From positions 224,001-288,000 of IMG/VR virus record IMGVR_UViG_3300011559_000001: DNA of 64,000 bases; one strand, 5' to 3'. How positions within the stretch are numbered: the stretch's first letter is position 1; each line of letters opens with the position of its first letter. Below, piece by piece: positions 1 to 64,000 of the stretch. Made by a program: the position numbers and the translations under genes. The notes under the pieces are model-generated. The model made no database searches. It saw nothing but the letters and a program-made list of their open reading frames with translations, and had not been told where the DNA came from. This DNA comes from a virus. Taxonomy: Duplodnaviria; Caudoviricetes.

Positions 1-1119
1 TACGGTCGCATTGGTGCGGCTGCCAAGAGCGTGATCGACACCCTGGATTACTACCGTGATTTCATCCGGTGCTTCTGGGTCAGTGACAACCTGCCGGCAT
101 CGATCTTCCATGCCCCGGGTATCCTGCGTCGTTCGGCGGTGACCTCCGATACCGACTCGACCATCTTTACCGTTCAGCATTGGACGATCTGGTACCGCGG
201 TCAGTTGGACTTCACCAAGGAGTCTGAGGACATCGCATCGACCACGGTGTATCTGGCCGGTCAGCTGATTCGCCACATTCTGGCCACCACCTCCGGTGCC
301 ATGGGTGTTGCCACTCAGTACGTCAACAAGCTTTCGATGAAGAACGAATACTACTTCCCGGTATTCAGCCTGACCTCGCGAGCCAAGCACTACTATGCCT
401 ACCGCGCCGCGCAGGAAGGTAACGTGCTCAAAGAGCTGGAGACGGAGATCAAGGGCGTGGCCCTGCGTAACTCCAACGTCCCGCCTGCAATCACCAAGAA
501 AGCCCATGCGTTGATTCGCTATGTCATGGACAGCGTGATGGCCGGTCGCAAGCTCAACTCCAGTCAGGTGCTGCGTTATGTGGCCAAGGTGGAAGATGAC
601 ATCCATCAAGGCGTGCTCAATGGCGATTACTCGCTGCTGGGTAAGATGCAGATCAAGTCGCCCGATGCCTACAAGAACCCTGAGAGCTCCCCATACGTCC
701 ACTACGGGCTGTGGCAAGCGGTCTTTGCCGATACGTACGGTCCGGCGCCGAGCCCGCCCTACGTCGCTGTCAAGGTCCCTGTGGATCTGGAACGAAAGAC
801 CGACGTGGCGGATTGGTTGAAGAATATGCCCGACCAAGCGATCGCTGATCGTCTGCGTACGTGGATGGAAGCCAACGGTAAGACCACGATGGCTGTGATG
901 ATGCTCCCCGAGCAGGTGTTGGCATTGACGGGTATCCCCAAGGAAATCGTCTCTACCGTGAACATTCGACCGCTGGTGATCCAGACGGTGGAATCGTTCT
1001 ACCTGATCTTGGAATCGCTGGGCATCTTCATGAAGAACAAGGACCAGACCCGTCTGGTTTCTGATGAGAAGTGGTTGCTCGATCCTGAGTGGCCTTTGCC
1101 TGAACTTGAAATCGGCTAA
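1..1119 (+). CDS. Family B DNA polymerase, C-terminal/catalytic half (phiKZ gp50-like), 5' truncated by window
   Basis: Frame open from base 1; SDTDSTIF (PolB motif C), KHYYA and EIKGV motifs; located upstream of chimallin as in chimallivirus core block. Confidence 0.85.
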   Translation, partial: YGRIGAAAKSVIDTLDYYRDFIRCFWVSDNLPASIFHAPGILRRSAVTSDTDSTIFTVQHWTIWYRGQLDFTKESEDIASTTVYLAGQLIRHILATTSGAMGVATQYVNKLSMKNEYYFPVFSLTSRAKHYYAYRAAQEGNVLKELETEIKGVALRNSNVPPAITKKAHALIRYVMDSVMAGRKLNSSQVLRYVAKVEDDIHQGVLNGDYSLLGKMQIKSPDAYKNPESSPYVHYGLWQAVFADTYGPAPSPPYVAVKVPVDLERKTDVADWLKNMPDQAIADRLRTWMEANGKTTMAVMMLPEQVLALTGIPKEIVSTVNIRPLVIQTVESFYLILESLGIFMKNKDQTRLVSDEKWLLDPEWPLPELEIG

Positions 1120-1122
1120 GGG

Positions 1123-1168
1123 GCATAAGCCCCCACCCACGCTCCTTGACGGGGGCGTGGGTGGGGGC
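1123..1168. terminator. Hairpin between convergent genes with GCATAAG flank
   Basis: CCCCACCCACGCTCC-ttgacg-GGGGCGTGGGTGGGG inverted repeat (one T-G pair) between stops at 1119 and 1176. Confidence 0.75.
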
Positions 1169-1175
1169 GGCTGCT

Positions 1176-2261
1176 TCAAAGGTACGGCACGATGCCGTAG
1201 TCGATGAAAATGGAGACGTCCTCGTACAGGTCGGCGGGCATGGCCGAGCGCATCGTGGTGTTTCCATCCATGTACTGCAACCAGCGCTTGATGTAATTCA
1301 AGTACTTCTGGTTCAGGTGGTTGTTGGTGTTCCGGTTGAACTGCACCAGGAAAGTGATCAGCGCCAGACGGGCCATCATGACACCCCATTGCAGCTGGGT
1401 GTTGTAGGGCATCTCCGGCAGCTTAAGCACGTGGTGTAAATTCTCAGCGCAGACCGTAGGTATGTGAGACACCAACGTGTCAAAGTCCCAGCGCTTGGGG
1501 CCGGCTTGTTCGAGGAACTTGTCCAACACCTTATCCATCTCCGTCGACCAGTCGGTGAGGTGATAGGGATGGCGGAAGGACTCGGCAACCGGCTGTGTAC
1601 CGAAGAACCGGTTCATCAAGCGATTCAGGACGGCGATGTCGATTTGGCTGTCAAGCATGTTGGGCAGCGGGTAGGCCTGCAGGAACTGAGCAACGCCCCG
1701 CTCGGATTCATCCTGCTGGTTGTACGCCAGGCGCCACGCCCGGTACTGACTGGCCAACATGGGAACGTTGATCGTGATCACTGCCACACCCGGCTCAGAC
1801 GACGCGAACTGAGCATCGGCCACCGGCAGTCGCAAGGTACTCATCGGATGCCACAGATAGCGGATGGGCGCAAGCTCCTCCCAATTCGCTAGACCGGCTT
1901 CGACGTCCCACGTATCAGCCGTGGCAATGATGATTTCCGTGGACCCTTTACCCAGAAAGGGCCCCGGACGCCAGACTTGCCCCTTGGACAGGGCTGAGGT
2001 CAGACGTAGGCTCTGCGTAAACAACAGAGCAATGTCGGCCACCTTGTCATTGTAGATGATGGGATCCATCTTCTGCGACACAGGCACGCTGTAGAGCAAG
2101 CGCGTCAGCAAGTGACCGCCCGGAAGGTAGCGGGGGTTCATCCTCCGGTACCGCTTGATCTTTTCAATGGACAACTGCAGCCCATCACGGATCCTGCGGA
2201 AGTCGGGGAAGATCAGTCCCCCGCCGAAATGGTTGGGAGACTCGTTCAACAACTGATACAT
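1176..2261 (-). CDS. Conserved chimallivirus core protein (phiKZ gp52-like)
   Basis: 361-aa ORF with GGAGGAG RBS; lies between polB and chmA, divergent from chmA. Confidence 0.65.
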   Translation of the reverse strand: MYQLLNESPNHFGGGLIFPDFRRIRDGLQLSIEKIKRYRRMNPRYLPGGHLLTRLLYSVPVSQKMDPIIYNDKVADIALLFTQSLRLTSALSKGQVWRPGPFLGKGSTEIIIATADTWDVEAGLANWEELAPIRYLWHPMSTLRLPVADAQFASSEPGVAVITINVPMLASQYRAWRLAYNQQDESERGVAQFLQAYPLPNMLDSQIDIAVLNRLMNRFFGTQPVAESFRHPYHLTDWSTEMDKVLDKFLEQAGPKRWDFDTLVSHIPTVCAENLHHVLKLPEMPYNTQLQWGVMMARLALITFLVQFNRNTNNHLNQKYLNYIKRWLQYMDGNTTMRSAMPADLYEDVSIFIDYGIVPYL

Positions 2262-2445
2262 GTCTCCTCCAACGGGGACGGTAAAGGGAGTTGGGAAAAG
2301 GCTATATAATTCCGGTCCGGAACCTGCTTACGTAATTTGTTACTCCAGAAGCCCTATGTTGTAGGGAATACGCTCCCTAGACATCCAACCGCAACTGGGT
2401 GTCGAGAAAGCCGAGGTATATTGTCTCCTACCTCTAGTTTGGTGT

Positions 2446-2483
2446 GGATTCGAAAGTTTTTCACAACTAGACTATACCCTTGA
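2446..2483 (+). promoter_or_regulatory. Phage early-type promoter motif upstream of chmA
   Basis: GGATTCGAAAGTTTTTCACAACTAGACTATACCCTTGA matches the repeated TTTCA-N3-NYATAC-YAY-N4-KYGA motif with one core mismatch. Confidence 0.6.
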
Positions 2484-2578
2484 CAACAGTAACGAGCAAT
2501 CGGAACTGGTGTTCGCGCGAACTACCCATACCGCAACAATCCGCTAGCAATCGAAGATCCATAGAAGAGGAATACACC

Positions 2579-4525
2579 ATGTCCGTTACCCGCGGCAGCG
2601 ACAACAACAGCAACAACAAGAACACCTCGCAGAACGAAGGCGGCAGCCACACCTTCGGCACCTCGTTCAACCAGACCGGTGGTGCGCAGACCGCCGGCAA
2701 CGCGCAGGCCTCCGGCGCCAACGGTCGCGTGACCTCCAGCCGTGGTGGCCTGGGCAAGCTGCTGGGCATGCGTTCGGGCGTGGGCCGTCGTCGTCCGGCG
2801 GCTGAACTGCAGAAGATGCAGGAAGCCTTCGTCGAAGAGTTCAAGGCCTACGAAGGCAGCCCGGTCCTGCCGGAAGCGCAGCCGCACCGCCTGATCATGG
2901 CCGACCGCGGCCGTCTGAACAAGAAGGTCGACGCCCTGATCGTCGCCCTGCCGGTCCAGCACGAAGGCGGCATCCACATGGTCATCCACACCCTGCTGGT
3001 CGAAGACGCCAACGACGTCTACGAAGCCAACCAGTGGCAGGTGGGCGGCAAGCAGTACCGCATCAGCACCGTGGTCGGTGACGTCTACGACGCCGCCTTC
3101 GCTTCGACCATCGTCGAAGTGGTGCGCGAGCAGACCGGCGTGAACTTCACCTCGTACGACGCCGGTCACCAGACCCTGCCGGCCGAGATGAACATCCTGG
3201 ACAAGGAAGCCATCCACAAGATCGCCTTCTTCGTCGCCGAAGCCCTGCTGCGTACGGCGCTGTCGCAGGTCATCAAGACCACCGCCGACGTCATCTCCCT
3301 GTCCGACCTGGGCGAGAACATCCAGACCACCGCGGCCATCGACTTCCGCAACGTCCAGAGCCAGACCGCCGCCGGCCTGCCCCTGCTGGGCGAGTTCGAC
3401 GTCAAGCTGCGCTACAGCGAAGGCACCACCTCCGGCAACACCGGCGGCGCCAAGGCCTTCGACCTGGGCAACCAGATCCCGCTGGGCGGCGCTGAAGGCT
3501 TCATCGACCTGTCGTACTCCGAGCCGCCGGCAGCTGGTTTCGGCCAGCAGCCGATCACCCAGCAGTACTACGCCAAGGCCGTGCTGACCCGCCTGGACAC
3601 CGACCAGGACGTCATCACCCCGGAACTGCAGATGCTGGCGCTGCTCGGCGCGACCCTGGTCGGCCGCAACATGAACTGGGCCCGCACCTGGTCGCCGTCC
3701 TTCCGTGGCCTGAACGCCGACCTGAACGACATCGGCGCGATCGGCTACGAGATCCCGGCTCCGGACGGCAACCCGATGGGCCGCATCGACACCACCTCGG
3801 CGCAGTTCGACGACGCCGCGCTGGCACGCCTGGTGATGACCTTCGTCCACGCACAGCCGCTGGTGGCCATCGACGTGGAAGAAGCTGGTGAGCTGTCCTG
3901 GCTGAACCGTACGCTGCTGGACGCAGCGGCCGGCAACGCCGATGCCGAGCAGGCCATCGTGACCGCGATGAACAACCTGACCGCGGGCAACTTCAGCCAG
4001 ATCTGGAACGGTGGCGAGATCGTCATCGACGACCAGAACCGCATCCACCTGGGCTACTACCAGGCCGATGACGGCGTCAACAGCCGCGTGGACCTGCGCG
4101 ACCTGCGTTACCTGTCGGTGCTGAACCGCTACGCGGACGTCGACCCGTCGATGATCGTGAAGTGGCAGGCCACCTTCGACGACGTCGGCGTGGATGCTGA
4201 CGTGCGCCTGGCCGAACGTGAAGACCTGATCCGCAAGATCCTGGGCCCGACCGTTCGCATCACCGGCTACGCTCGCCGCCTGACCTTCACCCCGGACTTC
4301 CTGGACAAGGCGCTGGAAGCTGCCGGCCAGGCCGGTCTGCGCATCCGTCCGGAGAACACCCTGATCGGCTTCGGCCACACCGCGGTTCGCGGTCGCGCCA
4401 ACATGGCCGACCTGACCTTCGGTGGTGGCGGCGGTCGCGCCGTGTTCAACTCGGGCGCCGGCGCTGCCGGTGGTCGTAACCTGAACCGTCCGTTCACCGG
4501 TCGCGGCAACACCTGGGGCCGCTAA
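2579..4525 (+). CDS. chmA: Chimallin, major phage nuclear shell protein (phiKZ gp54-like)
   Basis: 648 aa from ATG 2579 (GAGG RBS); strong codon bias; disordered N- and C-termini; LLGATLVGRNMNW..DIGAIGYE segment; immediately upstream of the nvRNAP NADFDGD subunit. Confidence 0.85.
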   Translation: MSVTRGSDNNSNNKNTSQNEGGSHTFGTSFNQTGGAQTAGNAQASGANGRVTSSRGGLGKLLGMRSGVGRRRPAAELQKMQEAFVEEFKAYEGSPVLPEAQPHRLIMADRGRLNKKVDALIVALPVQHEGGIHMVIHTLLVEDANDVYEANQWQVGGKQYRISTVVGDVYDAAFASTIVEVVREQTGVNFTSYDAGHQTLPAEMNILDKEAIHKIAFFVAEALLRTALSQVIKTTADVISLSDLGENIQTTAAIDFRNVQSQTAAGLPLLGEFDVKLRYSEGTTSGNTGGAKAFDLGNQIPLGGAEGFIDLSYSEPPAAGFGQQPITQQYYAKAVLTRLDTDQDVITPELQMLALLGATLVGRNMNWARTWSPSFRGLNADLNDIGAIGYEIPAPDGNPMGRIDTTSAQFDDAALARLVMTFVHAQPLVAIDVEEAGELSWLNRTLLDAAAGNADAEQAIVTAMNNLTAGNFSQIWNGGEIVIDDQNRIHLGYYQADDGVNSRVDLRDLRYLSVLNRYADVDPSMIVKWQATFDDVGVDADVRLAEREDLIRKILGPTVRITGYARRLTFTPDFLDKALEAAGQAGLRIRPENTLIGFGHTAVRGRANMADLTFGGGGGRAVFNSGAGAAGGRNLNRPFTGRGNTWGR

Positions 4526-4570
4526 GTCTACGACGTGAGTCGTTGACGAAGGTCAAATAGCAGTACGTGA

Positions 4571-4604
4571 GAAAGGCCGCCCTCCGGGGCGGCCTTTCTT
4601 TTTT
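4571..4604 (+). terminator. Intrinsic terminator after chmA
   Basis: GAAAGGCCGCCC-tccg-GGGCGGCCTTTC followed by T run. Confidence 0.85.
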
Positions 4605-4717
4605 GCCGTCCACGTGTAAAAAGCAACTCAACGCATTAATAGAATGATCCGGTGTTTTGCTGGGCTAGCCCCGGAATTAGAATAATCGAAGAGCCCAGTG
4701 CAACAAGGGGAAGTATC

Positions 4718-6247
4718 ATTGACGCACTAATCGAATTCGACCCCGAGTCGATCGATCCACCCCTGCGCGCCCGCCGACGCGCAGGCATTGACAAGTGTCG
4801 GAAGTTCGACGGCATTACCACGCGTCTGGTGGACCTCGATCGCGACTTTGAGACGGCGGCTAACCCGCCGGTGATTGTCAACACCTTCAACGTCAACACT
4901 GCTGAAGACAAGCAGTTGCTGGACAACCTGATCTACACCTACTACGAAGGCGATAGCCTGAATGTGATTCCGACCTGTGACTGCGGTCGGACCAAGGGTG
5001 CATCCAAGATCGGCAGTCGCTGCCCCAAGTGCAATGGTGAGATCCGTCCGGTCAGTGAACGACCGCTGGAATCGCTGTTGTGGCTGGCTCCGCCTGACGG
5101 CGTGAGTACGTTCATCAATCCGCAGGTCTGGACCATGTTGTCCAAGGCCCTGACCCACGGTGGTGTGAACGGACTGGCATGGCTGTGCGATCCGACGATG
5201 TCGGTGGGCAACGAGCCCCATCGCGAGATCCGCAAGATGATGGATCTGGGCATCGAACGTGGTATCAACAACTTCCACGAGAACTTCGATGAGATCATCG
5301 AGCGTCTGTTCGGGGCCGGGGTGATCTCCGGTACCAGCCGCCGTCAGAAAGATGACCTGCACCTGTTCATCAAGCTCAACCGTGACAAGATCTTCTGCCG
5401 CCACCTGCCGATCCCCTCGCGCTTGGGTTTTGTGGCTGAACGATCCACCACCGGCTCCTTCGCCGATACCACGATGAAGACGGCCATCGAAGCGATCCGC
5501 ACGATCTCGGCAACCGTGCACTCGCTGATCCCGTTGGACATCCGTCGCCTGCAAGCGCGTACGGTCAAGGCCAACGAGTACCTGGCAGAGTATCACCAGG
5601 AGTACATGTCTGCTACGCTGACGTCCAAGCGTGGCTGGCTGCGTAAGAACGTGTTCGGCTCCCCGCTGTACTTCACGTTCCGCGCGGTGATCTCCTCGCT
5701 GTCTGAGCGTCACGAGTACGACGAACTGCATCTTCCGTGGGGTGTGGCAGTTTCCACCTATGCCATCCACCTGACGTCCAAGATGTATCGGATGATCAAC
5801 CCGGACACCAACCGTCCGTTCACTCCCAACGAAGTGCTCAAGCATCTTCGTGAGCACACGCTGCGTTACAGTCCGCTGCTGGACCAGCTGTTCAAGGAGT
5901 TGATCGCCGAATCGCCGTACAAGGGCCTGCCAGTCCTGTTCAACCGCAATCCGTCGCTGGACCGCGGTTCGATCCAGGAGTTCTTCGTCACCAAGATCAA
6001 CCCCGATCCGAAGATCAACGCCGTGGCCATGTCGGTCCTGACGCTGAAGGCGCCCAACGCCGACTTCGACGGTGACGCATTGAACGGCACACCGCTGTTG
6101 TCCAACCGCCTGGAGCGTGCGTTTAGCGTACTGGCTCCGCACCAAGGTGTTCTGGACTTGGACCGTCCACGCCAGATGTCCAAGAACCAGGCCATGCCGC
6201 CGCCGGTCGCAAGTACCATCGCGAACTGGTTGCACCGCGGCAAGTAA
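4718..6247 (+). CDS. Non-virion RNA polymerase beta' N-terminal/catalytic subunit (phiKZ gp55-like); start uncertain
   Basis: Zn finger CDC..CPKC, RNPSL, and catalytic APNADFDGD; no ATG near the N-terminus. Confidence 0.92.
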   Translation: MDALIEFDPESIDPPLRARRRAGIDKCRKFDGITTRLVDLDRDFETAANPPVIVNTFNVNTAEDKQLLDNLIYTYYEGDSLNVIPTCDCGRTKGASKIGSRCPKCNGEIRPVSERPLESLLWLAPPDGVSTFINPQVWTMLSKALTHGGVNGLAWLCDPTMSVGNEPHREIRKMMDLGIERGINNFHENFDEIIERLFGAGVISGTSRRQKDDLHLFIKLNRDKIFCRHLPIPSRLGFVAERSTTGSFADTTMKTAIEAIRTISATVHSLIPLDIRRLQARTVKANEYLAEYHQEYMSATLTSKRGWLRKNVFGSPLYFTFRAVISSLSERHEYDELHLPWGVAVSTYAIHLTSKMYRMINPDTNRPFTPNEVLKHLREHTLRYSPLLDQLFKELIAESPYKGLPVLFNRNPSLDRGSIQEFFVTKINPDPKINAVAMSVLTLKAPNADFDGDALNGTPLLSNRLERAFSVLAPHQGVLDLDRPRQMSKNQAMPPPVASTIANWLHRGK

Positions 6248-6297
6248 GAGTGAGGCCCTTCGGGGCCTCTGTTTTCCTACCCAATCGAGAACGAGCA

Positions 6298-6633
6298 ATG
6301 ACCCAGAAGACCGATACCGATTTCGCCCGCGCACTGGCCCTGTCGCTGAACCAGGTTCTGCCGATCGCCAAGCGTGCCGCCCAGGCCGACGGCGTGGCCA
6401 ACGCCAATGCCAACCTGCGTCACCTCAATGACGTCAATGCCAACGGCGAAACGGACGCGTCCAACTTCAACAAGGCTCAGCTGGAGAAGGACGTGGCCGC
6501 CCACCGCGCCGACAACCAGCGCCTGCAGCGTGCCTCGCACCTGCTGCAGCAGTTCGACCAGACCGAGCAGCACGTGCGCGATCTGCCGGAGGACCATTTC
6601 GATGGCTCCTTCGAAGTGAAGTTCGAAGACTAA
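6298..6633 (+). CDS. Accessory paralog 1 of C-terminal F-x-(I/V)-x-F-E-(D/E) family
   Basis: Good codon usage; ends EDHFDGSFEVKFED. Confidence 0.75.
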   Translation: MTQKTDTDFARALALSLNQVLPIAKRAAQADGVANANANLRHLNDVNANGETDASNFNKAQLEKDVAAHRADNQRLQRASHLLQQFDQTEQHVRDLPEDHFDGSFEVKFED

Positions 6634-6698
6634 GCGCCGGCATACAGCGGAGGGCCCAAGTGGCCCTCCGTCCTGTGCCCTCAATTGGATTTTTCTTT

Positions 6699-7175
6699 AT
6701 GTCTGACGTCAAGCCGACTTCGCTCTACCCCAAGCTGCCGGTCCTCAACCTCAGCTATGACAACACCCGTTACAGCTGCACCCCGATGTTGTCCTGTAGC
6801 GATACGGCCGAGATCCGCATCACAACGCGCGTCGGCCTGTTTGGTGATGAGGTGGTCCACCGCTATTCGATGGACCTGATGCGGCAGCTGCGCAATGACA
6901 AGCGCCAGTTGCCGGTCAAAGCCGTGCACGAGGCTAACCTGCGCTACCTCAACCGCATCGCAGGGCGCATGTTGCACGATGCAGGTGCCGGCCACAGTGA
7001 GCTGTGGCCTGTGGCAATCGTTGTCCAGTTGTCGCCAGATCTGGAAGCCTACCGGCGCTCTTTCGATGTCGAGGAATGGCAGCTGATCTTGACCGGTCTG
7101 GTATCGGGGGACGTGTTGGCCATGGATGTTGAGGCAGACGGGACCGTTCGCGGGAAGTCCTCCATTCGTAACTAG
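6699..7175 (+). CDS. Hypothetical protein
   Basis: 158-aa ORF co-oriented within the accessory run. Confidence 0.6.
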   Translation: MSDVKPTSLYPKLPVLNLSYDNTRYSCTPMLSCSDTAEIRITTRVGLFGDEVVHRYSMDLMRQLRNDKRQLPVKAVHEANLRYLNRIAGRMLHDAGAGHSELWPVAIVVQLSPDLEAYRRSFDVEEWQLILTGLVSGDVLAMDVEADGTVRGKSSIRN

Positions 7176-7184
7176 GAGCCCACC

Positions 7185-7721
7185 ATGTACTTTGTCAATG
7201 GCGTCAACAGCCTCGGTGATCCGTACACCATTCATTTCTACCAGCACAACGGTGGCCTGATGGGCGAGGTCACTCCAGCCCACTCGTTGCCGAGGGGTGA
7301 GTTGGAGAAGGTGATGGCCGATTGGGGTAACGCCCATCTCCATGTGTTTGATCAACTGCCTGACTTCAATACCTCCCGCATCCAGAACATCATTGAAAAG
7401 TCCATGGCTGAGTTCCGTAAGGACCTCAGCACCATCACCCATGGTCTGCGGGAACGTCAGCAAGCATCCGACAACCTGACCCAGTTCTTGGGCGTCAGCC
7501 TGCGCGGTGTGTTACCCTACGCCATCGAGAGCGTGGCACAGCGCCGCTACCAGGCACAGCTCAACGAAGACCCCGAGGCCGCCGCCTCGGTAGCGCTGGC
7601 TCATCGTCAGATCGACCGCGCCGAAGCTGCACTGACAGCCTTGCGCGAATCGGACCTCAACATCGAAGCATTGAATGACGACGAACTTGATGGTGAGTTC
7701 ACGATCGTCTTCGAGGAGTGA
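7185..7721 (+). CDS. Accessory paralog 2 of C-terminal FE(D/E) family
   Basis: AGGAG RBS; ends DDELDGEFTIVFEE. Confidence 0.75.
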   Translation: MYFVNGVNSLGDPYTIHFYQHNGGLMGEVTPAHSLPRGELEKVMADWGNAHLHVFDQLPDFNTSRIQNIIEKSMAEFRKDLSTITHGLRERQQASDNLTQFLGVSLRGVLPYAIESVAQRRYQAQLNEDPEAAASVALAHRQIDRAEAALTALRESDLNIEALNDDELDGEFTIVFEE

Positions 7722-7723
7722 TT

Positions 7724-8263
7724 ATGGACATCAACAAACAGACGGCCGCCCGTGTCTGCAATCTGGTGGTCGAAGGCGTCAGTCCGCAGGTGGCTGCCCT
7801 CCAGGTGCTGGGGAGTGTCAATCATCCGGCTGTCGATGTGATCGAACAGTTGCAGCGTGCGGAAGGTGAGGACTATTCCCGTGCCATCCTGAAAGTGGCG
7901 GCCAAGGGGCTGGAGGAAATCGCCCCCGACCCCCGAGCTGACAACCTCGGCCGTGCTTTTGAGGTGATGGAGAATAAGCTGTATCAGGTTGGAGAGGAAA
8001 TAAACAAGGAACGTAGGTTGACCTGCGCCTTGGGCGTCGCCCTCCGTCAGGTATTGCCGTTTGCCGAAAACGAAGTGGCCAGTCTGCACGACGATGCACA
8101 ACGAGATGGTGATGAGGGGTTTGCCGAACAGGCCGAAGAGGGCAGTCGCTCCCTCCACCGTGCTCGAGTGCTGTTGGACAAGCTTGATAAGGGTCCCCTC
8201 TCGATTCGTCACACGAAGGACGACGCCTTCGATGAAGAGTTCCAGATCAAGTTCGAGGACTAA
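7724..8263 (+). CDS. Accessory paralog 3 of C-terminal FE(D/E) family
   Basis: GAGGAG RBS; ends DDAFDEEFQIKFED. Confidence 0.75.
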   Translation: MDINKQTAARVCNLVVEGVSPQVAALQVLGSVNHPAVDVIEQLQRAEGEDYSRAILKVAAKGLEEIAPDPRADNLGRAFEVMENKLYQVGEEINKERRLTCALGVALRQVLPFAENEVASLHDDAQRDGDEGFAEQAEEGSRSLHRARVLLDKLDKGPLSIRHTKDDAFDEEFQIKFED

Positions 8264-8268
8264 CCGGA

Positions 8269-8293
8269 TCTGAAAACTATACCATCTCTTTGT
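8269..8293 (+). promoter_or_regulatory. Phage early-type promoter motif
   Basis: TCTGAAAACTATACCATCTCTTTGT; hairpin TCTCTT..AAGAGA overlaps its 3' end. Confidence 0.55.
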
Positions 8294-8380
8294 AACAACA
8301 AGAGAAGGTTTAGGATGCAGTTCAGGTGAAGTGGATTTTTACAGGCCTTTCTAACACTATAGACTTCCAAGGGAAACGAA

Positions 8381-9001
8381 ATGGCAGTTTTGATTGATGG
8401 CGATGCCACGTCGTTTAGCGCGGCGCTCTATGGACGGCCACGCCAAGAGACCGTGCAGTTTCTGCAGCAACAGTTCGATGACCCTACCCGGGCCATGAAC
8501 TTCGCCAACAGTTCGTTCTACGAACGTTCGCGGCAGGTCTTTGAGGTGAAGTTCAGTGACGAAGCAATGGCCAAGTACGATGCCGTTGCCCGTAGCCTGA
8601 ACCGTATGTGGGACACGGACAACATCCGTGAGCTGCACACGCTGGAGGAGTTCAGGAACGCCAAACCGCGCATGCAGCGCTGGGTCATGGCCAACCCGTT
8701 CATCCGTACCCAGTTCAAGCAAGGACGTGTCGCCGGCTACGGCGAATCGTATATCGACCACAAGCAGCAGGGCATCGGCGAAGACCACTACGACTACCAG
8801 CTGGCGCGTAGCGGCTTTGCCACGTTCGACGATGAGAATGGGTGGACAGCGACCACCTACGCCGTCGAGCTGCTGGATGGCGATGAAGCACCGACGTTCT
8901 CCGAGCAGGTGGACATCGACCGGACCTGGGCACGCGCTGAAGCGCTGCTGATGTTTGGTAGTGATGACCCGACCTCGCCCGAAGGCGGCAAGTGGGGCTA
9001 A
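8381..9001 (+). CDS. Core protein, phiKZ gp59-like (Imp3, nuclear-import associated)
   Basis: MQRWVMANP, GYGESY and C-terminal DDPTS motifs as recalled for gp59 homologs; synteny. Confidence 0.6.
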   Translation: MAVLIDGDATSFSAALYGRPRQETVQFLQQQFDDPTRAMNFANSSFYERSRQVFEVKFSDEAMAKYDAVARSLNRMWDTDNIRELHTLEEFRNAKPRMQRWVMANPFIRTQFKQGRVAGYGESYIDHKQQGIGEDHYDYQLARSGFATFDDENGWTATTYAVELLDGDEAPTFSEQVDIDRTWARAEALLMFGSDDPTSPEGGKWG

Positions 9002-9004
9002 TTG

Positions 9005-9034
9005 AAAAAACCGGGACCCTTCGGGGTCCCGGTC
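9005..9034. terminator. Hairpin terminator
   Basis: ACCGGGACCC-ttcg-GGGTCCCGGT. Confidence 0.7.
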
Positions 9035-9068
9035 TCTGGAGAGAGATTTTCTTTTTCAAGGCTTAGCC

Positions 9069-9488
9069 ATGGTTACCCAAGTAATCCCCACGCTCAGCTT
9101 GGCCGGTTTTGTCCAGGACATGCCGACCAAGATTGACCGTATGCTGGCGTACTACCTGACCAGCGACTACTCCCAGTCCAACGTGTTCAAGGGCAGGATC
9201 CTGTCCCTGCAAAAGCACGTGCAGGCTTATCAGCATGACCTGCGCACGTTGACCACCAAGGTACGTGAAGATCTGGAAGGTTATTTCGGCGCGGTGTGTG
9301 ATGCACAAACCATCTCCGTGTCCGCAGAGACCCCCAACCCTGACGACCCCAACCGTATCAACCTGTCGATCTCGGCCATGCTGTACAAGGACGGCAAGGG
9401 CTACAGTCTGGGCAAACTGATTGAGACTCAAAACTCGATCACCCTGAGCATCATCAACCTGAACAACGAAGGCGTCGTTTCGTCATGA
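9069..9488 (+). CDS. Conserved core protein (phiKZ gp61-like)
   Basis: IPTLS..GFV..DYSQS motif recalled from chimallivirus homologs; synteny. Confidence 0.6.
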   Translation: MVTQVIPTLSLAGFVQDMPTKIDRMLAYYLTSDYSQSNVFKGRILSLQKHVQAYQHDLRTLTTKVREDLEGYFGAVCDAQTISVSAETPNPDDPNRINLSISAMLYKDGKGYSLGKLIETQNSITLSIINLNNEGVVSS

Positions 9489-10198
9489 CCACCAAGCCGG
9501 CCAAGAAGGCCACCAAGAAAAGCACCGCTGTCCCCGCAGGCAAGGTCAACCTGACCCGCAAGCCGACCAAGCGGGTGGCTACACCCGCCACCCAGGCCCT
9601 GCTGGACAAACTCAACAGCGCCGATCCGACGCCCGCTCTGTCTGAAGCTGAACGTCGCGAACAGGGCCGTCAGTTCGCCGGCAAGATGCTGGGCGACATC
9701 GCCCGCCTGAACAACCAGGTCGCCTTCCTGCACGATCAGAACCAGAGCCACTTCCAGGAAATCAGCGACCAGCTGATCTTCCAGCACGAATGCATCCGCG
9801 TTCTGTTCGAGCACGCCCACCTGCCGATGCCGGTGCGCCAGCCGCGCCTGGTCGATGCCAAGATCGAACTGATCGCCCCGGCCGATGCCACCGACGAAGA
9901 CAAGACCCTCGAGCTGAAGGTCGCCGTCCACAAGAAGGCCCACCCGGTCTTCGGCAACGTCGAACTGATCCTGGGCGTGGGCAGTGATGCCAGCACGATC
10001 ACCATCGACAAGCTCAACCCGCTGGTCGGTCAGCGCCTGCAGGAATCGATCGCCGAGCTGAAGGCGACCAAGAAGCTCAAGTACGGCCAGTACTACTTCG
10101 TGAAGACCCTGCTCTTCCACGCCCGGCCGGTCACCGAAGACAGCCAGCCGGTCAACGGCGGCGCTGGCGAGGAAAACGGCGATGTCGAACAAGCATAA
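9485..10198 (+). CDS. Hypothetical protein with Lys-rich N-terminus
   Basis: ATGA overlap with upstream gene; MTTKPAKKATKK; strong codon bias. Confidence 0.7.
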   Translation: MTTKPAKKATKKSTAVPAGKVNLTRKPTKRVATPATQALLDKLNSADPTPALSEAERREQGRQFAGKMLGDIARLNNQVAFLHDQNQSHFQEISDQLIFQHECIRVLFEHAHLPMPVRQPRLVDAKIELIAPADATDEDKTLELKVAVHKKAHPVFGNVELILGVGSDASTITIDKLNPLVGQRLQESIAELKATKKLKYGQYYFVKTLLFHARPVTEDSQPVNGGAGEENGDVEQA

Positions 10199-10763
10199 CG
10201 ACATTCCGCAGGACCCGGCGGAAAACCTTCCGGACATCACCGAAGCCTTTGCCATTTTGGCAGAGGCCACCCAGGTGGAAATCCCGAAGATGCCCGAGCC
10301 GATGTTCCGTGAGCATCTGCTGCCGATGCTCTCTGCGCCGGCCGGGGTCAAGACCGATCTGACCAAGTGGTTGGACGTGGCCGGCACGCCGCTGCGCGCC
10401 ATTGACGTGGTTGATCCCATCACCGGTGTCACGCTGTTCCGTGTACCGCCGCTGATGCGTTCACTGCCCACGGTCTACCAGCAGGAAGTGAACTACTCCA
10501 ACATCATCGTCGAAGCCAAGGCGCATGGTAACGTGCACTCCAGTCAGGAGGACATGTATCTGCGTCGTGAGTTGGCCAAAGCCAACATCGCCGGACCGAA
10601 GATCGATCTGGAAACGGCCGCGCAGTGGAATCTTATTCTGGCGCGCTATGATCTGCCCCTGCTGCCGATCCCCGGTGCAGAGCAGGCAGCAGCCTCCGGC
10701 GGGCTCCCGCTTCCGGCAGGTGCCGGCGCGTTGTCGGTCTCCGATGACCAGGACGATTTCTAA
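10182..10763 (+). CDS. Conserved core protein (phiKZ gp62/64-like)
   Basis: PEPMFREHLLP..WLDVAG..LFRVPPL motifs; directly upstream of the SbcD-like gene. Confidence 0.6.
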   Translation: MSNKHNDIPQDPAENLPDITEAFAILAEATQVEIPKMPEPMFREHLLPMLSAPAGVKTDLTKWLDVAGTPLRAIDVVDPITGVTLFRVPPLMRSLPTVYQQEVNYSNIIVEAKAHGNVHSSQEDMYLRRELAKANIAGPKIDLETAAQWNLILARYDLPLLPIPGAEQAAASGGLPLPAGAGALSVSDDQDDF

Positions 10764-10773
10764 GTAGGACAGC

Positions 10774-11892
10774 ATGAAGCCCGATTTGTATCTCGCCTCA
10801 CTTTCAGACATCCACACCGGCCACCCCAAGACATTGACGGAGGCCATCATCAACAGCCTGCGTCGTGCTTTGCCGGACGTGGAGTCCACGCATAAGCTGG
10901 ACCTGATCCTGTTTGGTGGCGACTTCTTTGATCGGCTTCTCCAGCTGAATCAATGGGACGTGCCCATGATCCTTGAATGGGCCGGCCTGTTCTTCCAGAT
11001 GGCCGAACGGGAAAAGATCTACGTGTATTTCATGGAAGGTACTCCCTCCCATGACTGGGGCCAGCAGCGCGTGCTGCAGGTCCTGAAGAAGCTGGGCATG
11101 GGTAAGCGCTATGTCCACTTTGTTGATGAGCTGAGCATCGTCCACAACGACGATCTGGATCTGGACATTCTCTTCGTCCCTGACGAATGGCGTCCTGAAC
11201 CGGATGACACGTGGATGGAAGTGCGTCAGCTGATGATGGACAAGGGTTTGGAACAGGTGGATTTCACGGTGCTACATGGCGCCTTTGATTTCCAGCTGCC
11301 CGCCCATGTCACCGTGCCCAAGCACATGTCTGAGCGCTACCAGAGCATCACCCGACATCGGGTGTACGGCGCACATATCCACACCCCTTCGGTCAATGGC
11401 AACATTCGAGTGAACGGGTCCCTGGAGCGGCTTTCTCACAACGAGGAAGAAGACAAGGGGCACTGGCGCTGTCAGTTCCGCGACGGTCAGGTGTTCAAAG
11501 ACACCTTCGTTGTCAATGAAGGCGCCAAGATTTACAAGACCTTCGATTACTCTGGATCGCAGGTAGATGAGGCCTTGGAATCCATCTCCGCCGAGGTGGT
11601 AAAATTGCCTGATGATAGTCACGTCCGGATCAAGGCCAACAAGGGCGATGGAATCTTGTCCAGCTTTGATGTGCTACGCAAGCGCTTCCCCAAGATCCAC
11701 TGGTCCTCCAAGGCGACCGAAGCTGAGGTCGTACAGAAGAACCTGCTGGTGGATCTGCGTGGTACCTTTGCCCAAGTGCAAATCACGCCCGACAATATCG
11801 CCGAGTTGCTCAGTGACCGACTGGACGGGTTGCGTCTGGATCCAATTGTCCTTGAGCGTTGTCAACAACGTATCCGGGAGATTGCCCGATGA
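10774..11892 (+). CDS. SbcD/Mre11-like metallophosphoesterase nuclease (phiKZ gp65-like)
   Basis: SDIH, GGDFFD, EGTPSHD, LHG, GAHIH, GSLERL motifs. Confidence 0.88.
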   Translation: MKPDLYLASLSDIHTGHPKTLTEAIINSLRRALPDVESTHKLDLILFGGDFFDRLLQLNQWDVPMILEWAGLFFQMAEREKIYVYFMEGTPSHDWGQQRVLQVLKKLGMGKRYVHFVDELSIVHNDDLDLDILFVPDEWRPEPDDTWMEVRQLMMDKGLEQVDFTVLHGAFDFQLPAHVTVPKHMSERYQSITRHRVYGAHIHTPSVNGNIRVNGSLERLSHNEEEDKGHWRCQFRDGQVFKDTFVVNEGAKIYKTFDYSGSQVDEALESISAEVVKLPDDSHVRIKANKGDGILSSFDVLRKRFPKIHWSSKATEAEVVQKNLLVDLRGTFAQVQITPDNIAELLSDRLDGLRLDPIVLERCQQRIREIAR

Positions 11893-12737
11893 ACCACGTC
11901 ATGCTGGCGGCACTGGAAAACCGCGAGAAAGGACAGATCCCGGTTTCGATCGGGACGTCCTTGGCACTGGAAGCAGGGGCCGGGACTTACCCCGACCGCC
12001 CGGAGAGTCCGCCTCCGTTTACCCGTGCCAAGCAATTGTGGATTAATCTGCGCACGATTGTCCGTAATTTATATGGGTGCCTGTCCACTGATCTGAGAGA
12101 GTCAGTTCTACCGGATGATGTGTGGCAAGTGGCTCTTGAAGAGCTTGCCATCATCGACGCTGCGGTTGCCAAAGCGTCCATGGGCAACACCCAAGTAGTG
12201 TACTATGTCAGCGACTACAAGGGACTGGCAAAGCGCTACCCTGGGGCAATCTTGAAGGAGGCCAAGACCTCCCGACAGGTGATCCAACAAGAGCTGGAGA
12301 ACCGCACCCTGAAGCTGATGCTCGAACACAACCATCAGCAGAAGAACGTGCAGTTCTTTGACTTTGAAATCGAAGGTCAGCATCCTGACAGCTTCATCAT
12401 GACCCACCTGCCGGTGGACCTGCTGGCTCGCTACCGGTTTTCACGGCTGGAGCTGCTGGAGTCCCACACCGGCAAGATCAAAGGTCCTGCGGAGTGGAAC
12501 ACGAAACTGACCAACGGAAAAGAGCTGGCGAACATTCCGTTCAATAGCTTCACCCTGCAACTCTTCGGGGACAATGGCAACATGTTTTCTCCCCAGTCCA
12601 TTTCGATTCGTCGCGTCCTTTTGGAGGCGGCTCAGAAGTGGGGCTGGACCAACGTCAGCGGTATGGAACGAGTGCGTGACACGATCGGCAAGATCGCTAA
12701 CGACCATCATCGTGAACAGCTGGTGAAGTTGCTGTAA
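11889..12737 (+). CDS. Conserved core protein (phiKZ gp66-like)
   Basis: SIGTSLALE, NLRTIVRN, LLESHTG motifs; ATGA coupling. Confidence 0.65.
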   Translation: MNHVMLAALENREKGQIPVSIGTSLALEAGAGTYPDRPESPPPFTRAKQLWINLRTIVRNLYGCLSTDLRESVLPDDVWQVALEELAIIDAAVAKASMGNTQVVYYVSDYKGLAKRYPGAILKEAKTSRQVIQQELENRTLKLMLEHNHQQKNVQFFDFEIEGQHPDSFIMTHLPVDLLARYRFSRLELLESHTGKIKGPAEWNTKLTNGKELANIPFNSFTLQLFGDNGNMFSPQSISIRRVLLEAAQKWGWTNVSGMERVRDTIGKIANDHHREQLVKLL

Positions 12738-12790
12738 AAAGAGACGCACAAGTCTAATCCCTTGAGGACTATTAACTGGAACCCGCGACG

Positions 12791-13663
12791 ATGTCCGACG
12801 GCTACAATCGAAACAACAATCAACAGAACCCCAACGCCAAGCCGCCGAACGCGCTGAACGAGTTCAGCCTGAAGCTGACCGGCGAGCCGATCAACGGCAG
12901 CAAGCGTTCGCCCTCGCTGATGCTCAACGTCAAGCGTGACGGCAAGGCCGGTCCGTGGATGGTCAACTGCGAAGCGCGTACCGGCGTGGATGATGACAAG
13001 GACTACGGCAAGATCCCGTTCCTGCTGGACATCCCGACCGCCTTCATGGTGCTCGATGCCATCACCAAGCATGCCGACGCTGCGGCAGCTGGCAAGGAAG
13101 GCGATTTCACCAAGATCGAAATCTCCAACCGCCGCTTCATGCGCAACCAGAACGCATGGTCGAAGGAACCGATGCTGGAAGGCTCGATCACCATCGGTCA
13201 CACCACGGCCAAGCCCGAAGGCGGCGGCGGTGTGGTCTACATCGGCGTCAAGTCGTGGGATACCAACCGTCCGATCTGCAAGTTCCTGCTGAAGCCGATC
13301 GTCGACTTCCGTCGTGCGGTCAAGCTGTACCAGAAGGACGGCACCGAATGGGCCGAAGGTCCGCTGTCGCAGACCTACGCCCGTGCCTGGGCTCGCGCCA
13401 TGGGCCACATCCTGACCCAGCTGTACGCCGACGAGTTCGTCCCGCTTCCCCCGCGTGAGCAGGGTGGTAACGGTGGCGGCGGTGGTGGCTACGGCGGCGG
13501 TGGCGGTGGTAACCGCGGTGGTGGCAATTACGGTGGTGGTGGCGGCAACCGCAATGGCGGTGGCGGCGGCTACAACGGTGGCAACAACAATTCCGGCGGC
13601 GGCAACTCCGACGGTGGCGGCGCAGCGGCCAGTGGCGGCTGGGACGACGACATTCCGATGTAA
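12791..13663 (+). CDS. chmC: Nucleus-associated RNA/ssDNA-binding protein ChmC (phiKZ gp67/Imp6-like) with Gly/Asn-rich tail
   Basis: Directly upstream of the sigma-like nvRNAP subunit; folded domain plus long GGGGYGGGG/N low-complexity tail ending WDDDIPM. Confidence 0.7.
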   Translation: MSDGYNRNNNQQNPNAKPPNALNEFSLKLTGEPINGSKRSPSLMLNVKRDGKAGPWMVNCEARTGVDDDKDYGKIPFLLDIPTAFMVLDAITKHADAAAAGKEGDFTKIEISNRRFMRNQNAWSKEPMLEGSITIGHTTAKPEGGGGVVYIGVKSWDTNRPICKFLLKPIVDFRRAVKLYQKDGTEWAEGPLSQTYARAWARAMGHILTQLYADEFVPLPPREQGGNGGGGGGYGGGGGGNRGGGNYGGGGGNRNGGGGGYNGGNNNSGGGNSDGGGAAASGGWDDDIPM

Positions 13664-13680
13664 TAATCGGGCAACGGCGG

Positions 13681-13706
13681 AATGGGGCCTTCGGGCCCCG
13701 TTCTTC
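13681..13706 (+). terminator. Hairpin terminator after chmC
   Basis: AATGGGGCC-ttcg-GGCCCCGTT. Confidence 0.7.
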
Positions 13707-13715
13707 TCCCCCATT

Positions 13716-13900
13716 CATTAGGCCCTTTAGAAAGCCTAATGCTATTAGCCGAGGAACTTCATGAAACCTGTGACGTCCGTGGTGACCTTGTAAGACCTGT
13801 AAAGACCAATCGAAAACTCTCGCTCACAATGACGCTGATGCGCATTGCGGGCGGGTAGGAGACATGGTGTCTCCACCAGAGTGGGACGGTATGCCGCATA
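13716..13900. ncRNA. Candidate structured non-coding RNA
   Basis: Nested stems in a ~320-nt intergenic gap (see findings). Confidence 0.35.
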
Positions 13901-13932
13901 AAAGCTTCGAGAATCTAGTCCATTCAAAAAAG

Positions 13933-13957
13933 AAACAGGCGTATACTATCCCCATGT
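13933..13957 (+). promoter_or_regulatory. Phage early-type promoter motif (weaker match)
   Basis: AAACAGGCGTATACTATCCCCATGT. Confidence 0.5.
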
Positions 13958-13986
13958 AAGTCATCCCGCAAGGATAAACACCCGCC

Positions 13987-15555
13987 ATGAAAATCAGTGC
14001 AGTAGCGGCCCCCAACTCTGGCTTGAGCATGATCAAGCTGGAACACAAGGGCAGGTTCAACACGTGGGACGTGTCCAGCACGTACTCGCGCACGCAAAAC
14101 AGCAACAAGGAGAAAGAGGAGGAAATCGACACCGCCACTCTCTTCGCCGAAATCAATGACTACTGGGCCAGCCTCTCTCCCGAGCGGCAGGATGGTATCT
14201 TCGAGACCTACCAGAGCATCAGCGAAATCTTCGAGGCCGACTACCAGCTGGAAACGGCCACCAACAAGCTGCGCCAGAAAGTGGCGCTGCTGTACAACTA
14301 CCAGCCGCTGGGCGAGATCCAGCACTTCTTGAAGTTCCACGCTGACATCCAGTATCCGTCTTCGGTGCGCGAGAGCTTGGACAGTGCCAACAGCAATAGC
14401 CGTGCAGAGCGTACGTACCTGCGCAGCGATTACTTCGGCCTGGTTTCCCTTGCGGTGGCCCTGCGCCCGATGATTCCGATCTGGGGCCAGTTCATCGAGC
14501 ACTCCCGCCGAGAACTCGGGAACAACTACAAGGAGTACATGGCCTTTGGTCTGCTGAAGAATACCCAGCTGGCCCGTTGCCATGAACTGGAGCGCCTGCG
14601 CGAGTTCATCCATTCCTCGATCGCCAGTCAGACCACCGGCGATAAGACCTTCACCACCGTCCTCGGTGGCCTGGGTACGGAGGAACTGCCGGTGTGGCTG
14701 ATGGCCATGACCGCCGTGCGTCGTCTGGCTTCCTCGACCGTTTCCGGTCCGGGTGACAGCGTCAACCTGATCGCCAAGGTCCACTACTACGTGGACAGCA
14801 AGATGAAGTCGCTGGACCGGGACTTCGGACGCGCCTTCGGTGGTAAGGTGTCGGAGAAGAAGCAGACCGGCAGCGCTGATGGCGACAACACCTCCCACGT
14901 GGAGATGTACAAGATCAAACCGGACATCTCTGACGGTGACATTGTCAGCCTGAACGTCTACGCTGAAGATCCGTATCGACTGCTGGCTGCACGCGAGCCG
15001 TCGGTGCCGGTGGATTACCTGGAGCAGTGCCTGGCCGTGACCAGGAAGCTGGACCAACAGGACATCCAGCCACATCAGCTGTGGTTGATCAAGTGGGCGA
15101 TCTACCCGACCCTGCCGCCGCGGGGCATCGACGTGATCACCATCGAACCGCTGCTGAACTGCATGGCCGTTGCGCAGGCTGTGCTGTGGCACTGGGGCTT
15201 CTTCGATCTGGCTGCGATGATCACTGCGACCCCGCAGATGACCACTGATGACCTGCTGATCGGCATGTCGGAAAACCGCTCCCGCATTCCCAAGGAACAT
15301 CTGGGTCGGATGCAGGAGAACTACCCCTACACCCTGCCGGTGAAGAAGAATCAGTCTGCCCGCCAAGGCAACGTTGCGGCCCGCGCCGTTGACAAGCTGG
15401 CTGACATTCTCACGCGCAGCGACTGGATCCTCAACGCACCGCCTGCGTTGGTGGCAAAGACCAGCCGTATCGGCAATTCTCGTACGCTGAGCGCTCCGCC
15501 GGATCTGAAGATCCAGTTGAGCAATCTGCTCGAGCACCCCAACTTCGCAAAGTGA
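13987..15555 (+). CDS. nvRNAP sigma-like specificity subunit (phiKZ gp68-like)
   Basis: 522 aa; RTYLRSDYFGL..LRPMIPIWGQF motif; synteny between chmC and picA. Confidence 0.75.
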   Translation: MKISAVAAPNSGLSMIKLEHKGRFNTWDVSSTYSRTQNSNKEKEEEIDTATLFAEINDYWASLSPERQDGIFETYQSISEIFEADYQLETATNKLRQKVALLYNYQPLGEIQHFLKFHADIQYPSSVRESLDSANSNSRAERTYLRSDYFGLVSLAVALRPMIPIWGQFIEHSRRELGNNYKEYMAFGLLKNTQLARCHELERLREFIHSSIASQTTGDKTFTTVLGGLGTEELPVWLMAMTAVRRLASSTVSGPGDSVNLIAKVHYYVDSKMKSLDRDFGRAFGGKVSEKKQTGSADGDNTSHVEMYKIKPDISDGDIVSLNVYAEDPYRLLAAREPSVPVDYLEQCLAVTRKLDQQDIQPHQLWLIKWAIYPTLPPRGIDVITIEPLLNCMAVAQAVLWHWGFFDLAAMITATPQMTTDDLLIGMSENRSRIPKEHLGRMQENYPYTLPVKKNQSARQGNVAARAVDKLADILTRSDWILNAPPALVAKTSRIGNSRTLSAPPDLKIQLSNLLEHPNFAK

Positions 15556-15568
15556 GTCGAGACTTACA

Positions 15569-17059
15569 ATGAAAATCAACAAGATGATCCTGCTCGAAAT
15601 GGGCACCTTCGACGAACAGTACCAGCGCCCGTTCCAGGCGTACGTCGACGGTACGTCCATGGCGGCCCTGCAGGAGGCCACGCACTACGGTCAGAACCTG
15701 ACCCCGGCCGCTCTGGGCGCAGTCGGTGCGGACATCATGCGCGTTTCGGCAACCACCACCGGTACTGCGGCCATCGCCAATGGCTTTGACACCGGCCGCC
15801 TGTGCTTCATGATGGAAGTGGAGTTCCCGGGCACCGCCGGGATGGTGGCTGTGGAGTGGCTGCTGGGCTACACCGATCACGTCGGTGTCCAGCAGTCCGC
15901 CTTCGGTGGCGGACTGGTGTTCGACAAGAACATGCGCCTGTTCTTCAACAACGTGATGAAGGGCCGTCGTGTCGCCAATGCCAACGCCTTCGGTCGTGGC
16001 ACGCACACCAACGTCAGCGGGTCCTACCAGCTGATCAACCACGACTTCCGCGCCAACATCAACAACCTGCAGCACCAGCCGCGTCTGATGCGTCCGCAGG
16101 ACGTGTTCTACTCCTGGTCGATGGCCAACCAGCGTCACCTGCTGGGCGACGAGCTCCAAGACGTGCGTTCCACCCATGGTCCGGAACGCGTACAGGTGTC
16201 CAACCGCCAGAATGTCGTGCCGGGTCAGTACCTGTCGCGCATGCTGGAGACCTGGCGTACCCAGTCGGTTCTGGACGAAGTGGACTCCGGTTCGCTGAAC
16301 TCCCAGATGGGTGCTTCGGTGGCTGAGCCGACGATCTCGCGCCTGCGTTCGCTGCAGGAGCTGTCGTTGGTGTCCGAACTGCGTGCAGGTGGCTCCATGA
16401 CGTGGGGTCAGCTCCTGCAGGCCGAAGACACCGGCCGCCTGGAGGACATCGTGATGGTGGTGCTGGCCCAGTCCCAGCAGTACCGCAACAACCTGGCCCA
16501 GCGCGGCGCCTACGAAGGTTGGCACGGCAATGGCAACCACACCCTGATCGCCAACCAGATCGTCCAGTCGGTGCCGGGTGTGATGCTGCAGCTGATGCTG
16601 ACCGAACTGGACTTCTCGGTCACCAACCAGACGCTCAACGGCGAATGGGAAGTGCTGTTTGAGAACGTACAGTCCTTCAACGATGGCGACAAGGTGCAGC
16701 AGATGCACGCCTTCCGCGCCAAGCTGACCAACGAGCTGATGTCGGGTATCTCCCGCGGCGGCTTGATCCCGATGGAAATCCACGCCAGCTTCAACGTCGT
16801 GGGTCAGACCTTTGTCCAGGTCAGCATCGATGGTGGTCCGTTCACTCCGTTCATGGCCCCCAGCTTCTGCGACGGGCTCTTCTCCAACATCCGCTCGCCC
16901 GACGCCACCACGTTGGACCGCTTTGCTGACAACCTGAACAAGATCACCACCAGCTTGCAGCAGGATTCCTCCGCCGGCGGCTTCGGCTACGAGCCGAACG
17001 ACAGCCAGTTCACTCCTTCCATCATCGGTAACAACTATGAAAATCAGGGATCTCTATAA
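15569..17059 (+). CDS. picA: Phage nucleus protein importer PicA/Imp1 (phiKZ gp69-like)
   Basis: 496 aa; GTFDEQYQRPF, IANG..RLCFMM, LGYTD, LMRPQDVF, PSFCDGLFS motifs; synteny. Confidence 0.75.
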   Translation: MKINKMILLEMGTFDEQYQRPFQAYVDGTSMAALQEATHYGQNLTPAALGAVGADIMRVSATTTGTAAIANGFDTGRLCFMMEVEFPGTAGMVAVEWLLGYTDHVGVQQSAFGGGLVFDKNMRLFFNNVMKGRRVANANAFGRGTHTNVSGSYQLINHDFRANINNLQHQPRLMRPQDVFYSWSMANQRHLLGDELQDVRSTHGPERVQVSNRQNVVPGQYLSRMLETWRTQSVLDEVDSGSLNSQMGASVAEPTISRLRSLQELSLVSELRAGGSMTWGQLLQAEDTGRLEDIVMVVLAQSQQYRNNLAQRGAYEGWHGNGNHTLIANQIVQSVPGVMLQLMLTELDFSVTNQTLNGEWEVLFENVQSFNDGDKVQQMHAFRAKLTNELMSGISRGGLIPMEIHASFNVVGQTFVQVSIDGGPFTPFMAPSFCDGLFSNIRSPDATTLDRFADNLNKITTSLQQDSSAGGFGYEPNDSQFTPSIIGNNYENQGSL

Positions 17060-18206
17060 ATCCATCCTCGAGGCTGTCGGCGCCACCATCAACGACGAAG
17101 GCCTGATCTCCATGCTGGTACCGGATTCCGATCCGGTGCCGATGCAGGTCAGCGACAAGCGTCTGGCGATGCCGCACGACAAGCTGCTCAACCAGGGTGC
17201 CTTCAACTCCGACGGTGGTCTGATCGCCTTCCATCCGATGTGTGAGAACGTCGTGCTGGAAACCTCGCCGGTGTTGGAAGCGTTGGAAAAGGCCATGCTG
17301 TTCCGCCTGACCTACATCCTGCGCGAACTGATCATGCAGCTCACCGCCGTGGCTGCTGACTCCAAGCAGCACAAGAAGCTGAAGATGGCCGCCCACGGTC
17401 TGCTCTCGGCGCTGCCGACGGCCGACGAGAAGACCCGCGATGCCTTCATCAAGGTGATGGAGAACACCAGCGTGATCGGCACCAAGAAGCTGATCTCGCT
17501 GTACACCCGCAAGGGCGGCACCTACGCTGGCGAAAAGGTCAGCCGTCTGGGCCGGTTCTTCCCCTCGATCATCGATCAGCTGGACGAGAAGGAACGCACC
17601 CTGCTGGGTGTGAACCTGCGCAAGGCCGACGTGGCTGCCTTCCCGGCACTGCTGCAGTACCTGCTGCCGGACTTCCGTGATCCGGACCAGTACGCCGCCC
17701 CGTCCAACAGCCAGGTGGCTCCGACCTTCCAGGCGCTGGTGAAGACCTACGCCAAGGTGGCCAAGCAGCTGAACAAGGTCGTGGCACTGCATGCCGACCA
17801 CCTGTCCAACGCCGACTCGCTGACGATCGACGTGGAATGGCTGGACGCGGTGCAGGACCTGTCCAAGTACCGCGAGCTGATCCCGGTGCTGCCGGGCAAC
17901 GACGGCGCCGATGGCACGAAGAATGCCAAGGCTACCGGCGCAGCCAAGCCGGCCAATGCACCCGTCGGTTACGGTCAGCCGGCACAGCCGGCGATCAACC
18001 GCAGTAGCAATGGCGTGAACGTGGATGATGCCCTGCGCGCAGTGATGCCGCAGCGTGCCTTCAACCCGCGTGCACAGACCGGCTGGGGCAGTGCTCGTCA
18101 GGATCCGGAAGCCGATCTGCCGCCGTGGGCTCGCACCCAGCAGCAGACCCAGTTCACCGCCCGCAGCGGTGCCTGGGGCAACACCGGCGGTACCGGGTCG
18201 CTGTAA
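17037..18206 (+). CDS. Core protein (phiKZ gp70-like)
   Basis: IAFHPMCEN, SNSQVAP motifs; overlaps picA end; low-complexity C-tail. Confidence 0.65.
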   Translation: MKIRDLYKSILEAVGATINDEGLISMLVPDSDPVPMQVSDKRLAMPHDKLLNQGAFNSDGGLIAFHPMCENVVLETSPVLEALEKAMLFRLTYILRELIMQLTAVAADSKQHKKLKMAAHGLLSALPTADEKTRDAFIKVMENTSVIGTKKLISLYTRKGGTYAGEKVSRLGRFFPSIIDQLDEKERTLLGVNLRKADVAAFPALLQYLLPDFRDPDQYAAPSNSQVAPTFQALVKTYAKVAKQLNKVVALHADHLSNADSLTIDVEWLDAVQDLSKYRELIPVLPGNDGADGTKNAKATGAAKPANAPVGYGQPAQPAINRSSNGVNVDDALRAVMPQRAFNPRAQTGWGSARQDPEADLPPWARTQQQTQFTARSGAWGNTGGTGSL

Positions 18207-18208
18207 GG

Positions 18209-18245
18209 CGGCATAAAGCGAGGGCCCCCATCGGGGCCCTCGCTC
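18209..18245. terminator. Hairpin between convergent genes with CGGCATA flank
   Basis: AGCGAGGGCCCC-catc-GGGGCCCTCGCT. Confidence 0.75.
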
Positions 18246-18248
18246 AGG

Positions 18249-18596
18249 TCAGGTAATTTTCTTCTGTCCGGTCAACGACACCGCCACCAGCTGTTGCAAG
18301 GTGGAACGTGCCGGAATCATCACCGTCACCGCTTCACCGTTGTACGCCGTCGACGAATACAGCCCGTTCACGCGCATCACAGTCCAGTGCATGTAACGCG
18401 GGATGTTCAACTCCGTCAACGCACCGAAGAAGTCACCTTCGTATTTGTACCCCAACTGGGGAGTGATCGCCACGACCTCCATTTCGGTGGAGGACCGCAA
18501 CCACGTCAGATGGGATTCCACCAGAAGGCGCCAGGCTTTGGTGTAGTAAACATCAGAACCTGAATCGCCCATCTCGTTGAGAACCGACATGGCCAT
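18249..18596 (-). CDS. Small conserved protein, possibly LysM-like/baseplate (T4 gp53-like) fold
   Basis: GAGG RBS; YKYEGDFFG..WTVMRVNG..MIP pattern. Confidence 0.55.
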   Translation of the reverse strand: MAMSVLNEMGDSGSDVYYTKAWRLLVESHLTWLRSSTEMEVVAITPQLGYKYEGDFFGALTELNIPRYMHWTVMRVNGLYSSTAYNGEAVTVMIPARSTLQQLVAVSLTGQKKIT

Positions 18597-18615
18597 GGAA
18601 CACACCTCAAAGTTA

Positions 18616-18640
18616 TTTCGTATACATACTATTCCTTAGT
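18616..18640 (+). promoter_or_regulatory. Phage early-type promoter motif upstream of nvRNAP beta
   Basis: TTTCGTATACATACTATTCCTTAGT. Confidence 0.55.
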
Positions 18641-18707
18641 AGGGTGACACCTACCAAGCCTGCTCCGCCTAGCAGATTGCTGTAACCAGCTTGAGGATTC
18701 AACACCA

Positions 18708-21155
18708 ATGTTCAACTACCCCGTAAACGAGCACCGCGCAGAGCTGGCCTCGTCAGGTGGCTGGAACCCCCAGATCCAACACGACTCGTCCGCTCGTGTG
18801 CAGATGATGGGCAGCCACCTCAGCCAGGCCTTGCCGGTCATCGGATGCGAAATCCGCCGTATTCTCACCGGCATGGAGCGCGAGTTCGGTCGCGCTACGT
18901 TCGACATCTCACTTCCCTGCGATGCTGAGATCGTCAAGGTAATCCAGAAGTACCCGCCGACCATCGGCGCAGGTGGCATCAAGAAGAATCCGACGACTGC
19001 GATCGTCTACATGGATGCCAACACCAAGACCTTCGACATCTTGGAGTTCAACAACTACCACTGCATGCATCAGCACTTCGGTTTCAACTACGTGCTGACC
19101 AAGGACATGAAGCGCATCGTTCCGGGCGCTCGCATTCCGGCCGGTACCGTGCTGGGCCGTTCGCCCACGCTGGATGAGCAGGGCAACTATCGCCTGGGTA
19201 CCAACCCGCGCGTGGCCATGATGTCCCTGCCGGGTATCATTGAGGACGGCGTGATTGCATCGCGCAGTTACTGCAAGGCCAACACCACCCACTGCATCGA
19301 AAGTCGTGATCGCAGCTGGGGCAAGAACTGGTTCCCACTGAACCTGTACGGCACCGATGAGATCTACAAGCCGTTCCCGGACATCGGTGACACCATTCGT
19401 GAAGACGGACTGATCTTTGCCTTGCGGCGCGCGCCGCAGGACGATGACATCATTCTGGCGCCGCTGATGATGTCCAAGGCCGCACTGCGCGAAGTGGACT
19501 ACTTCTTCGACCGTTGCGAATACGGCCACCCCGGTGCCACGGTGACCAATATCACCGTCCGCCATGACGATCGACAGACACCGCCCACCCCGCCGGGGAT
19601 GGAGGTGCAGACCATGAAGTACTACCGTGCTGAGTGCCTGTACCATCAGTCGATCCTGGATTGCCACCGGATGCTCTCCGGCCGCCATCGTGAGCACCTG
19701 CAGATCAGTCCGAAGTTCCAGGCCATGCTGCGCGAAGCACGCATGTACCTGCCGTGCCCGATCCGTTCCAAGTCCACCCAGATGTACCAGCTGCAACCGC
19801 TGGACGATTGGCGGGTGGATCTGACCTACGAGTACGAATTCGAACCGACCATCGGCTCCAAGGTCACCGGCCTGCACGGCGACAAGGGCGTGATCTGTCA
19901 GGTCTGGGAAGACGAAGACATGCCGGTGGATGCATGGGGCAACCGTGCGGACATCATCGTGGCTGCACTGTCGACCATGGACCGCATGAACATCGGCCGC
20001 CCGATCGAGCATGAAGTCAACGGCTCGATGGAAATGCTCACCGAGGCGATCCGTGAATCGCTCAACTGGCCGGCCGATCCGTCCAACCCGCAGCGTGAGT
20101 ATGCCACCGCGCAGATCCATGCGAACATGGCCCGGCGCAACTACCCCAAGCCGGCCGCCCAGCGTAAGTACGAGGAAATCGTCGAACGCATTGGCGGTGA
20201 CCCGGACAAGGCCTTTGCCGAACTGCTGAACTTCTACGAGCTGGCATCGCCGAAGATGCGCGCTCTGTTTGACAGTCCGGACTACAAGGGCAATCGCGAC
20301 TACCACCTCCAGCAGGTCCTCAAGGATGGCATCTATCTCTGGGTGCCGCTGGATTCACCCAAGCCGTGGGTGCATGTGGAGTGGGACGAAACCGACTTCA
20401 ACCGCGACGAATACGAAGCGGCCAAGGCGATCTACGAGGCCAAGGGTGATAGCGACCCGGATGCCATGATGCCCACGATGGATACCTACGGCGCCCGCTT
20501 CGTACGTTGGGGCGGTGTGGTGGGTGACCTGACTGAGCATTACCCGGCGCGTCGTGCACCGGTGTGGTTCCGTGGTCGCTCGGGTAACGAGTCGGTGACC
20601 ACCGATCCGATCATGATTGCCCGTACGTACATGGTGTTGCTGGAAAAGACCGGTTCGGATTGGTCTGGTGTGGCCTCGGCCCGCCATCAGCATTACGGTC
20701 TGCCGGCCAAGCTCTCCAAGCAGGACAAGTACTCCTTGCCGGCGCGAGCCAACCCGGTGCGTATCTTCGGTGAGGCCGAAGTGCGACTGACCACCACCGC
20801 CACGCAGGATGACGTGGTGTCTGAAATGATGGAGATGTCCAACAGCCCGGCTGCCCACAAGAACGTGGTGGCCAATATCTTGCGGGCCCTGCGTCCGTCG
20901 GATATTGAAGACGTGCTCGATCGTAATGTGATCGCACACGGCTCCAACCGTGCTCAGATGTTTGTCAATCATGCCCTGCATTGTGCCGGGTTCCAACTCG
21001 TCTACGTCGATCACACCGACGAAGAAGAGATCTACCCTGCAGATCCGATCGGCATTCGTGCTGACTTGGGCTTGCCGGAGATCGAAGACGATGAGGACGA
21101 TGACGGCGAAGAGACCGAGGGCGACGAAGAACCCACCGACGACTCCGACGAATAA
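18708..21155 (+). CDS. Non-virion RNAP beta C-terminal subunit (phiKZ gp71-73-like), uninterrupted
   Basis: SSARVQMMGSHLSQ, IEDG, GSKVTGLHGDKGV, RMNIG, RIFGEAEVR motifs. Confidence 0.92.
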   Translation: MFNYPVNEHRAELASSGGWNPQIQHDSSARVQMMGSHLSQALPVIGCEIRRILTGMEREFGRATFDISLPCDAEIVKVIQKYPPTIGAGGIKKNPTTAIVYMDANTKTFDILEFNNYHCMHQHFGFNYVLTKDMKRIVPGARIPAGTVLGRSPTLDEQGNYRLGTNPRVAMMSLPGIIEDGVIASRSYCKANTTHCIESRDRSWGKNWFPLNLYGTDEIYKPFPDIGDTIREDGLIFALRRAPQDDDIILAPLMMSKAALREVDYFFDRCEYGHPGATVTNITVRHDDRQTPPTPPGMEVQTMKYYRAECLYHQSILDCHRMLSGRHREHLQISPKFQAMLREARMYLPCPIRSKSTQMYQLQPLDDWRVDLTYEYEFEPTIGSKVTGLHGDKGVICQVWEDEDMPVDAWGNRADIIVAALSTMDRMNIGRPIEHEVNGSMEMLTEAIRESLNWPADPSNPQREYATAQIHANMARRNYPKPAAQRKYEEIVERIGGDPDKAFAELLNFYELASPKMRALFDSPDYKGNRDYHLQQVLKDGIYLWVPLDSPKPWVHVEWDETDFNRDEYEAAKAIYEAKGDSDPDAMMPTMDTYGARFVRWGGVVGDLTEHYPARRAPVWFRGRSGNESVTTDPIMIARTYMVLLEKTGSDWSGVASARHQHYGLPAKLSKQDKYSLPARANPVRIFGEAEVRLTTTATQDDVVSEMMEMSNSPAAHKNVVANILRALRPSDIEDVLDRNVIAHGSNRAQMFVNHALHCAGFQLVYVDHTDEEEIYPADPIGIRADLGLPEIEDDEDDDGEETEGDEEPTDDSDE

Positions 21156-21167
21156 CGAGGTCAGATA

Positions 21168-23129
21168 ATGCAATCCATCCATGCGCGCCAGTTGGCAGCA
21201 ATGCCAAAGGACCAACTCTGGGCGCTCCCGGACGAAGATCTGATCATCGTGTTTGACGACGGGGAACTCGTCAGTGATCAGCGCAAGGCCATCTTCTCGG
21301 CGTACATGTGGGGGCTCTACAACGTGCTCCCCAATGCGCCGGCGAAGAAAAGCCATTTCATCGGCGATCAACGGGTGGGTACGGATACCCACCTGAAGAT
21401 GATCAACAAGGTACGTTGGGATGCCCAGGATGCCTACGAGGCAGCCGGCCACCCGCTCAACGGCGAAGAGCTGTCGCGCGAGTGTCTGATCCTGGTCAAC
21501 GACTACTACAACGACATGACCGAACGGCTCGAGCCGGAAGTGACGTCGCTGGGTATGCTCGACATCATCGAGGTGATGGCCCATCCGGAAGTGTTGGACG
21601 TGAACCAGAACGTGTCGAGTGCGGACAAGTCCATTGTCCATGCTCACCGTACGATCGAGCGGGTCCTCAAGGACCCACGTGAGCTGGATACCAACATCCT
21701 GGCTCGTTCGGTTCGCAGTGGTCTGGTCAAGATCGGTCAGGTGTTGCAGTGCGTCGGTCCTCGCGGATCGGTCACCGACATCGACTCCAACATCTTCCCC
21801 TACCCCACCCAGACCGGCTTCGCCGCTGGTCTCTACCGGTTCTACGACAGCTTCATCGAGTCGCGTACGGCGGCCAAGTCGCTGACGTTCACCGAAAAGC
21901 CGCTGCAGGATACCGAGTACTTCAACCGCCGCCTGCAGTTGCTGGCTGCCACGATCTTGGACATCTACGATGGCGACTGCGGTACGCCGGACTACCTGAC
22001 CTGGTATATGGCCGCAGGCGATCTGGCAGCGTTTGCCGGTAAGTACTACCTGTTGCCCGACGGCGACGGGGCACTGGGTGTGATCCAAGACGATGACTGG
22101 TGTCGAAAGAACCTGGTCGGTAAGACGTTGAAGATCCGCTCGGTCCTGCACTGCGATACGCCTGACTCAGGCTTTGTCTGTGCGACCTGTTACGGCGACC
22201 TGCATCGCTCGATCCCCTACGCTACCAACATCGGTCACGTGGCGGCGACTTCGCTGTGTAAGCAGGCCTCCCAGCAGGTGCTGTCGGTCAAGCACTTGGA
22301 TACCTCGGCCAGCTCCTCCGGCCTGCGGTTGTCTGAGTACGAGCAGCGCTTCGTGCGTCTGGGCAATGACCCCAACCTGCTGTTCCTGTCCCAGCGACTG
22401 GAAGGCATGAAGGTCTTCCTGTACGTGCGCAGTGTCGAGGCGGAGCGTCTGTCGGAAGTCAAGGCAGTGGAGAACATCGAGGTTCTGCTGCCCACCCACG
22501 TCAGCTCGCTCACGCAGGTTGGTTTCCGGGTCTACCACAAGGACCGCACCGAGCCGGAGGCAGATCTGGTTCAGGTCTCCAACGGCAGCCGCACCAGCTC
22601 GCTCTCGCGTGAGATGTTGGCCTACCTGCGCCAGCATTCGTGGAACCTGACCAAGGAAGGCGATGTCGAAATCGACCTGACCAACTGGGACGTGGATCAG
22701 CCGCTGTTCTCCACCCCGCGTCGTCAGGAGAACATGCTGGACTACATGGCCACCATTGAGAAGTTCCTCAAGGCGGTCAAGCGTGGTGGACCGGTCAAGT
22801 CCTTGAAGGATTTCGATACGGTCGATGATGCCCTGCGTGGGTTCTTCGAGCTGGTGAGTTCTCGCCTGTTTGTGAACATCGTCCACCAGGAACTGCTGGT
22901 CAAGGCCTGTCAGGTGCGCTCCTCCCGGCACCGTGACTATCGCGTTCCGTTGCGCGGCAACAAGTTGGAGTTCGGCAAGTTCGACTTCAACATCTTCAAC
23001 CGCTCCGACGGCGCTGCGATGGCGTACCAGAACCACAAGCAGCAGTGGAACAACCCGGCGACGTACTTGGTCGACAAGCGCCCGCCGCATCCGCTGGATC
23101 AGATCCTTCTGCCCAGGCCGCGCAAATGA
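21168..23129 (+). CDS. Non-virion RNAP beta' C-terminal subunit (phiKZ gp74-like)
   Basis: TEYFNRRLQL, GDCGT, RSVLHC..VCATCYG, SQQVLSVKH motifs. Confidence 0.9.
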   Translation: MQSIHARQLAAMPKDQLWALPDEDLIIVFDDGELVSDQRKAIFSAYMWGLYNVLPNAPAKKSHFIGDQRVGTDTHLKMINKVRWDAQDAYEAAGHPLNGEELSRECLILVNDYYNDMTERLEPEVTSLGMLDIIEVMAHPEVLDVNQNVSSADKSIVHAHRTIERVLKDPRELDTNILARSVRSGLVKIGQVLQCVGPRGSVTDIDSNIFPYPTQTGFAAGLYRFYDSFIESRTAAKSLTFTEKPLQDTEYFNRRLQLLAATILDIYDGDCGTPDYLTWYMAAGDLAAFAGKYYLLPDGDGALGVIQDDDWCRKNLVGKTLKIRSVLHCDTPDSGFVCATCYGDLHRSIPYATNIGHVAATSLCKQASQQVLSVKHLDTSASSSGLRLSEYEQRFVRLGNDPNLLFLSQRLEGMKVFLYVRSVEAERLSEVKAVENIEVLLPTHVSSLTQVGFRVYHKDRTEPEADLVQVSNGSRTSSLSREMLAYLRQHSWNLTKEGDVEIDLTNWDVDQPLFSTPRRQENMLDYMATIEKFLKAVKRGGPVKSLKDFDTVDDALRGFFELVSSRLFVNIVHQELLVKACQVRSSRHRDYRVPLRGNKLEFGKFDFNIFNRSDGAAMAYQNHKQQWNNPATYLVDKRPPHPLDQILLPRPRK

Positions 23130-23155
23130 GCGGCCTTTATTCCAGGAAGCCGAAC

Positions 23156-23326
23156 ATGCCCGAACTGTACGAAAAGCTCAGTGAACTCAGTGGTATCTCC
23201 GCTGAGCGCTTGCAGGAACTGCGTGAAGGGGAAAACGTCCAGATGACGCTGGATGAAACCCAGTTGCTGGCCAACGCGCTGCTGGCCCTGCCGGATCAGC
23301 AGCTTTACGGGTTGGTTGATCTGTAA
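23156..23326 (+). CDS. Small protein, possible HTH (Cro/XRE-like)
   Basis: AGGA RBS; LSELSGISAERLQEL pattern; alternative start 23126. Confidence 0.5.
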   Translation: MPELYEKLSELSGISAERLQELREGENVQMTLDETQLLANALLALPDQQLYGLVDL

Positions 23327-23412
23327 GGTAGAAAGTGAAATGATGTGACGGTATGGCGGTGGGGTAACTCCCACCGCCCATGCTGAAGGTTATTTTCATT
23401 TGGAGAATAGGA

Positions 23413-25023
23413 ATGTCGGCGATTTCAACGGAGCAAGCTCCACCGTCGAAAGGGTTTACTGCCGACGACATCATCAAGGCTGTGATGGCACCACGGGCCC
23501 GGATCGATGTCTGGAGCCACGGCTGTCGAATCAGTGACTTCGGTGCGGAGATCCGCACCTTGATGATTGAACTCTGCCGCCAAAGCTGGGGCGAGTACGG
23601 CACTGTCAGTGTGGGACGTTTCCGCACTGAGCAGAAAATCAAGCGCGTGTTTGTGGGCACGAACAAAGAACGTTCGCAGTTCCACTTCCACCGCAATCAG
23701 CTGGGCTTTGTCCTGAACCGACTGGGCAAGCTGAACATCCTCGAAGACCGCCTCAATATCGTACGTCATGAGACGTACGAACCGGTCACCGTGGAACACC
23801 CCCTTAACGATGACCGACCGCCGCGCGAAAAGCAGGTACCGATCATCGAATACGTCATAGCGCCGCCAGATGCGCGCTACGCTCCGTCCAAGGTGGTCAC
23901 GCTGCAAACGGGCGGGGGCAAGACGTTCCTCGCTCTGTACGCCCTGCGCAAGCTGAGCAAGCGCACCGCGATCATCCTCAAGGGCATGTACATCGACAAG
24001 TGGATTGGCGACATCGAAGGCGCATACGGCGCTGAGAAAGGTTCGCTGATGGTCATCCGTGGTATCCCGCAATTGCGGGCTGCGTTGGAGATGGCCCGCT
24101 TGGGTAATTTCAAGCCGCGCGTGGTGGTCTTCTCGCAGAAGACCATGCAGATGTATCTGCAGTACTACGAGCAGCACGGGGTGGATGAGTTCATCCCCGT
24201 CGCGCCCATGGATCTATACCAGTACTTGGGCATCGGCGTACGCCTGATCGACGAAGTCCATCAGGAGTTCCACTGCAACTTCCGCCAAGACCTGTACACG
24301 AATATCCCCCTGACCATCTCCCTCTCTGCAACCCTGGAGCCGGATCAGAAGTTCATCGAGGATATGTACCGGATCCTGTGGCCGGTGGGCACCTGGGCTC
24401 CTGAGATGGAGTATGACAAGTTCATTGCCGTCAAGGCTCTGTGGTATCGCATCCGCGAACCGGAGAAGCTGCGCTGGGTGAACTTCATGCGTCAGTACAA
24501 CCATACTGAGCTGGAGAAATCCATCTTCAAGCGCCCGCGTGTGCTTGAGGCCTACACTGACATGATCATTGACATCGTCAACAAGACCTTTATCCAGCGC
24601 ATGGAGAAGGGACAGAAGATGATCATCTACGTGGCCACGGTTCAGTTGGCAACCTTGCTGTCTGATCAATTGGCAGCCATCTACCCGCATCTGCTGGTGA
24701 ATCGTTACGTCTCTGAAGACGAATACGAGGATCTGGTGGCCGCTGACATCTCGGTGACCACCCTGCAATCGGCAGGCACTGGCGTGGACATTCCCAATCT
24801 GCGTATTAACCTTATGACGACCGCTTTGAGCAGCAAGCAGTCCAACATTCAGGTGTTGGGTCGCACGCGTCGCTTGAAGGACTGGCCTGACGTAACTCCC
24901 GAGTTCTACTTCCTCTCGGCGCTGGACATCGACAAGCATGTTCAGTACACCAAGCAGAAGAAGGAAAAGCTTGAGGGTAAGGTTCTTTCGTTCCAGGAAT
25001 TGCGAACGGATTACGTGGTGTAA
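23413..25023 (+). CDS. SF2 (DExH) helicase (phiKZ gp75-like)
   Basis: QTGGGKT, DEVH, SAT, GTGVDIP, QVLGRTR motifs. Confidence 0.9.
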   Translation: MSAISTEQAPPSKGFTADDIIKAVMAPRARIDVWSHGCRISDFGAEIRTLMIELCRQSWGEYGTVSVGRFRTEQKIKRVFVGTNKERSQFHFHRNQLGFVLNRLGKLNILEDRLNIVRHETYEPVTVEHPLNDDRPPREKQVPIIEYVIAPPDARYAPSKVVTLQTGGGKTFLALYALRKLSKRTAIILKGMYIDKWIGDIEGAYGAEKGSLMVIRGIPQLRAALEMARLGNFKPRVVVFSQKTMQMYLQYYEQHGVDEFIPVAPMDLYQYLGIGVRLIDEVHQEFHCNFRQDLYTNIPLTISLSATLEPDQKFIEDMYRILWPVGTWAPEMEYDKFIAVKALWYRIREPEKLRWVNFMRQYNHTELEKSIFKRPRVLEAYTDMIIDIVNKTFIQRMEKGQKMIIYVATVQLATLLSDQLAAIYPHLLVNRYVSEDEYEDLVAADISVTTLQSAGTGVDIPNLRINLMTTALSSKQSNIQVLGRTRRLKDWPDVTPEFYFLSALDIDKHVQYTKQKKEKLEGKVLSFQELRTDYVV

Positions 25024-25033
25024 GGGGTGAGGT

Positions 25034-25669
25034 ATGTCGGACCAAACTGACAACGTTGTGGATGAGGTGGGTACTTTCGTCTATGACAACCCGGAGGCTG
25101 AGTGGGCGGCGGTGTTGGCCGTCGCTCCTGCCATGGATCGCTTGCCGGATATGGTGGCCAACACCTACGAAGGTTACGGACTGCCGCAGGGCTACTCCGT
25201 AGAGGAGCTGAGGAGCCGGGTTCGCGATCGCATTCGCACCGGCTCGATCTTCGTGTTCAAGCTGATTGACAACAACGTCAATCTGCTGTTTGAAAACTTC
25301 TCCGTCCATTTCGGTCAGGGCATCGACCTGCTGATGGACGATCTGGAAGTGGCCATGAGCTCGGACATTGAGGCCGTGGAAAATTACACGGGCGAGGAAG
25401 TCTGTGGCAGGCTGTTTGCCTATATCGCCATGGACATCCACACCCAGAACCGGGATAAAGAAAACCCCAATTTGGACATGGTCGATGAAGAGACCGGCCT
25501 GTACAAGGACATGGACTACACCGCCTGCCGCATGCACTTGGACGATGTCCTCAAGTCGGTACGGATGACCCCTGAGTTTGCTGCTGAGGCCCGCGAGTGG
25601 GGCTTGGCCAGCATTCGAGCACAGATCTTCATGCTGGCCGAACTTCCGGCCGGTGCGCGCTTGCACTAA
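25034..25669 (+). CDS. Hypothetical acidic protein
   Basis: 211-aa ORF, GGGGTGAGG RBS. Confidence 0.65.
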   Translation: MSDQTDNVVDEVGTFVYDNPEAEWAAVLAVAPAMDRLPDMVANTYEGYGLPQGYSVEELRSRVRDRIRTGSIFVFKLIDNNVNLLFENFSVHFGQGIDLLMDDLEVAMSSDIEAVENYTGEEVCGRLFAYIAMDIHTQNRDKENPNLDMVDEETGLYKDMDYTACRMHLDDVLKSVRMTPEFAAEAREWGLASIRAQIFMLAELPAGARLH

Positions 25670-25682
25670 AACGAGAGAGACA

Positions 25683-26222
25683 ATGGAATCCACCGCACTG
25701 GCTTCTCCGGGCGAGGTACTCACCGCCCTGACCCCATCGCGCCTCCACTGGAAACAGCTGGTGTCCCGATTTGGTGAACTGGATCAGCTGGTGCAGGCCA
25801 TTGCCACCACCCCGCTTTTCCAACACTCCTACTTTGCGCTCTACGGTAGGCACGTGGAGGAAATGCTGCAAGACATCCGCTCGGCCACCAGCTTGCTGCT
25901 GTGTAACATGTTCACCCAGGCCGAGTTGGACGCTTTCAAGGAACGCGACGTGCTGCACTACGTCAACCAAGGACTGGCGTTGGCTGTACCCCACCTGCGT
26001 AAGCGGTTGGTCACGGTCGATCAAAGTCGCTGTGTTGAGGTGTGCCGGATGGCATGCTTTGGCTTTATCTTCAAGCAGATTGCGGAGGACCTAGCGGATC
26101 CTCGCCCCTTGCTCACCGAACTGGTGGAGCAGTTGGAGATCGAACCCAGCCAACGGATGTCCCTGATCGCTTCGGTGGTCACGTTGTTCTGCCCGCAGTC
26201 GCGTAGCTTCACCCTACATTAG
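25683..26222 (+). CDS. Hypothetical protein
   Basis: Co-oriented ORF followed by a hairpin. Confidence 0.6.
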   Translation: MESTALASPGEVLTALTPSRLHWKQLVSRFGELDQLVQAIATTPLFQHSYFALYGRHVEEMLQDIRSATSLLLCNMFTQAELDAFKERDVLHYVNQGLALAVPHLRKRLVTVDQSRCVEVCRMACFGFIFKQIAEDLADPRPLLTELVEQLEIEPSQRMSLIASVVTLFCPQSRSFTLH

Positions 26223-26224
26223 TC

Positions 26225-26265
26225 GCCCACCTCGTACCGCTAGTCACGGTGCGGGGTGGGTTTTT
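26225..26265 (+). terminator. Intrinsic terminator
   Basis: CCCACCTCGTACCG..CGGTGCGGGGTGGG followed by TTTTT. Confidence 0.65.
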
Positions 26266-26287
26266 GCTCGCTATACAAGGAGAGAGA

Positions 26288-26830
26288 ATGACCAGCTTCC
26301 ACGATAAGAAACCGTCCCAGAAGATCAAGGACATGATGGCGATGTTACCACCGGTGCCCAATCACTGGCATGGCCGTCCGGTCACCACGCTGTTCCGGGT
26401 TCTGGATAGCAGCGGCGGACGGGTACTGTTCACCCAGTGGGAGGAGGATGACCACAGCGACCGACCCTCGGAAGGTATTGCTGTCTTCCCGCCGGGCTTC
26501 AAGGCGGGTGTGGTTCACTCCGATGGTGAGGTCCGCGGTATCGCCGACATTGGCTGTAGTCGCATGGTCATGATGAGCTACCAGTCCGGCTGGCTCATCA
26601 CCGTGTTGGAGCTGCCCGAGGCTTGGCCGGTCACTATCGATCCCCAGCGCCTTGCCGCACGCATTACCAAGGAATTGACGCCTGAGTCCCTGCAGCAGGA
26701 GATGATCCTGCGGGTCATGGGTGATGTCCCGCGCAGCTATGAGGAATACCTCACCTGCGTCCACGACTACCACCGCCACCTTCAGCGCCAGCATCCGCAT
26801 TACGACGAACCCTCCATCACTTACGCCTGA
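26288..26830 (+). CDS. Hypothetical protein
   Basis: AAGGAG RBS, 180 aa. Confidence 0.65.
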   Translation: MTSFHDKKPSQKIKDMMAMLPPVPNHWHGRPVTTLFRVLDSSGGRVLFTQWEEDDHSDRPSEGIAVFPPGFKAGVVHSDGEVRGIADIGCSRMVMMSYQSGWLITVLELPEAWPVTIDPQRLAARITKELTPESLQQEMILRVMGDVPRSYEEYLTCVHDYHRHLQRQHPHYDEPSITYA

Positions 26831-26858
26831 GTCTAGGCTCGCACGAAAACAAGGCCCG

Positions 26859-27254
26859 ATGAAAAACAACAATACCTTGTCTCGCATTCGGCAGACTTTG
26901 CTGCCGATGGCCTGCAGCCTGATGGAGAAGAGCCCGCATCTCCAGGAGTTGCAAGAGGGAGCCATCTTGCAGTTGAAGGTGGTCAACAACTTCAAGGCGG
27001 TGTTCCAGTGGTTTGGGGAGCACGGTACGGGAGAGGAGCTGTTCATGGCCCTCACTCAGAAAGAGCCGGCGCCCCTGCTCAATGAAGTGTACGTGGTCAC
27101 CAAGGTCCGCAATCCATTCATGCGTTTCTGGCGCAAGCACACCATCGGTGGCAAGTACTACCTGAAGCTGGTGGAGCCGGGGTTCAATGAGAACCTGCGG
27201 ATTTACTTCTCCGACACGCTCAAGTCCTTCAAGTACCGCGAAGTGATGTTCTAA
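26859..27254 (+). CDS. Hypothetical protein
   Basis: 131-aa ORF ending at a terminator. Confidence 0.6.
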   Translation: MKNNNTLSRIRQTLLPMACSLMEKSPHLQELQEGAILQLKVVNNFKAVFQWFGEHGTGEELFMALTQKEPAPLLNEVYVVTKVRNPFMRFWRKHTIGGKYYLKLVEPGFNENLRIYFSDTLKSFKYREVMF

Positions 27255-27255
27255 G

Positions 27256-27306
27256 CGGCATAGCGCCCCAGTACCCTTGACGGGTACTGGGGCGTATGTG
27301 CTGCCT
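27256..27306. terminator. Hairpin between convergent genes, GCATA/TATG flanks
   Basis: CGCCCCAGTACCC-ttgac-GGGTACTGGGGCG. Confidence 0.8.
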
Positions 27307-27313
27307 ATTCTTT

Positions 27314-29092
27314 TTAGGCAGCTTCCAGCATGGGCGCTGGGGTGGGGGACGGGTCAGACGGGTGCTGCTTGTCGAACTCGGCCAACAGATCATTGAAGCT
27401 CGGGGCTGCATAGATTTGCTGACAGATTTCAACGGCGTTAACGAAGCCGCCAGAGAGGTTCACACCGACCGCGCGGCGATAGATCTCATGGACCCCTTGG
27501 ATGTAGCACAGCTCCTGCGCAGTGGTCTGCTTGGAGATGTTCATCAGGATCTCAACGTTGGGATAGGTACCTTCCACGTCAAGGTCGGCCACGTGTGCAC
27601 GCACATAGCTGCGCACGTCCGGCAAGTCCTCAAACAGGCACAAGCCGTTTTCCTCCACCAGATGGGAGGGTAGGGTGACGATCCAGTCGGTGATGTCGAT
27701 CACATGCTGGTCGTTGTCATCCACCATCTTGTTGGAGGTGGAGGCGCACACCAAGTTGTTGTCCAAAGCCAGGAAGTGCAAGTCGTCACAGGTACGACGC
27801 GGCTGGCTGGGGAAACGCTTGTACTCGGAGTGGGCACACATCAGAGAGATCATCGACTGCAAGTCGGTAGTCTTCTCATCGAGCATCTCAACGGAAATAC
27901 AGTCAAACAGGTTGTAGATGCAGTATTCGACCTTGTACTTGGTCTGCATCTCCTTGTGCCAGCTGGGGCCAGAGAGATGATCGCACTGCTTGAACTTCAG
28001 CTTGCGAATACCAAGCACCTTGTTCAAGATCGCATCCAGCGAATACGACGGTTCCTTACCGCCGGCAATACGCAGCTTCAGATAGACGCACATCGCATCC
28101 AGTGCGTACCACTTGGCCGGGGTGATCACTTCGTGCCAGCGCTCAGCCGGCGCCAGAGCCATGGTCTTACCCGAAGCGGTAACCTTCTGGGAGGGACCTT
28201 GCTTGTACTCAAACTGCTTGAACGGTTCGGGGATCTCAGGATCGGAGAACACGTGGGCCAGGTTGTAGCCACGCTTGTCCAAGGCCTGGATCATCTTGTT
28301 CATATCGAAGTCGATGTTCCAAAACGCCATGATGTCAGGTGACCACTCATGGGCTGTTTCAATCACCCGCTTGGCCGCTTGGCCGGCATCGTCGACGAAC
28401 TCGATTTCCAGCTTGATACCACGCTGCTTGACCAGATCCACTTGGATCGTCTGGCCCTTCTTCTTCGGGTCCGGCGCAGTCATGTCGCCCAGGTAGTACT
28501 GGAACTGACGCTGGATCTCAACTTCCGGATCACGGACCCCATTGAGGAACTCACGCACCACGATCAGGCGCGCTTGACCCTTCATGGTGATCGAGGCCAT
28601 GATGATTTCTTCATGCCCGTGGATCATGTCCGTTTCGGTATCGACCACCGCCACCTTGTTGTTGGACACCCGATGGGGCCACTTGGTCAGGTGATGATGC
28701 TTGGCCAATACGCAGGAGTTGACGTCAGTACCGTAGACGTACGGAGACTGTGCCACCTGACGCAGGTCCATCCGTCCGCTGGGGAAGCGGCCCAGCTTGC
28801 GCATGATGTCCGCGCACAGGTCAGACTCGGTGGCCTTGTGCATGACCAGCCGCTCCTGCTTCTCCCACTCCTTCTTGTCCTTGTGGTTCTGGTAGATCTC
28901 TTTGGTGATCCAGTACGGCCGCTTCTGGTTGTAGATCTGACGCAGTCGGCTGTACGGCTCCCGGCCATCCATGGGGTAGACGTTTTCCTTCAACAGCAAC
29001 AGGTCATTGTTACTGCCATCCTGAGCGGTGAAGTACAAGGCGTGCTTGCACTCCAACTCATCAGTCTTGGAAGGCTTTTGTTGCTCACTCAT
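27314..29092 (-). CDS. Family B DNA polymerase N-terminal half: 3'-5' exonuclease plus motif A (phiKZ gp82-like)
   Basis: ExoI VDTETD, ExoII FWNIDFD, SYSLD, ExoIII YNLFD, and DLDVEGTYP (PolB motif A-like). Confidence 0.85.
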   Translation of the reverse strand: MSEQQKPSKTDELECKHALYFTAQDGSNNDLLLLKENVYPMDGREPYSRLRQIYNQKRPYWITKEIYQNHKDKKEWEKQERLVMHKATESDLCADIMRKLGRFPSGRMDLRQVAQSPYVYGTDVNSCVLAKHHHLTKWPHRVSNNKVAVVDTETDMIHGHEEIIMASITMKGQARLIVVREFLNGVRDPEVEIQRQFQYYLGDMTAPDPKKKGQTIQVDLVKQRGIKLEIEFVDDAGQAAKRVIETAHEWSPDIMAFWNIDFDMNKMIQALDKRGYNLAHVFSDPEIPEPFKQFEYKQGPSQKVTASGKTMALAPAERWHEVITPAKWYALDAMCVYLKLRIAGGKEPSYSLDAILNKVLGIRKLKFKQCDHLSGPSWHKEMQTKYKVEYCIYNLFDCISVEMLDEKTTDLQSMISLMCAHSEYKRFPSQPRRTCDDLHFLALDNNLVCASTSNKMVDDNDQHVIDITDWIVTLPSHLVEENGLCLFEDLPDVRSYVRAHVADLDVEGTYPNVEILMNISKQTTAQELCYIQGVHEIYRRAVGVNLSGGFVNAVEICQQIYAAPSFNDLLAEFDKQHPSDPSPTPAPMLEAA

Positions 29093-29178
29093 TCTCGATT
29101 ACCTGCTTTTACCTTGCCCGGTATAGTATTGATATGAAGCATATCTTTTCACTTTCCCTTTAACCTTGAGGCACCCAC

Positions 29179-30498
29179 ATGAAAAATGTGCCATTGCCGA
29201 GGGTCTCACTTGAAGCCATTTCCTACCAAGGAAAGTCGTTGCTGTATTTCGACTTGGTGGCTTTGGTGGACAACCTCAGGCTTCAGCCCGATCTGAGCCA
29301 GCGTTCGCTGGACGGTTCGGGCCTGTCTGCAATCATCAAGAAGCGTACCAAGATGAACGTCATCGTCCGACTGCAGTCGGACGGCCAGGATGATGGGTAC
29401 TTCTACGCCGAACCGCCCCTGTTGGATGCGGGCAATCCCTTCTACGAGTTGATCTCCAAAATCAGCTCGGCAGATGAACGCTCCCATGCCATCGACCGCT
29501 ACCAGCGCGCTGTGCGGTTGGCCAAGGAAAGCACCGGTTGGGTGGATCTGAAGCTGGGGCAAGTCGGCGGTCTGTTGGCCACGCTGCCCTGCTACCTCTA
29601 CCTGTCGCGTGATCTGATCTACGACCGCAACTACAGCTCCGAAGAGCTGGCGGCAATGATCCTGCACGAGCTGGGTCACATCTACTCCTTCTTCGAGACC
29701 TTGTGGTACACCTCGGTCAGCAACATGGTGATCTCCACGGCGGTGGATGCCATGAAGACCGAAGCTGATACCACGGTCCGGATCAAGCTGGTCTCCCAAG
29801 CACTGGGTGCCTTTGGTACGGTCGATCCGGAAGCGGCCAGTCTGATTGGCGGTGCAGCTGATGAAACCAGTCAGCGCGTGCTGTTCCTGAAGACCTTCGA
29901 AGAAGGCGAGCGTCAGCGCGTCAAGCAACTGGTCGATCGCGACGATACCTACAACGTGCGCTCGATTGAGTTCATGGCCGATCAGTTCGCCGTGCGTCAC
30001 GGTGCTACGCTGGCCCTGGCCAATGCACAGCACAAGATGGCCATGCGTACCCGCTCCGGTTACGGTATCAACCACAGTAGCTTCCTGGCCGCCCAGGCGG
30101 TCCGCTACGCCCTGTTGGCCGGCGTAAGCTACGTTGTCCCGCCCTTGGGCTTGGTGATCGGTGTGGTGGCCTCTCTGCTCCAAGCAGCGCAGGTAGCCAA
30201 CGACGACGTCAACCCGGACCCGATCGAACGCCTGACGCGTTTGAAGGGCGATCTGGTACAGCTGCTCAAGAACACCCGCCTGTCCCCGCAGATGCGCAAG
30301 CAGATCCTGCAGGACATCGAAGCGTTGGACGCCCTGCGTACCACGATGAAAGAAAACGGCGGCCTGTTCCGATTCATCTGGCGCAACGTGGCTCCGGCCG
30401 GTCGCAGGCGCTCGACGCTGCGCGAAATGCAGAAGGGGTTGGAAGACCTCATCAACAACGACCTTTTCACCCAAGCAGCGCGCATCCGCTCGTTGTAA
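29179..30498 (+). CDS. Virion/head protein with M48-like zinc metalloprotease motif and hydrophobic segment
   Basis: N-terminal VSLE site; ILHELGH ... EFMADQFA ... PDPIERL; hydrophobic stretch LLAGVSYVVPPLGLVIGVVASLL. Confidence 0.7.
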   Translation: MKNVPLPRVSLEAISYQGKSLLYFDLVALVDNLRLQPDLSQRSLDGSGLSAIIKKRTKMNVIVRLQSDGQDDGYFYAEPPLLDAGNPFYELISKISSADERSHAIDRYQRAVRLAKESTGWVDLKLGQVGGLLATLPCYLYLSRDLIYDRNYSSEELAAMILHELGHIYSFFETLWYTSVSNMVISTAVDAMKTEADTTVRIKLVSQALGAFGTVDPEAASLIGGAADETSQRVLFLKTFEEGERQRVKQLVDRDDTYNVRSIEFMADQFAVRHGATLALANAQHKMAMRTRSGYGINHSSFLAAQAVRYALLAGVSYVVPPLGLVIGVVASLLQAAQVANDDVNPDPIERLTRLKGDLVQLLKNTRLSPQMRKQILQDIEALDALRTTMKENGGLFRFIWRNVAPAGRRRSTLREMQKGLEDLINNDLFTQAARIRSL

Positions 30499-30517
30499 CA
30501 ACCCTTAGGACACTTCA

Positions 30518-30937
30518 ATGAAGATCAACGTTTCCGACATCGCCTCCACCATCAACGAACTGGGCATCCCCTTCGAAGCCCAGTCGCGCTACCTGGTGGC
30601 TGCTCTGGCCCGCGTGCTGGCCTACATGCTGCCGATCCCGGCCAACAACGTGGCCGGCACTCCCGGCGAGATGTTCCAGTCCACCTACGGTGCGCAGGTC
30701 ACTGCCGCCCTGGACGCGCTGAACGAGCGCATGCCGGTGGACTACCAGCAGGTGCTGGAGCTGACCCAGAAGATCTGGGAAGTGCGCTACCACCTGGTGC
30801 ACCCGAACCGCGACGCCCAGGCATGGGCGGCCATCGACTGCTGCGTGCAGAAGGCCAACCTGGGCTTTGAGATCGACTTCACCGACGCTGCCCTGCAGCG
30901 CCTGGGCCAGGTGATCACCCAAGGCGTGGAAGGCTAA
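30518..30937 (+). CDS. Hypothetical (probably structural) protein
   Basis: AGGA RBS, strong codon bias. Confidence 0.7.
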   Translation: MKINVSDIASTINELGIPFEAQSRYLVAALARVLAYMLPIPANNVAGTPGEMFQSTYGAQVTAALDALNERMPVDYQQVLELTQKIWEVRYHLVHPNRDAQAWAAIDCCVQKANLGFEIDFTDAALQRLGQVITQGVEG

Positions 30938-30938
30938 C

Positions 30939-31889
30939 GTGTCCGGCGGTGACACCACCGCCGTGCCCGAACTGTCGCTGGGCCAGCTGGAGGGCAACCT
31001 CCAGCTGGTTATGGCCGTTCGTGCCCAAATCGAAAAGACCGGTACGGTCCACCGCGAACAAATGCGCGTGGCCTGTGAGTCGATCGGTTTGGAACTGCCG
31101 GCGGATCTGCCTCTGAACTCCTACACCCAAGTGCCCTCGACCACCAACCTGGAACGCACCAAGCATGTGCTCACTGCGCATCAGGAAAAGGCGTTGGTCA
31201 ACTTGGTAGGCAGCTTCAAGCGCAATGCGACCCAAACTTGGGGGAAGATCCAAGACGGTCGCTTCCGCGCCTATCCGGACCTGCGTCCGAAGTTGAACCA
31301 TCTGCAGAGGGTGGCCTCGCGCTACGATGGTCTTGATGTGGCTAACACGGTTGATCGGGATGAGCCGGCTATCAAGGCCGAATGCGATCTGATCAGCCAT
31401 GTGATGGACACGCTGAGGAGTCTCAACCAGCTGGGTCAGGATTCGATCTGTCCCTTCACTGGTCTGCGTCGGGAAGCCGAACAGGTCTTGGTCCACATCA
31501 ACGAAGCCATCGCCACCAAGCTGCACTTCCAAGGCGATGCTGCGGTGGAGCAGTTCGTTGCGATGATCGGCAAGTTCACCTGCAAGGTCTCTGCAGCCAG
31601 TTACTCGGAGGTGGAGAACGCTCTCAGTGCCGACGGTATCGTACAGGCCGTGACGGAAGCTGGCCAGCACTATGAAGGTCCGATTGCTCCCCAAGTGGAG
31701 ACGATCGAGCTGGATCTGGAAAGTCTCTCTGAACAACAGGTGCTGGAATCGCAACTGGGTAAGGTACTCGATGCCATCAACGAGTTCATCTTCTACAGCT
31801 GGAAGGTGGATGATGCGTTTGCCCAAGCCACCAACACGGCTGTGGAAACGGCCAAGAGCCTGTACCATCTGAAGGTACTGACGGCATAA
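30939..31889 (+). CDS. Hypothetical/putative head protein
   Basis: 316 aa, GTG start right after the preceding stop. Confidence 0.6.
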   Translation: MSGGDTTAVPELSLGQLEGNLQLVMAVRAQIEKTGTVHREQMRVACESIGLELPADLPLNSYTQVPSTTNLERTKHVLTAHQEKALVNLVGSFKRNATQTWGKIQDGRFRAYPDLRPKLNHLQRVASRYDGLDVANTVDRDEPAIKAECDLISHVMDTLRSLNQLGQDSICPFTGLRREAEQVLVHINEAIATKLHFQGDAAVEQFVAMIGKFTCKVSAASYSEVENALSADGIVQAVTEAGQHYEGPIAPQVETIELDLESLSEQQVLESQLGKVLDAINEFIFYSWKVDDAFAQATNTAVETAKSLYHLKVLTA

Positions 31890-31922
31890 AAGCCAGCCCC
31901 GCAAGGGGCTGGTCTTTATAGC
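31883..31922. terminator. Hairpin between convergent genes
   Basis: GGCATAAAAG-CCAGCCCC-gcaa-GGGGCTGG-TCTTTATAG. Confidence 0.75.
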
Positions 31923-31924
31923 GC

Positions 31925-32356
31925 TTAGATCAGCGGGGCCGGGATGGCCGGCAACGGCTGCGCCAGCTTCTTGGCCTTGGTCTGGCCCTTCTTGACCGTC
32001 GCCCTGGTGACGTTGTCGACCGTGGTCTTGGCCGCAGCCTTCTTGTCGGTCGGTGCCATCTTCGACAAGGTACGATTCACTTCGTTGACGATCCTCAAAC
32101 TCGCTTCGCGCTTCTGGCGCGCCTTCTCACGCCGCCGTCGCAAGACGTCCTGATAGTCGTTCCAAGCATAGCGGGCCTTCTCAGCCTCATGCCAGTTGGT
32201 GGGCATGCCGTCGCTGGCGACCTTGAAGTTCTTACCCCGCAGGAAGTTGGGATCCAGAGTCAACGTGTTGACCCACGTCGGCTTGCGCTTGGCGAAAGCC
32301 TCGCCGACGCGCCTGCCATTGGCCCGGCTGTAATAGATAGTAACGTGCTTGCTCAT
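31925..32356 (-). CDS. Small very basic protein (possible nucleic-acid binding)
   Basis: MSKHVTIYY start at 32356; LRRRREKARQKR, Lys-rich C-terminus. Confidence 0.6.
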   Translation of the reverse strand: MSKHVTIYYSRANGRRVGEAFAKRKPTWVNTLTLDPNFLRGKNFKVASDGMPTNWHEAEKARYAWNDYQDVLRRRREKARQKREASLRIVNEVNRTLSKMAPTDKKAAAKTTVDNVTRATVKKGQTKAKKLAQPLPAIPAPLI

Positions 32357-32458
32357 GGGATCCCCCGGAATGTGAGTACGTATATGACACATGTGTTTCC
32401 CATGCCGTAAAGAAAAACGGATCCCCGTAAACTTTTGACATTCCGCAGGATTATCCCA

Positions 32459-32929
32459 ATGAGCAACACCTTCAGCACCAACACCGCATTGTTCCCGCCG
32501 GAGCAGCAGATCATCCTGCAAGCCGTACAGGATCGTCTGGACGAATATGTCCTCAAGATGGCTCCGGGTCGTCCGATCTCCTCGGCCGATGGTTCCTTCC
32601 AGCAGCGCCAGCTCTGGCAGGGTGTGATCCTGGCACTGCTCAAGCTGCCGGCACCGTCCTTCCTGGCCGGCTGGACCAGCTTCCTCAACTTCGTCAACGT
32701 GCACCGCAAGGGCGCGTTCAGTCCGGCCTATATCCATCGCTTCCGCGAGGAGACCCAGCTGGGCATGAGCGATCGTCGCAACTTCGAGCGCCTGCTGCAC
32801 CTGGCCTACGTCTCGGCTGATCCGGGCACCCGTGCGCTGGCCATGAAGCAGGTGGACATGCATCAGATCCTTTCGATGCTGCCCTCTGAAGACATGCGCC
32901 AGAAGTTCGTGGAGTTCTACTCCCTGTAA
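32459..32929 (+). CDS. Conserved chimallivirus hypothetical protein
   Basis: AGGA RBS; YVLKMAPGRPI..GAFS..YIHRF motifs. Confidence 0.65.
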   Translation: MSNTFSTNTALFPPEQQIILQAVQDRLDEYVLKMAPGRPISSADGSFQQRQLWQGVILALLKLPAPSFLAGWTSFLNFVNVHRKGAFSPAYIHRFREETQLGMSDRRNFERLLHLAYVSADPGTRALAMKQVDMHQILSMLPSEDMRQKFVEFYSL

Positions 32930-32932
32930 CTG

Positions 32933-32970
32933 GTATAGACCCCCGCCCCGAAGGGCGGGGGCTTATGCTG
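32933..32970. terminator. Hairpin between convergent genes with TTATGC flank
   Basis: CCCCCGCCC-cgaa-GGGCGGGGG-CTTATGC. Confidence 0.75.
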
Positions 32971-32973
32971 GCC

Positions 32974-34056
32974 TTACTTGTTACGCATGGCGTAGCCGAT
33001 GATGACGCTCATGTAGGAAATCGAAGTCGCACGCTGCTGCAGCGCCACGCGTGCAGTGCCGACACAGTAGTTAACCGCATTCGAGACACCATACAGACGT
33101 TCACCGTACTCCTCATCGAAATACTGATTGGGGTCGTCGATGGCGGCAGTGATCCAGTTGCTCAGGTCCTCATACGTCTTGAGAAGGTCCTTACTCAACT
33201 TCCTTGCTTCTTCGATGTATTGTTCACTGGTCTTGACTGCAGACTCCAACGTCGACCGAACCTTGTTGCTCGTCAGACGAAGCTCCATCCGCTTCTCGCC
33301 AGCCATCAAAGCACGATACTTGATGTCGGTGGGCCGGGGAATGGCCCGGAAAACACTGCCGACGTAGTTGTGGTCAATGGGGATCTCACGGATACGTTCG
33401 CCGAAGTCGGCGACCTTGTCCCAATCACCAGCGCCAGCGTTACCCATGAACAACCATCCACGCACACCCACGAGAACCCGGTCGACCACCGGTACCAGGC
33501 TCTGATCGGGAGTCTTCGGATCCTTGGCCAGATCGACCAATTCCTTCAGGCGGCTGCGCATGAACTGCGCATCACGTACGCCGTCGTGACCTTCACCGCG
33601 CAAAATGCGCAGCGCTTCGCATTCCTGCGATTCGGTGGCCACCACGACCAGTTCGCCAACCAAGAGCTTCTCGATCTTGGCCACCAGCGGCTGGATGGAA
33701 CGCTTGGCCTGGGCGATCTTTTGGCCAAACCATTCGATCACCTTGCCGAGTGTCTGAGCGATGAACGTGATCAGCTTGGGGATCTTGTCCTTGAGGAAGG
33801 CCATGACGCGCTTTACAACGCTCGGCTTGGTTTCCTCGTCTTCGCTCTCCAGACTCACAGCCTGCAGTTCCGGGGTTTCATGGCGATAGAGTGCCATGAA
33901 CTCACCCAGCCTTTCCGTCTTGCCGCTCAGGAAATGCTGCAGGAACTCATTGTCCCGGTTGTAGGCTTCGAGCGAAGCGTCCAATTCCTGGAACAGGTAC
34001 GTACCTTCATCAACCGCATGTGCGCTGAGGTTGAAGTGTTGATGCAAACGCGTCAT
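32974..34056 (-). CDS. Head/ejection protein paralog with SLE propeptide sites
   Basis: ASLEA, VSLES followed by amphipathic helix VKRVMAFLKDKIPKLITFIAQTLGKVIEWF. Confidence 0.65.
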   Translation of the reverse strand: MTRLHQHFNLSAHAVDEGTYLFQELDASLEAYNRDNEFLQHFLSGKTERLGEFMALYRHETPELQAVSLESEDEETKPSVVKRVMAFLKDKIPKLITFIAQTLGKVIEWFGQKIAQAKRSIQPLVAKIEKLLVGELVVVATESQECEALRILRGEGHDGVRDAQFMRSRLKELVDLAKDPKTPDQSLVPVVDRVLVGVRGWLFMGNAGAGDWDKVADFGERIREIPIDHNYVGSVFRAIPRPTDIKYRALMAGEKRMELRLTSNKVRSTLESAVKTSEQYIEEARKLSKDLLKTYEDLSNWITAAIDDPNQYFDEEYGERLYGVSNAVNYCVGTARVALQQRATSISYMSVIIGYAMRNK

Positions 34057-34098
34057 GATGACACAGCCTTGTGTTTAGTGTTAACACATGATTAGACA

Positions 34099-34132
34099 AC
34101 ATAAGCCCCCGCCCGAAGGCGGGGGCAGTATG
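34099..34132. terminator. Hairpin with CATAAG/TATG flanks
   Basis: GCCCCCGCC-cgaa-GGCGGGGGC. Confidence 0.7.
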
Positions 34133-34138
34133 CGCTTA

Positions 34139-34265
34139 TGTGGCTCGATGGCCAGCCCCTTGATGCGGGACTCTTGTTAGGTCTGGAGCTTCCAGCCAGA
34201 CCACTGGCGAAGGTGATGGCCGGGGCTTCACTTCACAGGTCTGTACCCCGCCGTGGAAAGTTACA
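34139..34265 (+). ncRNA. Candidate structured non-coding RNA
   Basis: 5'/3' closing stem and nested helices (see findings). Confidence 0.35.
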
Positions 34266-34273
34266 CAGCCGCC

Positions 34274-35569
34274 TTATGACAGCATGTTCTCCAGATCCAG
34301 CTTCACCGTCTTCATCGACTTACCGTGCATGGCCGCCATGAACAACGCCAGGAACGTCGAGCCGATGGCCGCAGCGTAAGCACTCAGTGCCTCCGGCGTT
34401 GCAGCGATGTTGTCACCGATACACTTGGTGCAGAAGTTGGCACCTTCGGTATGGCAGTACAGCGGCGAGCGCACTTGGATGGTCTGACCCACCAACGACT
34501 TGAGTTCGTCTTCGGTCAGCACCTTGGGTACGCCACCAACCAGCCGATAGTTGCTGATGTAGTGTGGAACCTTGTCTTCAGTCATCAGTACGCTGATGCC
34601 GCGCTTGGACCCACAGTCATCCTCACCCACCGTGGAGTTCTGGAAGATGCGGTTGTTGAACTTCACTTCCACACCGCCCAGTGCGGTCTGTGCACCACGG
34701 GAGAACGAACCGTCACGCAGCTGGTTGACCATCGCCGGGAGCTTGGAGATGTCCCACGCTTCATCCAGCGAAGTTGGAATCAGATCACCGGCCTCACCGA
34801 AGCCAGAGCTGATGCCCTGCATGATGAACACCTTCAACCGGATCACGTCGTAGGACTTGGCCTTGACGTAGAAGCGATCACCCGGATCGCCCTTCATCCA
34901 TGCACGGTCCATCTTGGTCAGTTCGTCCAAGATGCGCGAGAGCACCACCGGATCGTGCAGCTGACCCTTGTGCTCTGCCAGCAGTTCATCACGGCGCTTG
35001 ATCATGGCCGGATCAGCAGTCATGGTCTTACGCGTGGCCGAGGGTACGCAGAGCTGGTTCAGACCCGGCAGCTGGCCGACGGCTTCGTTGAACTTGTGGT
35101 ACTCAGCCGTGGTGAGCGGTTGCTTGTCCGGCGGGAGCTGATCGGACTGCACGTTGTCATCCCAGCGCCGCTGAATGATCTTCTCAATCCCCTGCACGCT
35201 CATAGGACCGGCGATGTACCCGATCTTGTTGCCGAAGGGATAGACCAGGATCATCTGGTTGACCAGTGCGTTGCCGTAGGTGGACACCACCGGCTCAGTC
35301 ACGTTGGCCAAATCACCCGGACGCAACACCAGCTTTTCCAGCGGGCGGAACATCGGCTCACCGGGCATGGCATCTTCGATGATCTGATAGCCGTCATCGT
35401 GCTCCTTGTCCACCATCGCATAACGACCGTCGTCGATGACGATCAGGTTGTGCACGTAGGCCACCGGACCGGGCTTGGGGCGGGAGACTGCAAACGCTTC
35501 GAGAATCCAGCGCTTGTGCATGAACAGGCCTTCTTGCATGGCCTTCAAGAAATAATCGCGCTTGAACAT
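34274..35569 (-). CDS. Virion RNA polymerase beta' fragment (phiKZ gp80-like)
   Basis: GSFSRGAQTALGG, EDDCGSKRG, VRSPLYC..FCTKCIG, AMHGK motifs. Confidence 0.85.
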   Translation of the reverse strand: MFKRDYFLKAMQEGLFMHKRWILEAFAVSRPKPGPVAYVHNLIVIDDGRYAMVDKEHDDGYQIIEDAMPGEPMFRPLEKLVLRPGDLANVTEPVVSTYGNALVNQMILVYPFGNKIGYIAGPMSVQGIEKIIQRRWDDNVQSDQLPPDKQPLTTAEYHKFNEAVGQLPGLNQLCVPSATRKTMTADPAMIKRRDELLAEHKGQLHDPVVLSRILDELTKMDRAWMKGDPGDRFYVKAKSYDVIRLKVFIMQGISSGFGEAGDLIPTSLDEAWDISKLPAMVNQLRDGSFSRGAQTALGGVEVKFNNRIFQNSTVGEDDCGSKRGISVLMTEDKVPHYISNYRLVGGVPKVLTEDELKSLVGQTIQVRSPLYCHTEGANFCTKCIGDNIAATPEALSAYAAAIGSTFLALFMAAMHGKSMKTVKLDLENMLS

Positions 35570-35578
35570 GAGGCGTCC

Positions 35579-36391
35579 TTAAAGCAGCTTCTTGATCGCC
35601 GAGTCCAGCTCGAGCAGATCAGTGATCGACAGGTGGAAGGATTCCTTCAACCGGTTCAGGGTGGGCGGGATCTCATCAGTGGCCAGTGCCGAGGCAAAGG
35701 CGAAGGCCACTAGATCCGCAGCAAGCTTAGCCGGCTTCTGCGCGTACAGCTCTTCCAGCCACGGCTGGAGCATCAACTCAAAGCTCAGGCCCAGACGCAG
35801 GCCCTGATCCAGTGCCTTGACGAACACGCTGTCCTCACCCAGTGCGCCCTTGTTGAGCAGACCACGCAGGCGCATCTGTGCGGCAGCCACAGCGACCGAA
35901 TCCGGTTGCGGTTCCGGACGCTCTTCGCTGGTGAGTTCATTGATGCGGGTGATCAGATCCGGACTGACCCGCTCCAGTGCGTTCATGTAGTCGCCGATGG
36001 TGAGTTCACCGACGATGACCAGCATATCGGCCAGTGCCGCTTCCTCGCCTTCCAGCGCCGCCGTCAGGCCGTTGATCGTGGTCGGGTCGTCCCACTCTTC
36101 CAACAGCTGGATCCCCTTGAGGATCGAGTTGGCCGTGCGCAGATCGGTCTCATCGCTGAGGTAAACGCCGAACTGACGCAGGGTTTGACTGAGATTGCTC
36201 ATCAGCACCGACTGCAGACTTTCCAGTGCCGCATCCGGTTCCAGACCATCGGCAATGTCCATGGCTTGCTGCAGTTGGTACAGGTGGATGTCTTGACCTG
36301 CGGCCGTCAAGGTACGGGTGGCATCCATGATCAGGTCGCTCAACGCCGGGGTGGTAATGGAGTCGAGATACTCCTGCATGCGATCCAACAT
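35579..36391 (-). CDS. Conserved hypothetical protein upstream of vRNAP subunit
   Basis: 270 aa, GGAG RBS, operonic with 34274..35569. Confidence 0.65.
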   Translation of the reverse strand: MLDRMQEYLDSITTPALSDLIMDATRTLTAAGQDIHLYQLQQAMDIADGLEPDAALESLQSVLMSNLSQTLRQFGVYLSDETDLRTANSILKGIQLLEEWDDPTTINGLTAALEGEEAALADMLVIVGELTIGDYMNALERVSPDLITRINELTSEERPEPQPDSVAVAAAQMRLRGLLNKGALGEDSVFVKALDQGLRLGLSFELMLQPWLEELYAQKPAKLAADLVAFAFASALATDEIPPTLNRLKESFHLSITDLLELDSAIKKLL

Positions 36392-36484
36392 AGCTATCTC
36401 CGAAGGTAGATGTATTAAAGTTTACAGCAAAACTGTTCTCATATGGAGAAGCTGCGTCTCACACATTAATTTTGGGTTACCGCC

Positions 36485-36931
36485 ATGGGCAAGAACAACC
36501 GACACAGAACCGGGCCGAACAAGCCGATTTGGGACGTCCTTCTGGGGCTGTCTCGATCCGTTGGCCAAGTCACCAATGTCACGGCGATGCTGATTCCGTA
36601 TCTGCAAGACCGTGAACTGCTGAGTCGTCTCAAAGACCCAGCAGCGTTCAACCGTTTGGGCTCACGATTGGATAGCGACATTCGCAATCTGACCTTGCGC
36701 TTCAACATCATCGCGAAACAGCACGAAGGCCGTCAGGGGCAAACTGCTGATCCGACTGAGTGGATGCGGGCCATCGACATCCAAGAGCAGTACATCGCTT
36801 GGGCATCTGACTTCGACGACATCGCCATTCCGACCTTCACGGAAATGATGGAGATGCTGCGCGCCGCTGGCGCAAAGAACATCGTCCAGATGCAGTCGGC
36901 CACCGCACTCGCACAGCAGCACTCACCCTGA
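36485..36931 (+). CDS. Hypothetical helical protein
   Basis: 148-aa ORF upstream of the gp77-like gene. Confidence 0.65.
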   Translation: MGKNNRHRTGPNKPIWDVLLGLSRSVGQVTNVTAMLIPYLQDRELLSRLKDPAAFNRLGSRLDSDIRNLTLRFNIIAKQHEGRQGQTADPTEWMRAIDIQEQYIAWASDFDDIAIPTFTEMMEMLRAAGAKNIVQMQSATALAQQHSP

Positions 36932-36945
36932 CCTGGAATGCTCCA

Positions 36946-38658
36946 ATGAGTAACGAAAACAACCCGCCGGCCTCGGTGGGCATGGACGTCGAAGAGGACG
37001 TCGTCACCTCCATCCAGACCCCGGCCGAAGCCGCCTATGCTGCCGACGCTTCGGGTGAGCCCGTATCGGTAGCGGACGCTCCGGTGGTGCCGACCGTTGC
37101 CAATGTGCAGGTCGCCGCCGAGACCGTCCTGGAAAACCCCGCCGACGCAGACGTCGGCCTGCCCGCAGACAGCGAAGCTGCTGCCGAGGAAGACGAGCCG
37201 CTGCTGGCCGTGTTCCTGCGTCAGGGCATCAACCAGCTCGCCGAGCTGATGCAGGATCCCAGCACTGCGCTGGATTCGCGCAAGACCTTCGCAGATAGCG
37301 AACGCCTGTTCATCGTGCCGTGCACGTCGCAGGAATTCAACAACCTGGTGCTCAACGTGCGTCGCCTGGATCCCACTGGCTCGGCCGTGGGTCGTGCCTG
37401 GACCAATGCCATCGGCCAAGGCCAGCCGCACATGCCGCGTGCTGACATCGGCCTGAACGCTCTGACCCGTGAAGTCTCGCTGTGGCGCCAGAAGGTGCAG
37501 GCCGAAGGTCCGGGCAGCGTGGAAATCGGTGCCGGTCGTCCGGGCCTGGGTGAACGCAAAGGCAATGCCCCACTGGTGGGCGAAGAAGCCCTGCAGTACA
37601 TGCAGACCATGATGGGTACCGGCCAGCTCTCGCGTATCCCGCTGTGGCACTCGGGCATCTGGATCAACATCAAGGCGCCGACCGAACAGCAGCTGCTGGA
37701 ACTGGAACGTCGCATCGCCAACGAGAAGATCACCCTGGGTCGTGCGACCGCCGGCCTGGCGTACTCGAACATGTCGGTGTACCACAACGCCTTCCTGTTC
37801 AACTTCGTCCTGTCGCTGGTGTTCGACTGCTCGATCTCCGGCTTCACCGTGGACAAGCTCAAGCAGAAGATCCTGCTGCCGGACCTGCCGCTGCTGCTGT
37901 GGGGCCTGCTGTGCACGATCTACCCCAACGGCTACCGCTACCACCGTCCGTGCATCGCCGATCCGTCGGTGTGCCAGCACGTGACCGAAGAGCTGCTGGA
38001 CATCTCCAAGCTGTGCTGGACCGACAACCTGGCCCTGACGCAGTCCCAGCGCAACCACATGGTGCGCAAGACCGCCAAGTTCACCGACATCGAGCTGGAC
38101 AACTACGTGTCCCAGCACCGCTACAACGGCAAGGGTACGGTCAAGGTCAAGGAAGTGGGCGGCAACACCACCGCGGTGGAACTGCGCGTTCCCTCACTGG
38201 CCGACTACGAGCAGTCCGGCTACTCGTGGGTGGAAGGTATCGTGTCCACCACCGATCAGGCCTTCGGCTCCCAGCTGGGCGGCGATGAGCGCGATGAGTA
38301 CATCCTGGATCAGGCACGCTCCACCAGCCTGCGCCAGTATGCGCATTGGCTCAAGCGCATCACCTTCAACGGCACGCACTCCATCGACGATCGCACCACG
38401 CTGGAGACGATGATCGCCCAGCTGACTGGCGACATCGAGGCGTCGGACAACTTCATGGATGGCGTGAGCCAGTTCATCAACGACAGCACCATCTCGTTGA
38501 TCGCACTGCCCTCCTACAAGTGCCCGAACTGCCAGGCCGATCAGAAGAACCCGGAAGAGGCCAAGCATCCGCACCTCATCCCGCTGGACATCGGGGCGAT
38601 TTTTTTTACCCTTCTCGGCCAGCGCACGCGCCGATTGCTGGATTCAGCGGTCATCTGA
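36946..38658 (+). CDS. Core protein (phiKZ gp77-like); candidate tail/baseplate assembly chaperone, short form
   Basis: IPLWHSGIWI, IYPNGY..C..C, C-terminal CPNC and IPLD..FFTL; slippery T8 run near the end. Confidence 0.65.
   Translation: MSNENNPPASVGMDVEEDVVTSIQTPAEAAYAADASGEPVSVADAPVVPTVANVQVAAETVLENPADADVGLPADSEAAAEEDEPLLAVFLRQGINQLAELMQDPSTALDSRKTFADSERLFIVPCTSQEFNNLVLNVRRLDPTGSAVGRAWTNAIGQGQPHMPRADIGLNALTREVSLWRQKVQAEGPGSVEIGAGRPGLGERKGNAPLVGEEALQYMQTMMGTGQLSRIPLWHSGIWINIKAPTEQQLLELERRIANEKITLGRATAGLAYSNMSVYHNAFLFNFVLSLVFDCSISGFTVDKLKQKILLPDLPLLLWGLLCTIYPNGYRYHRPCIADPSVCQHVTEELLDISKLCWTDNLALTQSQRNHMVRKTAKFTDIELDNYVSQHRYNGKGTVKVKEVGGNTTAVELRVPSLADYEQSGYSWVEGIVSTTDQAFGSQLGGDERDEYILDQARSTSLRQYAHWLKRITFNGTHSIDDRTTLETMIAQLTGDIEASDNFMDGVSQFINDSTISLIALPSYKCPNCQADQKNPEEAKHPHLIPLDIGAIFFTLLGQRTRRLLDSAVI
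38601..38634 (+). other. Candidate -1 programmed ribosomal frameshift site
   Basis: In-frame T TTT TTT heptamer (38601-38607), 7-nt spacer, TCGGC/GCCGA stem; -1 frame open to 39116. Confidence 0.6.
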
Positions 38659-39116
38659 TCAACCAAGAAGACGTGGAAGGGCATGTGCTCTTCCCCGGCT
38701 TCGGACAGGCCGCCGCCCAAGAGCTGTCTCCGGTCAAGCAATTGGCCGAGGCAGTGCGGCTGTCGTCTAAGAAGAGCTTGACCAGCATCGAAACGCAATT
38801 GATGTTGCGTGAGCTCTACGATCAGAACTTTGGTATCTCCCAGCACAACGATCCGCATCGACCACTGTCCATCGTGGCCATGCAGACCAAAGAAACGCTG
38901 GGTCCGTATTCAAGGACTTACCGACTGTACCACCGGTTTGCGTCACTGAACGTAGGGGATCTGTTCAAGATCTCGATCAATGACTTCCTTAACCAGCCTC
39001 GTGAGCTTGTCGAGATGATGTTCACCATCGCCGAACACCGAGCGCAGGCGAAGGGTCAAGAGGATGGCAACACGCTTCGCAACATCGAAAAGCAGTTGCA
39101 GCAAGAACTGAAGTAA
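38601..39116 (+). CDS. -1 frame extension (GT-like) of the gp77-like gene, or separate gene from GTG 38673
   Basis: Frame open across the slippery site; C-terminal LFKISINDFLNQPRELVEMMF resembles tail-chaperone C-terminal parts. Confidence 0.6.
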   Translation, partial: FFYPSRPAHAPIAGFSGHLINQEDVEGHVLFPGFGQAAAQELSPVKQLAEAVRLSSKKSLTSIETQLMLRELYDQNFGISQHNDPHRPLSIVAMQTKETLGPYSRTYRLYHRFASLNVGDLFKISINDFLNQPRELVEMMFTIAEHRAQAKGQEDGNTLRNIEKQLQQELK

Positions 39117-39140
39117 CCCCACCACTCCACAGGAGCGCTG

Positions 39141-39599
39141 ATGATTCAGTACGAAGGGGCAGGTAACTTGTTTGCTTGTCACATGCAGACGATCATTTGC
39201 AGTATCAACACCGTTGGTGCAATGGGCAAAGGCATTGCGTTGTCGTTCAAGAACTACGTTCCTGGATTGTACGATTACTATCGCCAGCATTATCGGGACA
39301 AAGAGCCGCACTACCCGAGCGTGAACAAGCTTGAGATCTACACGGTGGACGAGGCCCGCAAGGTCTTGCTGTTTCCCACCAAGGACCATTTCAAGTACCC
39401 ATCCAAACTGTGGATGATTGAGCAGAACCTTCGCCAGCTGGCACAGCGCTACGATGAGCTGGGGATTACCTCTCTGGGCTTGCCGTTGATTGGGTGTGGC
39501 TTTAACACCGGCCAGCTCAATTGGGAAACGCAGGTGCGTCCGATGGTCTATGACTATCTGGATCCCCTGCCGCTTCCCGTGAAGATCCTCACCGGTTGA
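39141..39599 (+). CDS. Macrodomain (DarG-like ADP-ribosyl glycohydrolase)
   Basis: GNLF, INTVGAMGKGIALSFK, FPTK, PLIGCG..GQLNW motifs; AGGAG RBS. Confidence 0.85.
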   Translation: MIQYEGAGNLFACHMQTIICSINTVGAMGKGIALSFKNYVPGLYDYYRQHYRDKEPHYPSVNKLEIYTVDEARKVLLFPTKDHFKYPSKLWMIEQNLRQLAQRYDELGITSLGLPLIGCGFNTGQLNWETQVRPMVYDYLDPLPLPVKILTG

Positions 39600-39600
39600 C

Positions 39601-39635
39601 CATAGACCCCCGCCTTCGGGCGGGGGCTTATGCTG
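39601..39635. terminator. Hairpin with CATAG/TTATGC flanks
   Basis: CCCCCGCC-ttcg-GGCGGGGG-CTTATGC. Confidence 0.75.
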
Positions 39636-39637
39636 TT

Positions 39638-39690
39638 GACTTAAAGGAATTTCAAACGTATACTGTTCTGGTGAGTTCGCACAGAACTCA
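39638..39690 (+). promoter_or_regulatory. Phage early-type promoter motif plus 5' hairpin
   Basis: TTTCAAACGTATACTGTTCTGGTGA, then TGAGTTC/GAACTCA stem. Confidence 0.65.
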
Positions 39691-39740
39691 TTCATCGCCT
39701 AGGCAATGGAGTCTAGGTCAACCTTCAATGGAGTTTTATC

Positions 39741-40166
39741 ATGTCCACCATCAACATCCTTGAGACCCTGCTGCTGTTGCAGGCCACCCAGCTGACCGAG
39801 CAGACGGTCGTGATTGAAACGCACATCACTGACCTGCGCCCGAAGGTCGAAGCGCGTGAAGCAATGTTCAACGGCATGGGCGGCCGTGTGTCGTTGGACG
39901 ATTCGGCCCGTCGCTACGAGCTGATCGAAGAGCTGAACCGGCAGTACAGTCTCACTCAGGAAATGATCGAGATGAGTCTGGAGATGAAGCTCCAAGCCGA
40001 AGCCGACGCGCGCAAGCACATCGGCGACGTGCGTGTCAGTGGGCAGGTGCTCAATGACATGCTGGAAGCCACCCGCGTGTTTGCCAAGACCGCCGACGAA
40101 TACATGGCCCTGATGGCCCGTTCGTCCTTCACCACCACCCAGATGCTCAAGGCCATCGGCGCCTAA
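39741..40166 (+). CDS. Early hypothetical helical protein
   Basis: GGAG RBS, downstream of promoter motif. Confidence 0.7.
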   Translation: MSTINILETLLLLQATQLTEQTVVIETHITDLRPKVEAREAMFNGMGGRVSLDDSARRYELIEELNRQYSLTQEMIEMSLEMKLQAEADARKHIGDVRVSGQVLNDMLEATRVFAKTADEYMALMARSSFTTTQMLKAIGA

Positions 40167-40211
40167 GCCCCAAGCGGGACCTTCGGGTCCCGCTCCTTTT
40201 CGGAGATCCCT

Positions 40212-40610
40212 GTGAACAAGACCAACCAAATCAAGCTCGCTCTGCGTCTGGCAGACTTGCACACCGCAACCTTCCTGGCCGTGGCGCAGTATCTGGCCAA
40301 CGTGTCCCACTTCGAGGACAACGTCCTGCAGACCAAGGCCGTGCGTGACTCGTTTGAGTCCGAAGCGCTCAGTGCCCGCCGTAAGCTGGTGCGTCGCCTG
40401 AACAAGCTGCGCGAGGTGATCGAGGAGTTCGGTCCGTTCAACTCGGCCTCGGTCGAAGAGAATGCCGCTGGGAAGGCCCTGAAGAAGCTGTACAACGGTT
40501 TCCTCGACGACCTGACCGACGGTGACGCCGACTTCACCGAAGCCCGTAGCACGGCGCTCAGGGCCAATGCACACGGTCGTGCGCCGGCCATGGGGGTCGA
40601 CCATGCGTAA
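40212..40610 (+). CDS. Early hypothetical protein
   Basis: GGAG RBS, GTG start. Confidence 0.7.
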   Translation: MNKTNQIKLALRLADLHTATFLAVAQYLANVSHFEDNVLQTKAVRDSFESEALSARRKLVRRLNKLREVIEEFGPFNSASVEENAAGKALKKLYNGFLDDLTDGDADFTEARSTALRANAHGRAPAMGVDHA

Positions 40611-41046
40611 GGACCTGATCGATGCCCGACGCATCGCCCTGATCCAAGCCCTGAGTGATCTGGATGATGTTCGCCAGTTCCTTTTCGGCAACGTCAAGGC
40701 CCTGGTGGACAAGTCCGATGAGGTGGACAAGGTTCTGTTCAATCAGAACCGTGAGCGTCTGAAGAACCTGACCGCGATCCTGACCGAACAGATCACCGGT
40801 CTGGCCTACCGCGATCCGATGGACGCCGTCGAACACCTACAGCACCATGGTGCGGTTCCCACCCAGCCGGAGAAGTACGATGTCTTGACCGTGCGCCAGT
40901 TGCGTGCGATCCTGGCAACGTGGCCGTGCGAGGATGATGACGGCAACGACATGAAGGTGCGCGTGGGTGGTCCGGAGAACCTGGCCATGCCGGTGGCGTC
41001 ACTGCGCCTGATCAACGACGGCGATCTGCTGTTGCGCCACAAGTGA
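40603..41046 (+). CDS. Early hypothetical protein
   Basis: MRKDLIDARR start overlapping the previous stop; LTVRQLRAIL..P..D..VRV motif common in small phage proteins. Confidence 0.65.
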   Translation: MRKDLIDARRIALIQALSDLDDVRQFLFGNVKALVDKSDEVDKVLFNQNRERLKNLTAILTEQITGLAYRDPMDAVEHLQHHGAVPTQPEKYDVLTVRQLRAILATWPCEDDDGNDMKVRVGGPENLAMPVASLRLINDGDLLLRHK

Positions 41047-41088
41047 GCATAAGCCCCTCCCACCGTAAGGTGGGAGGGGTCTGTGCCG
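41047..41088. terminator. Hairpin between convergent genes, GCATAAG flank
   Basis: CCCCTCCCACC-gtaa-GGTGGGAGGGG. Confidence 0.8.
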
Positions 41089-41106
41089 GACGTTTTCTTT
41101 TTGTCC

Positions 41107-44016
41107 TTAGGTGCTGCTGTGCTGGACGAAGCTGACCGAGACGTCGTCTTCCACGCCAATGGTACCATCGGCCTTGGCCACGGCCTTCTTGCGAATGGAC
41201 AGACGCGCCGAGTCATCGGTCAAGGAGACCGTGTCATACGGCGTGCTACCGCCCAGACCATCGACCTTGACACCGATCGTATCGCCGGACACCGCGCTTT
41301 CCAGTGCCGAGATAATGCCCGAGATGGTCACCACCGGATTCTGCAGCTGCTCGTGGATCACCACGATCGCCGCAGTGGTCAGCGCCGTACGCAGTGCCGC
41401 ATCGCGGTACTGACTACCCGAGAGGTAGTAGGTGACCGAGAAGCTCTGTGCGGAGTTGATCGACACCGTCTTGTCTTCCATGACCCGCACATCGATATTG
41501 CCGAGCGTGGACTTGGGATAGAAGTACAGACTGGTCTGCTCCAGCAGCTGGTCTTGCACCAGCGCGATGTCCTCCTGCAACCAACCGGCAATCGTGGCCG
41601 GGATCTGACCACGGTAGTCGATGGTCTGCTGGTCCGTTGCAAACCAGTAGGCACCATCGATCAGCAGCAGGTCCACCTGACGCAGCATGCGACGACTGGA
41701 CTCGACGATGGGTTGTCCTTCCACGTCCATCATCACATCCCCAGCGTAGTGACGCATCACCGGGTTGCCCTTGTCATCCAGGATCGGTGCGCCCTTGGCG
41801 TGCAACACCACGAACTGGATCTGACCGTCAGTGCCCACCACCCACTTGTTCGCACCGGTGAGCGGGTCGACTTCGTAGATGGTGTACTCGTAGACAGCCG
41901 GCACGTCGGCCAGATAGCGCTTGTAGTCTTGCGAGCTGGGGACCGAACGCGAGGCAGCCCACAGGCCCGGCATGGCCGTACCCAGTTCCACTGCCAGACG
42001 CTCTTGGGTCAAACCGATGGCATCGTTGGGCAGGATGTTCTTGCCCATCTCTTCATCGATCGTGGACGGCTCGAAACCTTCGATGGTCACCCCGGAGATC
42101 GCAAAGAACACTTCCATGTCAATGCTCAGCGGACAGCCGTAGACGTGCACCGGATCATCGAACTGCTGGAACGTGTTGACCATCAGGCTGTCATTGGCAT
42201 CCAGATCGTACTCGGTGCCAATCAGGAAGGTGTACACGCGCTCACCGCTTTGGGTGGTGCCGGCCAGCGTACCGTTCTGGAACGCGCGGTTGCGCTCGCC
42301 GGTGGGGTAGAAGGCCAACTGCACGTGGACCTGCTCATCGAGCAGTTCCTTCCAGGTCTGGCCAGACTGCAAGACCACCGTGACCAGATAACCTTGGGTC
42401 ACACGTGAGATCTGGTAGCTCTTGACCGACACGGCCAGTGCCGCAGTGGGGTTCTCGGCCACAAAGCTCTTGCTGTTGATCGCCGGGTTGTCCAGGAAGT
42501 ACGCACGATGCTCAAAGCGCTCGTTGGTCATGTCCAAGACGTAGTGGAACGGCGAGTACAGGAAGTTGTTCTCGTTGATGCGACGGGCACGCACGTCGAT
42601 GGGCATCGCGTTGAGCGAATCGATCGTGGTCTGCGGGACAATCGAGATCAGGCCGTTGACGTTCTGATACAGCGTGGACGGCAGCAGCGTGATGCGTTCG
42701 CCATTGTCCATCACCGTACCGAGCTGGGAGAGGTTCTCCATGGACTCGGTCATCGTCAGCATCGTACAGCCCGCACCGGAGACGGTGGTGCCATCGGTGG
42801 GCTCAGGCATCGAGCGGGTGGCCAGGAACTGACGGTTGGTGATGTTGTCCACATCCAACACCATGTCATAGCCCATGTCCGCAAGACGCGAACCGATGTT
42901 GACGTTGGTGATCGGGACGTTGACCTTACCCAGTGAGTTGGTGATCACTCGCTCACGCAGTGCGCTGAGCGTCAGCGGCGCACGACCGCCGGAGACGGCG
43001 TTGTCGGAGAACAGCGTGTAGGTGGTGAAGTCCTTCAGCGGCGTGACGTACGGACTGGTGCCGTTGTAGTCACGATCCAGCCACGTGGCCGTGTACTGAC
43101 TGGGCGTGTAGTCAGCCAGGTTCAGCTCCAGCACACCCATGGTGCTGTAGATGTCCACGCGCAGTTCGCTGTTGACCATGTTCGTGGTCTGATAGACCTG
43201 AGGGATACTCAGTGTCAACACCTGACCGACCACCTGCAGCACCGCCGTCGGTACGCTGGGGTCAAACACCTGATCGGTATGCGTGGTGCGCATCTCCACC
43301 CACTGACCGGCCGAGTTGGTGTAGTACACCCGAGCGTAGTGGAAGTTGTCCTCGAAGGTCCAGCTGCGTTCAGCCAGCTGTGCCCGGTTCATCTGGAAGG
43401 TCTGCGACTGCACCTTGAACTGGTACATCGGAATTTCCAGCCGCAAGAACACTTGCCCGTCGAAGGTGATCGTGCTGGACTGCACCACGTTGGAAGCCAG
43501 TGCCTGCAACGGACTGGTCTGACTGGTGTCATACACCACCGACAGAGCGTTGTGCGTACCGATGCGGATTTCAATCGGATACTGCAGACTGAACACCACA
43601 CCGGCCACTTCGACCTGGGTATGCTTGGGGATCACCATCTTGCGCGTACCGGTGTTACCCACCGCCACAGCACGCAGATAGATTTCATCACGCCCCAGCA
43701 AGAAGCTGAAGGTGGCCTTGGAGGGCTGACTGAAACGGTTGGCGTAGTCGCCATCGGACATGTGCAGATACAGGTCCGACTGCGTCAGGGCCATCGACGG
43801 ATACATGCGGCGGTTGGTGGCTTCCTGTTCCAAGAACAGCGCCGAGACTTGCACGGCACCACCCTCCATCAGATGCATGTACGGGTTGGTGGCATTGGCA
43901 ATGTCGATCGTACCGTTGAAGGTTGCCTCCAACTGATCCAACGCATCACTGATGACCAACTGCGGGTTCTGCAAATGCCGACGCGCGGCGGAAACCCAAT
44001 TGGGGATACTGACCAT
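41107..44016 (-). CDS. Virion structural protein, baseplate wedge-like (phiKZ gp87-like)
   Basis: 969 aa; NPYMHLME, YPSMA..DLYLHMSD, SGGRAPLTLSALRERVI (baseplate J-like); synteny. Confidence 0.7.
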   Translation of the reverse strand: MVSIPNWVSAARRHLQNPQLVISDALDQLEATFNGTIDIANATNPYMHLMEGGAVQVSALFLEQEATNRRMYPSMALTQSDLYLHMSDGDYANRFSQPSKATFSFLLGRDEIYLRAVAVGNTGTRKMVIPKHTQVEVAGVVFSLQYPIEIRIGTHNALSVVYDTSQTSPLQALASNVVQSSTITFDGQVFLRLEIPMYQFKVQSQTFQMNRAQLAERSWTFEDNFHYARVYYTNSAGQWVEMRTTHTDQVFDPSVPTAVLQVVGQVLTLSIPQVYQTTNMVNSELRVDIYSTMGVLELNLADYTPSQYTATWLDRDYNGTSPYVTPLKDFTTYTLFSDNAVSGGRAPLTLSALRERVITNSLGKVNVPITNVNIGSRLADMGYDMVLDVDNITNRQFLATRSMPEPTDGTTVSGAGCTMLTMTESMENLSQLGTVMDNGERITLLPSTLYQNVNGLISIVPQTTIDSLNAMPIDVRARRINENNFLYSPFHYVLDMTNERFEHRAYFLDNPAINSKSFVAENPTAALAVSVKSYQISRVTQGYLVTVVLQSGQTWKELLDEQVHVQLAFYPTGERNRAFQNGTLAGTTQSGERVYTFLIGTEYDLDANDSLMVNTFQQFDDPVHVYGCPLSIDMEVFFAISGVTIEGFEPSTIDEEMGKNILPNDAIGLTQERLAVELGTAMPGLWAASRSVPSSQDYKRYLADVPAVYEYTIYEVDPLTGANKWVVGTDGQIQFVVLHAKGAPILDDKGNPVMRHYAGDVMMDVEGQPIVESSRRMLRQVDLLLIDGAYWFATDQQTIDYRGQIPATIAGWLQEDIALVQDQLLEQTSLYFYPKSTLGNIDVRVMEDKTVSINSAQSFSVTYYLSGSQYRDAALRTALTTAAIVVIHEQLQNPVVTISGIISALESAVSGDTIGVKVDGLGGSTPYDTVSLTDDSARLSIRKKAVAKADGTIGVEDDVSVSFVQHSST

Positions 44017-44025
44017 TGAAGATCC

Positions 44026-45129
44026 TTAAGGTTGCGTGGCGGTGGGGGCGGTGGCCACAGCCGGAGCCAAGCCAGCTTGAGCGGTAGTGTTCTCCGCCAT
44101 GCGCTTGTTGTACTCGGTCGTGAAGTCCCACCATTCCAGTTCGTTGGTATCCATGTTGATGCGCGGATAACCATTGTAGTTGTAGTTGAGCAGTTGCTCG
44201 CGGGAGATCTTGGTCATGTACTGATCCCGCATCAGCGAATTCATCGACGGGTTGAACATCTCCACCACGTCATTAAACTCACGCATCAGAATCGGATCCT
44301 GATACGTTGCACCGAAGCAACGGAACGGAATCGAGATCTGGCTGGCGCGACTTTGCTCGAACGGCGAGTCCGACGAGAAGTCAAACGCTTGACCCAACGC
44401 CGACGAATACGGGAAGGCTGCGCCGCAGGCAGCAATCTTCTGCACGTAGGTGCGCGTGGGGTCCAAGATGAGACGATAGATGCGCGTTTGATAATCGATC
44501 TCACGCAGCATCTCACTGTCCGGGTAGGGCACCATCCGTCCTTGGTACACCATGGACATGTAGATGAGCCAGACCTGGAAGAGTAAAGATATGGGATCTC
44601 CCACGATATTCCGGAAAGTCGCATTCAGATCGAAGCTGCTGTAGATGGAGTCAATACCATCGACCATGCCCCACGTCTCTTTCGCCAGACCTTCATCGGA
44701 GTTGTAGTACTCGGCCATCGGATCGGGCCAGCCACTGAGGGAGACCAGATTGTTGCCCAGCAGCGGGATAAACGGCAGGTTGGGATCAACCAACCCCGAA
44801 CGATCACCGCCGTCATACAGCGCCTTGGACAGCTCCGGATCCAACCATTGGCGAATGGCTGATGGGTAGTGACCGAGCTTGTTGCCCTTACCTGCGCCGA
44901 GGATCGACAGGCGTCGGTCAGCACTGAGGTTATTGTATGACAAGTTAAGCCGCGGCCTGGTGAAAAAAGTCAAACCCTGGTTATCCTGATTATAGGGTAC
45001 CGGGTTGCCGACTCCTCGATGGTTGATACCAATCAAGGTATTGACCATGGCCTCGGACAGGTTTCCCAAACCTGAACCGCGCGCCATCCAGTCGATTTGT
45101 TCAATCAGATTGTCGTAGATGTCACTCAT
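44026..45129 (-). CDS. Virion structural protein (phiKZ gp88-like)
   Basis: GINHRG, GLTFFTRPRLNLS, SLSGWPD, IDYQTRIYRL motifs; synteny. Confidence 0.7.
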   Translation of the reverse strand: MSDIYDNLIEQIDWMARGSGLGNLSEAMVNTLIGINHRGVGNPVPYNQDNQGLTFFTRPRLNLSYNNLSADRRLSILGAGKGNKLGHYPSAIRQWLDPELSKALYDGGDRSGLVDPNLPFIPLLGNNLVSLSGWPDPMAEYYNSDEGLAKETWGMVDGIDSIYSSFDLNATFRNIVGDPISLLFQVWLIYMSMVYQGRMVPYPDSEMLREIDYQTRIYRLILDPTRTYVQKIAACGAAFPYSSALGQAFDFSSDSPFEQSRASQISIPFRCFGATYQDPILMREFNDVVEMFNPSMNSLMRDQYMTKISREQLLNYNYNGYPRINMDTNELEWWDFTTEYNKRMAENTTAQAGLAPAVATAPTATQP

Positions 45130-45159
45130 TGTTTTAAAGTCCAGCAAGGAAAAACGAAA

Positions 45160-46347
45160 ATGGTCGGTACAGTAGCCGCGAAGTCGATGGTCGTCGGCGC
45201 CCTAGGGGCGGTGGCGTCGATCGCCAAGACCCTCGCAACTTCCCAGAAGAACGATTCGTTGGTGCAGTTCACCAGCGTCCTGCGCGTCGAGCCGGTCACC
45301 ATGATCGACAAGCGCCTGGAACGCGTGGACTACCTGCCCGACATCCTCCAGACGCTGCTCAGCATGTTCTGCGGTTTCTACATGCAGGCGGTGTCGTGTC
45401 TGGTCAAGGTGGGTGACATCAATGTCATCCGCATGCTCGACACCCTCAACCCCAGCCGTGATGGTACGCTGGCCGCCGGCTCGTTGATCGATGCGATCAA
45501 TGGCAAGGGCTCGGTCGGTATGCTGTCGATGGAGTCCTATCAGCACGGCGCGCTGCCGCGCCCGAACCAAGCCAGCTTGGAAGCGATCAACCTCGGCAAG
45601 GCGCAGGCCTTCTTGAGCGACTCCGATACCTTCGCCAAGCGCACTGACATCCAGTACAAGCTCGATGCCAAGACTGGCGATGCCTCCAAGAACTTCAAGG
45701 CCGCCAGCGAGGCGGTGAACCTGGCAGTGGGCAAGATGCTCGACGTCACCGTCGAGTCCAATGGCAACCGTGGTTCGTTCCCGGTGGCCGTACGTCTGGC
45801 CACGGCCATCGTCGACCATGAAGTCCTGCTTCATATTCTTGGCTCTTCCGGCCAGGACAATAGCCTGCGTGAGCGCTGGCACCGCTGGAAATCCGGCGAC
45901 CTGCAGCTGTGGCGCGACCTGATCTGGTGTCAGGATCTGATCGACAACGAGAAGCGCCTGCTCAACAAGGACAAGACCGGCGCCCTGGCCGAGCTCAGCC
46001 GCCGTCGGGCGATGAACTCCACCGCCGCTGTCCTGTCGGGCACGCCGTCGATCGCTTCGGCCTCGGCACTGGCGGTGATCTCCAAGGAGACTGCCACCGA
46101 TCTGGAACGTCAGAACCTCGGTAAGTTCACCGACCTGAAGTTCCGCAACAAGATCATGCAGGAATCGATGTCCATGATTCTGGTCGTGGTCGACACCGAT
46201 TACGAGAGCATCACGATTTATACCCGCGACATCCAGCTGCCGTCCAAGTTCGCCATCCGTGAACTGAAGGCGGCCAACAAGGGCACGGGTCCGGATCTGA
46301 ACGAGCTGCTCAAGATGTACAAAGCCGGCCAGTCGCCGTCCTTCTGA
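45160..46347 (+). CDS. Head/inner-body protein (phiKZ gp89-like)
   Basis: SLVQFTSVLRVEP, NLAVGK, ERWHRWKSG motifs; SME/SLE sites; AAGGA RBS. Confidence 0.7.
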   Translation: MVGTVAAKSMVVGALGAVASIAKTLATSQKNDSLVQFTSVLRVEPVTMIDKRLERVDYLPDILQTLLSMFCGFYMQAVSCLVKVGDINVIRMLDTLNPSRDGTLAAGSLIDAINGKGSVGMLSMESYQHGALPRPNQASLEAINLGKAQAFLSDSDTFAKRTDIQYKLDAKTGDASKNFKAASEAVNLAVGKMLDVTVESNGNRGSFPVAVRLATAIVDHEVLLHILGSSGQDNSLRERWHRWKSGDLQLWRDLIWCQDLIDNEKRLLNKDKTGALAELSRRRAMNSTAAVLSGTPSIASASALAVISKETATDLERQNLGKFTDLKFRNKIMQESMSMILVVVDTDYESITIYTRDIQLPSKFAIRELKAANKGTGPDLNELLKMYKAGQSPSF

Positions 46348-46368
46348 TTTACGGAGCCAAGACCCAAC

Positions 46369-47268
46369 ATGAACATCAAGTCCTTCCTGTCCTCGCTGGT
46401 TCCGCATTTCGAGCGCAACCGGATCATCGAGGACATCGACAGTCTGGCATCGGACGTCGAATCCAACCTTGCCCCCAGCTACAACGCTGCTGGCAAGCTC
46501 ATCGCTTCGCGCAAGTTCGGCTCCACTGCCGGCAAGACCATGGAAGCGATGTTCCGTCATCGTTTCCGCAACGAGCGTGCCCTGAACCACATCGCCTTCA
46601 TCGCCGGCCTGCTCCCGCAGTTGCTGGAGTCGCTCAAGCTGATCGAGCGCATGGTGCCGGAGCTGTTCGGTCGTGACGTCACCAAGGACTCGCTGACCTA
46701 CAAGAAGGCAGCGGTCCTGCAGTACCTGGCGGTGGTGCGCTTCTTCAACGACTACGCCGGCCGTCACCTGCTGCGTGTGCTCGCCGGTGAAGACGCCGCG
46801 ACCAAGGGTCAGCCGGAAGACACCGACCTGTTGCCGATCGACAAGAAGTTCTTCCAGGAGAACCTGGAGACCTTCCTGCAGGCACTGAACGTGCTGGCGC
46901 TGTCGCCGGACCAGATCGCTGAACGCCTGGGTCAGATGCAGGACATCCAGATCGTGGCCGACAAGATCGGCATGATCTCCTCGACGATGGGCGTTGAAAA
47001 CGTCGACCCGCTGAAGCTGGGCTTCATGGGTCCGTCGGCCTCGTCCAGCCCGATCTACAAGATCCGCTCGGCCATCGCCACCTACCAGGTGGCCAACCAC
47101 CAGCGCAACAAGGAACTGTCCAAGACGCTGCAACTGCGTCTGTTCGCGCTGAAGGACGCCTACGCCGGCCGCAGTGATCCCAAGCTGCAGGAACAGATCG
47201 AGTACAACACCGCTCGTCTGGCTCGCCTGCAGGAAGACATGGCCGCCTTCGAAGAGCGTTACGGCTAA
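46369..47268 (+). CDS. Head/inner-body protein (phiKZ gp90-like)
   Basis: GGAG RBS; VDPLKLGF..PIY, C-terminal coiled coil; synteny. Confidence 0.7.
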   Translation: MNIKSFLSSLVPHFERNRIIEDIDSLASDVESNLAPSYNAAGKLIASRKFGSTAGKTMEAMFRHRFRNERALNHIAFIAGLLPQLLESLKLIERMVPELFGRDVTKDSLTYKKAAVLQYLAVVRFFNDYAGRHLLRVLAGEDAATKGQPEDTDLLPIDKKFFQENLETFLQALNVLALSPDQIAERLGQMQDIQIVADKIGMISSTMGVENVDPLKLGFMGPSASSSPIYKIRSAIATYQVANHQRNKELSKTLQLRLFALKDAYAGRSDPKLQEQIEYNTARLARLQEDMAAFEERYG

Positions 47269-47289
47269 GCCGCAACCGAGGAGATTCAG

Positions 47290-47799
47290 ATGAACAGTAC
47301 GATCATCGTCTACCCTCGCCTGTACACCTCTCGCCTTTTCGAAGGCGAGGGGGTACTGGTTTCTGAAGGTGACCAGAGCATCGAACTGCTGTTCCGGACG
47401 TTGGTGGATCGTACCACCAATACCCGGTCCTGGCCGTTCTACGAATCGGTCCTGACCAATGCGTTGCGCCTGTTTGGCGATCTCAACGACTGGTTCAAGG
47501 AACAACTGTCGAACCCGAACCTGATCGGCTACAACCGTCAGTTCATCCACGACACCATCAACTTCATCGAGGGCGGTCAGCGCGAGCTGCCGGTCCGGAC
47601 GTGGTATGACCTCGTCAGTGAAGGCGGTGCGGGCCACCACGCCCATGCCATCCCGCAGCGTCTGCAGGACAACAAGCTGCTCCTCCGCGCTTCCGAACCT
47701 TCGCTGGAACTCATGCAAAAGTGGGTCAGCCAGCCTAATGGTTTGGAGGACCTGCTCAACACGATGCACCTGCTGTTTGGCAGGGCCCGCAACACCTAA
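47290..47799 (+). CDS. Virion-associated protein (phiKZ gp91-like)
   Basis: GAGGAG RBS; IVYPR..WVSQPNGLEDL; synteny. Confidence 0.6.
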   Translation: MNSTIIVYPRLYTSRLFEGEGVLVSEGDQSIELLFRTLVDRTTNTRSWPFYESVLTNALRLFGDLNDWFKEQLSNPNLIGYNRQFIHDTINFIEGGQRELPVRTWYDLVSEGGAGHHAHAIPQRLQDNKLLLRASEPSLELMQKWVSQPNGLEDLLNTMHLLFGRARNT

Positions 47800-47823
47800 C
47801 TTTTCCCCTGGAGTCTCAGCACC

Positions 47824-50800
47824 ATGAAGAATTCCCGTATCGCTGCGCAGCTGCGTAGCTTGACGCTCGCACCGTCGCTGGAGAGCGATGACACTGCCAG
47901 CACCACCGAGACCGGCCCGGGCAGCGAAGGCGTGGTCAAGACCGACGTCGACACCGACGCCGAGTCCCCCAACCAGACCACCGACGAAACCACCCCGGCC
48001 GAAGGCAAAGACCTGAGCGTCACCACTTCCGAAGTGGGCGAGCGTTCGGACCTGGAATCGGCCCAGACCCAGATCAAGCCGGGTGAAGGTGAGCCGACCG
48101 AAGTGTCGCTGGAAGCCTTCAGCACTGCCACCAAGGCCAAGATCCGTCGCTTCTTCGGCGGCGCGCTGTACACCGGCAAGCTGTACGAAAAGGTCGAGAA
48201 GATCGACGAGCAGATCCGTGCACTCGAAGAGCAGATCGCGGCCGTGGAGAAGACCAAGTCGGTCTCCAACGAAGGTCTGGAAGGCGCCAAGTGGGAAGGT
48301 GTCAAGGCCGACATGAAGGCCTCGTGGGGCTTCATGCCCGACCCGGATCGCCCCGGCAAGACCAAGTGGCGTTTCACCGGCAGTCCGATGAAGCTGGCCG
48401 CGGCCAAGGCCGAACAGCTGGAAGAGCTGGAGAACAAGAAGGCAAAGCTGGAAGAAAAGCTGCAGGCCCTGCTGGTTGCCAACAAGGGCAAGGTCTCCAC
48501 CGAATCGGTCGTGGACCCGGACGAAATTCCGGACAACTCCAAGAACGTCGACGCCGACCGCGAGACCGGTCCGGGTGGCGAAGGTGTGGTCAAGCAGACC
48601 CTGGACACTCACGGCGAATCGCCGAACCAGACCACCGAAGAAACCACGCCGGCCGAGAACAAGGACCTGACCACCAAGACCGTCGAAGTCGGCGAGCGCG
48701 GTGAGCTGGAAAGCGCCGAAACCAATTCGGACAAGGACGGCGAGAACGTCGTCGTGTCGAGCGAGTCGCTGGTCGCTGCCGGCATCATCGGCCTGGCCGC
48801 TGGCTTCTCCACCTGGGCCGCCGGCAAGTTCGTGAAGGAGGTCGATTCGATCGCCGACCTGCAGAAGCGCATCAAGCAGGCCAAGGAAGACACCAAGAAG
48901 GCCGAACAGGAATTCGTCGATCGCGCCAAGGCTGTCGCCGCCGCCGCCAAGGCCAAGTCGCCGACCGTCTCGCAGGAAGCGGACAACGAGAAGGCCTCGC
49001 TGGGCCAGCAGCTGCGCGGTGCCGCCAGCGCCACGATCACCTCCGGTATCGGCGTGGTCGGCGGTTTCGCTCTGGGTGGTCCGATCGGTGCCGCTATCGG
49101 TGGTCTGATCATGGCCGGCGCCTGGACGATGGACATGAAGCGCGCTGCCAAGATCTGCCGCGACAAGCGCGCCGAACTGCTGGCCTTGGAACTGAAGCTG
49201 GCCGACCGTCAGCTGGAACTGGCCACCCGCGTGGCTGCTGCTGAGAAGCAGTACAAGGTTTCCAACGAAAGCCTGGACGAGTTCGAAGCCCTGTCGGTGT
49301 CGACCGAATCCTTCAAGTCGGTGATCAAGTTCATCGTCAGCAAGGAGCGCCGCCTGGAGTGGTCGCTGGAGCAGTCGCCGAAGTGGAACGCCGAGATCGA
49401 CGCCGACATCGCTGATGTCCGTGAACGCATCGCCGCGGCCAAGAAGGCCGACAACCCGGCCAAGGTCCGCAAGCTGGAAGAAGAGCTGGCTTGGTACATC
49501 GAGCTGAAGGACGATGCGGCCGCCACCGACAAGGAGTTCCGTGAGGAACTGGCCCGTATCCGCGCCAAGAAGGCTGCCGCCCAGAAGGTCGTGTCCACCG
49601 AAGCGTTCGACGACGCCGCCGCTGCTGCCGCCGCTGCTTTCGCCGAAGGCGCTGCTGGTGCCGCTGAAGCCGCTGCTGCCGCCACCGGCGGTGACGCTGG
49701 CGAAGTGACCGAGCACGTGACCGAAGTCGCCGAAACCGTTGCCGAAACCGTGGCTGCCGATGTTGCCGAAGACGCTGGCGCTGACGCCGGTGCTGAAGCA
49801 GGCGAAGCCGCTGCCGAAGGCGACGTGGAAGACGTCTCCGATGACGAGCTGGCCGCCGGCGAAGCCGAGCTGAACGAACTGGACGGCTCGATCGAAGAGG
49901 CCGAAGGTCACGCCGAAGAGTACGAGCAGGCTGCTGCCACCATGGAATCGCTGATCGACGCGCTGCGTTCGGCCCAGCTGTCCGGTGGTCTGACCCCGCA
50001 GTCGGCGCAGTTCGCTACGATCACCTTCGAGTCGGTCGGTATCCGTCTGACCGGTGCTCCGTTCCAGAACGCCCACGGCGAATCGGCCATGCCGTCGCTG
50101 GAATCGTTCGGCGGCACGATGCGTCGTGACCAGGCCACCTCGATCTCCCTGGAGAACGCTGGCCAGTGGTTCGCCAAGATCTGGGAAGTGCTGAAGAACA
50201 CCTGGGCGCAGATCAGCGCTTGGATTGCCAACTTCATCAAGGTCCTGTTCTCGCAGGGCGAGCGCTACAAGCAGCGCGCACTGAAGATCCAGCAGCTGTC
50301 CAAGGGCAACCTGCCGCAGCCGAAGAACCGCACGGTCAAGGCCGGCGCCGCTGGTGCCAAGATCGCGGTCGGCGACAAGCTGGACGTGAACAACATGTCC
50401 CTGCTGCTGAACTTCGCCACCGCCGTCAAGGGTACGATGAACAGCACTGAGGACGGCGAAGCCAACCTGGTCGCCTACGTCAACTCCTTCGACCAGGCCA
50501 AGATCGACGGCTACAAGAACGCGCAGGCCGGCGAACCGACCTTCGGTGCGATGGGTCCGTTCAAGAACCCGCAGGATGTGGATGGCAAGTCCGGTTTCGC
50601 TACCGACGTGATGCCGGGCAACTACCGCCTGGTCATCGTGCCGTCCGAGGCCAACGCTGTGGTCGCCAAGATCGCCAGCGTCCTGGGTCGCAACGCCGGT
50701 CCGACGCGGGTCATCAAGCGCGTGCAGGAAGAGGGTGGTGCCGGTGAAGATGCCACCATGAACCTGTGGTTGGGCCCGCAGATCGGTTCGGTCTGCACCC

Positions 50801-51246
50801 ACGTGATCAAGACCCTGGACATCGTGGCTCAGATGCGTCCGGTCTGGGAAAAGGCAGCTTCGCTGAAGCTGACCCACAGCGGCAGTGCTGATTTCTCCGA
50901 AGAGGACCAGGCGGTCGTCAAGGAAATCATCAACGCCACCCAGCGTCGTTCCCGCGAAGAAGCCGCCGCCATCAAGGCGATCGGTCAGGCACTGGTCGCC
51001 ACCAGCGGTCACTACCTGGACGTTTGCGCAGTGCACCTGAAGGAGTACGGCGTGAACGTGGGTCTGGCTGACAAGGCTGTCGCCGGTGTCAAGGATGCGG
51101 CCGCCAAGGCCGGTGAAGCCACCAGCAACGCTGCTGGCGCTGCCAAGGACGCTGCTGGCAAGGCTGCCGGCGCCGTGAAGGATGCTGCGGGTAACGCCGC
51201 TGCCGCCGTCAAGGGCGCTGTCAGCAAGCCGGCAACGGCTGCCTAA
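47824..51246 (+). CDS. Large head/ejection protein (phiKZ gp93-97-like family) with many S-x-E processing sites
   Basis: 1140 aa; eight V-S-x-E plus PSLE/ISLE sites; family-type propeptide and C-terminal domain. Confidence 0.8.
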   Translation: MKNSRIAAQLRSLTLAPSLESDDTASTTETGPGSEGVVKTDVDTDAESPNQTTDETTPAEGKDLSVTTSEVGERSDLESAQTQIKPGEGEPTEVSLEAFSTATKAKIRRFFGGALYTGKLYEKVEKIDEQIRALEEQIAAVEKTKSVSNEGLEGAKWEGVKADMKASWGFMPDPDRPGKTKWRFTGSPMKLAAAKAEQLEELENKKAKLEEKLQALLVANKGKVSTESVVDPDEIPDNSKNVDADRETGPGGEGVVKQTLDTHGESPNQTTEETTPAENKDLTTKTVEVGERGELESAETNSDKDGENVVVSSESLVAAGIIGLAAGFSTWAAGKFVKEVDSIADLQKRIKQAKEDTKKAEQEFVDRAKAVAAAAKAKSPTVSQEADNEKASLGQQLRGAASATITSGIGVVGGFALGGPIGAAIGGLIMAGAWTMDMKRAAKICRDKRAELLALELKLADRQLELATRVAAAEKQYKVSNESLDEFEALSVSTESFKSVIKFIVSKERRLEWSLEQSPKWNAEIDADIADVRERIAAAKKADNPAKVRKLEEELAWYIELKDDAAATDKEFREELARIRAKKAAAQKVVSTEAFDDAAAAAAAAFAEGAAGAAEAAAAATGGDAGEVTEHVTEVAETVAETVAADVAEDAGADAGAEAGEAAAEGDVEDVSDDELAAGEAELNELDGSIEEAEGHAEEYEQAAATMESLIDALRSAQLSGGLTPQSAQFATITFESVGIRLTGAPFQNAHGESAMPSLESFGGTMRRDQATSISLENAGQWFAKIWEVLKNTWAQISAWIANFIKVLFSQGERYKQRALKIQQLSKGNLPQPKNRTVKAGAAGAKIAVGDKLDVNNMSLLLNFATAVKGTMNSTEDGEANLVAYVNSFDQAKIDGYKNAQAGEPTFGAMGPFKNPQDVDGKSGFATDVMPGNYRLVIVPSEANAVVAKIASVLGRNAGPTRVIKRVQEEGGAGEDATMNLWLGPQIGSVCTHVIKTLDIVAQMRPVWEKAASLKLTHSGSADFSEEDQAVVKEIINATQRRSREEAAAIKAIGQALVATSGHYLDVCAVHLKEYGVNVGLADKAVAGVKDAAAKAGEATSNAAGAAKDAAGKAAGAVKDAAGNAAAAVKGAVSKPATAA
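47908..48717 (+). repeat. Internal 52-aa duplication (47908-48063 and 48562-48717)
   Basis: ETGPGSEGVVK..ESPNQTTDETTPAEGKDL..EVGERSDLESA vs ETGPGGEGVVK..ESPNQTTEETTPAENKDL..EVGERGELESA. Confidence 0.9.
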
Positions 51247-51261
51247 GCGATCCAAGTAACA

Positions 51262-51303
51262 GGCATAACGACGGGGCCCCTTCGGGGGTCCCGTCTTATG
51301 TCG
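51262..51303. terminator. Hairpin with GGCATAA/TTATG flanks
   Basis: GACGGGGCCCC-ttcg-GGGGTCCCGTC. Confidence 0.75.
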
Positions 51304-51368
51304 TCTATTGTATGTGTCCCGCGAACTGTGCGCGGACCATGCACACTTTTTTCGCGAGAGAACCTCTG

Positions 51369-51833
51369 ATGAAAAACAATCTTCGCTCCCATTTCACCCA
51401 GAACACCAGCTTGGAGTCGTTCGACGACGAAAGCGCGGTGCTCGGTCACACCGATGCGGTTGCCAGTGCCTATGCTGAAGAGCAGGTCCTGGATGGCCGT
51501 GATCGTGAGCTGCTGGAAGATCAGCTCAAGGCTGCCGAAGCCGACCACGAAACCCTGGCCAATCTGGCTTCGGCCGTGGAAGGTGAACGTGACGTCGGTC
51601 TGGAAGCCGGCTCGGCGGGCTTCATGCAGCTGACCCTGGCTTCGATCCAGAAGCGCCACGGCATCGATGAGAACGTCCAGACCCATGCGGCCATGCCGTC
51701 GCTGGAGTGCTTCGACGGTCGTATGGCCCGTGTGGCCACCTCGCTGTCGCTGGAATCGGTCCGCAACACCCAGGCCATCGTCAAGCAGACGGTGGACACC
51801 CTGCGGGCGCGTCTGGCTACCGAGACCAACTGA
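51369..51833 (+). CDS. Short head-protein paralog (propeptide-like region only)
   Basis: TSLES, AMPSLECF, SLSLES; homologous to the propeptide part of 47824..51246. Confidence 0.7.
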   Translation: MKNNLRSHFTQNTSLESFDDESAVLGHTDAVASAYAEEQVLDGRDRELLEDQLKAAEADHETLANLASAVEGERDVGLEAGSAGFMQLTLASIQKRHGIDENVQTHAAMPSLECFDGRMARVATSLSLESVRNTQAIVKQTVDTLRARLATETN

Positions 51834-51834
51834 C

Positions 51835-53268
51835 ATGAAGCGCCTGGGCTTTGCAATCATGGCAGCGCACAACAACGCTGCAACGCGCGTCAGTTTCGAA
51901 TCCCATGTGGATGAACTGAACGACCTGAACGTGTCGCTGGAAGCACAGCTGCAGGAGATCGATGATCTCACTCAGCTGGCCTCGGGCTTGGAAGGTGTGG
52001 TGACCTCGTTTGAGTCCATCGACCGTCCGACCTACCAGCACCACCTCAATGCACGCTCGCAGGCCCTGTCCCTGCTGCGTATGTCCGGCCTGTCGGCCAG
52101 TGAAAGCCGTCAGCTGGTTCCGTCGATGGAAGCCGGCGAAGCGTCCTCGGGCTGGCAGAAGTTCAAGGCCTTCCTGCTGAAGCTGTGGGAGATGGTCAAG
52201 GTTGCTGCCAAGAAGGTCTACGCCTTCATCGACAACATCCTCAAGTCCTCCACCGTGGCTGAGAAGGCTGCCATCCTCAAGCTGCGCGTCCTGCGTCAGA
52301 AGCTGGCGGCACGTTCGGGCAGTATGTCCGTCAAGGCCACCGTCCCGCTGCGTTCGGCCCACGGCTATATCGTCGGCAGTACTTTCAAGGGCCAGGATCT
52401 GACGCTGATGATCCCCCAGAGTGTCGAGGACGTCAACGCCACTGTTGCTGAATGGAAGAAGGGACGGAGCATCATCCAGACCAAGCTGCCGGCCACCCTC
52501 AAGCAGGTGAGCAAGGATCTGAAGGCTGCCATCGATGGACTGGCCCTGACCGGTACGGACGAAGAAGTCAGCACCTCGATCATCAACAGTCGCGATGTCA
52601 TCCACGATGCCATCGACCCGATGTTCGGCGGCTACCTGAAGACCCATCTGGGTCTGGGTGTTCCGGGTGCGTTTGACATGTACCCGCTGGTCTACGATCG
52701 TGTCCTGAAATTCCATGGCGTCAGTGATGCCTCGGAAGGTCGCGAGTACGACAACCTCAGCGCCGCTGACCGCGAAGCCCTGCTCTCCGAGTATGGCGTG
52801 TCGGTGGAGCAGATTGACCTGGAAGACATCGCCAAAGAAGGCGTGTCCATCAGCGCCGCCTCCACCCGCGACATCGACAGCCTGCTCAAGTCGGCACAGC
52901 TGTTGCTGGATGAAGGCTACTCCTCCGACCAGAGCCGGTCCTGGAATTCCCTCAAGCGCAACCTGGACTTCTACGGCGCTGCCGTGGAAGGCGTACTGAA
53001 GGCTGTGCTCAAGCGCGAGAACCTGGACCAAGATGCCCGCAACCTGATCACCTTCGCACTGCATGCCCGTCGTGCCTTGCTGAAGTGGGCCTCTGCTCCG
53101 TACGCCCAGATCAACACCCTCAATGTTCGCGTGGTCGAATCCCTGCTGGCGCTGTGCTCTGACTTCATCACCAACTTGGACGAATCCGAGGTGGAGAAGC
53201 GTGAGCGCGACGTGGCTGAGAAGAAGACCAAGAAGGACGACAAGGACAAGTCCGGTAAGGACAAGTAA
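51835..53268 (+). CDS. Head/ejection protein paralog (gp93-97-like)
   Basis: VSFES, VSLEA, PSMEA followed by amphipathic helix WQKFKAFLLKLWEMVK. Confidence 0.75.
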   Translation: MKRLGFAIMAAHNNAATRVSFESHVDELNDLNVSLEAQLQEIDDLTQLASGLEGVVTSFESIDRPTYQHHLNARSQALSLLRMSGLSASESRQLVPSMEAGEASSGWQKFKAFLLKLWEMVKVAAKKVYAFIDNILKSSTVAEKAAILKLRVLRQKLAARSGSMSVKATVPLRSAHGYIVGSTFKGQDLTLMIPQSVEDVNATVAEWKKGRSIIQTKLPATLKQVSKDLKAAIDGLALTGTDEEVSTSIINSRDVIHDAIDPMFGGYLKTHLGLGVPGAFDMYPLVYDRVLKFHGVSDASEGREYDNLSAADREALLSEYGVSVEQIDLEDIAKEGVSISAASTRDIDSLLKSAQLLLDEGYSSDQSRSWNSLKRNLDFYGAAVEGVLKAVLKRENLDQDARNLITFALHARRALLKWASAPYAQINTLNVRVVESLLALCSDFITNLDESEVEKRERDVAEKKTKKDDKDKSGKDK

Positions 53269-53367
53269 GACGGCGGCACTCCGGGGCGAAAGCTCCGGAG
53301 TGCCATCTTATGGCGTTTGCACAACAGGCCTGTGTGCTAGCCTTCCCTTTAAACATGGAATACGCGT

Positions 53368-55515
53368 ATGTCCAACATTGCCAATGCTCTGCGTCGACTT
53401 GCCTCTGGACGGCATGTCAGCCTGGAGAATGATGTCGATCCGGCCGTCCAGGGCCAGGAAGACAACCTCGATGAAAACGAACTGAAGGGCGTGGCCGAGA
53501 AGGCCGCCGCTTCGGTGGATGGTGAAGAAGGTGCTGATGCCGGCGCTACCGGCGATACTGCCGGTGCCGATGACATCGGTGGTGACGTGCCGGGCGGCGA
53601 AGACGCCGCTGCTGGTGACGGTACCGATGCTCCTGCTGACGCCGGCGTCGACGCAGGTGCTGCTCCCGATGCCGTCGCTGCACCGCCGGCTGATGCCGCC
53701 CCGCCCGAACCGGGCGCTGACGAAATCCAGACCCCGGCCGAAGCCGAGTTCGAGGAAACCACCGGTGAGCAGACCGACACCGATCCGACCGATCCCAATG
53801 CCGACCCGCTCGACCCCGCCGGCGAAATCCCCGGCGGCGAAGACACTGGCGATGCTGGCCAGTCCACCGAAACCGCTGAAGCCGGCGAAGCTGCCGCTGC
53901 TGACGCAGGTGCTGACATCGGCGGTGAGATCCCCGGCGGTGAAGTGCCGGGCGCCGACGCTGCGGTGACCGATGCCCCGGCCGCTGCTGCTCCGACTCCC
54001 GAAGCTGCCGCTACTCCGGAAGCCGCCGCCCCGACCGACGTGGTTCCCCCGCCGGAAGGCAGTGCCGCTGCTGCTGATGCTCAGCCGGCCGAAGCGCCGG
54101 CCGCGACCCCCGAGTCGATCGAGAAGTCCGACGCGGTGCGCGAAGTGGTCGAGCTGACCGAAGCTGCTGCCAGTGCTGCCTCGGCTGAAGAAGTCCTTCA
54201 GCAGGCCCGTGGTGTGCAGGACGGTCTGACCGAACTGGCTGACACTGCCGATGCCATCAACGAATCCGGCGGCGTGGACATGCAGTCCTTCGCCGTGCTG
54301 ACCCTGGCGGCCAAGGCCTTCACCAGCCAGCTGGATCGCCCCGAGCTGAAGTTCGGCGTGACCATGGAACAGCTGGCCGGTGGCAAGCGTGCCAAGGTGT
54401 CGCTGGAAGCCATCGAAGAGCTGGTCGGTGAAATGCAGCTGATCGATCCGGACCTGGAGCGTGAAGCCCTGAACGAGCTGGACCGCATGGTCTGCGCGAT
54501 CAAGGACTCCCTGCCGGCTGCGCGCGATCGCGTGCGTGCCGTGGTGGCTCGCTCCAAGGCCAAGACTGCCGAGAACACCGGACAGATCGACCTGGATCCG
54601 AACCTGGCTGCGGCCCTGACCATCGACGGCCAGATGCCCGAAGACCTCTCCGACGGCCTGTTCAACTACATCGAACTGGGCAAGTCGCTGATCAACAGCT
54701 ACAGCCCGGCTGCCTTCCGTGCCGCCACCGAAGCGTCCCTGCTGACCAACTCCGTCGAGTTCAACTCGGTGGAAGGTTTCTGGGAGAAGGTCGGTCAGCG
54801 CGTGGACGCCGTCAAGGATCCGCGTCACCTGATCCCGGCCTCGCTCCTGCAGACCTGTCTGCCGGGCGGTTCGGCCCTGTTCAGCGAAATGGCCGGTGGT
54901 GCCGAAGCTTCCAACCCGGTGGCCACCAAGCTGTACGAGTACGCCGACGGCCTGGTGCCGCTGGAAGCTACCGTGGCCGTGCGTGCGCAGGAAGGTGCTG
55001 GTGCTTCGTCCTACGCAGCGCTGGGCAACTCCAAGATCACCTCGATCGGTACGGGCTTCCTGGACGTACTGGACATGGAGAAGATCAACGACCTGCTCGA
55101 GCAGGGCTCCAAGTTGTGGCCGGACGCCAAGGGCGCTATCCGTCACCTGCGTGAAGTCCTGGACGGCGCGCCGGAAGAGATCACCAGCGTGGCTGGTGGT
55201 GAGTTCCCGCAGCTGGTGAAGTACATGGAAGTCAACTACTCGTTGGCGACCTGGCCGCTGTTGGTCTACCTGACCAACATGGTCTTCACTGCCAACGCGT
55301 TCGTGCTGCTGTCCGAGCTGTCCCTGAAGGCCGTGGAGACCACTCCGGAGCCGGTGGCTGCTGTGGAACCGACCGTGGATGCTGCCGTGGCTGAACCGAC
55401 CCCGGTGGAAGGTACCGATCCGCTGGAGACCGAACTGCCGCCGGAACCGGTGACCACCGATGAACCGGCTGCTGATGCGGCTGTGGTCGACGACGCCGAA
55501 CTGCCTCCGGCCTAA
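53368..55515 (+). CDS. Head/ejection protein paralog with long acidic Ala/Pro/Gly region
   Basis: VSLEN, VTMEQ, VSLEA; (D/E)(I/V)PGGE repeats. Confidence 0.75.
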   Translation: MSNIANALRRLASGRHVSLENDVDPAVQGQEDNLDENELKGVAEKAAASVDGEEGADAGATGDTAGADDIGGDVPGGEDAAAGDGTDAPADAGVDAGAAPDAVAAPPADAAPPEPGADEIQTPAEAEFEETTGEQTDTDPTDPNADPLDPAGEIPGGEDTGDAGQSTETAEAGEAAAADAGADIGGEIPGGEVPGADAAVTDAPAAAAPTPEAAATPEAAAPTDVVPPPEGSAAAADAQPAEAPAATPESIEKSDAVREVVELTEAAASAASAEEVLQQARGVQDGLTELADTADAINESGGVDMQSFAVLTLAAKAFTSQLDRPELKFGVTMEQLAGGKRAKVSLEAIEELVGEMQLIDPDLEREALNELDRMVCAIKDSLPAARDRVRAVVARSKAKTAENTGQIDLDPNLAAALTIDGQMPEDLSDGLFNYIELGKSLINSYSPAAFRAATEASLLTNSVEFNSVEGFWEKVGQRVDAVKDPRHLIPASLLQTCLPGGSALFSEMAGGAEASNPVATKLYEYADGLVPLEATVAVRAQEGAGASSYAALGNSKITSIGTGFLDVLDMEKINDLLEQGSKLWPDAKGAIRHLREVLDGAPEEITSVAGGEFPQLVKYMEVNYSLATWPLLVYLTNMVFTANAFVLLSELSLKAVETTPEPVAAVEPTVDAAVAEPTPVEGTDPLETELPPEPVTTDEPAADAAVVDDAELPPA

Positions 55516-55524
55516 GGACTGACC

Positions 55525-55890
55525 GTGCTCACTAGCGAAATGCTGCTGACTGCAGCCGCACGAGCACAGGCAGAAGTGGGCGATGCGGTGAAGGAACAAA
55601 CCTTGGAAGAGGGGCGGGACATCACCGTGGGACTGAGTGAGCTTGTCAATGAGCTCAACACTCAGAATGCCAACGGGGGCGTGGGAGTTGATTCCCTCGC
55701 CCTTGCCCATGTGGCCCTTGAGGCCATTGGGCGGCGTTCGGGTGTTCCGGTGGGTCTGACCATTGTCTCGCTGGAAGAAATCAGTGAAGACAAGAAGCAT
55801 CAGATCGATACGGTTACCTTGGAGGCCCTGGTGGACTCCTGGGAATGGACCAATCGTCAGCTGGCCCGTGGCACCCAATCACTGGTATAA
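55525..55890 (+). CDS. Short head-protein paralog (propeptide-like region only)
   Basis: AAGGA RBS, GTG start; GGVGVDSLALA..IGRRSG..VSLEE..VTLEA. Confidence 0.6.
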   Translation: MLTSEMLLTAAARAQAEVGDAVKEQTLEEGRDITVGLSELVNELNTQNANGGVGVDSLALAHVALEAIGRRSGVPVGLTIVSLEEISEDKKHQIDTVTLEALVDSWEWTNRQLARGTQSLV

Positions 55891-55929
55891 GTCGCTAGAG
55901 GCCCTTTCGGGGGCCTCTAGCTATGCCGC
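55884..55929. terminator. Hairpin with TATGCCG flank
   Basis: GCTAGAGGCCCT-ttcg-GGGGCCTCTAGC-TATGCCG. Confidence 0.75.
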
Positions 55930-56049
55930 CTAATTGTGAAGAGAGCGTCAAGTTTCAATAAAACTCTACTCAGTAGCTTCACACCTGTGGAGAAGATAAC
56001 TCGAGGTGTCTTCTTCAAACCCGTCTCACCCTCGAAAGGAGCATACACA

Positions 56050-56445
56050 ATGCGACTTATCGACCAGCGGCCCAATAGCCGTCAGCCCTCCTTTCCGCTG
56101 ACTGTTATGGCCTTGGGAGACCAGCAACACGGGGAAGCGTGTCACTATTACAGGACCGTTCTGAACCATGACGATCACGTGGACCTTGGCGGGCCCGAGA
56201 TCGTGTTCAGCAGCGGTGAGAGTCAGGAGCTGGACGGGATCACACCCGACTGTCTTCTGGCAATCTGCGAGGACCGCGCGAAGAGCCAAGTGCATGAGCA
56301 TCCGAGCATGCATCTGGTAGTTTTGCAGTTACAAGCGGCTCGCAGGGCGCTTGCAGCTGATGAATCGAGTGGGGCTTTCCATCCCACTCAGTCAGGGGGC
56401 GATTCAAGCCGAGCTAGCGACGCGCACGCAAACGCACGCCAGTAA
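56050..56445 (+). CDS. Diverged Tad1-like (anti-defence sponge fold) protein, copy 1
   Basis: AAGGAG RBS; TVMALGDQQHGEACHYY..IVFSSG..GITPDCLLAICEDRAKS aligns by eye with recalled Tad1 motifs. Confidence 0.55.
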   Translation: MRLIDQRPNSRQPSFPLTVMALGDQQHGEACHYYRTVLNHDDHVDLGGPEIVFSSGESQELDGITPDCLLAICEDRAKSQVHEHPSMHLVVLQLQAARRALAADESSGAFHPTQSGGDSSRASDAHANARQ

Positions 56446-56502
56446 GGTTGGGGAATACTCGGGGCATTAACCCACCCATGTACTTACCAAAGGAAGACCA
56501 CC

Positions 56503-56949
56503 ATGCGCCACCTTTCCAGCCACACTGCCCATGGCTCGAGCGCACTGCGTATCACTGCTGACGAAGCACCGTTCCGCGGCATGCCGGCTCATCGTTACGA
56601 CGTTGAGGGGTTTGACACCGCCAACAATCGGGCCGTACGCAGTGGCGGGTTCGTCCCGCGTTTCCGTCAGCTGTCGATCATCTTCGCGACCGAAGAATCG
56701 GCGGCCAATGACATTGGTCCGGACGGCGTTACCATGGAAGCCCTGCTGGCTATCCTCGGTGACCATCTCCAGGGCCTGCAGTCGGGTCCGACGGCATCCC
56801 AAGGCAAGCAGCTCGCCTTGGAATACATCGAGGCTGCTCGTGACATCCTCGCACAGGAGGCCGGAACCCAGCCGGCTTTCGGCGCTGGCTTTGGTGGTGC
56901 TTTCATGGCCCCCACCTTCGGCCGCACGGGTACCACCGGGTCGCTCTGA
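56503..56949 (+). CDS. Diverged Tad1-like protein, copy 2
   Basis: AAGGA RBS; AHRYDV..IIF..GVTMEALLAILGDHLQGLQSGPTASQGKQLALEYIEAA. Confidence 0.65.
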   Translation: MRHLSSHTAHGSSALRITADEAPFRGMPAHRYDVEGFDTANNRAVRSGGFVPRFRQLSIIFATEESAANDIGPDGVTMEALLAILGDHLQGLQSGPTASQGKQLALEYIEAARDILAQEAGTQPAFGAGFGGAFMAPTFGRTGTTGSL

Positions 56950-56953
56950 TCGA

Positions 56954-57000
56954 GCGGCACATCTCCCCTGCCCCGACAACGGGCAGGGGTTTTATGCCGT
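56954..57000 (+). terminator. Hairpin with TTATGCCG flank
   Basis: CCCCTGCCC..GGGCAGGGG-TTTTATGCCG. Confidence 0.75.
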
Positions 57001-57005
57001 CGACT

Positions 57006-57043
57006 GGATTCAACAGTTTTTGAGATACATACCACGGTTGCGA
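57006..57043 (+). promoter_or_regulatory. Phage early-type promoter motif
   Basis: GGATTCAACAGTTTTTGAGATACATACCACGGTTGCGA. Confidence 0.7.
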
Positions 57044-57090
57044 TGCGAAAGAGAAATCAATCGCACCCCTTTCCTAACTGGAGATCTGCC

Positions 57091-57225
57091 GTGAAGAACG
57101 ATACCAAGCTGGTTCTGGGTTTTGGCACCACCACCGTTGTGGTGCTCACCGCCGTCTATGCACTGGTCAAGCTTTCCCGCATTGCCAGTGCTGTGGATGA
57201 ACTGGTGAGTTTGGCCAGACAGTAA
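57091..57225 (+). CDS. Small single-TM membrane protein (44 aa)
   Basis: GGAG RBS, GTG start; LVLGFGTTTVVVLTAVYALV. Confidence 0.6.
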   Translation: MKNDTKLVLGFGTTTVVVLTAVYALVKLSRIASAVDELVSLARQ

Positions 57226-57232
57226 AAGAAGT

Positions 57233-57270
57233 GGATTCAAAGGATTTTCAGAACTATACCACTACGGTGA
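57233..57270 (+). promoter_or_regulatory. Phage early-type promoter motif
   Basis: GGATTCAAAGGATTTTCAGAACTATACCACTACGGTGA. Confidence 0.75.
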
Positions 57271-57348
57271 GTTAGCCTGAGTATCTAAAACTAGCTCGTA
57301 TAACTAGAAACATAATCCTACCTATCTCTCAGAACAAGGACTACCGCA

Positions 57349-57507
57349 ATGAAGAACTTCTTCAAGAACATCACCATCATCGAACTGGGCCTGGGCGCTC
57401 TGGCCGTGGTCGGTGCCGTGGCCATCACCCGTGCCATCGTCAACACCGTCACCAACGGCGAAGCCGCTGCTCTGATCGACGCCGCCGCCGAGTCGGTCGG
57501 CGCCTAA
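57349..57507 (+). CDS. Small single-TM membrane protein (52 aa; absent from ORF track)
   Basis: AAGGA RBS; MKNFFKNITIIELGLGALAVVGAVAITRAIV..; strong codon bias. Confidence 0.75.
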   Translation: MKNFFKNITIIELGLGALAVVGAVAITRAIVNTVTNGEAAALIDAAAESVGA

Positions 57508-57515
57508 GCTCCAAC

Positions 57516-57542
57516 GGCCCCACCCTTCGGGGTGGGGCTTTG
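57516..57542 (+). terminator. Intrinsic terminator
   Basis: GCCCCACCC-ttcg-GGGTGGGGC-TTT. Confidence 0.75.
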
Positions 57543-57608
57543 TGCTGTACAAACCCCCATCGCATCGAGTGCGCATTTTGCGCCTTTCACTTCCCAAGGA
57601 AAATTCCC

Positions 57609-58415
57609 ATGAACACCAAGTCCATCATTGCAACCACCGCTCTGCTGACCGCCATCATCAACGTGGCCGAGCAGGGTTCTGTCATCACTGTCGAAGAAGC
57701 CGGCGCAGCGGACATCAACCTGGTGTTCGTGCATCCCAAGTACGGTACCCAGAAGCTGCTGGCGGTGAACATCACCGACAACCTGTACTCGGTGTCCTTC
57801 GTCGGCCACCAGGAACTGCTGAAGAAGCTGGACACCGACGGCTGGCTGGCCTCGGCTGAAACCGTGTCGGCCTTCCTGCTGGAAGCCGGCGTGGACTTCA
57901 CCGAAGAGCTGTCCAAGATCAAGCAGCTGCCGCTGGGCCCGAACTTCAGCCTGCTGGTGCTGGGCGAAGAGTCCGTCGAGCTGGCTGCCGCCCAGGCCGT
58001 GCTGGAAGCGCTGGATGCGGATCCGTCCGTTTCCGACGTGGTCGATTCGATCGTCCAGGATGCCGTCACCGGTGCCCAGGATGTGATCGAAGAGATCCCG
58101 ACCCTGTCCGCTGCTGTCGGCGCACCGCTGGATGCGGCGCTGGAAAACCTGGCCCACGATGCGGCCACGGCCGCTACCGAATCGGTCGAGCACCTGCTGC
58201 GTCGTGACGACGAAAGCGAGACCGAGTACAACACCCGCCTGCTGCGTGAGCGCGCTGCCCGTTCGGCCCACAACGCCGCCGAGAAGGTCGTGCGCTTCTT
58301 CAACCATCGTGCCACCCGCGTCGTCGCCGGCGCTCTGGTGGTCGGCGGCGTGATTGCCCTGGGCGTTGCCATCCGCAACCGCCTGAGCATGGCCGAAGAA
58401 GTGATCGAGCTGTAA
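57609..58415 (+). CDS. Protein with C-terminal TM anchor
   Basis: AAGGA RBS; VVAGALVVGGVIALGVAI near the C-terminus. Confidence 0.75.
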   Translation: MNTKSIIATTALLTAIINVAEQGSVITVEEAGAADINLVFVHPKYGTQKLLAVNITDNLYSVSFVGHQELLKKLDTDGWLASAETVSAFLLEAGVDFTEELSKIKQLPLGPNFSLLVLGEESVELAAAQAVLEALDADPSVSDVVDSIVQDAVTGAQDVIEEIPTLSAAVGAPLDAALENLAHDAATAATESVEHLLRRDDESETEYNTRLLRERAARSAHNAAEKVVRFFNHRATRVVAGALVVGGVIALGVAIRNRLSMAEEVIEL

Positions 58416-58470
58416 CCCCATCGCCCCGGACGTGTGTCCGGGGCTCACCCCTCAGATTCAGGAGAGTCCC

Positions 58471-58596
58471 ATGTCCCAGATGTCCAAAGAAGAACGCAAG
58501 TCGGCCATGATCGCTGGCTTGAAGGAAGGTTTGATCTGGGGCGCATGGGGCGCTCTGGGTATCGCCATCGGTTGCGTCATCGCCTCCAAGCGTTGA
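58471..58596 (+). CDS. Small membrane peptide (41 aa; absent from ORF track)
   Basis: AGGAG RBS; GLIWGAWGALGIAIGCVIA glycine-rich hydrophobic segment. Confidence 0.7.
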   Translation: MSQMSKEERKSAMIAGLKEGLIWGAWGALGIAIGCVIASKR

Positions 58597-58653
58597 TTCA
58601 ACCGATTTTCAGATACATACCACCACTGCGAACAGGACTGATTCCCAGTCCTG
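58595..58653 (+). promoter_or_regulatory. Phage early-type promoter motif plus 5' hairpin
   Basis: GATTCAACCGATTTTCAGATACATACCACCACTGCGA, then CAGGACTG/CAGTCCTG. Confidence 0.75.
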
Positions 58654-58667
58654 ACAGGAGCAATGTC

Positions 58668-58781
58668 ATGTCGTACGGTTCCATCTTCAAGGAAACCCTC
58701 CGTGTCGTCCTGTGCTGCGCTGTGATCGAGACCGGTCGCCGCTGCATCATCAGGGTCACCGAGTCGGCCCTGGGCGTCTAA
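58668..58781 (+). CDS. Small hydrophobic peptide (37 aa)
   Basis: AGGAG RBS; MSYGSIFKETLRVVLCCAVIE.. Confidence 0.6.
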   Translation: MSYGSIFKETLRVVLCCAVIETGRRCIIRVTESALGV

Positions 58782-58822
58782 GGACGCCCCGCAACACCTC
58801 CCTCCATTCCCAGGTAATCACC

Positions 58823-58957
58823 ATGAACGTCTTCAAGAAAGTGCTTCCGCAGTCCTCGCTGGGTTCGCTGTATGTCGGCGTCGTTGCCGTCTGCGCTCTC
58901 CTGAGCGTGGGCGCTGCGGTGACCGACGCGGTGCTCACCCGCGTTCTCGACGCCTGA
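58823..58957 (+). CDS. Small single-TM membrane protein (44 aa)
   Basis: AGGT RBS; LYVGVVAVCALLSVGAAV. Confidence 0.65.
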   Translation: MNVFKKVLPQSSLGSLYVGVVAVCALLSVGAAVTDAVLTRVLDA

Positions 58958-59112
58958 GCGTGACCATGGCCCTCCGTAGGGGAGAGTCTTCTCCTCGGTA
59001 TGGTAGCCAGGAGAAGCCCGCTCATTCCATCTACCACGATTCATTCAGCCAGCGACCCATCGAATCCTTCGGCGGGTCCAACATCTATCCCAACAAAAGG
59101 CACAACGATACC

Positions 59113-59469
59113 ATGAACACCAATCCGAACAACGCCAATACCAACACCACCGCTGACGCCGCTGCCCTGAACGACGAAGCCGCGCGCACCGCCGCCCTGG
59201 CCAACCAGATGGGCAACAACGTGAACGCCCTGCGTGAAGAAAACGACCGCGCCGCGGTTGCCCCGACCGGCGCCGTCTCCAAGGCCATGGGTGGCAAGTT
59301 CGCCCGCACCACCAAGCGCGTGCTGGGCTGGACCCTGGGCGTGGGTGTGGTCGGCCTGATCGGCGCCTACGCCTACAGCCGCCTGCGTGCGGCCGGCGTG
59401 AACGTGCCGACCGGCCAGGACGTGGGTGACGCCGTCGCCACTGCCGTGGACGCTGCCACTGCCGGCTAA
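59113..59469 (+). CDS. Membrane protein with C-proximal TM helix (118 aa)
   Basis: AAGG RBS; VLGWTLGVGVVGLIGAYAY. Confidence 0.7.
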   Translation: MNTNPNNANTNTTADAAALNDEAARTAALANQMGNNVNALREENDRAAVAPTGAVSKAMGGKFARTTKRVLGWTLGVGVVGLIGAYAYSRLRAAGVNVPTGQDVGDAVATAVDAATAG

Positions 59470-59482
59470 GTAAGCCTGCGGT

Positions 59483-59531
59483 CATAAGCCCCTGCCCTTC
59501 GGGGCAGGGGCTGCTGGTGGTTTCTTTTTTT
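59483..59531 (+). terminator. Hairpin with CATAAG flank
   Basis: AGCCCCTGCCC-ttcg-GGGCAGGGGCT, T-rich downstream. Confidence 0.75.
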
Positions 59532-59584
59532 GTTTCCGGTGGCCGATCTTATGACTGATCTTCAACCCACCCTTAGGAGCGACT

Positions 59585-61246
59585 ATGCCTCGGATCGTCG
59601 CAGCACTGCCACAGACTTACGAGAACATCATTCGCCCGGTGGCAATCGATGTCGGACGTCAAGTGGCCAAGATGCTCAACCTGCCGGAAGACATCAACGT
59701 ACTGATTCCCGGACAGGCCAAGATGGCGCTGTTCCCGAATACGGCGTTGGGCTCAGAAGGCACGGCCAACCCGGCCACGTTCGGTAACAACGAACGCCTC
59801 TTGATGGAAGTGGTGGAAAACCCGATTGAGGATCGCATCCTCACCACGGCTGTCCATCAGCAAGAGAACCTGCCGTTCTTCTTGGATTCCAAACTCGGCG
59901 TGCGCATGTACCCGGTGTACTCCGGTACGGAGCTGAGTTTCAATTTCACCTACCGTGCAGAGAACCGCACGGCCGCACGTCGTTTCCGCAACAGTTTGCT
60001 CAGCCACACCGCTGCCATGCGTCAGGAGATTCTGCACGATGTGCAGTACTACTACCATGTGCCGTATGTGTTCTTGCATCTGCTCAAGCACATGCACGAG
60101 CTGCGTGAGCGCACGGTCGGCTATGGCGACAGTTTCGACAAGTGGGTCACTGACCATATCGTCGATCGCGCCACTACGATCACCGACCAGATCGGTGAGA
60201 ACCAAGCACTGGCCATCGCCGAGTACCAGACCCATGGCATGGGCGTGTTCCAGTTCATCGGTACTGCTGAGCCGGAAGAGAAGGACAAAGAATCTGGCAC
60301 GTACAACGTGATGTTCCAGTACCGCTTTACCTTTGACCAAGTCATCGAAGCGATGGCGGAGTATCCGTTGTTGGTGCACCAGTCACTGGTGGATCATCAG
60401 TGGCGCTCCCAGCCGTGGGCTTCGGGTGAACTGACCGACCCCAATCGCCGGCGCCGTGCGCCGAGTCTGTCGCGGCATGCGTTTGATCACTTCGTCAACG
60501 TCTACACCAACCCCTGTAAGGAGTTGTTGATGGACGGCCATGTGATCCCCAACTATGACGAATGGCGTCCCGGGTTTGTGATGCCCAACACCAGTACGCT
60601 CTTTGTGGCGATGCTGGGCTTGGATCCCACCGCTCCCAACACGCTGTTTGAATTGATGGGTGATCTGGACGGCTACCAACTCCATCCGGAATTGGAAGAG
60701 TTCATTCGTGGCGAAGCGCCGTACATGGGCATCAAGGGCGGCTCGATCTTCGATCTGCGCTTGTATGAAGGCGACTACCCGATGGACGATGGTCTGTTGT
60801 CGGTCACCCGGCCTGAGCTGATTGTGATCTCCAATGCCGTGATGGATCTGCGTAAGGTCTACCATGTGCGACTGGGTCTGGTCAATGATCTGTTCACCCT
60901 CAACACGGCTGCGTGGGAACGCCTGCGCCGTGGCGGTCAAGCAGCCCTGAAGATCCTCAACTGCCTGCAATACAAGTTGCTGGGCAAAGCCTTCGAGCCC
61001 AAGTTGCTCGGTGGCCATCTGATTTCCAACGCAGATCTGCGCGGCATCGCCCAGCGCATCAACGATCTGAAGGTCCCCCATCGTGGCCCGTTGGAACATG
61101 TCATGCTTACCCTTAACGATGTTGTCATCGTGACTCACAGGAGTTCTGAAAATGTCGCTGATCAAAAGCGGACCGGCGGCACCGAAGCCGGTGGATCCGA
61201 TCCAAGTGAAGATTCATTCACCGAACCAGCAGACTGCGGTTGTTGA
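59585..61246 (+). CDS. Virion structural protein (phiKZ gp98-like)
   Basis: 553 aa; AGGAG RBS; N-terminal LPQTYENIIRPV; synteny. Confidence 0.6.
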   Translation: MPRIVAALPQTYENIIRPVAIDVGRQVAKMLNLPEDINVLIPGQAKMALFPNTALGSEGTANPATFGNNERLLMEVVENPIEDRILTTAVHQQENLPFFLDSKLGVRMYPVYSGTELSFNFTYRAENRTAARRFRNSLLSHTAAMRQEILHDVQYYYHVPYVFLHLLKHMHELRERTVGYGDSFDKWVTDHIVDRATTITDQIGENQALAIAEYQTHGMGVFQFIGTAEPEEKDKESGTYNVMFQYRFTFDQVIEAMAEYPLLVHQSLVDHQWRSQPWASGELTDPNRRRRAPSLSRHAFDHFVNVYTNPCKELLMDGHVIPNYDEWRPGFVMPNTSTLFVAMLGLDPTAPNTLFELMGDLDGYQLHPELEEFIRGEAPYMGIKGGSIFDLRLYEGDYPMDDGLLSVTRPELIVISNAVMDLRKVYHVRLGLVNDLFTLNTAAWERLRRGGQAALKILNCLQYKLLGKAFEPKLLGGHLISNADLRGIAQRINDLKVPHRGPLEHVMLTLNDVVIVTHRSSENVADQKRTGGTEAGGSDPSEDSFTEPADCGC

Positions 61247-62549
61247 TACCCGTTACGTCCCTCGTGCTTCGCTGCTCCAGTACGTGGACGGCAGTGCGTG
61301 GGAAGTAACCTACTACTCGCAGATCCTGGGCCGTGATTCGGAACCGGGTCCGTGGGCCATCGACCGTTCGGCTACCGACCAGCAGTACGTGCGCATCTCC
61401 AACATGGAGTTGAAGGTCACCTCGCCGCTGACTGCTTCGGAAGAAGAGCCCGGCCGCAGCCACAACGTCTCTGGTACCGCTACGGTCTATCCGACCCACA
61501 AGCCCAACATCGGTGACATGTTCGTGGCCGACATTGGCGATGGTCGGTTGGTTGTGTTTGCCGTGGACGATGTCCAGCGCAAGACGTACATGAAGGACTC
61601 CTACTCGGAGATCACCTACAGCGTGGTGGACTACGTCGACTCGCGCCCGGAGATCACCTCGGACCTGAACCGCAAGACGCAAAAGCGTACCGTGTTCATG
61701 CGGGAGTTCTTGCAGTGGGGTCAGAACCCGCTGCTGCTGGAAGGCGAGTTTGCCGACCTGATGGAGATGAAGAAGATTTACCGTAACTTGGTGAACTTCT
61801 ACTTCAAGGACTTCTTCTCGGTCCAGTACAAGACCTTGCTGATCCCCAACCAGAAGCGTGTGGCTTACGATCCGTTCGTCACCAACACGATGCTGGAACT
61901 GGTGACCTCCGATGAAGTGCAGCTGATCAACCAAGCCCGACGCGTGGTGGTCAGTGCCAACCGTAATACCGACAGCTACACGCTGTGGGATGCGGTGATG
62001 CGCATGGACGTCAGCTACCTCGGTGCAGCGATCCAGCAGGTGCGCCTGCTCGACACCACTGCCTTCCGTGGAATGCCTGAGGTCAGCAGCATCTACTACA
62101 CCGGCATCAACCTGGTGGCCTGCCCGCAGGACGCACGCAATGACGTGGACAGCCCCTACGACGCCTCGGCCAATTGCTTCTCCAGTGGCTCGCTCTTGCA
62201 AGCCACTGGCCTGCGTTGGCAGAACCTGCTGCGCTACCTGCCTTCCTCCAATCTGGAAGGCTTCTTCAAGGAGCCGGTCGATGCAGGCGATACCCTGCAG
62301 GAGCTGCCGGACATCGTCCCGGTCACCATCGATGAGTACTATGTGCTGTCGGAGAAGTTCTACGTCCCCAGCGGACCGATGGCTTCCAAGCTGGAAGTAC
62401 TTGTCAAGCAAGGTCTGTCCGGTGAGGCCATCGACAAGGTCACGTTGCTCAGCTTGGCCCGCAATTGCATGAAGTGGCCCAACCTTGAGCGTTTCTATTA
62501 CATGCCGCTGCTCTTCGCATTGATGAAGGTGGCGACGAGGACCAACTAA
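61152..62549 (+). CDS. Virion structural protein (phiKZ gp99-like)
   Basis: LLQYVDGSAWEVTYYSQ, PNIGDMFVADIGDG, YDPF, LERFYYMPLL motifs. Confidence 0.65.
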   Translation: MSLIKSGPAAPKPVDPIQVKIHSPNQQTAVVDTRYVPRASLLQYVDGSAWEVTYYSQILGRDSEPGPWAIDRSATDQQYVRISNMELKVTSPLTASEEEPGRSHNVSGTATVYPTHKPNIGDMFVADIGDGRLVVFAVDDVQRKTYMKDSYSEITYSVVDYVDSRPEITSDLNRKTQKRTVFMREFLQWGQNPLLLEGEFADLMEMKKIYRNLVNFYFKDFFSVQYKTLLIPNQKRVAYDPFVTNTMLELVTSDEVQLINQARRVVVSANRNTDSYTLWDAVMRMDVSYLGAAIQQVRLLDTTAFRGMPEVSSIYYTGINLVACPQDARNDVDSPYDASANCFSSGSLLQATGLRWQNLLRYLPSSNLEGFFKEPVDAGDTLQELPDIVPVTIDEYYVLSEKFYVPSGPMASKLEVLVKQGLSGEAIDKVTLLSLARNCMKWPNLERFYYMPLLFALMKVATRTN

Positions 62550-63175
62550 TGCGTAGTCGCGTCATTACGACCTTCTTGCCTGTCGCGCCGGATCCCAAGT
62601 TGCATTCGGCCGCGTACAAGATCTTCCACTACGAGTGGGAGGCCAGTGTGCCCTACACCTACGTGTACACTGAGGATTACATGCGTCAGGCGGGACAGCT
62701 GGTCAGTGATGCTGGCTACGATGCGCGGTTGCCCAACCAGATGGTGGATGGGCGATACACCATCGCCCAGCTGGCCACGCTGTTTGAAGAGGGTGCGCAG
62801 ATCAAATTGCAAAACCCCATCGACGCCAAGAAGTTCTACGATCTGATCGCCGAGCATCTGGAGAACTGGTCCAGTCACTTGCTGGGTAGCAACAGCTTTG
62901 ACTATGCCAAGGCGCCGATGGATGACCTGATGCTGCTGTCGCGTTTGGCCGATGAGCTGTATGGGTACGCTGCACGCTTCTTCCGTCATGAACCGCCACG
63001 TGGCCGGTTGGCCCGTCGTCTGGCACAGATGAGCAGTCGCTTCTCTGCGGCAGGACGTACGCGTCGGGTCAAGGCCGATCCGAATGCACCGGTCGAACGG
63101 CCGATCATGCCCAACCACAGTGAGAGCACCAAGATCATTCTCGATAAGGGAATGGGGAGGGATCAGTGGAGCTGA
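62549..63175 (+). CDS. Conserved core protein (phiKZ gp100-like)
   Basis: TAATG coupling; TIAQLA..YDLIAEHL..APMDDL motifs. Confidence 0.6.
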   Translation: MRSRVITTFLPVAPDPKLHSAAYKIFHYEWEASVPYTYVYTEDYMRQAGQLVSDAGYDARLPNQMVDGRYTIAQLATLFEEGAQIKLQNPIDAKKFYDLIAEHLENWSSHLLGSNSFDYAKAPMDDLMLLSRLADELYGYAARFFRHEPPRGRLARRLAQMSSRFSAAGRTRRVKADPNAPVERPIMPNHSESTKIILDKGMGRDQWS

Positions 63176-64000
63176 AGGACTCGCCCTTGTGGCAAGAGAT
63201 TCAAGCCATCGCTTTCAACAACGGTGGACCACCGGCGCCGTATGCGTGGAAGGCCACGATCGTGGCCGGTGGCATTGAGGTTGATCCGTTCAAGGTGATC
63301 AGTCTGGACATCTTCCGGGACTTCCGTCAGAACTTTGGCGATGAGGTCGAACTGGAGATGATGATCCCCGCCGGTACGTTTGCCTACGACATCTACCCCT
63401 ACCGTCAGGACTTGTTGATCAGCCTGCGTCGGGAAGGCCGTCAGGTGGACTCTGACAACCCGTTGATCTCACCGGACATCGAAGCCCAGCAGTTGCGTGC
63501 AACGCTGGTAGACGACTACTCCGTGGCTGTGGAGGGCATGCGCTCCAGTGCGCAGTCCCGTGAAGCGCTGAACCTGATGGAGATCTTGACCGTCAAGGTC
63601 CAGCTGATCGATCTGGCGTTGGAAAACGTGCGCCTGCATTCGGTGGGGGGTCTGTTCCGTGACATCACCCCGGCCGATTGCCTGAAGTACATCTTGACGG
63701 CCATTGCCAACGATATTGAGTTGGACGATGAGAACAAGATCAAGGGCGTGGAGATGGTCGAGTCGCCCAACAGCGACAAGTACAAACACATCGTCATCCC
63801 CTCCGGTACGCGTCTGCCGGACGTACCGATGCTGTTGCAGAAGAAAGTCGGTGGCCTGTACCCCACGGGGATGGGCGCCTATCTGTACCGACAGTATTGG
63901 TATGTGTTCCCGCTGTATGACCTGACCCGGTTTGACAAGTCGGTCAAGTCGCTCACGCTGATCAACATCCCCACCAACCAGATGCCCGGTGTCGAGCGTA
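63166..64000 (+). CDS. Virion structural protein (phiKZ gp101-like), 3' truncated by window
   Basis: GGAGG RBS, GTG 63166; frame open to window end; GLYPTGMGAYLY..WYVFPLYD. Confidence 0.65.
   Translation, partial: MELKDSPLWQEIQAIAFNNGGPPAPYAWKATIVAGGIEVDPFKVISLDIFRDFRQNFGDEVELEMMIPAGTFAYDIYPYRQDLLISLRREGRQVDSDNPLISPDIEAQQLRATLVDDYSVAVEGMRSSAQSREALNLMEILTVKVQLIDLALENVRLHSVGGLFRDITPADCLKYILTAIANDIELDDENKIKGVEMVESPNSDKYKHIVIPSGTRLPDVPMLLQKKVGGLYPTGMGAYLYRQYWYVFPLYDLTRFDKSVKSLTLINIPTNQMPGVER

Follow-up and report, generated by a model that had tools for sequence, protein, structure and literature searches.

A probable −1 frameshift joins the phiKZ gp77 homologue to the following reading frame in Chimalliviridae

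We analysed a 64,000-nt stretch of viral DNA (the window; positions 224,001 to 288,000 of IMG/VR record IMGVR_UViG_3300011559_000001) in which a homologue of phiKZ gp77 (ORF1) lies between a gp78-like ORF and a downstream ORF in the −1 frame (ORF2). The coordinates are collected in Table 1. ORF1 matches phrog_4585 (E = 1e-114) and, by tblastn, PHIKZ077 and 184 phage records; its AF2 model has a pLDDT of 85. Among the core genes cg18/gp77 is still listed as 'hypothetical', and ORF2 is missing from the core-gene list. The neighbours of the gp77 homologue encode an RNA polymerase (RNAP) beta subunit, a gp79-like head protein, the gp78-like protein, a macro-domain protein and a helicase. All named phages examined have the gp78-like gene annotated 5' of their gp77 homologue, and a structure Atlas search with the gp78-like ORF returned no usable match. 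Metagenomic relatives of the window locus exist at 99% and 78% identity.

Table 1. Features of the gp77 locus, in window coordinates
Feature	Position	Strand	Details
gp78-like ORF	36485..36931	+	148 aa; phrog_14050; upstream partner in same operon
ORF1, phiKZ gp77 homologue, core gene cg18	36946..38658	+	570 aa, 0-frame product
Span with four invariant Cys	37951..38532	+	C336 (37951-53), C343 (37972-74), C526 (38521-23), C529 (38530-32)
T8 run, with heptamer T TTT TTT at 38601-38607	38600..38607	+	Putative slip site; P-site TTT 38602-04, A-site TTT 38605-07
−1 frame extension (ORF2)	38607..39116	+	169 codons + stop, starts YPSRPAH; phrog_12109
0-frame C-terminal tail of ORF1	38608..38658	+	16 codons + stop; replaced in the predicted shifted product
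Local hairpin TCGGC/GCCGA	38615..38634	+	38615-38619 with 38630-38634; 7 nt past heptamer; not conserved
In-frame GTG 38673 and GTG 38685	38673..38687	+	Possible independent starts, this clade only
First conserved extension motif, GHVLFPGFG	38679..38705	+	F and G nearly invariant in family

In the ORF1 frame the run is read ATT (38599) TTT TTT ACC, encoding I552, F553, F554 and T555, and the stop codon (TGA, 38656-38658) follows 16 codons past F554. Elsewhere in ORF1, phenylalanine is encoded 14 times by TTC and never by TTT, and T occupies only 11% of third positions. Runs of T7 or longer are within chance in the window alone (3 matches against 2.05 expected); the significance of the run comes from codon choice and conservation, not from window statistics. 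No stop codon interrupts the −1 frame between 38298 and a TAA at 39114-39116, and the first 17 codons of the extension overlap the ORF1 tail. The predicted trans-frame product has 554 + 169 = 723 aa, with the junction ...GAIFF/YPSRPAH. A preliminary description of this DNA had pointed to the 8-T run and its heptamer about 16 codons before the stop, to the gene's preference for TTC, and to a −1 frame open to 39116 with products of 570 and ~723 aa; its coordinates proved exact, the codon counts bear out the bias, and both products were obtained again on recomputation.

We propose that reading very probably slips back one base at the T8 run, as judged from the sequence. More broadly, we think it probable that ORF1 and the next ORF form one recoded gene from which a ribosomal −1 slip yields proteins of 570 and 723 aa, and that ORF1 is a relative of the gp26/gp51-like hub chaperones. 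Most ribosomes would keep to the ORF1 frame through ATT TTT TTT ACC and stop 16 codons on, giving the 570-aa protein. Some would slip by −1 on T TTT TTT, with the A-site and P-site tRNA-Phe both re-pairing on TTT, and would then read 169 codons in the −1 frame to give the 723-aa protein. Residues 1-554 would be shared. The 0-frame tail is the end of a helix predicted by AF2 (residues 549-569), and the AF2 model of the extension (pLDDT 80) is helical with a long C-terminal helix; the longer form would lose the last turns of the C-terminal helix of ORF1 and gain a disordered linker and a helical domain, whose terminal long helix may form a coiled coil.

To place the locus in its family, we compared 105 related loci, comprising 25 named phages (including phiKZ, PhiPA3, 201phi2-1, Goslar and RAY) and 80 IMG/VR contigs. 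An alignment-based scan recovered related loci where a single-protein scan had found none, and the 105 loci form 57 clusters at <50% identity and 23 at <40%. ORF2 lies in the −1 frame in 105/105 loci, and in all 25 named phages this frame is open back beyond the T run. From the slip site, the −1 extension runs for 151-186 codons in every locus, whereas the +1 frame stays open for a median of 13; in ~40 loci the −1 frame becomes open only 0-5 codons ahead of the run. The 0-frame tail is 8-37 codons long. Alignment of the junctions across Chimalliviridae, a check suggested by the preliminary description, showed in all 105 loci the −1 overlap and a T-rich slip site on the same pair of conserved Phe codons. 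This lends comparative support to the proposal of that description that the gp77-like ORF continues into the next one through a programmed −1 shift at these codons. At the level of sequence, the comparison thus shows that the layout, the putative slip site and the apparent lack of an independent start for ORF2 (see below) are conserved throughout Chimalliviridae.

A canonical X XXY YYZ heptamer is present in 92 of the 105 loci (T TTT TTT in 66, T TTT TTC in 23 and T TTT TTG in 3). The remaining 13 have non-canonical heptamers (G TTT TTT in 6, G TTT TTC in 1, G GTT TTT in 3 and A CTT TTT in 3), which count against the slip reading. TTT encodes the P-site Phe in 54/54 lineages, with a joint probability of ~1e-34 under each gene's own usage, and the wobble base of the codon before it is T in 49/57 lineages though the amino acid varies (~1e-30). 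Because the protein itself conserves the Phe-Phe motif, the phase in which the run lies adds no independent evidence.

The same comparison bears on whether the two-frame layout is an artefact, arising either from a homopolymer sequencing error or from a frameshift mutation that has split a gene in decay. In the RTH11 record the run is T7, against T8 in its relatives, and its ORF1 is misframed as a result, so errors or indels do occur at the run. Against this, the layout recurs in 105 genomes that were assembled independently and represent widely diverged lineages, and both frames are conserved as protein. An in-frame ORF1-ORF2 fusion was found neither among 98 ORF1 homologues nor in the top 150 of the 1,613 clusters that make up the ORF2 family. 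We give this explanation almost no credence; the comparative sequence data contradict it to the point that it is effectively refuted.

We next consider what might promote the shift. The preliminary description had noted a stem downstream of the heptamer (Table 1). Its sequence and 7-nt spacer are as described and the hairpin appears in the MFE fold of the window (z = −1.6), but it does not hold up as a conserved stimulator, being absent in RTH11 and LucasX. MFE z-scores, anchored alifold and a hairpin scan revealed no conserved downstream stem-loop family-wide: the family mean MFE z is −0.74, and hairpin stability equals that at control positions of the same genes (p = 0.85).

The failure to find a conserved ribosomal stimulator is one reason to consider transcriptional slippage, in which a phage or host RNAP would add one U in the T run and the same 723-aa protein would result. 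The runs are mostly long (T7 in 55 loci, T8 in 28 and T9 in 4), the unusual multisubunit RNAP of the phage is the probable transcribing enzyme, and in the window a weak hairpin lies immediately 5' of the run. However, 18 loci have only T5-T6, and runs of that length are too short for efficient slippage by known polymerases. Moreover, what stays constant across the family is not run length but an X XXY YYZ pattern in phase with the codons; one of its forms, G GTT TTT, we take to be a known ribosomal slip motif. We infer that ribosomes, not the polymerase, make the shift, and how efficiently they do so is likewise a matter of inference; slippage by the polymerase is unlikely, with a small but appreciable chance of being the correct explanation.

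Alternatively, there may be no recoding at all: ORF2 would be started separately at GTG 38673 or GTG 38685, perhaps coupled to ORF1 termination, and the T run would represent Phe-Phe codons only. The preliminary description had found no clear ATG plus ribosome-binding site for ORF2. This needs amending insofar as in-frame GTGs follow the ORF1 stop in this clade, those of the window being preceded by a weak and poorly spaced purine tract (GGAAGGG). Long-range pairing between CCCTTCTC and this tract could couple initiation to ORF1 translation. RTH11 has GAGGAGG 5 nt before its GTG, and is the only one with a good Shine-Dalgarno (SD) sequence there; LucasX and most records annotate a separate CDS, the second GTG being taken as the ORF2 start in LucasX. 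Across the family, the annotation of ORF2 is inconsistent: it is 80 aa in phiKZ, where ~70 conserved codons lie 5' of the annotated gp76.4 ATG; it starts inside ORF1 in RAY and Wellington; and the called ORF2-family proteins begin anywhere from profile position 1 to 58.

Separate initiation is difficult to reconcile with the other lineages. In 38 of 58 no ATG, GTG or TTG occurs on the way from the slip site to the conserved FG motif, and a start codon with an SD sequence precedes that motif in just 2 of the 58. In Moabite, RSL2, Wellington, JM-2012 and CR5 the motif falls within the ORF1 overlap. Separate initiation would also leave unexplained both the −1 phase in 105/105 loci and the choice of TTT against codon bias. 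As a full account of the locus it is very improbable; in this clade, independent initiation may coexist with the shift.

Turning to what the recoded gene encodes, the ORF1 family alignment has invariant columns at C336, C343, C526 and C529, and F553/F554 are also conserved. In the gp26 family alignment the corresponding features are C82/C84/C187/C190 and F204/F205; by this parallel the four cysteines of ORF1 probably form a Zn site. T4 gp26 and gp51 both belong to PF12322 and are listed as hub assembly chaperones (PMC3004832). A Foldseek search of BFVD matched ORF1 to ~20 T4-like 'baseplate hub (assembly)' models (E = 6.5e-6 to 3.5e-2; probability at least 0.9; TM ~0.45-0.58 normalised to the target), the targets being predicted, not solved, structures. 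Foldseek against solved structures gave nothing at E ≤ 0.001, and the ORF1 profile matched no solved chain among PDB sequences.

At the sequence level, PF12322 matches 2 of 64 ORF1 relatives (E = 0.001) and phrog_150 'baseplate hub' matches 5 of the 64 (2e-5), scores below the curated PF12322 cut-off of 24.5 bits; the window ORF1 gave no PF12322 match. Searches of its own genome with PF12322 and phrog_150 gave no match, and neither did the controls. hhalign aligns the C-terminal CPxC...FFxLL of the ORF1 and gp26/gp51 families at a probability of 8-9%. The hint of gp26/gp51 in the preliminary description is thus sustained in part, by the fold matches and by the few relatives that touch PF12322 or phrog_150, but the sequence scores fall below the cut-off. 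From the models, ORF1 appears to resemble gp26/gp51 by fold, and weakly by sequence, and we suggest, less certainly than the shift itself, that it is an enlarged, Zn-binding relative of these baseplate-hub assembly chaperones.

Both families have four conserved cysteines arranged as an early pair and a late CxxC, and both carry the C-terminal CPxC...FFxLL motif. ORF1 is more than twice as long as gp26 (208 aa) or gp51 (249 aa). A non-virion status is plausible for ORF1 as well. The Goslar virion cryo-EM preprint mentions neither gp81 nor gp82 in its text, and in the 201phi2-1 record gp138 carries a mass-spectrometry mark that gp136/gp135 lack. Counting against a hub role, the gp77 homologue sits among RNA-polymerase and helicase genes, not tail genes. 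T4 gene 26 also has two products, 26 and 26', although the second arises by internal initiation, not recoding; the gene encodes its Phe-Phe pair as TTC TTT, with three further codons to its end. The slip position would correspond to the exact end of the gp26-like module, T4 gp26 itself ending three residues past the same Phe-Phe motif. A slip at this point would give plain and C-terminally extended forms of a non-virion hub/tail-assembly factor in a fixed ratio.

In long-tailed phages, the tail assembly chaperones G/GT are made by a conserved −1 frameshift, and P2 E/E+E' uses a T-rich heptamer. Xu et al. (2004) reportedly described the −1 frameshift as conserved in tail genes of these phages. 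The gp77 locus, if recoded as proposed, shares with lambda G/GT and P2 E/E+E' a −1 shift on a heptamer late in a morphogenesis gene, a common N-terminal part, group-wide conservation and products not reported in the virion. It differs in the size of the first product (~100-150 aa against 570 aa with a Cys4 site) and in gene placement, and there is no sequence relation or convincing fold relation. The preliminary description had read the pair as of the G/GT type, that is, as the tape-measure/tail-tube assembly chaperone of phiKZ-like phages. The expression logic agrees (one short and one long product from a −1 shift late in the gene), as do the virion data for Goslar and 201phi2-1 above, and two TAC structures are among the VIA rows for ORF1: YqbN 3klu (the best; Z 4.7, rmsd 6.6, 98 aligned) and HK97 TAC 2ob9 (Z 3.4), both below the tool's stated noise level. 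Membership of the TAC family was not supported. The TAC Pfam families match neither ORF1, ORF2 nor their relatives; ORF1 is four times the size of gpG; the gene does not lie between, or adjoin, the tube and tape-measure genes; and gp26/gp51-like hub proteins are clearer structural relatives. ORF1 thus does not appear to be a G/GT homologue, and there is only a slim chance that the pair is a chaperone of that type; the apparent −1 shift likens it to G/GT in expression, not homology.

The extension gave few clues of its own. A Pfam search with 41 ORF2 family members found no match; Foldseek against BFVD returned its own family only; a VIA structure search gave generic long-helix matches (Z at most 5.6); ESM Atlas matches were uninformative; and hhalign found no match to T4 gp51 or gp28. 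The gp77/extension pair could conceivably be the long-missing functional counterpart of G/GT in nucleus-forming jumbo phages, a doubtful idea that we nonetheless consider worth stating: the hub or tape-measure complex would be held by the gp26/gp51-like body, the added helical domain would oligomerise or recruit tube/initiator subunits, and tail-initiation stoichiometry would depend on how often the slip occurs. If true, this would make the gp26/gp51 chaperones of T4 and the recoding strategy of G/GT parts of a single evolutionary scheme.

Other −1 frameshifts, those of Escherichia coli dnaX (tau/gamma) and T7 gene 10A/10B, fix the ratio of two isoforms. As proposed for gp77, a heptanucleotide slip in one gene gives isoforms differing at the C-terminus. 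In contrast, the dnaX slip occurs on A AAA AAG, flanked by an SD-like element on the 5' side and a stem-loop on the 3' side, stimulators not detected at gp77, and its shifted product is the shorter one whereas that of gp77 would be the longer. We found no mention of a gp77 frameshift in public annotations or open-access literature, including the PRFect paper, the 2025 Annual Review and the core-genome paper, and, to our knowledge, recoding in the gp26/gp51-like gene family has not been reported before.

The phiKZ-like phages (Chimalliviridae) are among the most intensively studied today. If ORF1 and ORF2 are one recoded gene, the annotation would be corrected in every genome of the family and a universally conserved coding region would join the core set. 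The reading predicts an ~80 kDa protein that would be invisible to proteomic searches against current databases, and it gives gp77 a concrete role to test, in baseplate-hub or tail assembly. It would also extend to the gp26/gp51-like family the strategy, used by tail morphogenesis genes, of making two isoforms by a −1 slip.

ORF1, the phiKZ gp77 homologue of the window, belongs to phrog_4585 (E = 1e-114) and is Chimalliviridae core gene cg18, listed as 'hypothetical protein'. Its tblastn matches, in 184 phage records, are all to phiKZ-like jumbo phages, PHIKZ077 included. The ORF downstream, here termed the extension, is phrog_12109, and a macro-domain gene follows it, as does Goslar gp83 at the corresponding place. 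The virus record spans 310,882 bp; among named phages, Xanthomonas phages RTH11 and LucasX are closest to it.

In the ORF1 frame the end of the gene reads GGG GCG ATT TTT TTT ACC CTT CTC GGC, with the Phe codons of F553 and F554 at a T8 run 16 codons before the stop. The preliminary description had proposed a -1 frameshift here; its run, heptamer and stop were verified, as were the open -1 frame and the predicted product lengths of 570 and 723 aa. A slip at the heptamer would join 554 to 169 residues, with the junction ...GAIFF/YPSRPAH. Phe in ORF1, described as mostly TTC, is elsewhere encoded by 14 TTC and no TTT, and third-position T is 11%. By count alone, runs of T7 or longer are no more numerous in the window, at 59% GC, than chance could give.

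Features of the gp77 locus and related entries
Feature	Position or accession	Strand	Remark
ORF1	36946-38658	+	570 codons
Open -1 frame	38298-39116	+	TAA at 39114-39116
Hairpin TCCCG...CGGGG, then T8	38579-38607		inside ORF1
T8 run	38600-38607		
Heptamer T TTT TTT	38601-38607		in frame
Extension	38607-39116	+	169 codons and stop
CCCTTCTC	38609-38616		directly after heptamer
First in-frame GTG	38673		after ORF1 stop
GGAAGGG	38676-38682		purine tract
GHVLFPGFG (FG) motif	38679-38705		F and G nearly invariant in family
Second in-frame GTG	38685		after ORF1 stop
Macro-domain gene	39141-39599	+	PF01661, E 4e-6; phrog_335
RTH11 run (OQ790161.1)	L001 3681-3687		T7
phiKZ gap before gp76.4	L003 2757-2976		218 nt; gp76.4 has 80 aa
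Tenacibaculum phage pT24	A0A1B4XWT4, A0A1B4XWS3		weak BFVD matches, ORF1 and extension
Myoviridae sp. ctLnO19	A0A8S5P0M5, A0A8S5NZW6		weak BFVD matches, ORF1 and extension

We compared the junction in the window with those of 24 named phages spread over the whole ranking and of 80 IMG/VR loci found by an ORF1-alignment search. In all 25 of the window and named phages, the downstream ORF lies in the -1 frame, and upstream this frame stays open beyond a T run located at the same Phe-Phe codons. Across the 105 loci the -1 frame continues for 151-186 codons after the run (median 168; +1 frame, median 13), and in ~40 it opens merely 0-5 codons before it. Clustering of these loci gives 92 groups at 90% identity, 57 at 50% and 23 at 40%, so a single accident passed on by descent does not account for the layout. 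The heptamers were T TTT TTT (66), T TTT TTC (23), G TTT TTT (6), T TTT TTG (3), G GTT TTT (3), A CTT TTT (3) and G TTT TTC (1). Homologues retain both the -1 overlap and a T-rich slip site: in 54/54 representative lineages the Phe in the P site is encoded by TTT (joint probability ~1e-34 under each gene's own usage), and in several of them every other Phe codon of the gene is TTC (TTT:TTC 0:18 in RSL2, 0:14 in Xoo-sp14). The codon before it encodes any of several amino acids (I, T, L, V, A, G, Y, N) but has T as its wobble base in 49/57 lineages (joint probability ~1e-30).

A poorly conserved linker opens the extension and is followed by the FG motif and by another, ...LYD..FGI..H. In 38/58 lineages the stretch from slip site to FG motif has no in-frame ATG, GTG or TTG, and just 2 of 58 have a start with a Shine-Dalgarno (SD) sequence. 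In the window, the preliminary claim of no clear ATG plus RBS held in that there is no well-spaced SD, but was slightly overstated, since two in-frame GTGs follow the ORF1 stop. The annotated extension starts inside ORF1 in RAY, Wellington and 201phi2-1, and the FG motif itself falls within the ORF1 overlap in Moabite, RSL2, JM-2012, STsAS and CR5. In phiKZ, conservation reaches ~70 codons upstream of the ATG annotated for gp76.4. That protein corresponds to just the C-terminal half of the extension conserved in the family, and the -1 frame codes through the 218-nt 'intergenic' gap in front of it. A profile search with the extension found 1,613 clusters (50% identity) among 1.84 billion representatives. 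The best 150 were all of 105-191 aa, with called N-termini scattered over profile positions 1 to 58, as would be expected if gene callers settled on whichever start came first and not on a true N-terminus. None of these 150 is an in-frame fusion to ORF1, nor is any of 98 ORF1 homologues of 485-627 aa. The longest, from RTH11, is misframed: its run is T7, against T8 in the window and LucasX, and from there its annotated translation departs from the conserved frame and is nonsense up to a late stop. The T7 probably reflects either a sequencing error in the homopolymer or an indel that arose recently at the slip site.

Recoding very likely joins gp77 and the ORF that follows into one product. If so, the mechanism is probably ribosomal, and the observations agree with a programmed -1 frameshift in which two tRNA-Phe would slip in tandem. 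The main rival, transcriptional slippage, would yield the same protein but is disfavoured because 18 loci have just T5-T6 and the motifs, G GTT TTT among them, are codon-phased. The weak hairpin before the T8 run, terminator-like in a consensus scan and not kept in RTH11, could favour polymerase pausing or slippage. For the ribosomal frameshift, no conserved stimulator was found: the 75 nt downstream of the heptamer had a mean folding z of -0.74 (58 lineages), the best hairpins starting 3-10 nt after it matched same-gene control positions in stability (-7.7 vs -7.6 kcal/mol, p = 0.85), and an anchored alifold was empty. The TCGGC/GCCGA stem described earlier is present in the window's minimum free energy structure (z -1.6), though neither RTH11 nor LucasX has kept it. 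CCCTTCTC can also pair with the GGAAGGG tract before the second GTG; the corresponding pairing is stronger in RTH11 (CCCTTCTCG with CGAGGAGGG) and present in a further related locus, L026, and is confined to this clade. There it might couple extra independent initiation to ORF1 translation, and may mask the SD-like tract until ORF1 is translated.

Membership of the G/GT tail-chaperone family, as first proposed, is not supported: the pair resembles lambda-type G/GT in expression strategy but is probably not a family member. At residues 108-335 of the ORF1 model, the tail-assembly chaperone (TAC) structures YqbN (3klu, Z 4.7) and HK97 (2ob9, Z 3.4) ranked in the top 26 of 48,161 chains, with Z values below the tool's noise level. 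The AF2 model itself (pLDDT 85, pTM 0.83; residues 1-80 disordered) found no relative among solved structures. Among predicted viral structures (BFVD) its own family ranked first, followed by ~20 proteins of ~250 aa (E 6.5e-6 to 3.5e-2; TM about 0.5 on target) named 'baseplate hub assembly protein, T4-like', 'baseplate hub subunit' or 'hub assembly chaperone'. T4 gp26 and gp51, both PF12322, are listed as hub assembly chaperones (PMC3004832). The gp26/gp51 likeness suggested earlier thus gains from fold, whereas in sequence it is weak: PF12322 was touched by 2/64 ORF1 relatives (E 0.001), phrog_150 'baseplate hub' by 5/64 (2e-5), and hhalign gave gp77 and the gp26 family a probability of 8-9%. 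'Baseplate hub' is also the name already given to the gene in one GenBank record. Both families share four invariant Cys in a like arrangement, and hhalign sets the C-terminal ...P.yKCPxC...H..I....FFtLL of gp77 against the extreme C-terminus of gp26. In T4, gp26 has just three residues after its FF (codons TTC TTT), which places the jumbo-phage slip site precisely where the gp26-like module ends. The extension model is helical, with a final helix of ~37 residues, and matches solely generic coiled-coil or zipper folds. The remote similarity to the hub proteins suggests that the pair represents a factor for hub or tail assembly, made as two isoforms; its assignment as a hub assembly chaperone is plausible, at slightly better than even odds.

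The joined CDS is annotated in 0 of the 24 public phage records examined, and we found no mention of a frameshift at the gp77 locus in the open-access papers searched. A published core-gene list omits the extension, although it is in all 105 loci (10.1101/2023.02.24.529968). In BFVD, nearby accessions from the same non-model phages, pT24 and ctLnO19, matched both parts of the pair, and judging from these models the gene pair may reach outside the recognised Chimalliviridae. A recoded gp77 has clear practical value, both for annotating genomes of this much-studied phage family and for laboratory work on it.

Follow-up and report, generated by a model that had tools for sequence, protein, structure and literature searches.

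How does a phage head protein come to devote two thirds of its length to a string of largely dissimilar segments, nearly all closed by the same short motif, and what becomes of those segments? The question is raised by a gene (47824..51246, + strand) in a window of 64,000 nucleotides, positions 224,001 to 288,000 of IMG/VR virus record IMGVR_UViG_3300011559_000001; the genome, of 311 kb, encodes chimallin. Two open questions in the giant nucleus-forming phages bear on this propeptide, namely the role of PF12699 proteins and the identity of the scaffold. The PF12699 proteins of phiKZ and Goslar enter the host by injection and are seen together with the EPI vesicle, and it is only for these two homologues that a high copy number in the virion is recorded; no scaffold of the gp22 type is known in giant phages.

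A preliminary description of the locus proposed that the gene encodes, instead of one disposable propeptide, a set of membrane-active cargo peptides released inside the capsid. The head protein assignment, the protease sites and the modules built of a hydrophobic head plus a helix have held up, whereas the novelty of multiple cutting and the cargo role lack support. We argue that the first 777 residues are a propeptide built of modules, which is processed by a protease and serves in targeting and as core (scaffold-like) material, a reading to which we give a probability of roughly 0.6. A long multi-module propeptide of this kind extends a maturation scheme that is already known.

The precursor gene, its neighbours and the protease

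The open reading frame is free of stops and encodes a precursor of 1140 aa (~120 kDa), with a GGAG located 11 nt upstream of the ATG. Sequence similarity places the product among the precursors of internal head (ejection) proteins of the phiKZ type, in line with the head protein of the preliminary description: residues 680-1068 match PF12699 (E 4.9e-33, 115.3 bits against a cut-off of 27) in an alignment that spans model positions 3-385 of 387, and a search of the phage's own genome gave 119 bits. Residues 680-777 already lie inside the model, a point absent from that description.

Immediately ahead of the gene is a gp91 homologue, the last in a row of gp87, gp88, gp89, gp90 and gp91 homologues that is followed by the IP genes. 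This order of head genes, that of phiKZ gp87-gp97, is kept in five relatives, and a second PF12699 gene is found nearby at 51835-53268. The earlier statement that head proteins are injected with the genome, which first sits in an EPI vesicle, fits the literature on PF12699 proteins. Megablast found nothing among phage records that matched the gene, and a PHROGs search with the 1140-aa protein returned no family. A crude genome-wide gene caller chose a 2017-aa antisense ORF over this gene.

A homologue of the phiKZ protease gp175 (E 1.8e-42, 41% identity) is encoded at G000:188461-189102; it was found only with the gp175 query, and the T4 protease model PF03420 had no match in the whole genome. 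The homologue carries VSME↓S and VSLE↓S (the arrow marks the predicted cut) near its own C-terminus, the end from which the SPN3US protease cleaves off a propeptide. A leader ending in the same motif is present on at least 11 other genes of the genome.

Module organization and the V-S-x-E motif

Table 1. Predicted parts of the 1140-aa precursor (window coordinates)
Feature	Coordinates	Strand	Description
Leader, 20 aa, MKNSRIAAQLRSLTLAPSLE	47824..47883	+	First predicted cut site, PSLE-20; resembles a capsid-targeting sequence
Module A1, residues 21-97	47884..48114	+	Acidic (net -16), predicted disordered; VSLE-97 at end
Modules x1 + x2, residues 98-150 and 151-227	48115..48504	+	Basic, helical; end in VSNE-150 and VSTE-227
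Module A2, residues 228-314	48505..48765	+	A1 paralogue (58% identical), acidic, disordered; ends in VSSE-314
Module C, residues 315-385	48766..48978	+	Gly/Ala-rich hydrophobic head 315-334, then charged helix; ends in VSQE-385
Module D, residues 386-482	48979..49269	+	Glycine-zipper-like segment 408-434, then charged helix; ends in VSNE-482
Two 13-aa spacers	49270..49347	+	End in VSTE-495 and VSKE-508
Module E, residues 509-593	49348..49602	+	Helical hairpin (pLDDT 85-93); ends in VSTE-593
Module F, residues 594-760, through ISLE-777	49603..50154	+	Very acidic (net -36), Ala/Glu-rich, conserved helical end
Predicted mature domain, residues 778-1140	50155..51243	+	37.8 kDa, pI 9.3, fast-evolving

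The motif positions in the preliminary description are exact (VSLE 48103, VSNE 48262, VSTE 48493, VSSE 48754, VSQE 48967, VSNE 49258, VSTE 49297, VSKE 49336, VSTE 49591, PSLE 50092 and ISLE 50143), its arithmetic of modules of 53, 77, 87, 71, 97, 13, 98 and 167 aa plus a 363-aa C-terminal part is right, and both hydrophobic strings that it quoted are present, at residues 315-334 and 408-434. It had passed over a conserved PSLE at residues 17-20 and an internal duplication (residues 21-97 and 228-314, 58% identical). Module F is followed by PSLE-760, a 17-aa spacer and ISLE-777, and the last of these is the likely maturation site. The propeptide so delimited measures 777 aa and 82 kDa, or 68% of the precursor. 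At pI 9.3-9.4, modules C and D resemble the mature domain in being slightly basic, and the other large modules are very acidic.

Structure prediction gave long helices in the propeptide (pLDDT 75-93 for the helical modules), disorder in A1 and A2, and for the C+D unit an AlphaFold model with a mean pLDDT of 58.8, in which the hydrophobic heads fall below 50, too weak to base a fold search on. Several modules indeed consist of a hydrophobic head and then a long helix, much as the preliminary description had it (a hydrophobic segment, then a coiled coil). Modules x1, x2, C, D, E and F have no detectable similarity to one another, yet a motif of the VSxE type closes each of them. Similarity of the 1140-aa protein to scaffold families was sought in Pfam, in PHROGs and in a Pfam scan of single modules, and none was found.

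VSxE occurs nine times in the protein against 0.52 expected from 20,000 shuffles of the same protein, none of which reached nine, and all nine copies are confined to the first 593 residues. The density of 7.9 per 1000 aa compares with 0.36 per 1000 aa genome-wide, a rate that comes from rough gene calls across all 311 kb and is approximate because the caller preferred the antisense ORF. For the looser phiKZ motif [S/A/G]-x-E the protein shows no enrichment (36 observed, 36.3 expected), and the signal is therefore specific to V at P4 and S at P3. The enrichment extends to the orthologues, with 100 copies against ~12 expected across 23 of them and 109 against ~13 across all 24. The sites share the extended logo [T/K/V]-V-S-[Q/T/N]-E↓[S/G/A]-hydrophobic, in which P1' is S, G or A in 104 of 109 sites and P2' is hydrophobic (L/F/I/V) in 70 of the 109. 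When 12 sites were compared with the structure prediction, eight P1 glutamates fell in linkers and three more within a few residues of a helix end; the sole one buried in a predicted helix belongs to VSKE-508, which is probably uncut, given the confidence of that helix and the Arg at P1'.

E20, E482, E760 and E777 are invariant in 24 orthologues, and of the 13 columns that stay invariant in an alignment of 12 orthologues only 25-30% identical, 8 belong to the three sites. Comparison among relatives, one of the checks suggested at the outset, found the sites conserved and the module set variable, with indels that begin and end at VSxE-type sites. The x1-x2 insert is unique to this phage, a different insert occupies the same place in P0004 and P0005, and module E is missing from P0005 and P0006; modules have been gained and lost at these sites. 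(Module labels were spread by BLAST, and the 'F' label leaked via Ala/Glu-rich low complexity; the counts and hydrophobic flags were retained.) The conserved motif, its logo, the invariant P1 glutamates and the presence of a protease gene support the earlier claim that the VSxE motifs behave as conserved prohead-protease sites, and we infer that the precursor is cut at them.

The propeptide is under purifying selection and evolves more slowly than the mature domain, with dN/dS of 0.25-0.41 against 0.49-0.68. Modules A2, C and D reach 0.10-0.22 against the two nearest relatives (C + D, 0.12-0.22), although the dS of the A2-C-D stretch against one relative is 0.2, compared to 0.4-0.8 in the flanks, which indicates recombination and hence an inflated apparent conservation for that pair. 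Since the propeptide is more constrained than the domain retained in the virion, it is the propeptide, not the mature domain, in which a conserved assembly function should be sought.

Fates proposed for the propeptide pieces

How might such a propeptide work? It would consist of a 20-residue leader, acidic disordered modules and basic helical modules (two of them with a Gly/Ala-rich hydrophobic head), each part ending in [T/K/V]-V-S-x-E↓[S/G/A], the putative site of the phage's own prohead protease of the gp175/T4-gp21 type. Leader and propeptide would carry the protein into the prohead core, where much of the helical, self-associating (scaffold-like) material required by giant phages would come from the propeptide. 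Upon shell closure the protease would cut at about 11 sites and leave pieces of 1.4-16 kDa; most of these, the acidic ones first, would exit or be displaced as DNA enters; the basic 38-kDa PF12699 domain would be retained and ejected with the genome. Such multiple cutting has precedents: in published work on SPN3US and the phiKZ homologues, long propeptides are cut at several sites and the pieces are mostly absent from mature heads, which removes the contrast once drawn with 'one disposable propeptide'. Some propeptide peptides are still detected in SPN3US virions, and T4 heads retain some processed core fragments, so clearance may be incomplete.

Perhaps, then, some of the pieces, above all C and D, remain inside the capsid once it is full, leave it together with the DNA and work on the host's inner membrane, for example in the formation or remodelling of the EPI vesicle. 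We consider this unlikely. The clade-restricted C+D unit consists of two modules, and in each of them a site is followed by a hydrophobic head rich in Gly and Ala and then by a charged helix. The head of module C (residues 315-334) begins directly after the cut site, as it does in 12 of 12 aligned orthologues (module D in the shorter ones), and cleavage would therefore expose a free hydrophobic N-terminus followed by a long helix. A cargo role would also suit the slightly basic character that C and D share with the mature domain, their low dN/dS, the injection and EPI co-localisation of PF12699 proteins, the persistence of fragments in SPN3US virions and T4 heads, and a weak, sub-threshold Pfam similarity to glycine-zipper membrane proteins. 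Against it, 9 of the 24 orthologues, including that of the cultured Xanthomonas phage RTH11, have no hydrophobic segment; nor do gp89-gp97 of phiKZ, where the EPI vesicle was described, or the propeptide parts of the Psa21, Xoo-sp14 and FLC9 cluster proteins examined, a set in which the sole KD19 peak >=1.6 lies near the C-terminus of one FLC9 protein. The modules are therefore no general requirement; gp109 of Xanthomonas phage LucasX, for its part, carries a single hydrophobic module, which follows VSQE-191.

Their hydrophobicity is itself marginal: KD19 is 1.75, just above the 1.6 rule, and approximate translocon-scale sums are positive, at +2.4 and +3.9 kcal/mol. Single modules compared with Pfam at E up to 10 gave only sub-threshold coiled-coil and glycine-zipper noise, such as C19orf12 (E 8.6e-4, 19.6 bits, threshold 30), microcin V (MccV; E 0.06, 14.3 bits, threshold 27) and SLATT_6 (E 0.15, 12 bits, threshold 27.1); the modules thus display neither membership of a membrane-peptide family nor clear transmembrane hydrophobicity, and a protein atlas feature search with residues 311-482 gave no usable match. 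A profile of the C+D unit found only 13 proteins among 1.84 billion representatives, most of them IP-like precursors of 700-1100 aa and none a stand-alone peptide gene. Finally, further [S/A/G]-x-E motifs occur inside the modules and may be cut as well. With the modules so patchily distributed, no family above the Pfam threshold and hydrophobicity so slight, the membrane-active cargo of the preliminary description is unsupported. Its fullest form, in which the head protease yields a functional peptide set and the slightly basic hydrophobic-head modules are ejected to insert into, fuse or pinch the inner membrane, strikes us as distinctly unlikely.

A counterpoint to a pure scaffold should be recorded here: there is no obvious need in one for Gly/Ala-rich hydrophobic heads exactly at new N-termini, and these heads are conserved at dN/dS ~0.1-0.2.

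The hydrophobic modules could instead be releasable tethers that hold the precursor and the nascent prohead core at the inner membrane until the cuts free the prohead for the phage nucleus. [quoted passage not shown] The Goslar study, however, places capsid assembly in the cytoplasm, and the segments are absent from phiKZ and many orthologues, are only marginally hydrophobic where present, and are preceded by ~314 residues, mostly acidic and disordered, which would be unusual in a segment that inserts into a membrane. We regard tethering as quite improbable. That VSxE is an uncut by-product of module duplication or composition, inherited in a protein left whole or cut only at the PSLE/ISLE junction, is scarcely credible: at least one site could be inherited, since A1 and A2 are paralogous, and the general [S/A/G]-x-E is unenriched, but the motif stands at the end of mutually dissimilar modules (x1, x2, C, D, E and F), its columns stay invariant while neighbours diverge to 25-30% identity, the P1' and P2' preferences reach beyond the pattern searched, and the same motif closes the leaders of unrelated head genes and recurs in the protease itself.

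Read as a core propeptide, the first 777 residues make this clade an extreme and legible case, in which two thirds of the precursor would be a propeptide whose modules are exchangeable and share one uniform cut site. From the predicted cleavage code, [T/K/V]-V-S-x-E↓[S/G/A], the processed head proteome of these Xanthomonas-type jumbo phages can be forecast. The clade-restricted hydrophobic-head modules also offer a concrete case for a possible second life, during infection, of the 'waste' pieces of head maturation. If they do act on membranes, they would parallel, in a phage, the viral fusion peptides that a protease primes, and would give a first molecular handle on EPI vesicle formation in the clade.

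Comparison with known systems

The arrangement of a cut site followed by a hydrophobic, Gly/Ala-rich N-terminus and a long helix is one that we take to resemble the protease-activated class I viral fusion peptides. The precursor has no homology or above-threshold Pfam match to class I fusion proteins or microcin V, however, and its setting is inside a capsid; the similarity to glycine-zipper membrane peptides such as microcin V is sub-threshold only.

The phiKZ proteins gp92-gp97 and gp162 share the PF12699 domain and the place in the head gene cluster after gp91. An N-terminal propeptide is likewise removed after S/A/G-x-E by gp175, and a short first site lies near residue 13-20 (gp93 is cut at SLE-13). 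The PSLE↓SF-type junction ahead of the mature domain has counterparts in gp89 (PSLE↓SF) and gp97 (TSLE↓SF). The phiKZ precursors differ in having 371-816 aa with few and less uniform sites, against a 777-aa propeptide and ~11 near-identical sites here. Moreover, gp89-gp97 contain no hydrophobic segment (maximum KD19 <=1.3), where this protein has two hydrophobic-head modules, and its module set is variable.

Closer in some respects are gp53 and gp54 of SPN3US, processed by protease gp245: these have long propeptides with several cuts established by mass spectrometry, a conserved N-terminal leader, and a logo (A-x-E, favouring Val at P4 and Ser at P1') nearly identical to the one found here. 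Their propeptides are shorter, however, at 124-137 aa, and about three cuts in them are proven; Ala takes the place of Ser at P3, and hydrophobic modules are not reported there.

The T4 core (gp22, gp67/gp68 and the internal proteins that bear capsid-targeting sequences) has no sequence similarity to the precursor but resembles it in plan, being helical and cut at many x-x-E sites by the related protease gp21; most pieces leave and some stay, and cargo is directed to the core by leaders 10-20 aa long. T4 uses separate genes for scaffold and cargo, whereas here one polypeptide would hold both.

The precursor and its genomic setting

The focal gene (window 47824-51246, + strand) spans 1140 codons in one uninterrupted reading frame, and its ATG is preceded, at 11 nt, by a GGAG. 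The Pfam model PF12699, 'phiKZ-like phage internal head proteins', covers residues 680-1068 of the product (E 4.9e-33). Homologues of phiKZ gp87, gp88, gp89, gp90 and the vertex protein gp91 lie upstream and a second PF12699 gene downstream, such that the overall order is that of phiKZ gp87-gp97. Family match and gene order bear out the preliminary description of a phiKZ-type head protein; its eleven motifs were all recovered at the coordinates it gave, as were its module lengths and two quoted hydrophobic strings, so that the pattern as a whole is confirmed as an observation. Among the other genes of the virus record (310,882 bp) are homologues of the phiKZ head protease gp175 (E 1.8e-42) and of chimallin, the latter confirming that the phage forms a nucleus. 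Of the cultured phages, Xanthomonas phages RTH11 and LucasX are its closest relatives.

A 2017-aa antisense ORF (window 45202-51255, - strand) was rejected as a high-GC artefact that overlies four + strand genes with family matches; a simple gene caller took it for a gene, and other callers could make the same mistake.

Features of the precursor (residue numbers) and of related genes (window positions unless marked)
Feature	Position	Strand	Identity	dN/dS	Description
Leader	1-20				short, basic
Module A1	21-97				acidic, net -16, pLDDT below 35
Modules x1, x2	98-150, 151-227				basic helical; only in focal phage
Module A2	228-314				A1 paralogue, acidic, disordered
Module C	315-385				hydrophobic head, then charged helix
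Module D	386-482				glycine-zipper-like segment, then charged helix
Spacers	483-495, 496-508				13 residues each
Module E	509-593				helical hairpin
Module F	594-760				very acidic, net -36
Spacer	761-777				17 residues
Whole propeptide	1-777		69-87%	0.25-0.41	
Mature domain	778-1140		51-54%	0.49-0.68	37.8 kDa, pI 9.3
Mature domain core	841-1080		44-53%	0.51-0.77	
Chimallin (phage nuclear shell) homologue	2480-4525	+			match to phiKZ gp54, E 4.5e-31
Leader-bearing genes	29179-30498, 51835-53268, 53368-55515	+			leader motif; others in the virus record outside the window
154-aa gene	51369-51833	+			looks like propeptide without cargo domain
gp175-type prohead protease homologue	188491-189294 of the virus record (outside the window)				VSME-S and VSLE-S at residues 236-247 of 267

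V-S-x-E motifs as predicted cut sites

V-S-x-E occurs nine times in the focal protein, against a mean of 0.52 in 20,000 shuffles of the same protein, none of which reached nine. Its density is 7.9 per 1000 residues, versus 0.36 in the genome (about 20-fold, on a crude whole-genome gene set). For the looser phiKZ rule, [S/A/G]-x-E, this protein shows no enrichment (36 versus 36.3 expected), and the distinctive feature is Val at P4 together with Ser at P3.

Several V-S-x-E motifs, nearly all N-terminal, are present in each of the 23 orthologues found (31-75% identity, full-length alignment); with the focal protein these total 109, versus about 13 expected. P1' is Ser, Gly or Ala at 104 of the 109 sites, P2' is hydrophobic (L/F/I/V) at 70, and P5 is mostly Thr, Lys or Val, preferences that go beyond the pattern searched. 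For the related SPN3US protease, the logo in the literature reads A-x-E, with Val favoured at P4 and Ser at P1'. The P1 glutamates E20, E482, E760 and E777 are invariant across all 24 proteins; conservation is at least 90% at E227 and E314. When the two-module unit is aligned from 12 orthologues (identity down to 25-30%), the three site columns supply eight of the 13 invariant columns.

Length differences among close orthologues start and stop at these sites: the focal phage's 130-residue insert (98-227) is bounded by VSLE and VSTE, and two relatives lack the module E stretch (483-593), the break lying at most a few residues from the sites on either side. A whole-protein AlphaFold model places eight of the 12 P1 glutamates in linkers and another three no more than a few residues from where a helix ends. 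VSKE-508, which had been set aside as a cut site, sits inside a confident helix with Arg at P1'. Structure prediction and comparison of modules among relatives, both proposed earlier as checks, agree with cleavage at the motifs, and the agreement of several independent lines makes the inference that the motifs are protease sites in a phiKZ-type head protein a well-supported one.

In at least 11 genes of the genome the product starts with 10-35 leader residues that end in [V/P/I]-S-[L/F/T]-E, with Ser, Ala, Gly or Asn next; these genes can serve as a list of head proteins predicted to be processed by the protease. Judging from sequence, VSME-S and VSLE-S in the protease homologue are probably self-cleavage sites; their C-terminal position resembles that in the SPN3US enzyme, which cuts a propeptide off its own C-terminal end. 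The favoured P3 residue varies with clade ([V/I]-A-x-E in Psa21 and FLC9, V-S-x-E here), which suggests that protease and substrates may have co-evolved.

A modular and conserved propeptide

Cutting at the predicted sites defines the pieces tabulated, and the propeptide accounts for 82 kDa, or 68% of the precursor. Modules C and D are conserved together as a unit: a Gly/Ala-rich hydrophobic segment begins directly behind the site in C, and in D of shorter orthologues, and in both modules a charged helix some 45 residues long comes next. Searched with a profile of the unit, 1.84 billion cluster representatives yielded only 13 proteins, mostly internal head protein-like precursors of 700-1100 residues, and none of the 13 was a free-standing small gene. 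A different head-type protein from the representative search (P0029, 836 aa) has a similar N-terminal leader and a C/D-like hydrophobic module at its C-terminal end, behind ISLE-764, so the module can occupy either end of a precursor.

Against three relatives with DNA, dN/dS is lower in the propeptide than in the mature domain, and modules A2, C and D, at 0.10-0.22 in comparisons with the two closest relatives, resemble the structural neighbours gp88-gp91 (0.09-0.31); the propeptide is therefore not filler. Caution is needed in reading these ratios, because dS of the A2-C-D stretch (window 48505-49269) against one relative (L009:6001-9036) is about 0.2, versus 0.4-0.8 in the rest of the gene and neighbouring genes, suggesting that this block may have been exchanged between phages by recent recombination.

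The nearby 154-aa gene encodes a leader, MKNNLRSHFTQNTSLE followed by Ser, a helical part and the PSLE..SLSLE junction of the family, with only about 25 residues between junction and stop. Three relatives keep the gene at a length of 149-151 aa (dN/dS 0.34-0.46), LucasX has a 132-aa gene (LUCX_110) at its position, and its product may serve as a dedicated core or scaffold protein.

Function and comparison with known systems

What does such a propeptide do? Most likely, it is a modular targeting and core (scaffold-like) segment that is chopped up at maturation. The preliminary description had instead proposed a cassette of membrane-active cargo peptides; its protease sites and head protein stand, but the cargo claim found no support beyond the sequence pattern. 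It is unlikely that released modules act on membranes, even though predicted cleavage would bare a hydrophobic N-terminus, C and D share a mildly basic character with the retained domain and are under purifying selection, and the phage belongs to a kind that uses an EPI vesicle. Nine of 24 orthologues, RTH11 included, lack the hydrophobic segment, and phiKZ makes its EPI vesicle without one. Moreover, the hydrophobicity is marginal (KD19 about 1.75), approximate translocon-scale sums are +2.4 and +3.9 kcal/mol, membrane-family matches all fall below threshold, and the modules hold further possible cut sites. That the hydrophobic heads are releasable membrane tethers during capsid assembly shares these weaknesses and is less probable still.

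Targeting and core function can be set against what is known of related phages. PF12699 proteins are abundant in virions, injected and seen at the EPI vesicle, and their role has been termed a key unsolved question. Homologues in SPN3US and phiKZ have long propeptides cut at several sites. According to the published accounts, propeptide regions are mostly undetectable in mature particles, with some exceptions, and the authors consider that extra cuts help clear pieces from the capsid. They state that giant phages have no known counterpart of gp22, the scaffold of T4, and so leave open a core or scaffold role of propeptides; T4 heads retain some processed core-protein fragments. The general maturation scheme is thus already known.

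No hydrophobic-head module occurs in phiKZ gp89-gp97 (maximum KD19 1.3 or less) or in any propeptide part across the internal head protein clusters of Psa21, Xoo-sp14 and FLC9, where the sole KD19 peak of at least 1.6 lies near the C-terminus of one FLC9 protein; the focal precursor, in contrast to phiKZ, has two. New here, relative to those systems, are these modules, the scale (777 residues with about 11 uniform sites), module shuffling at those sites, and the inverse conservation of propeptide and mature domain.
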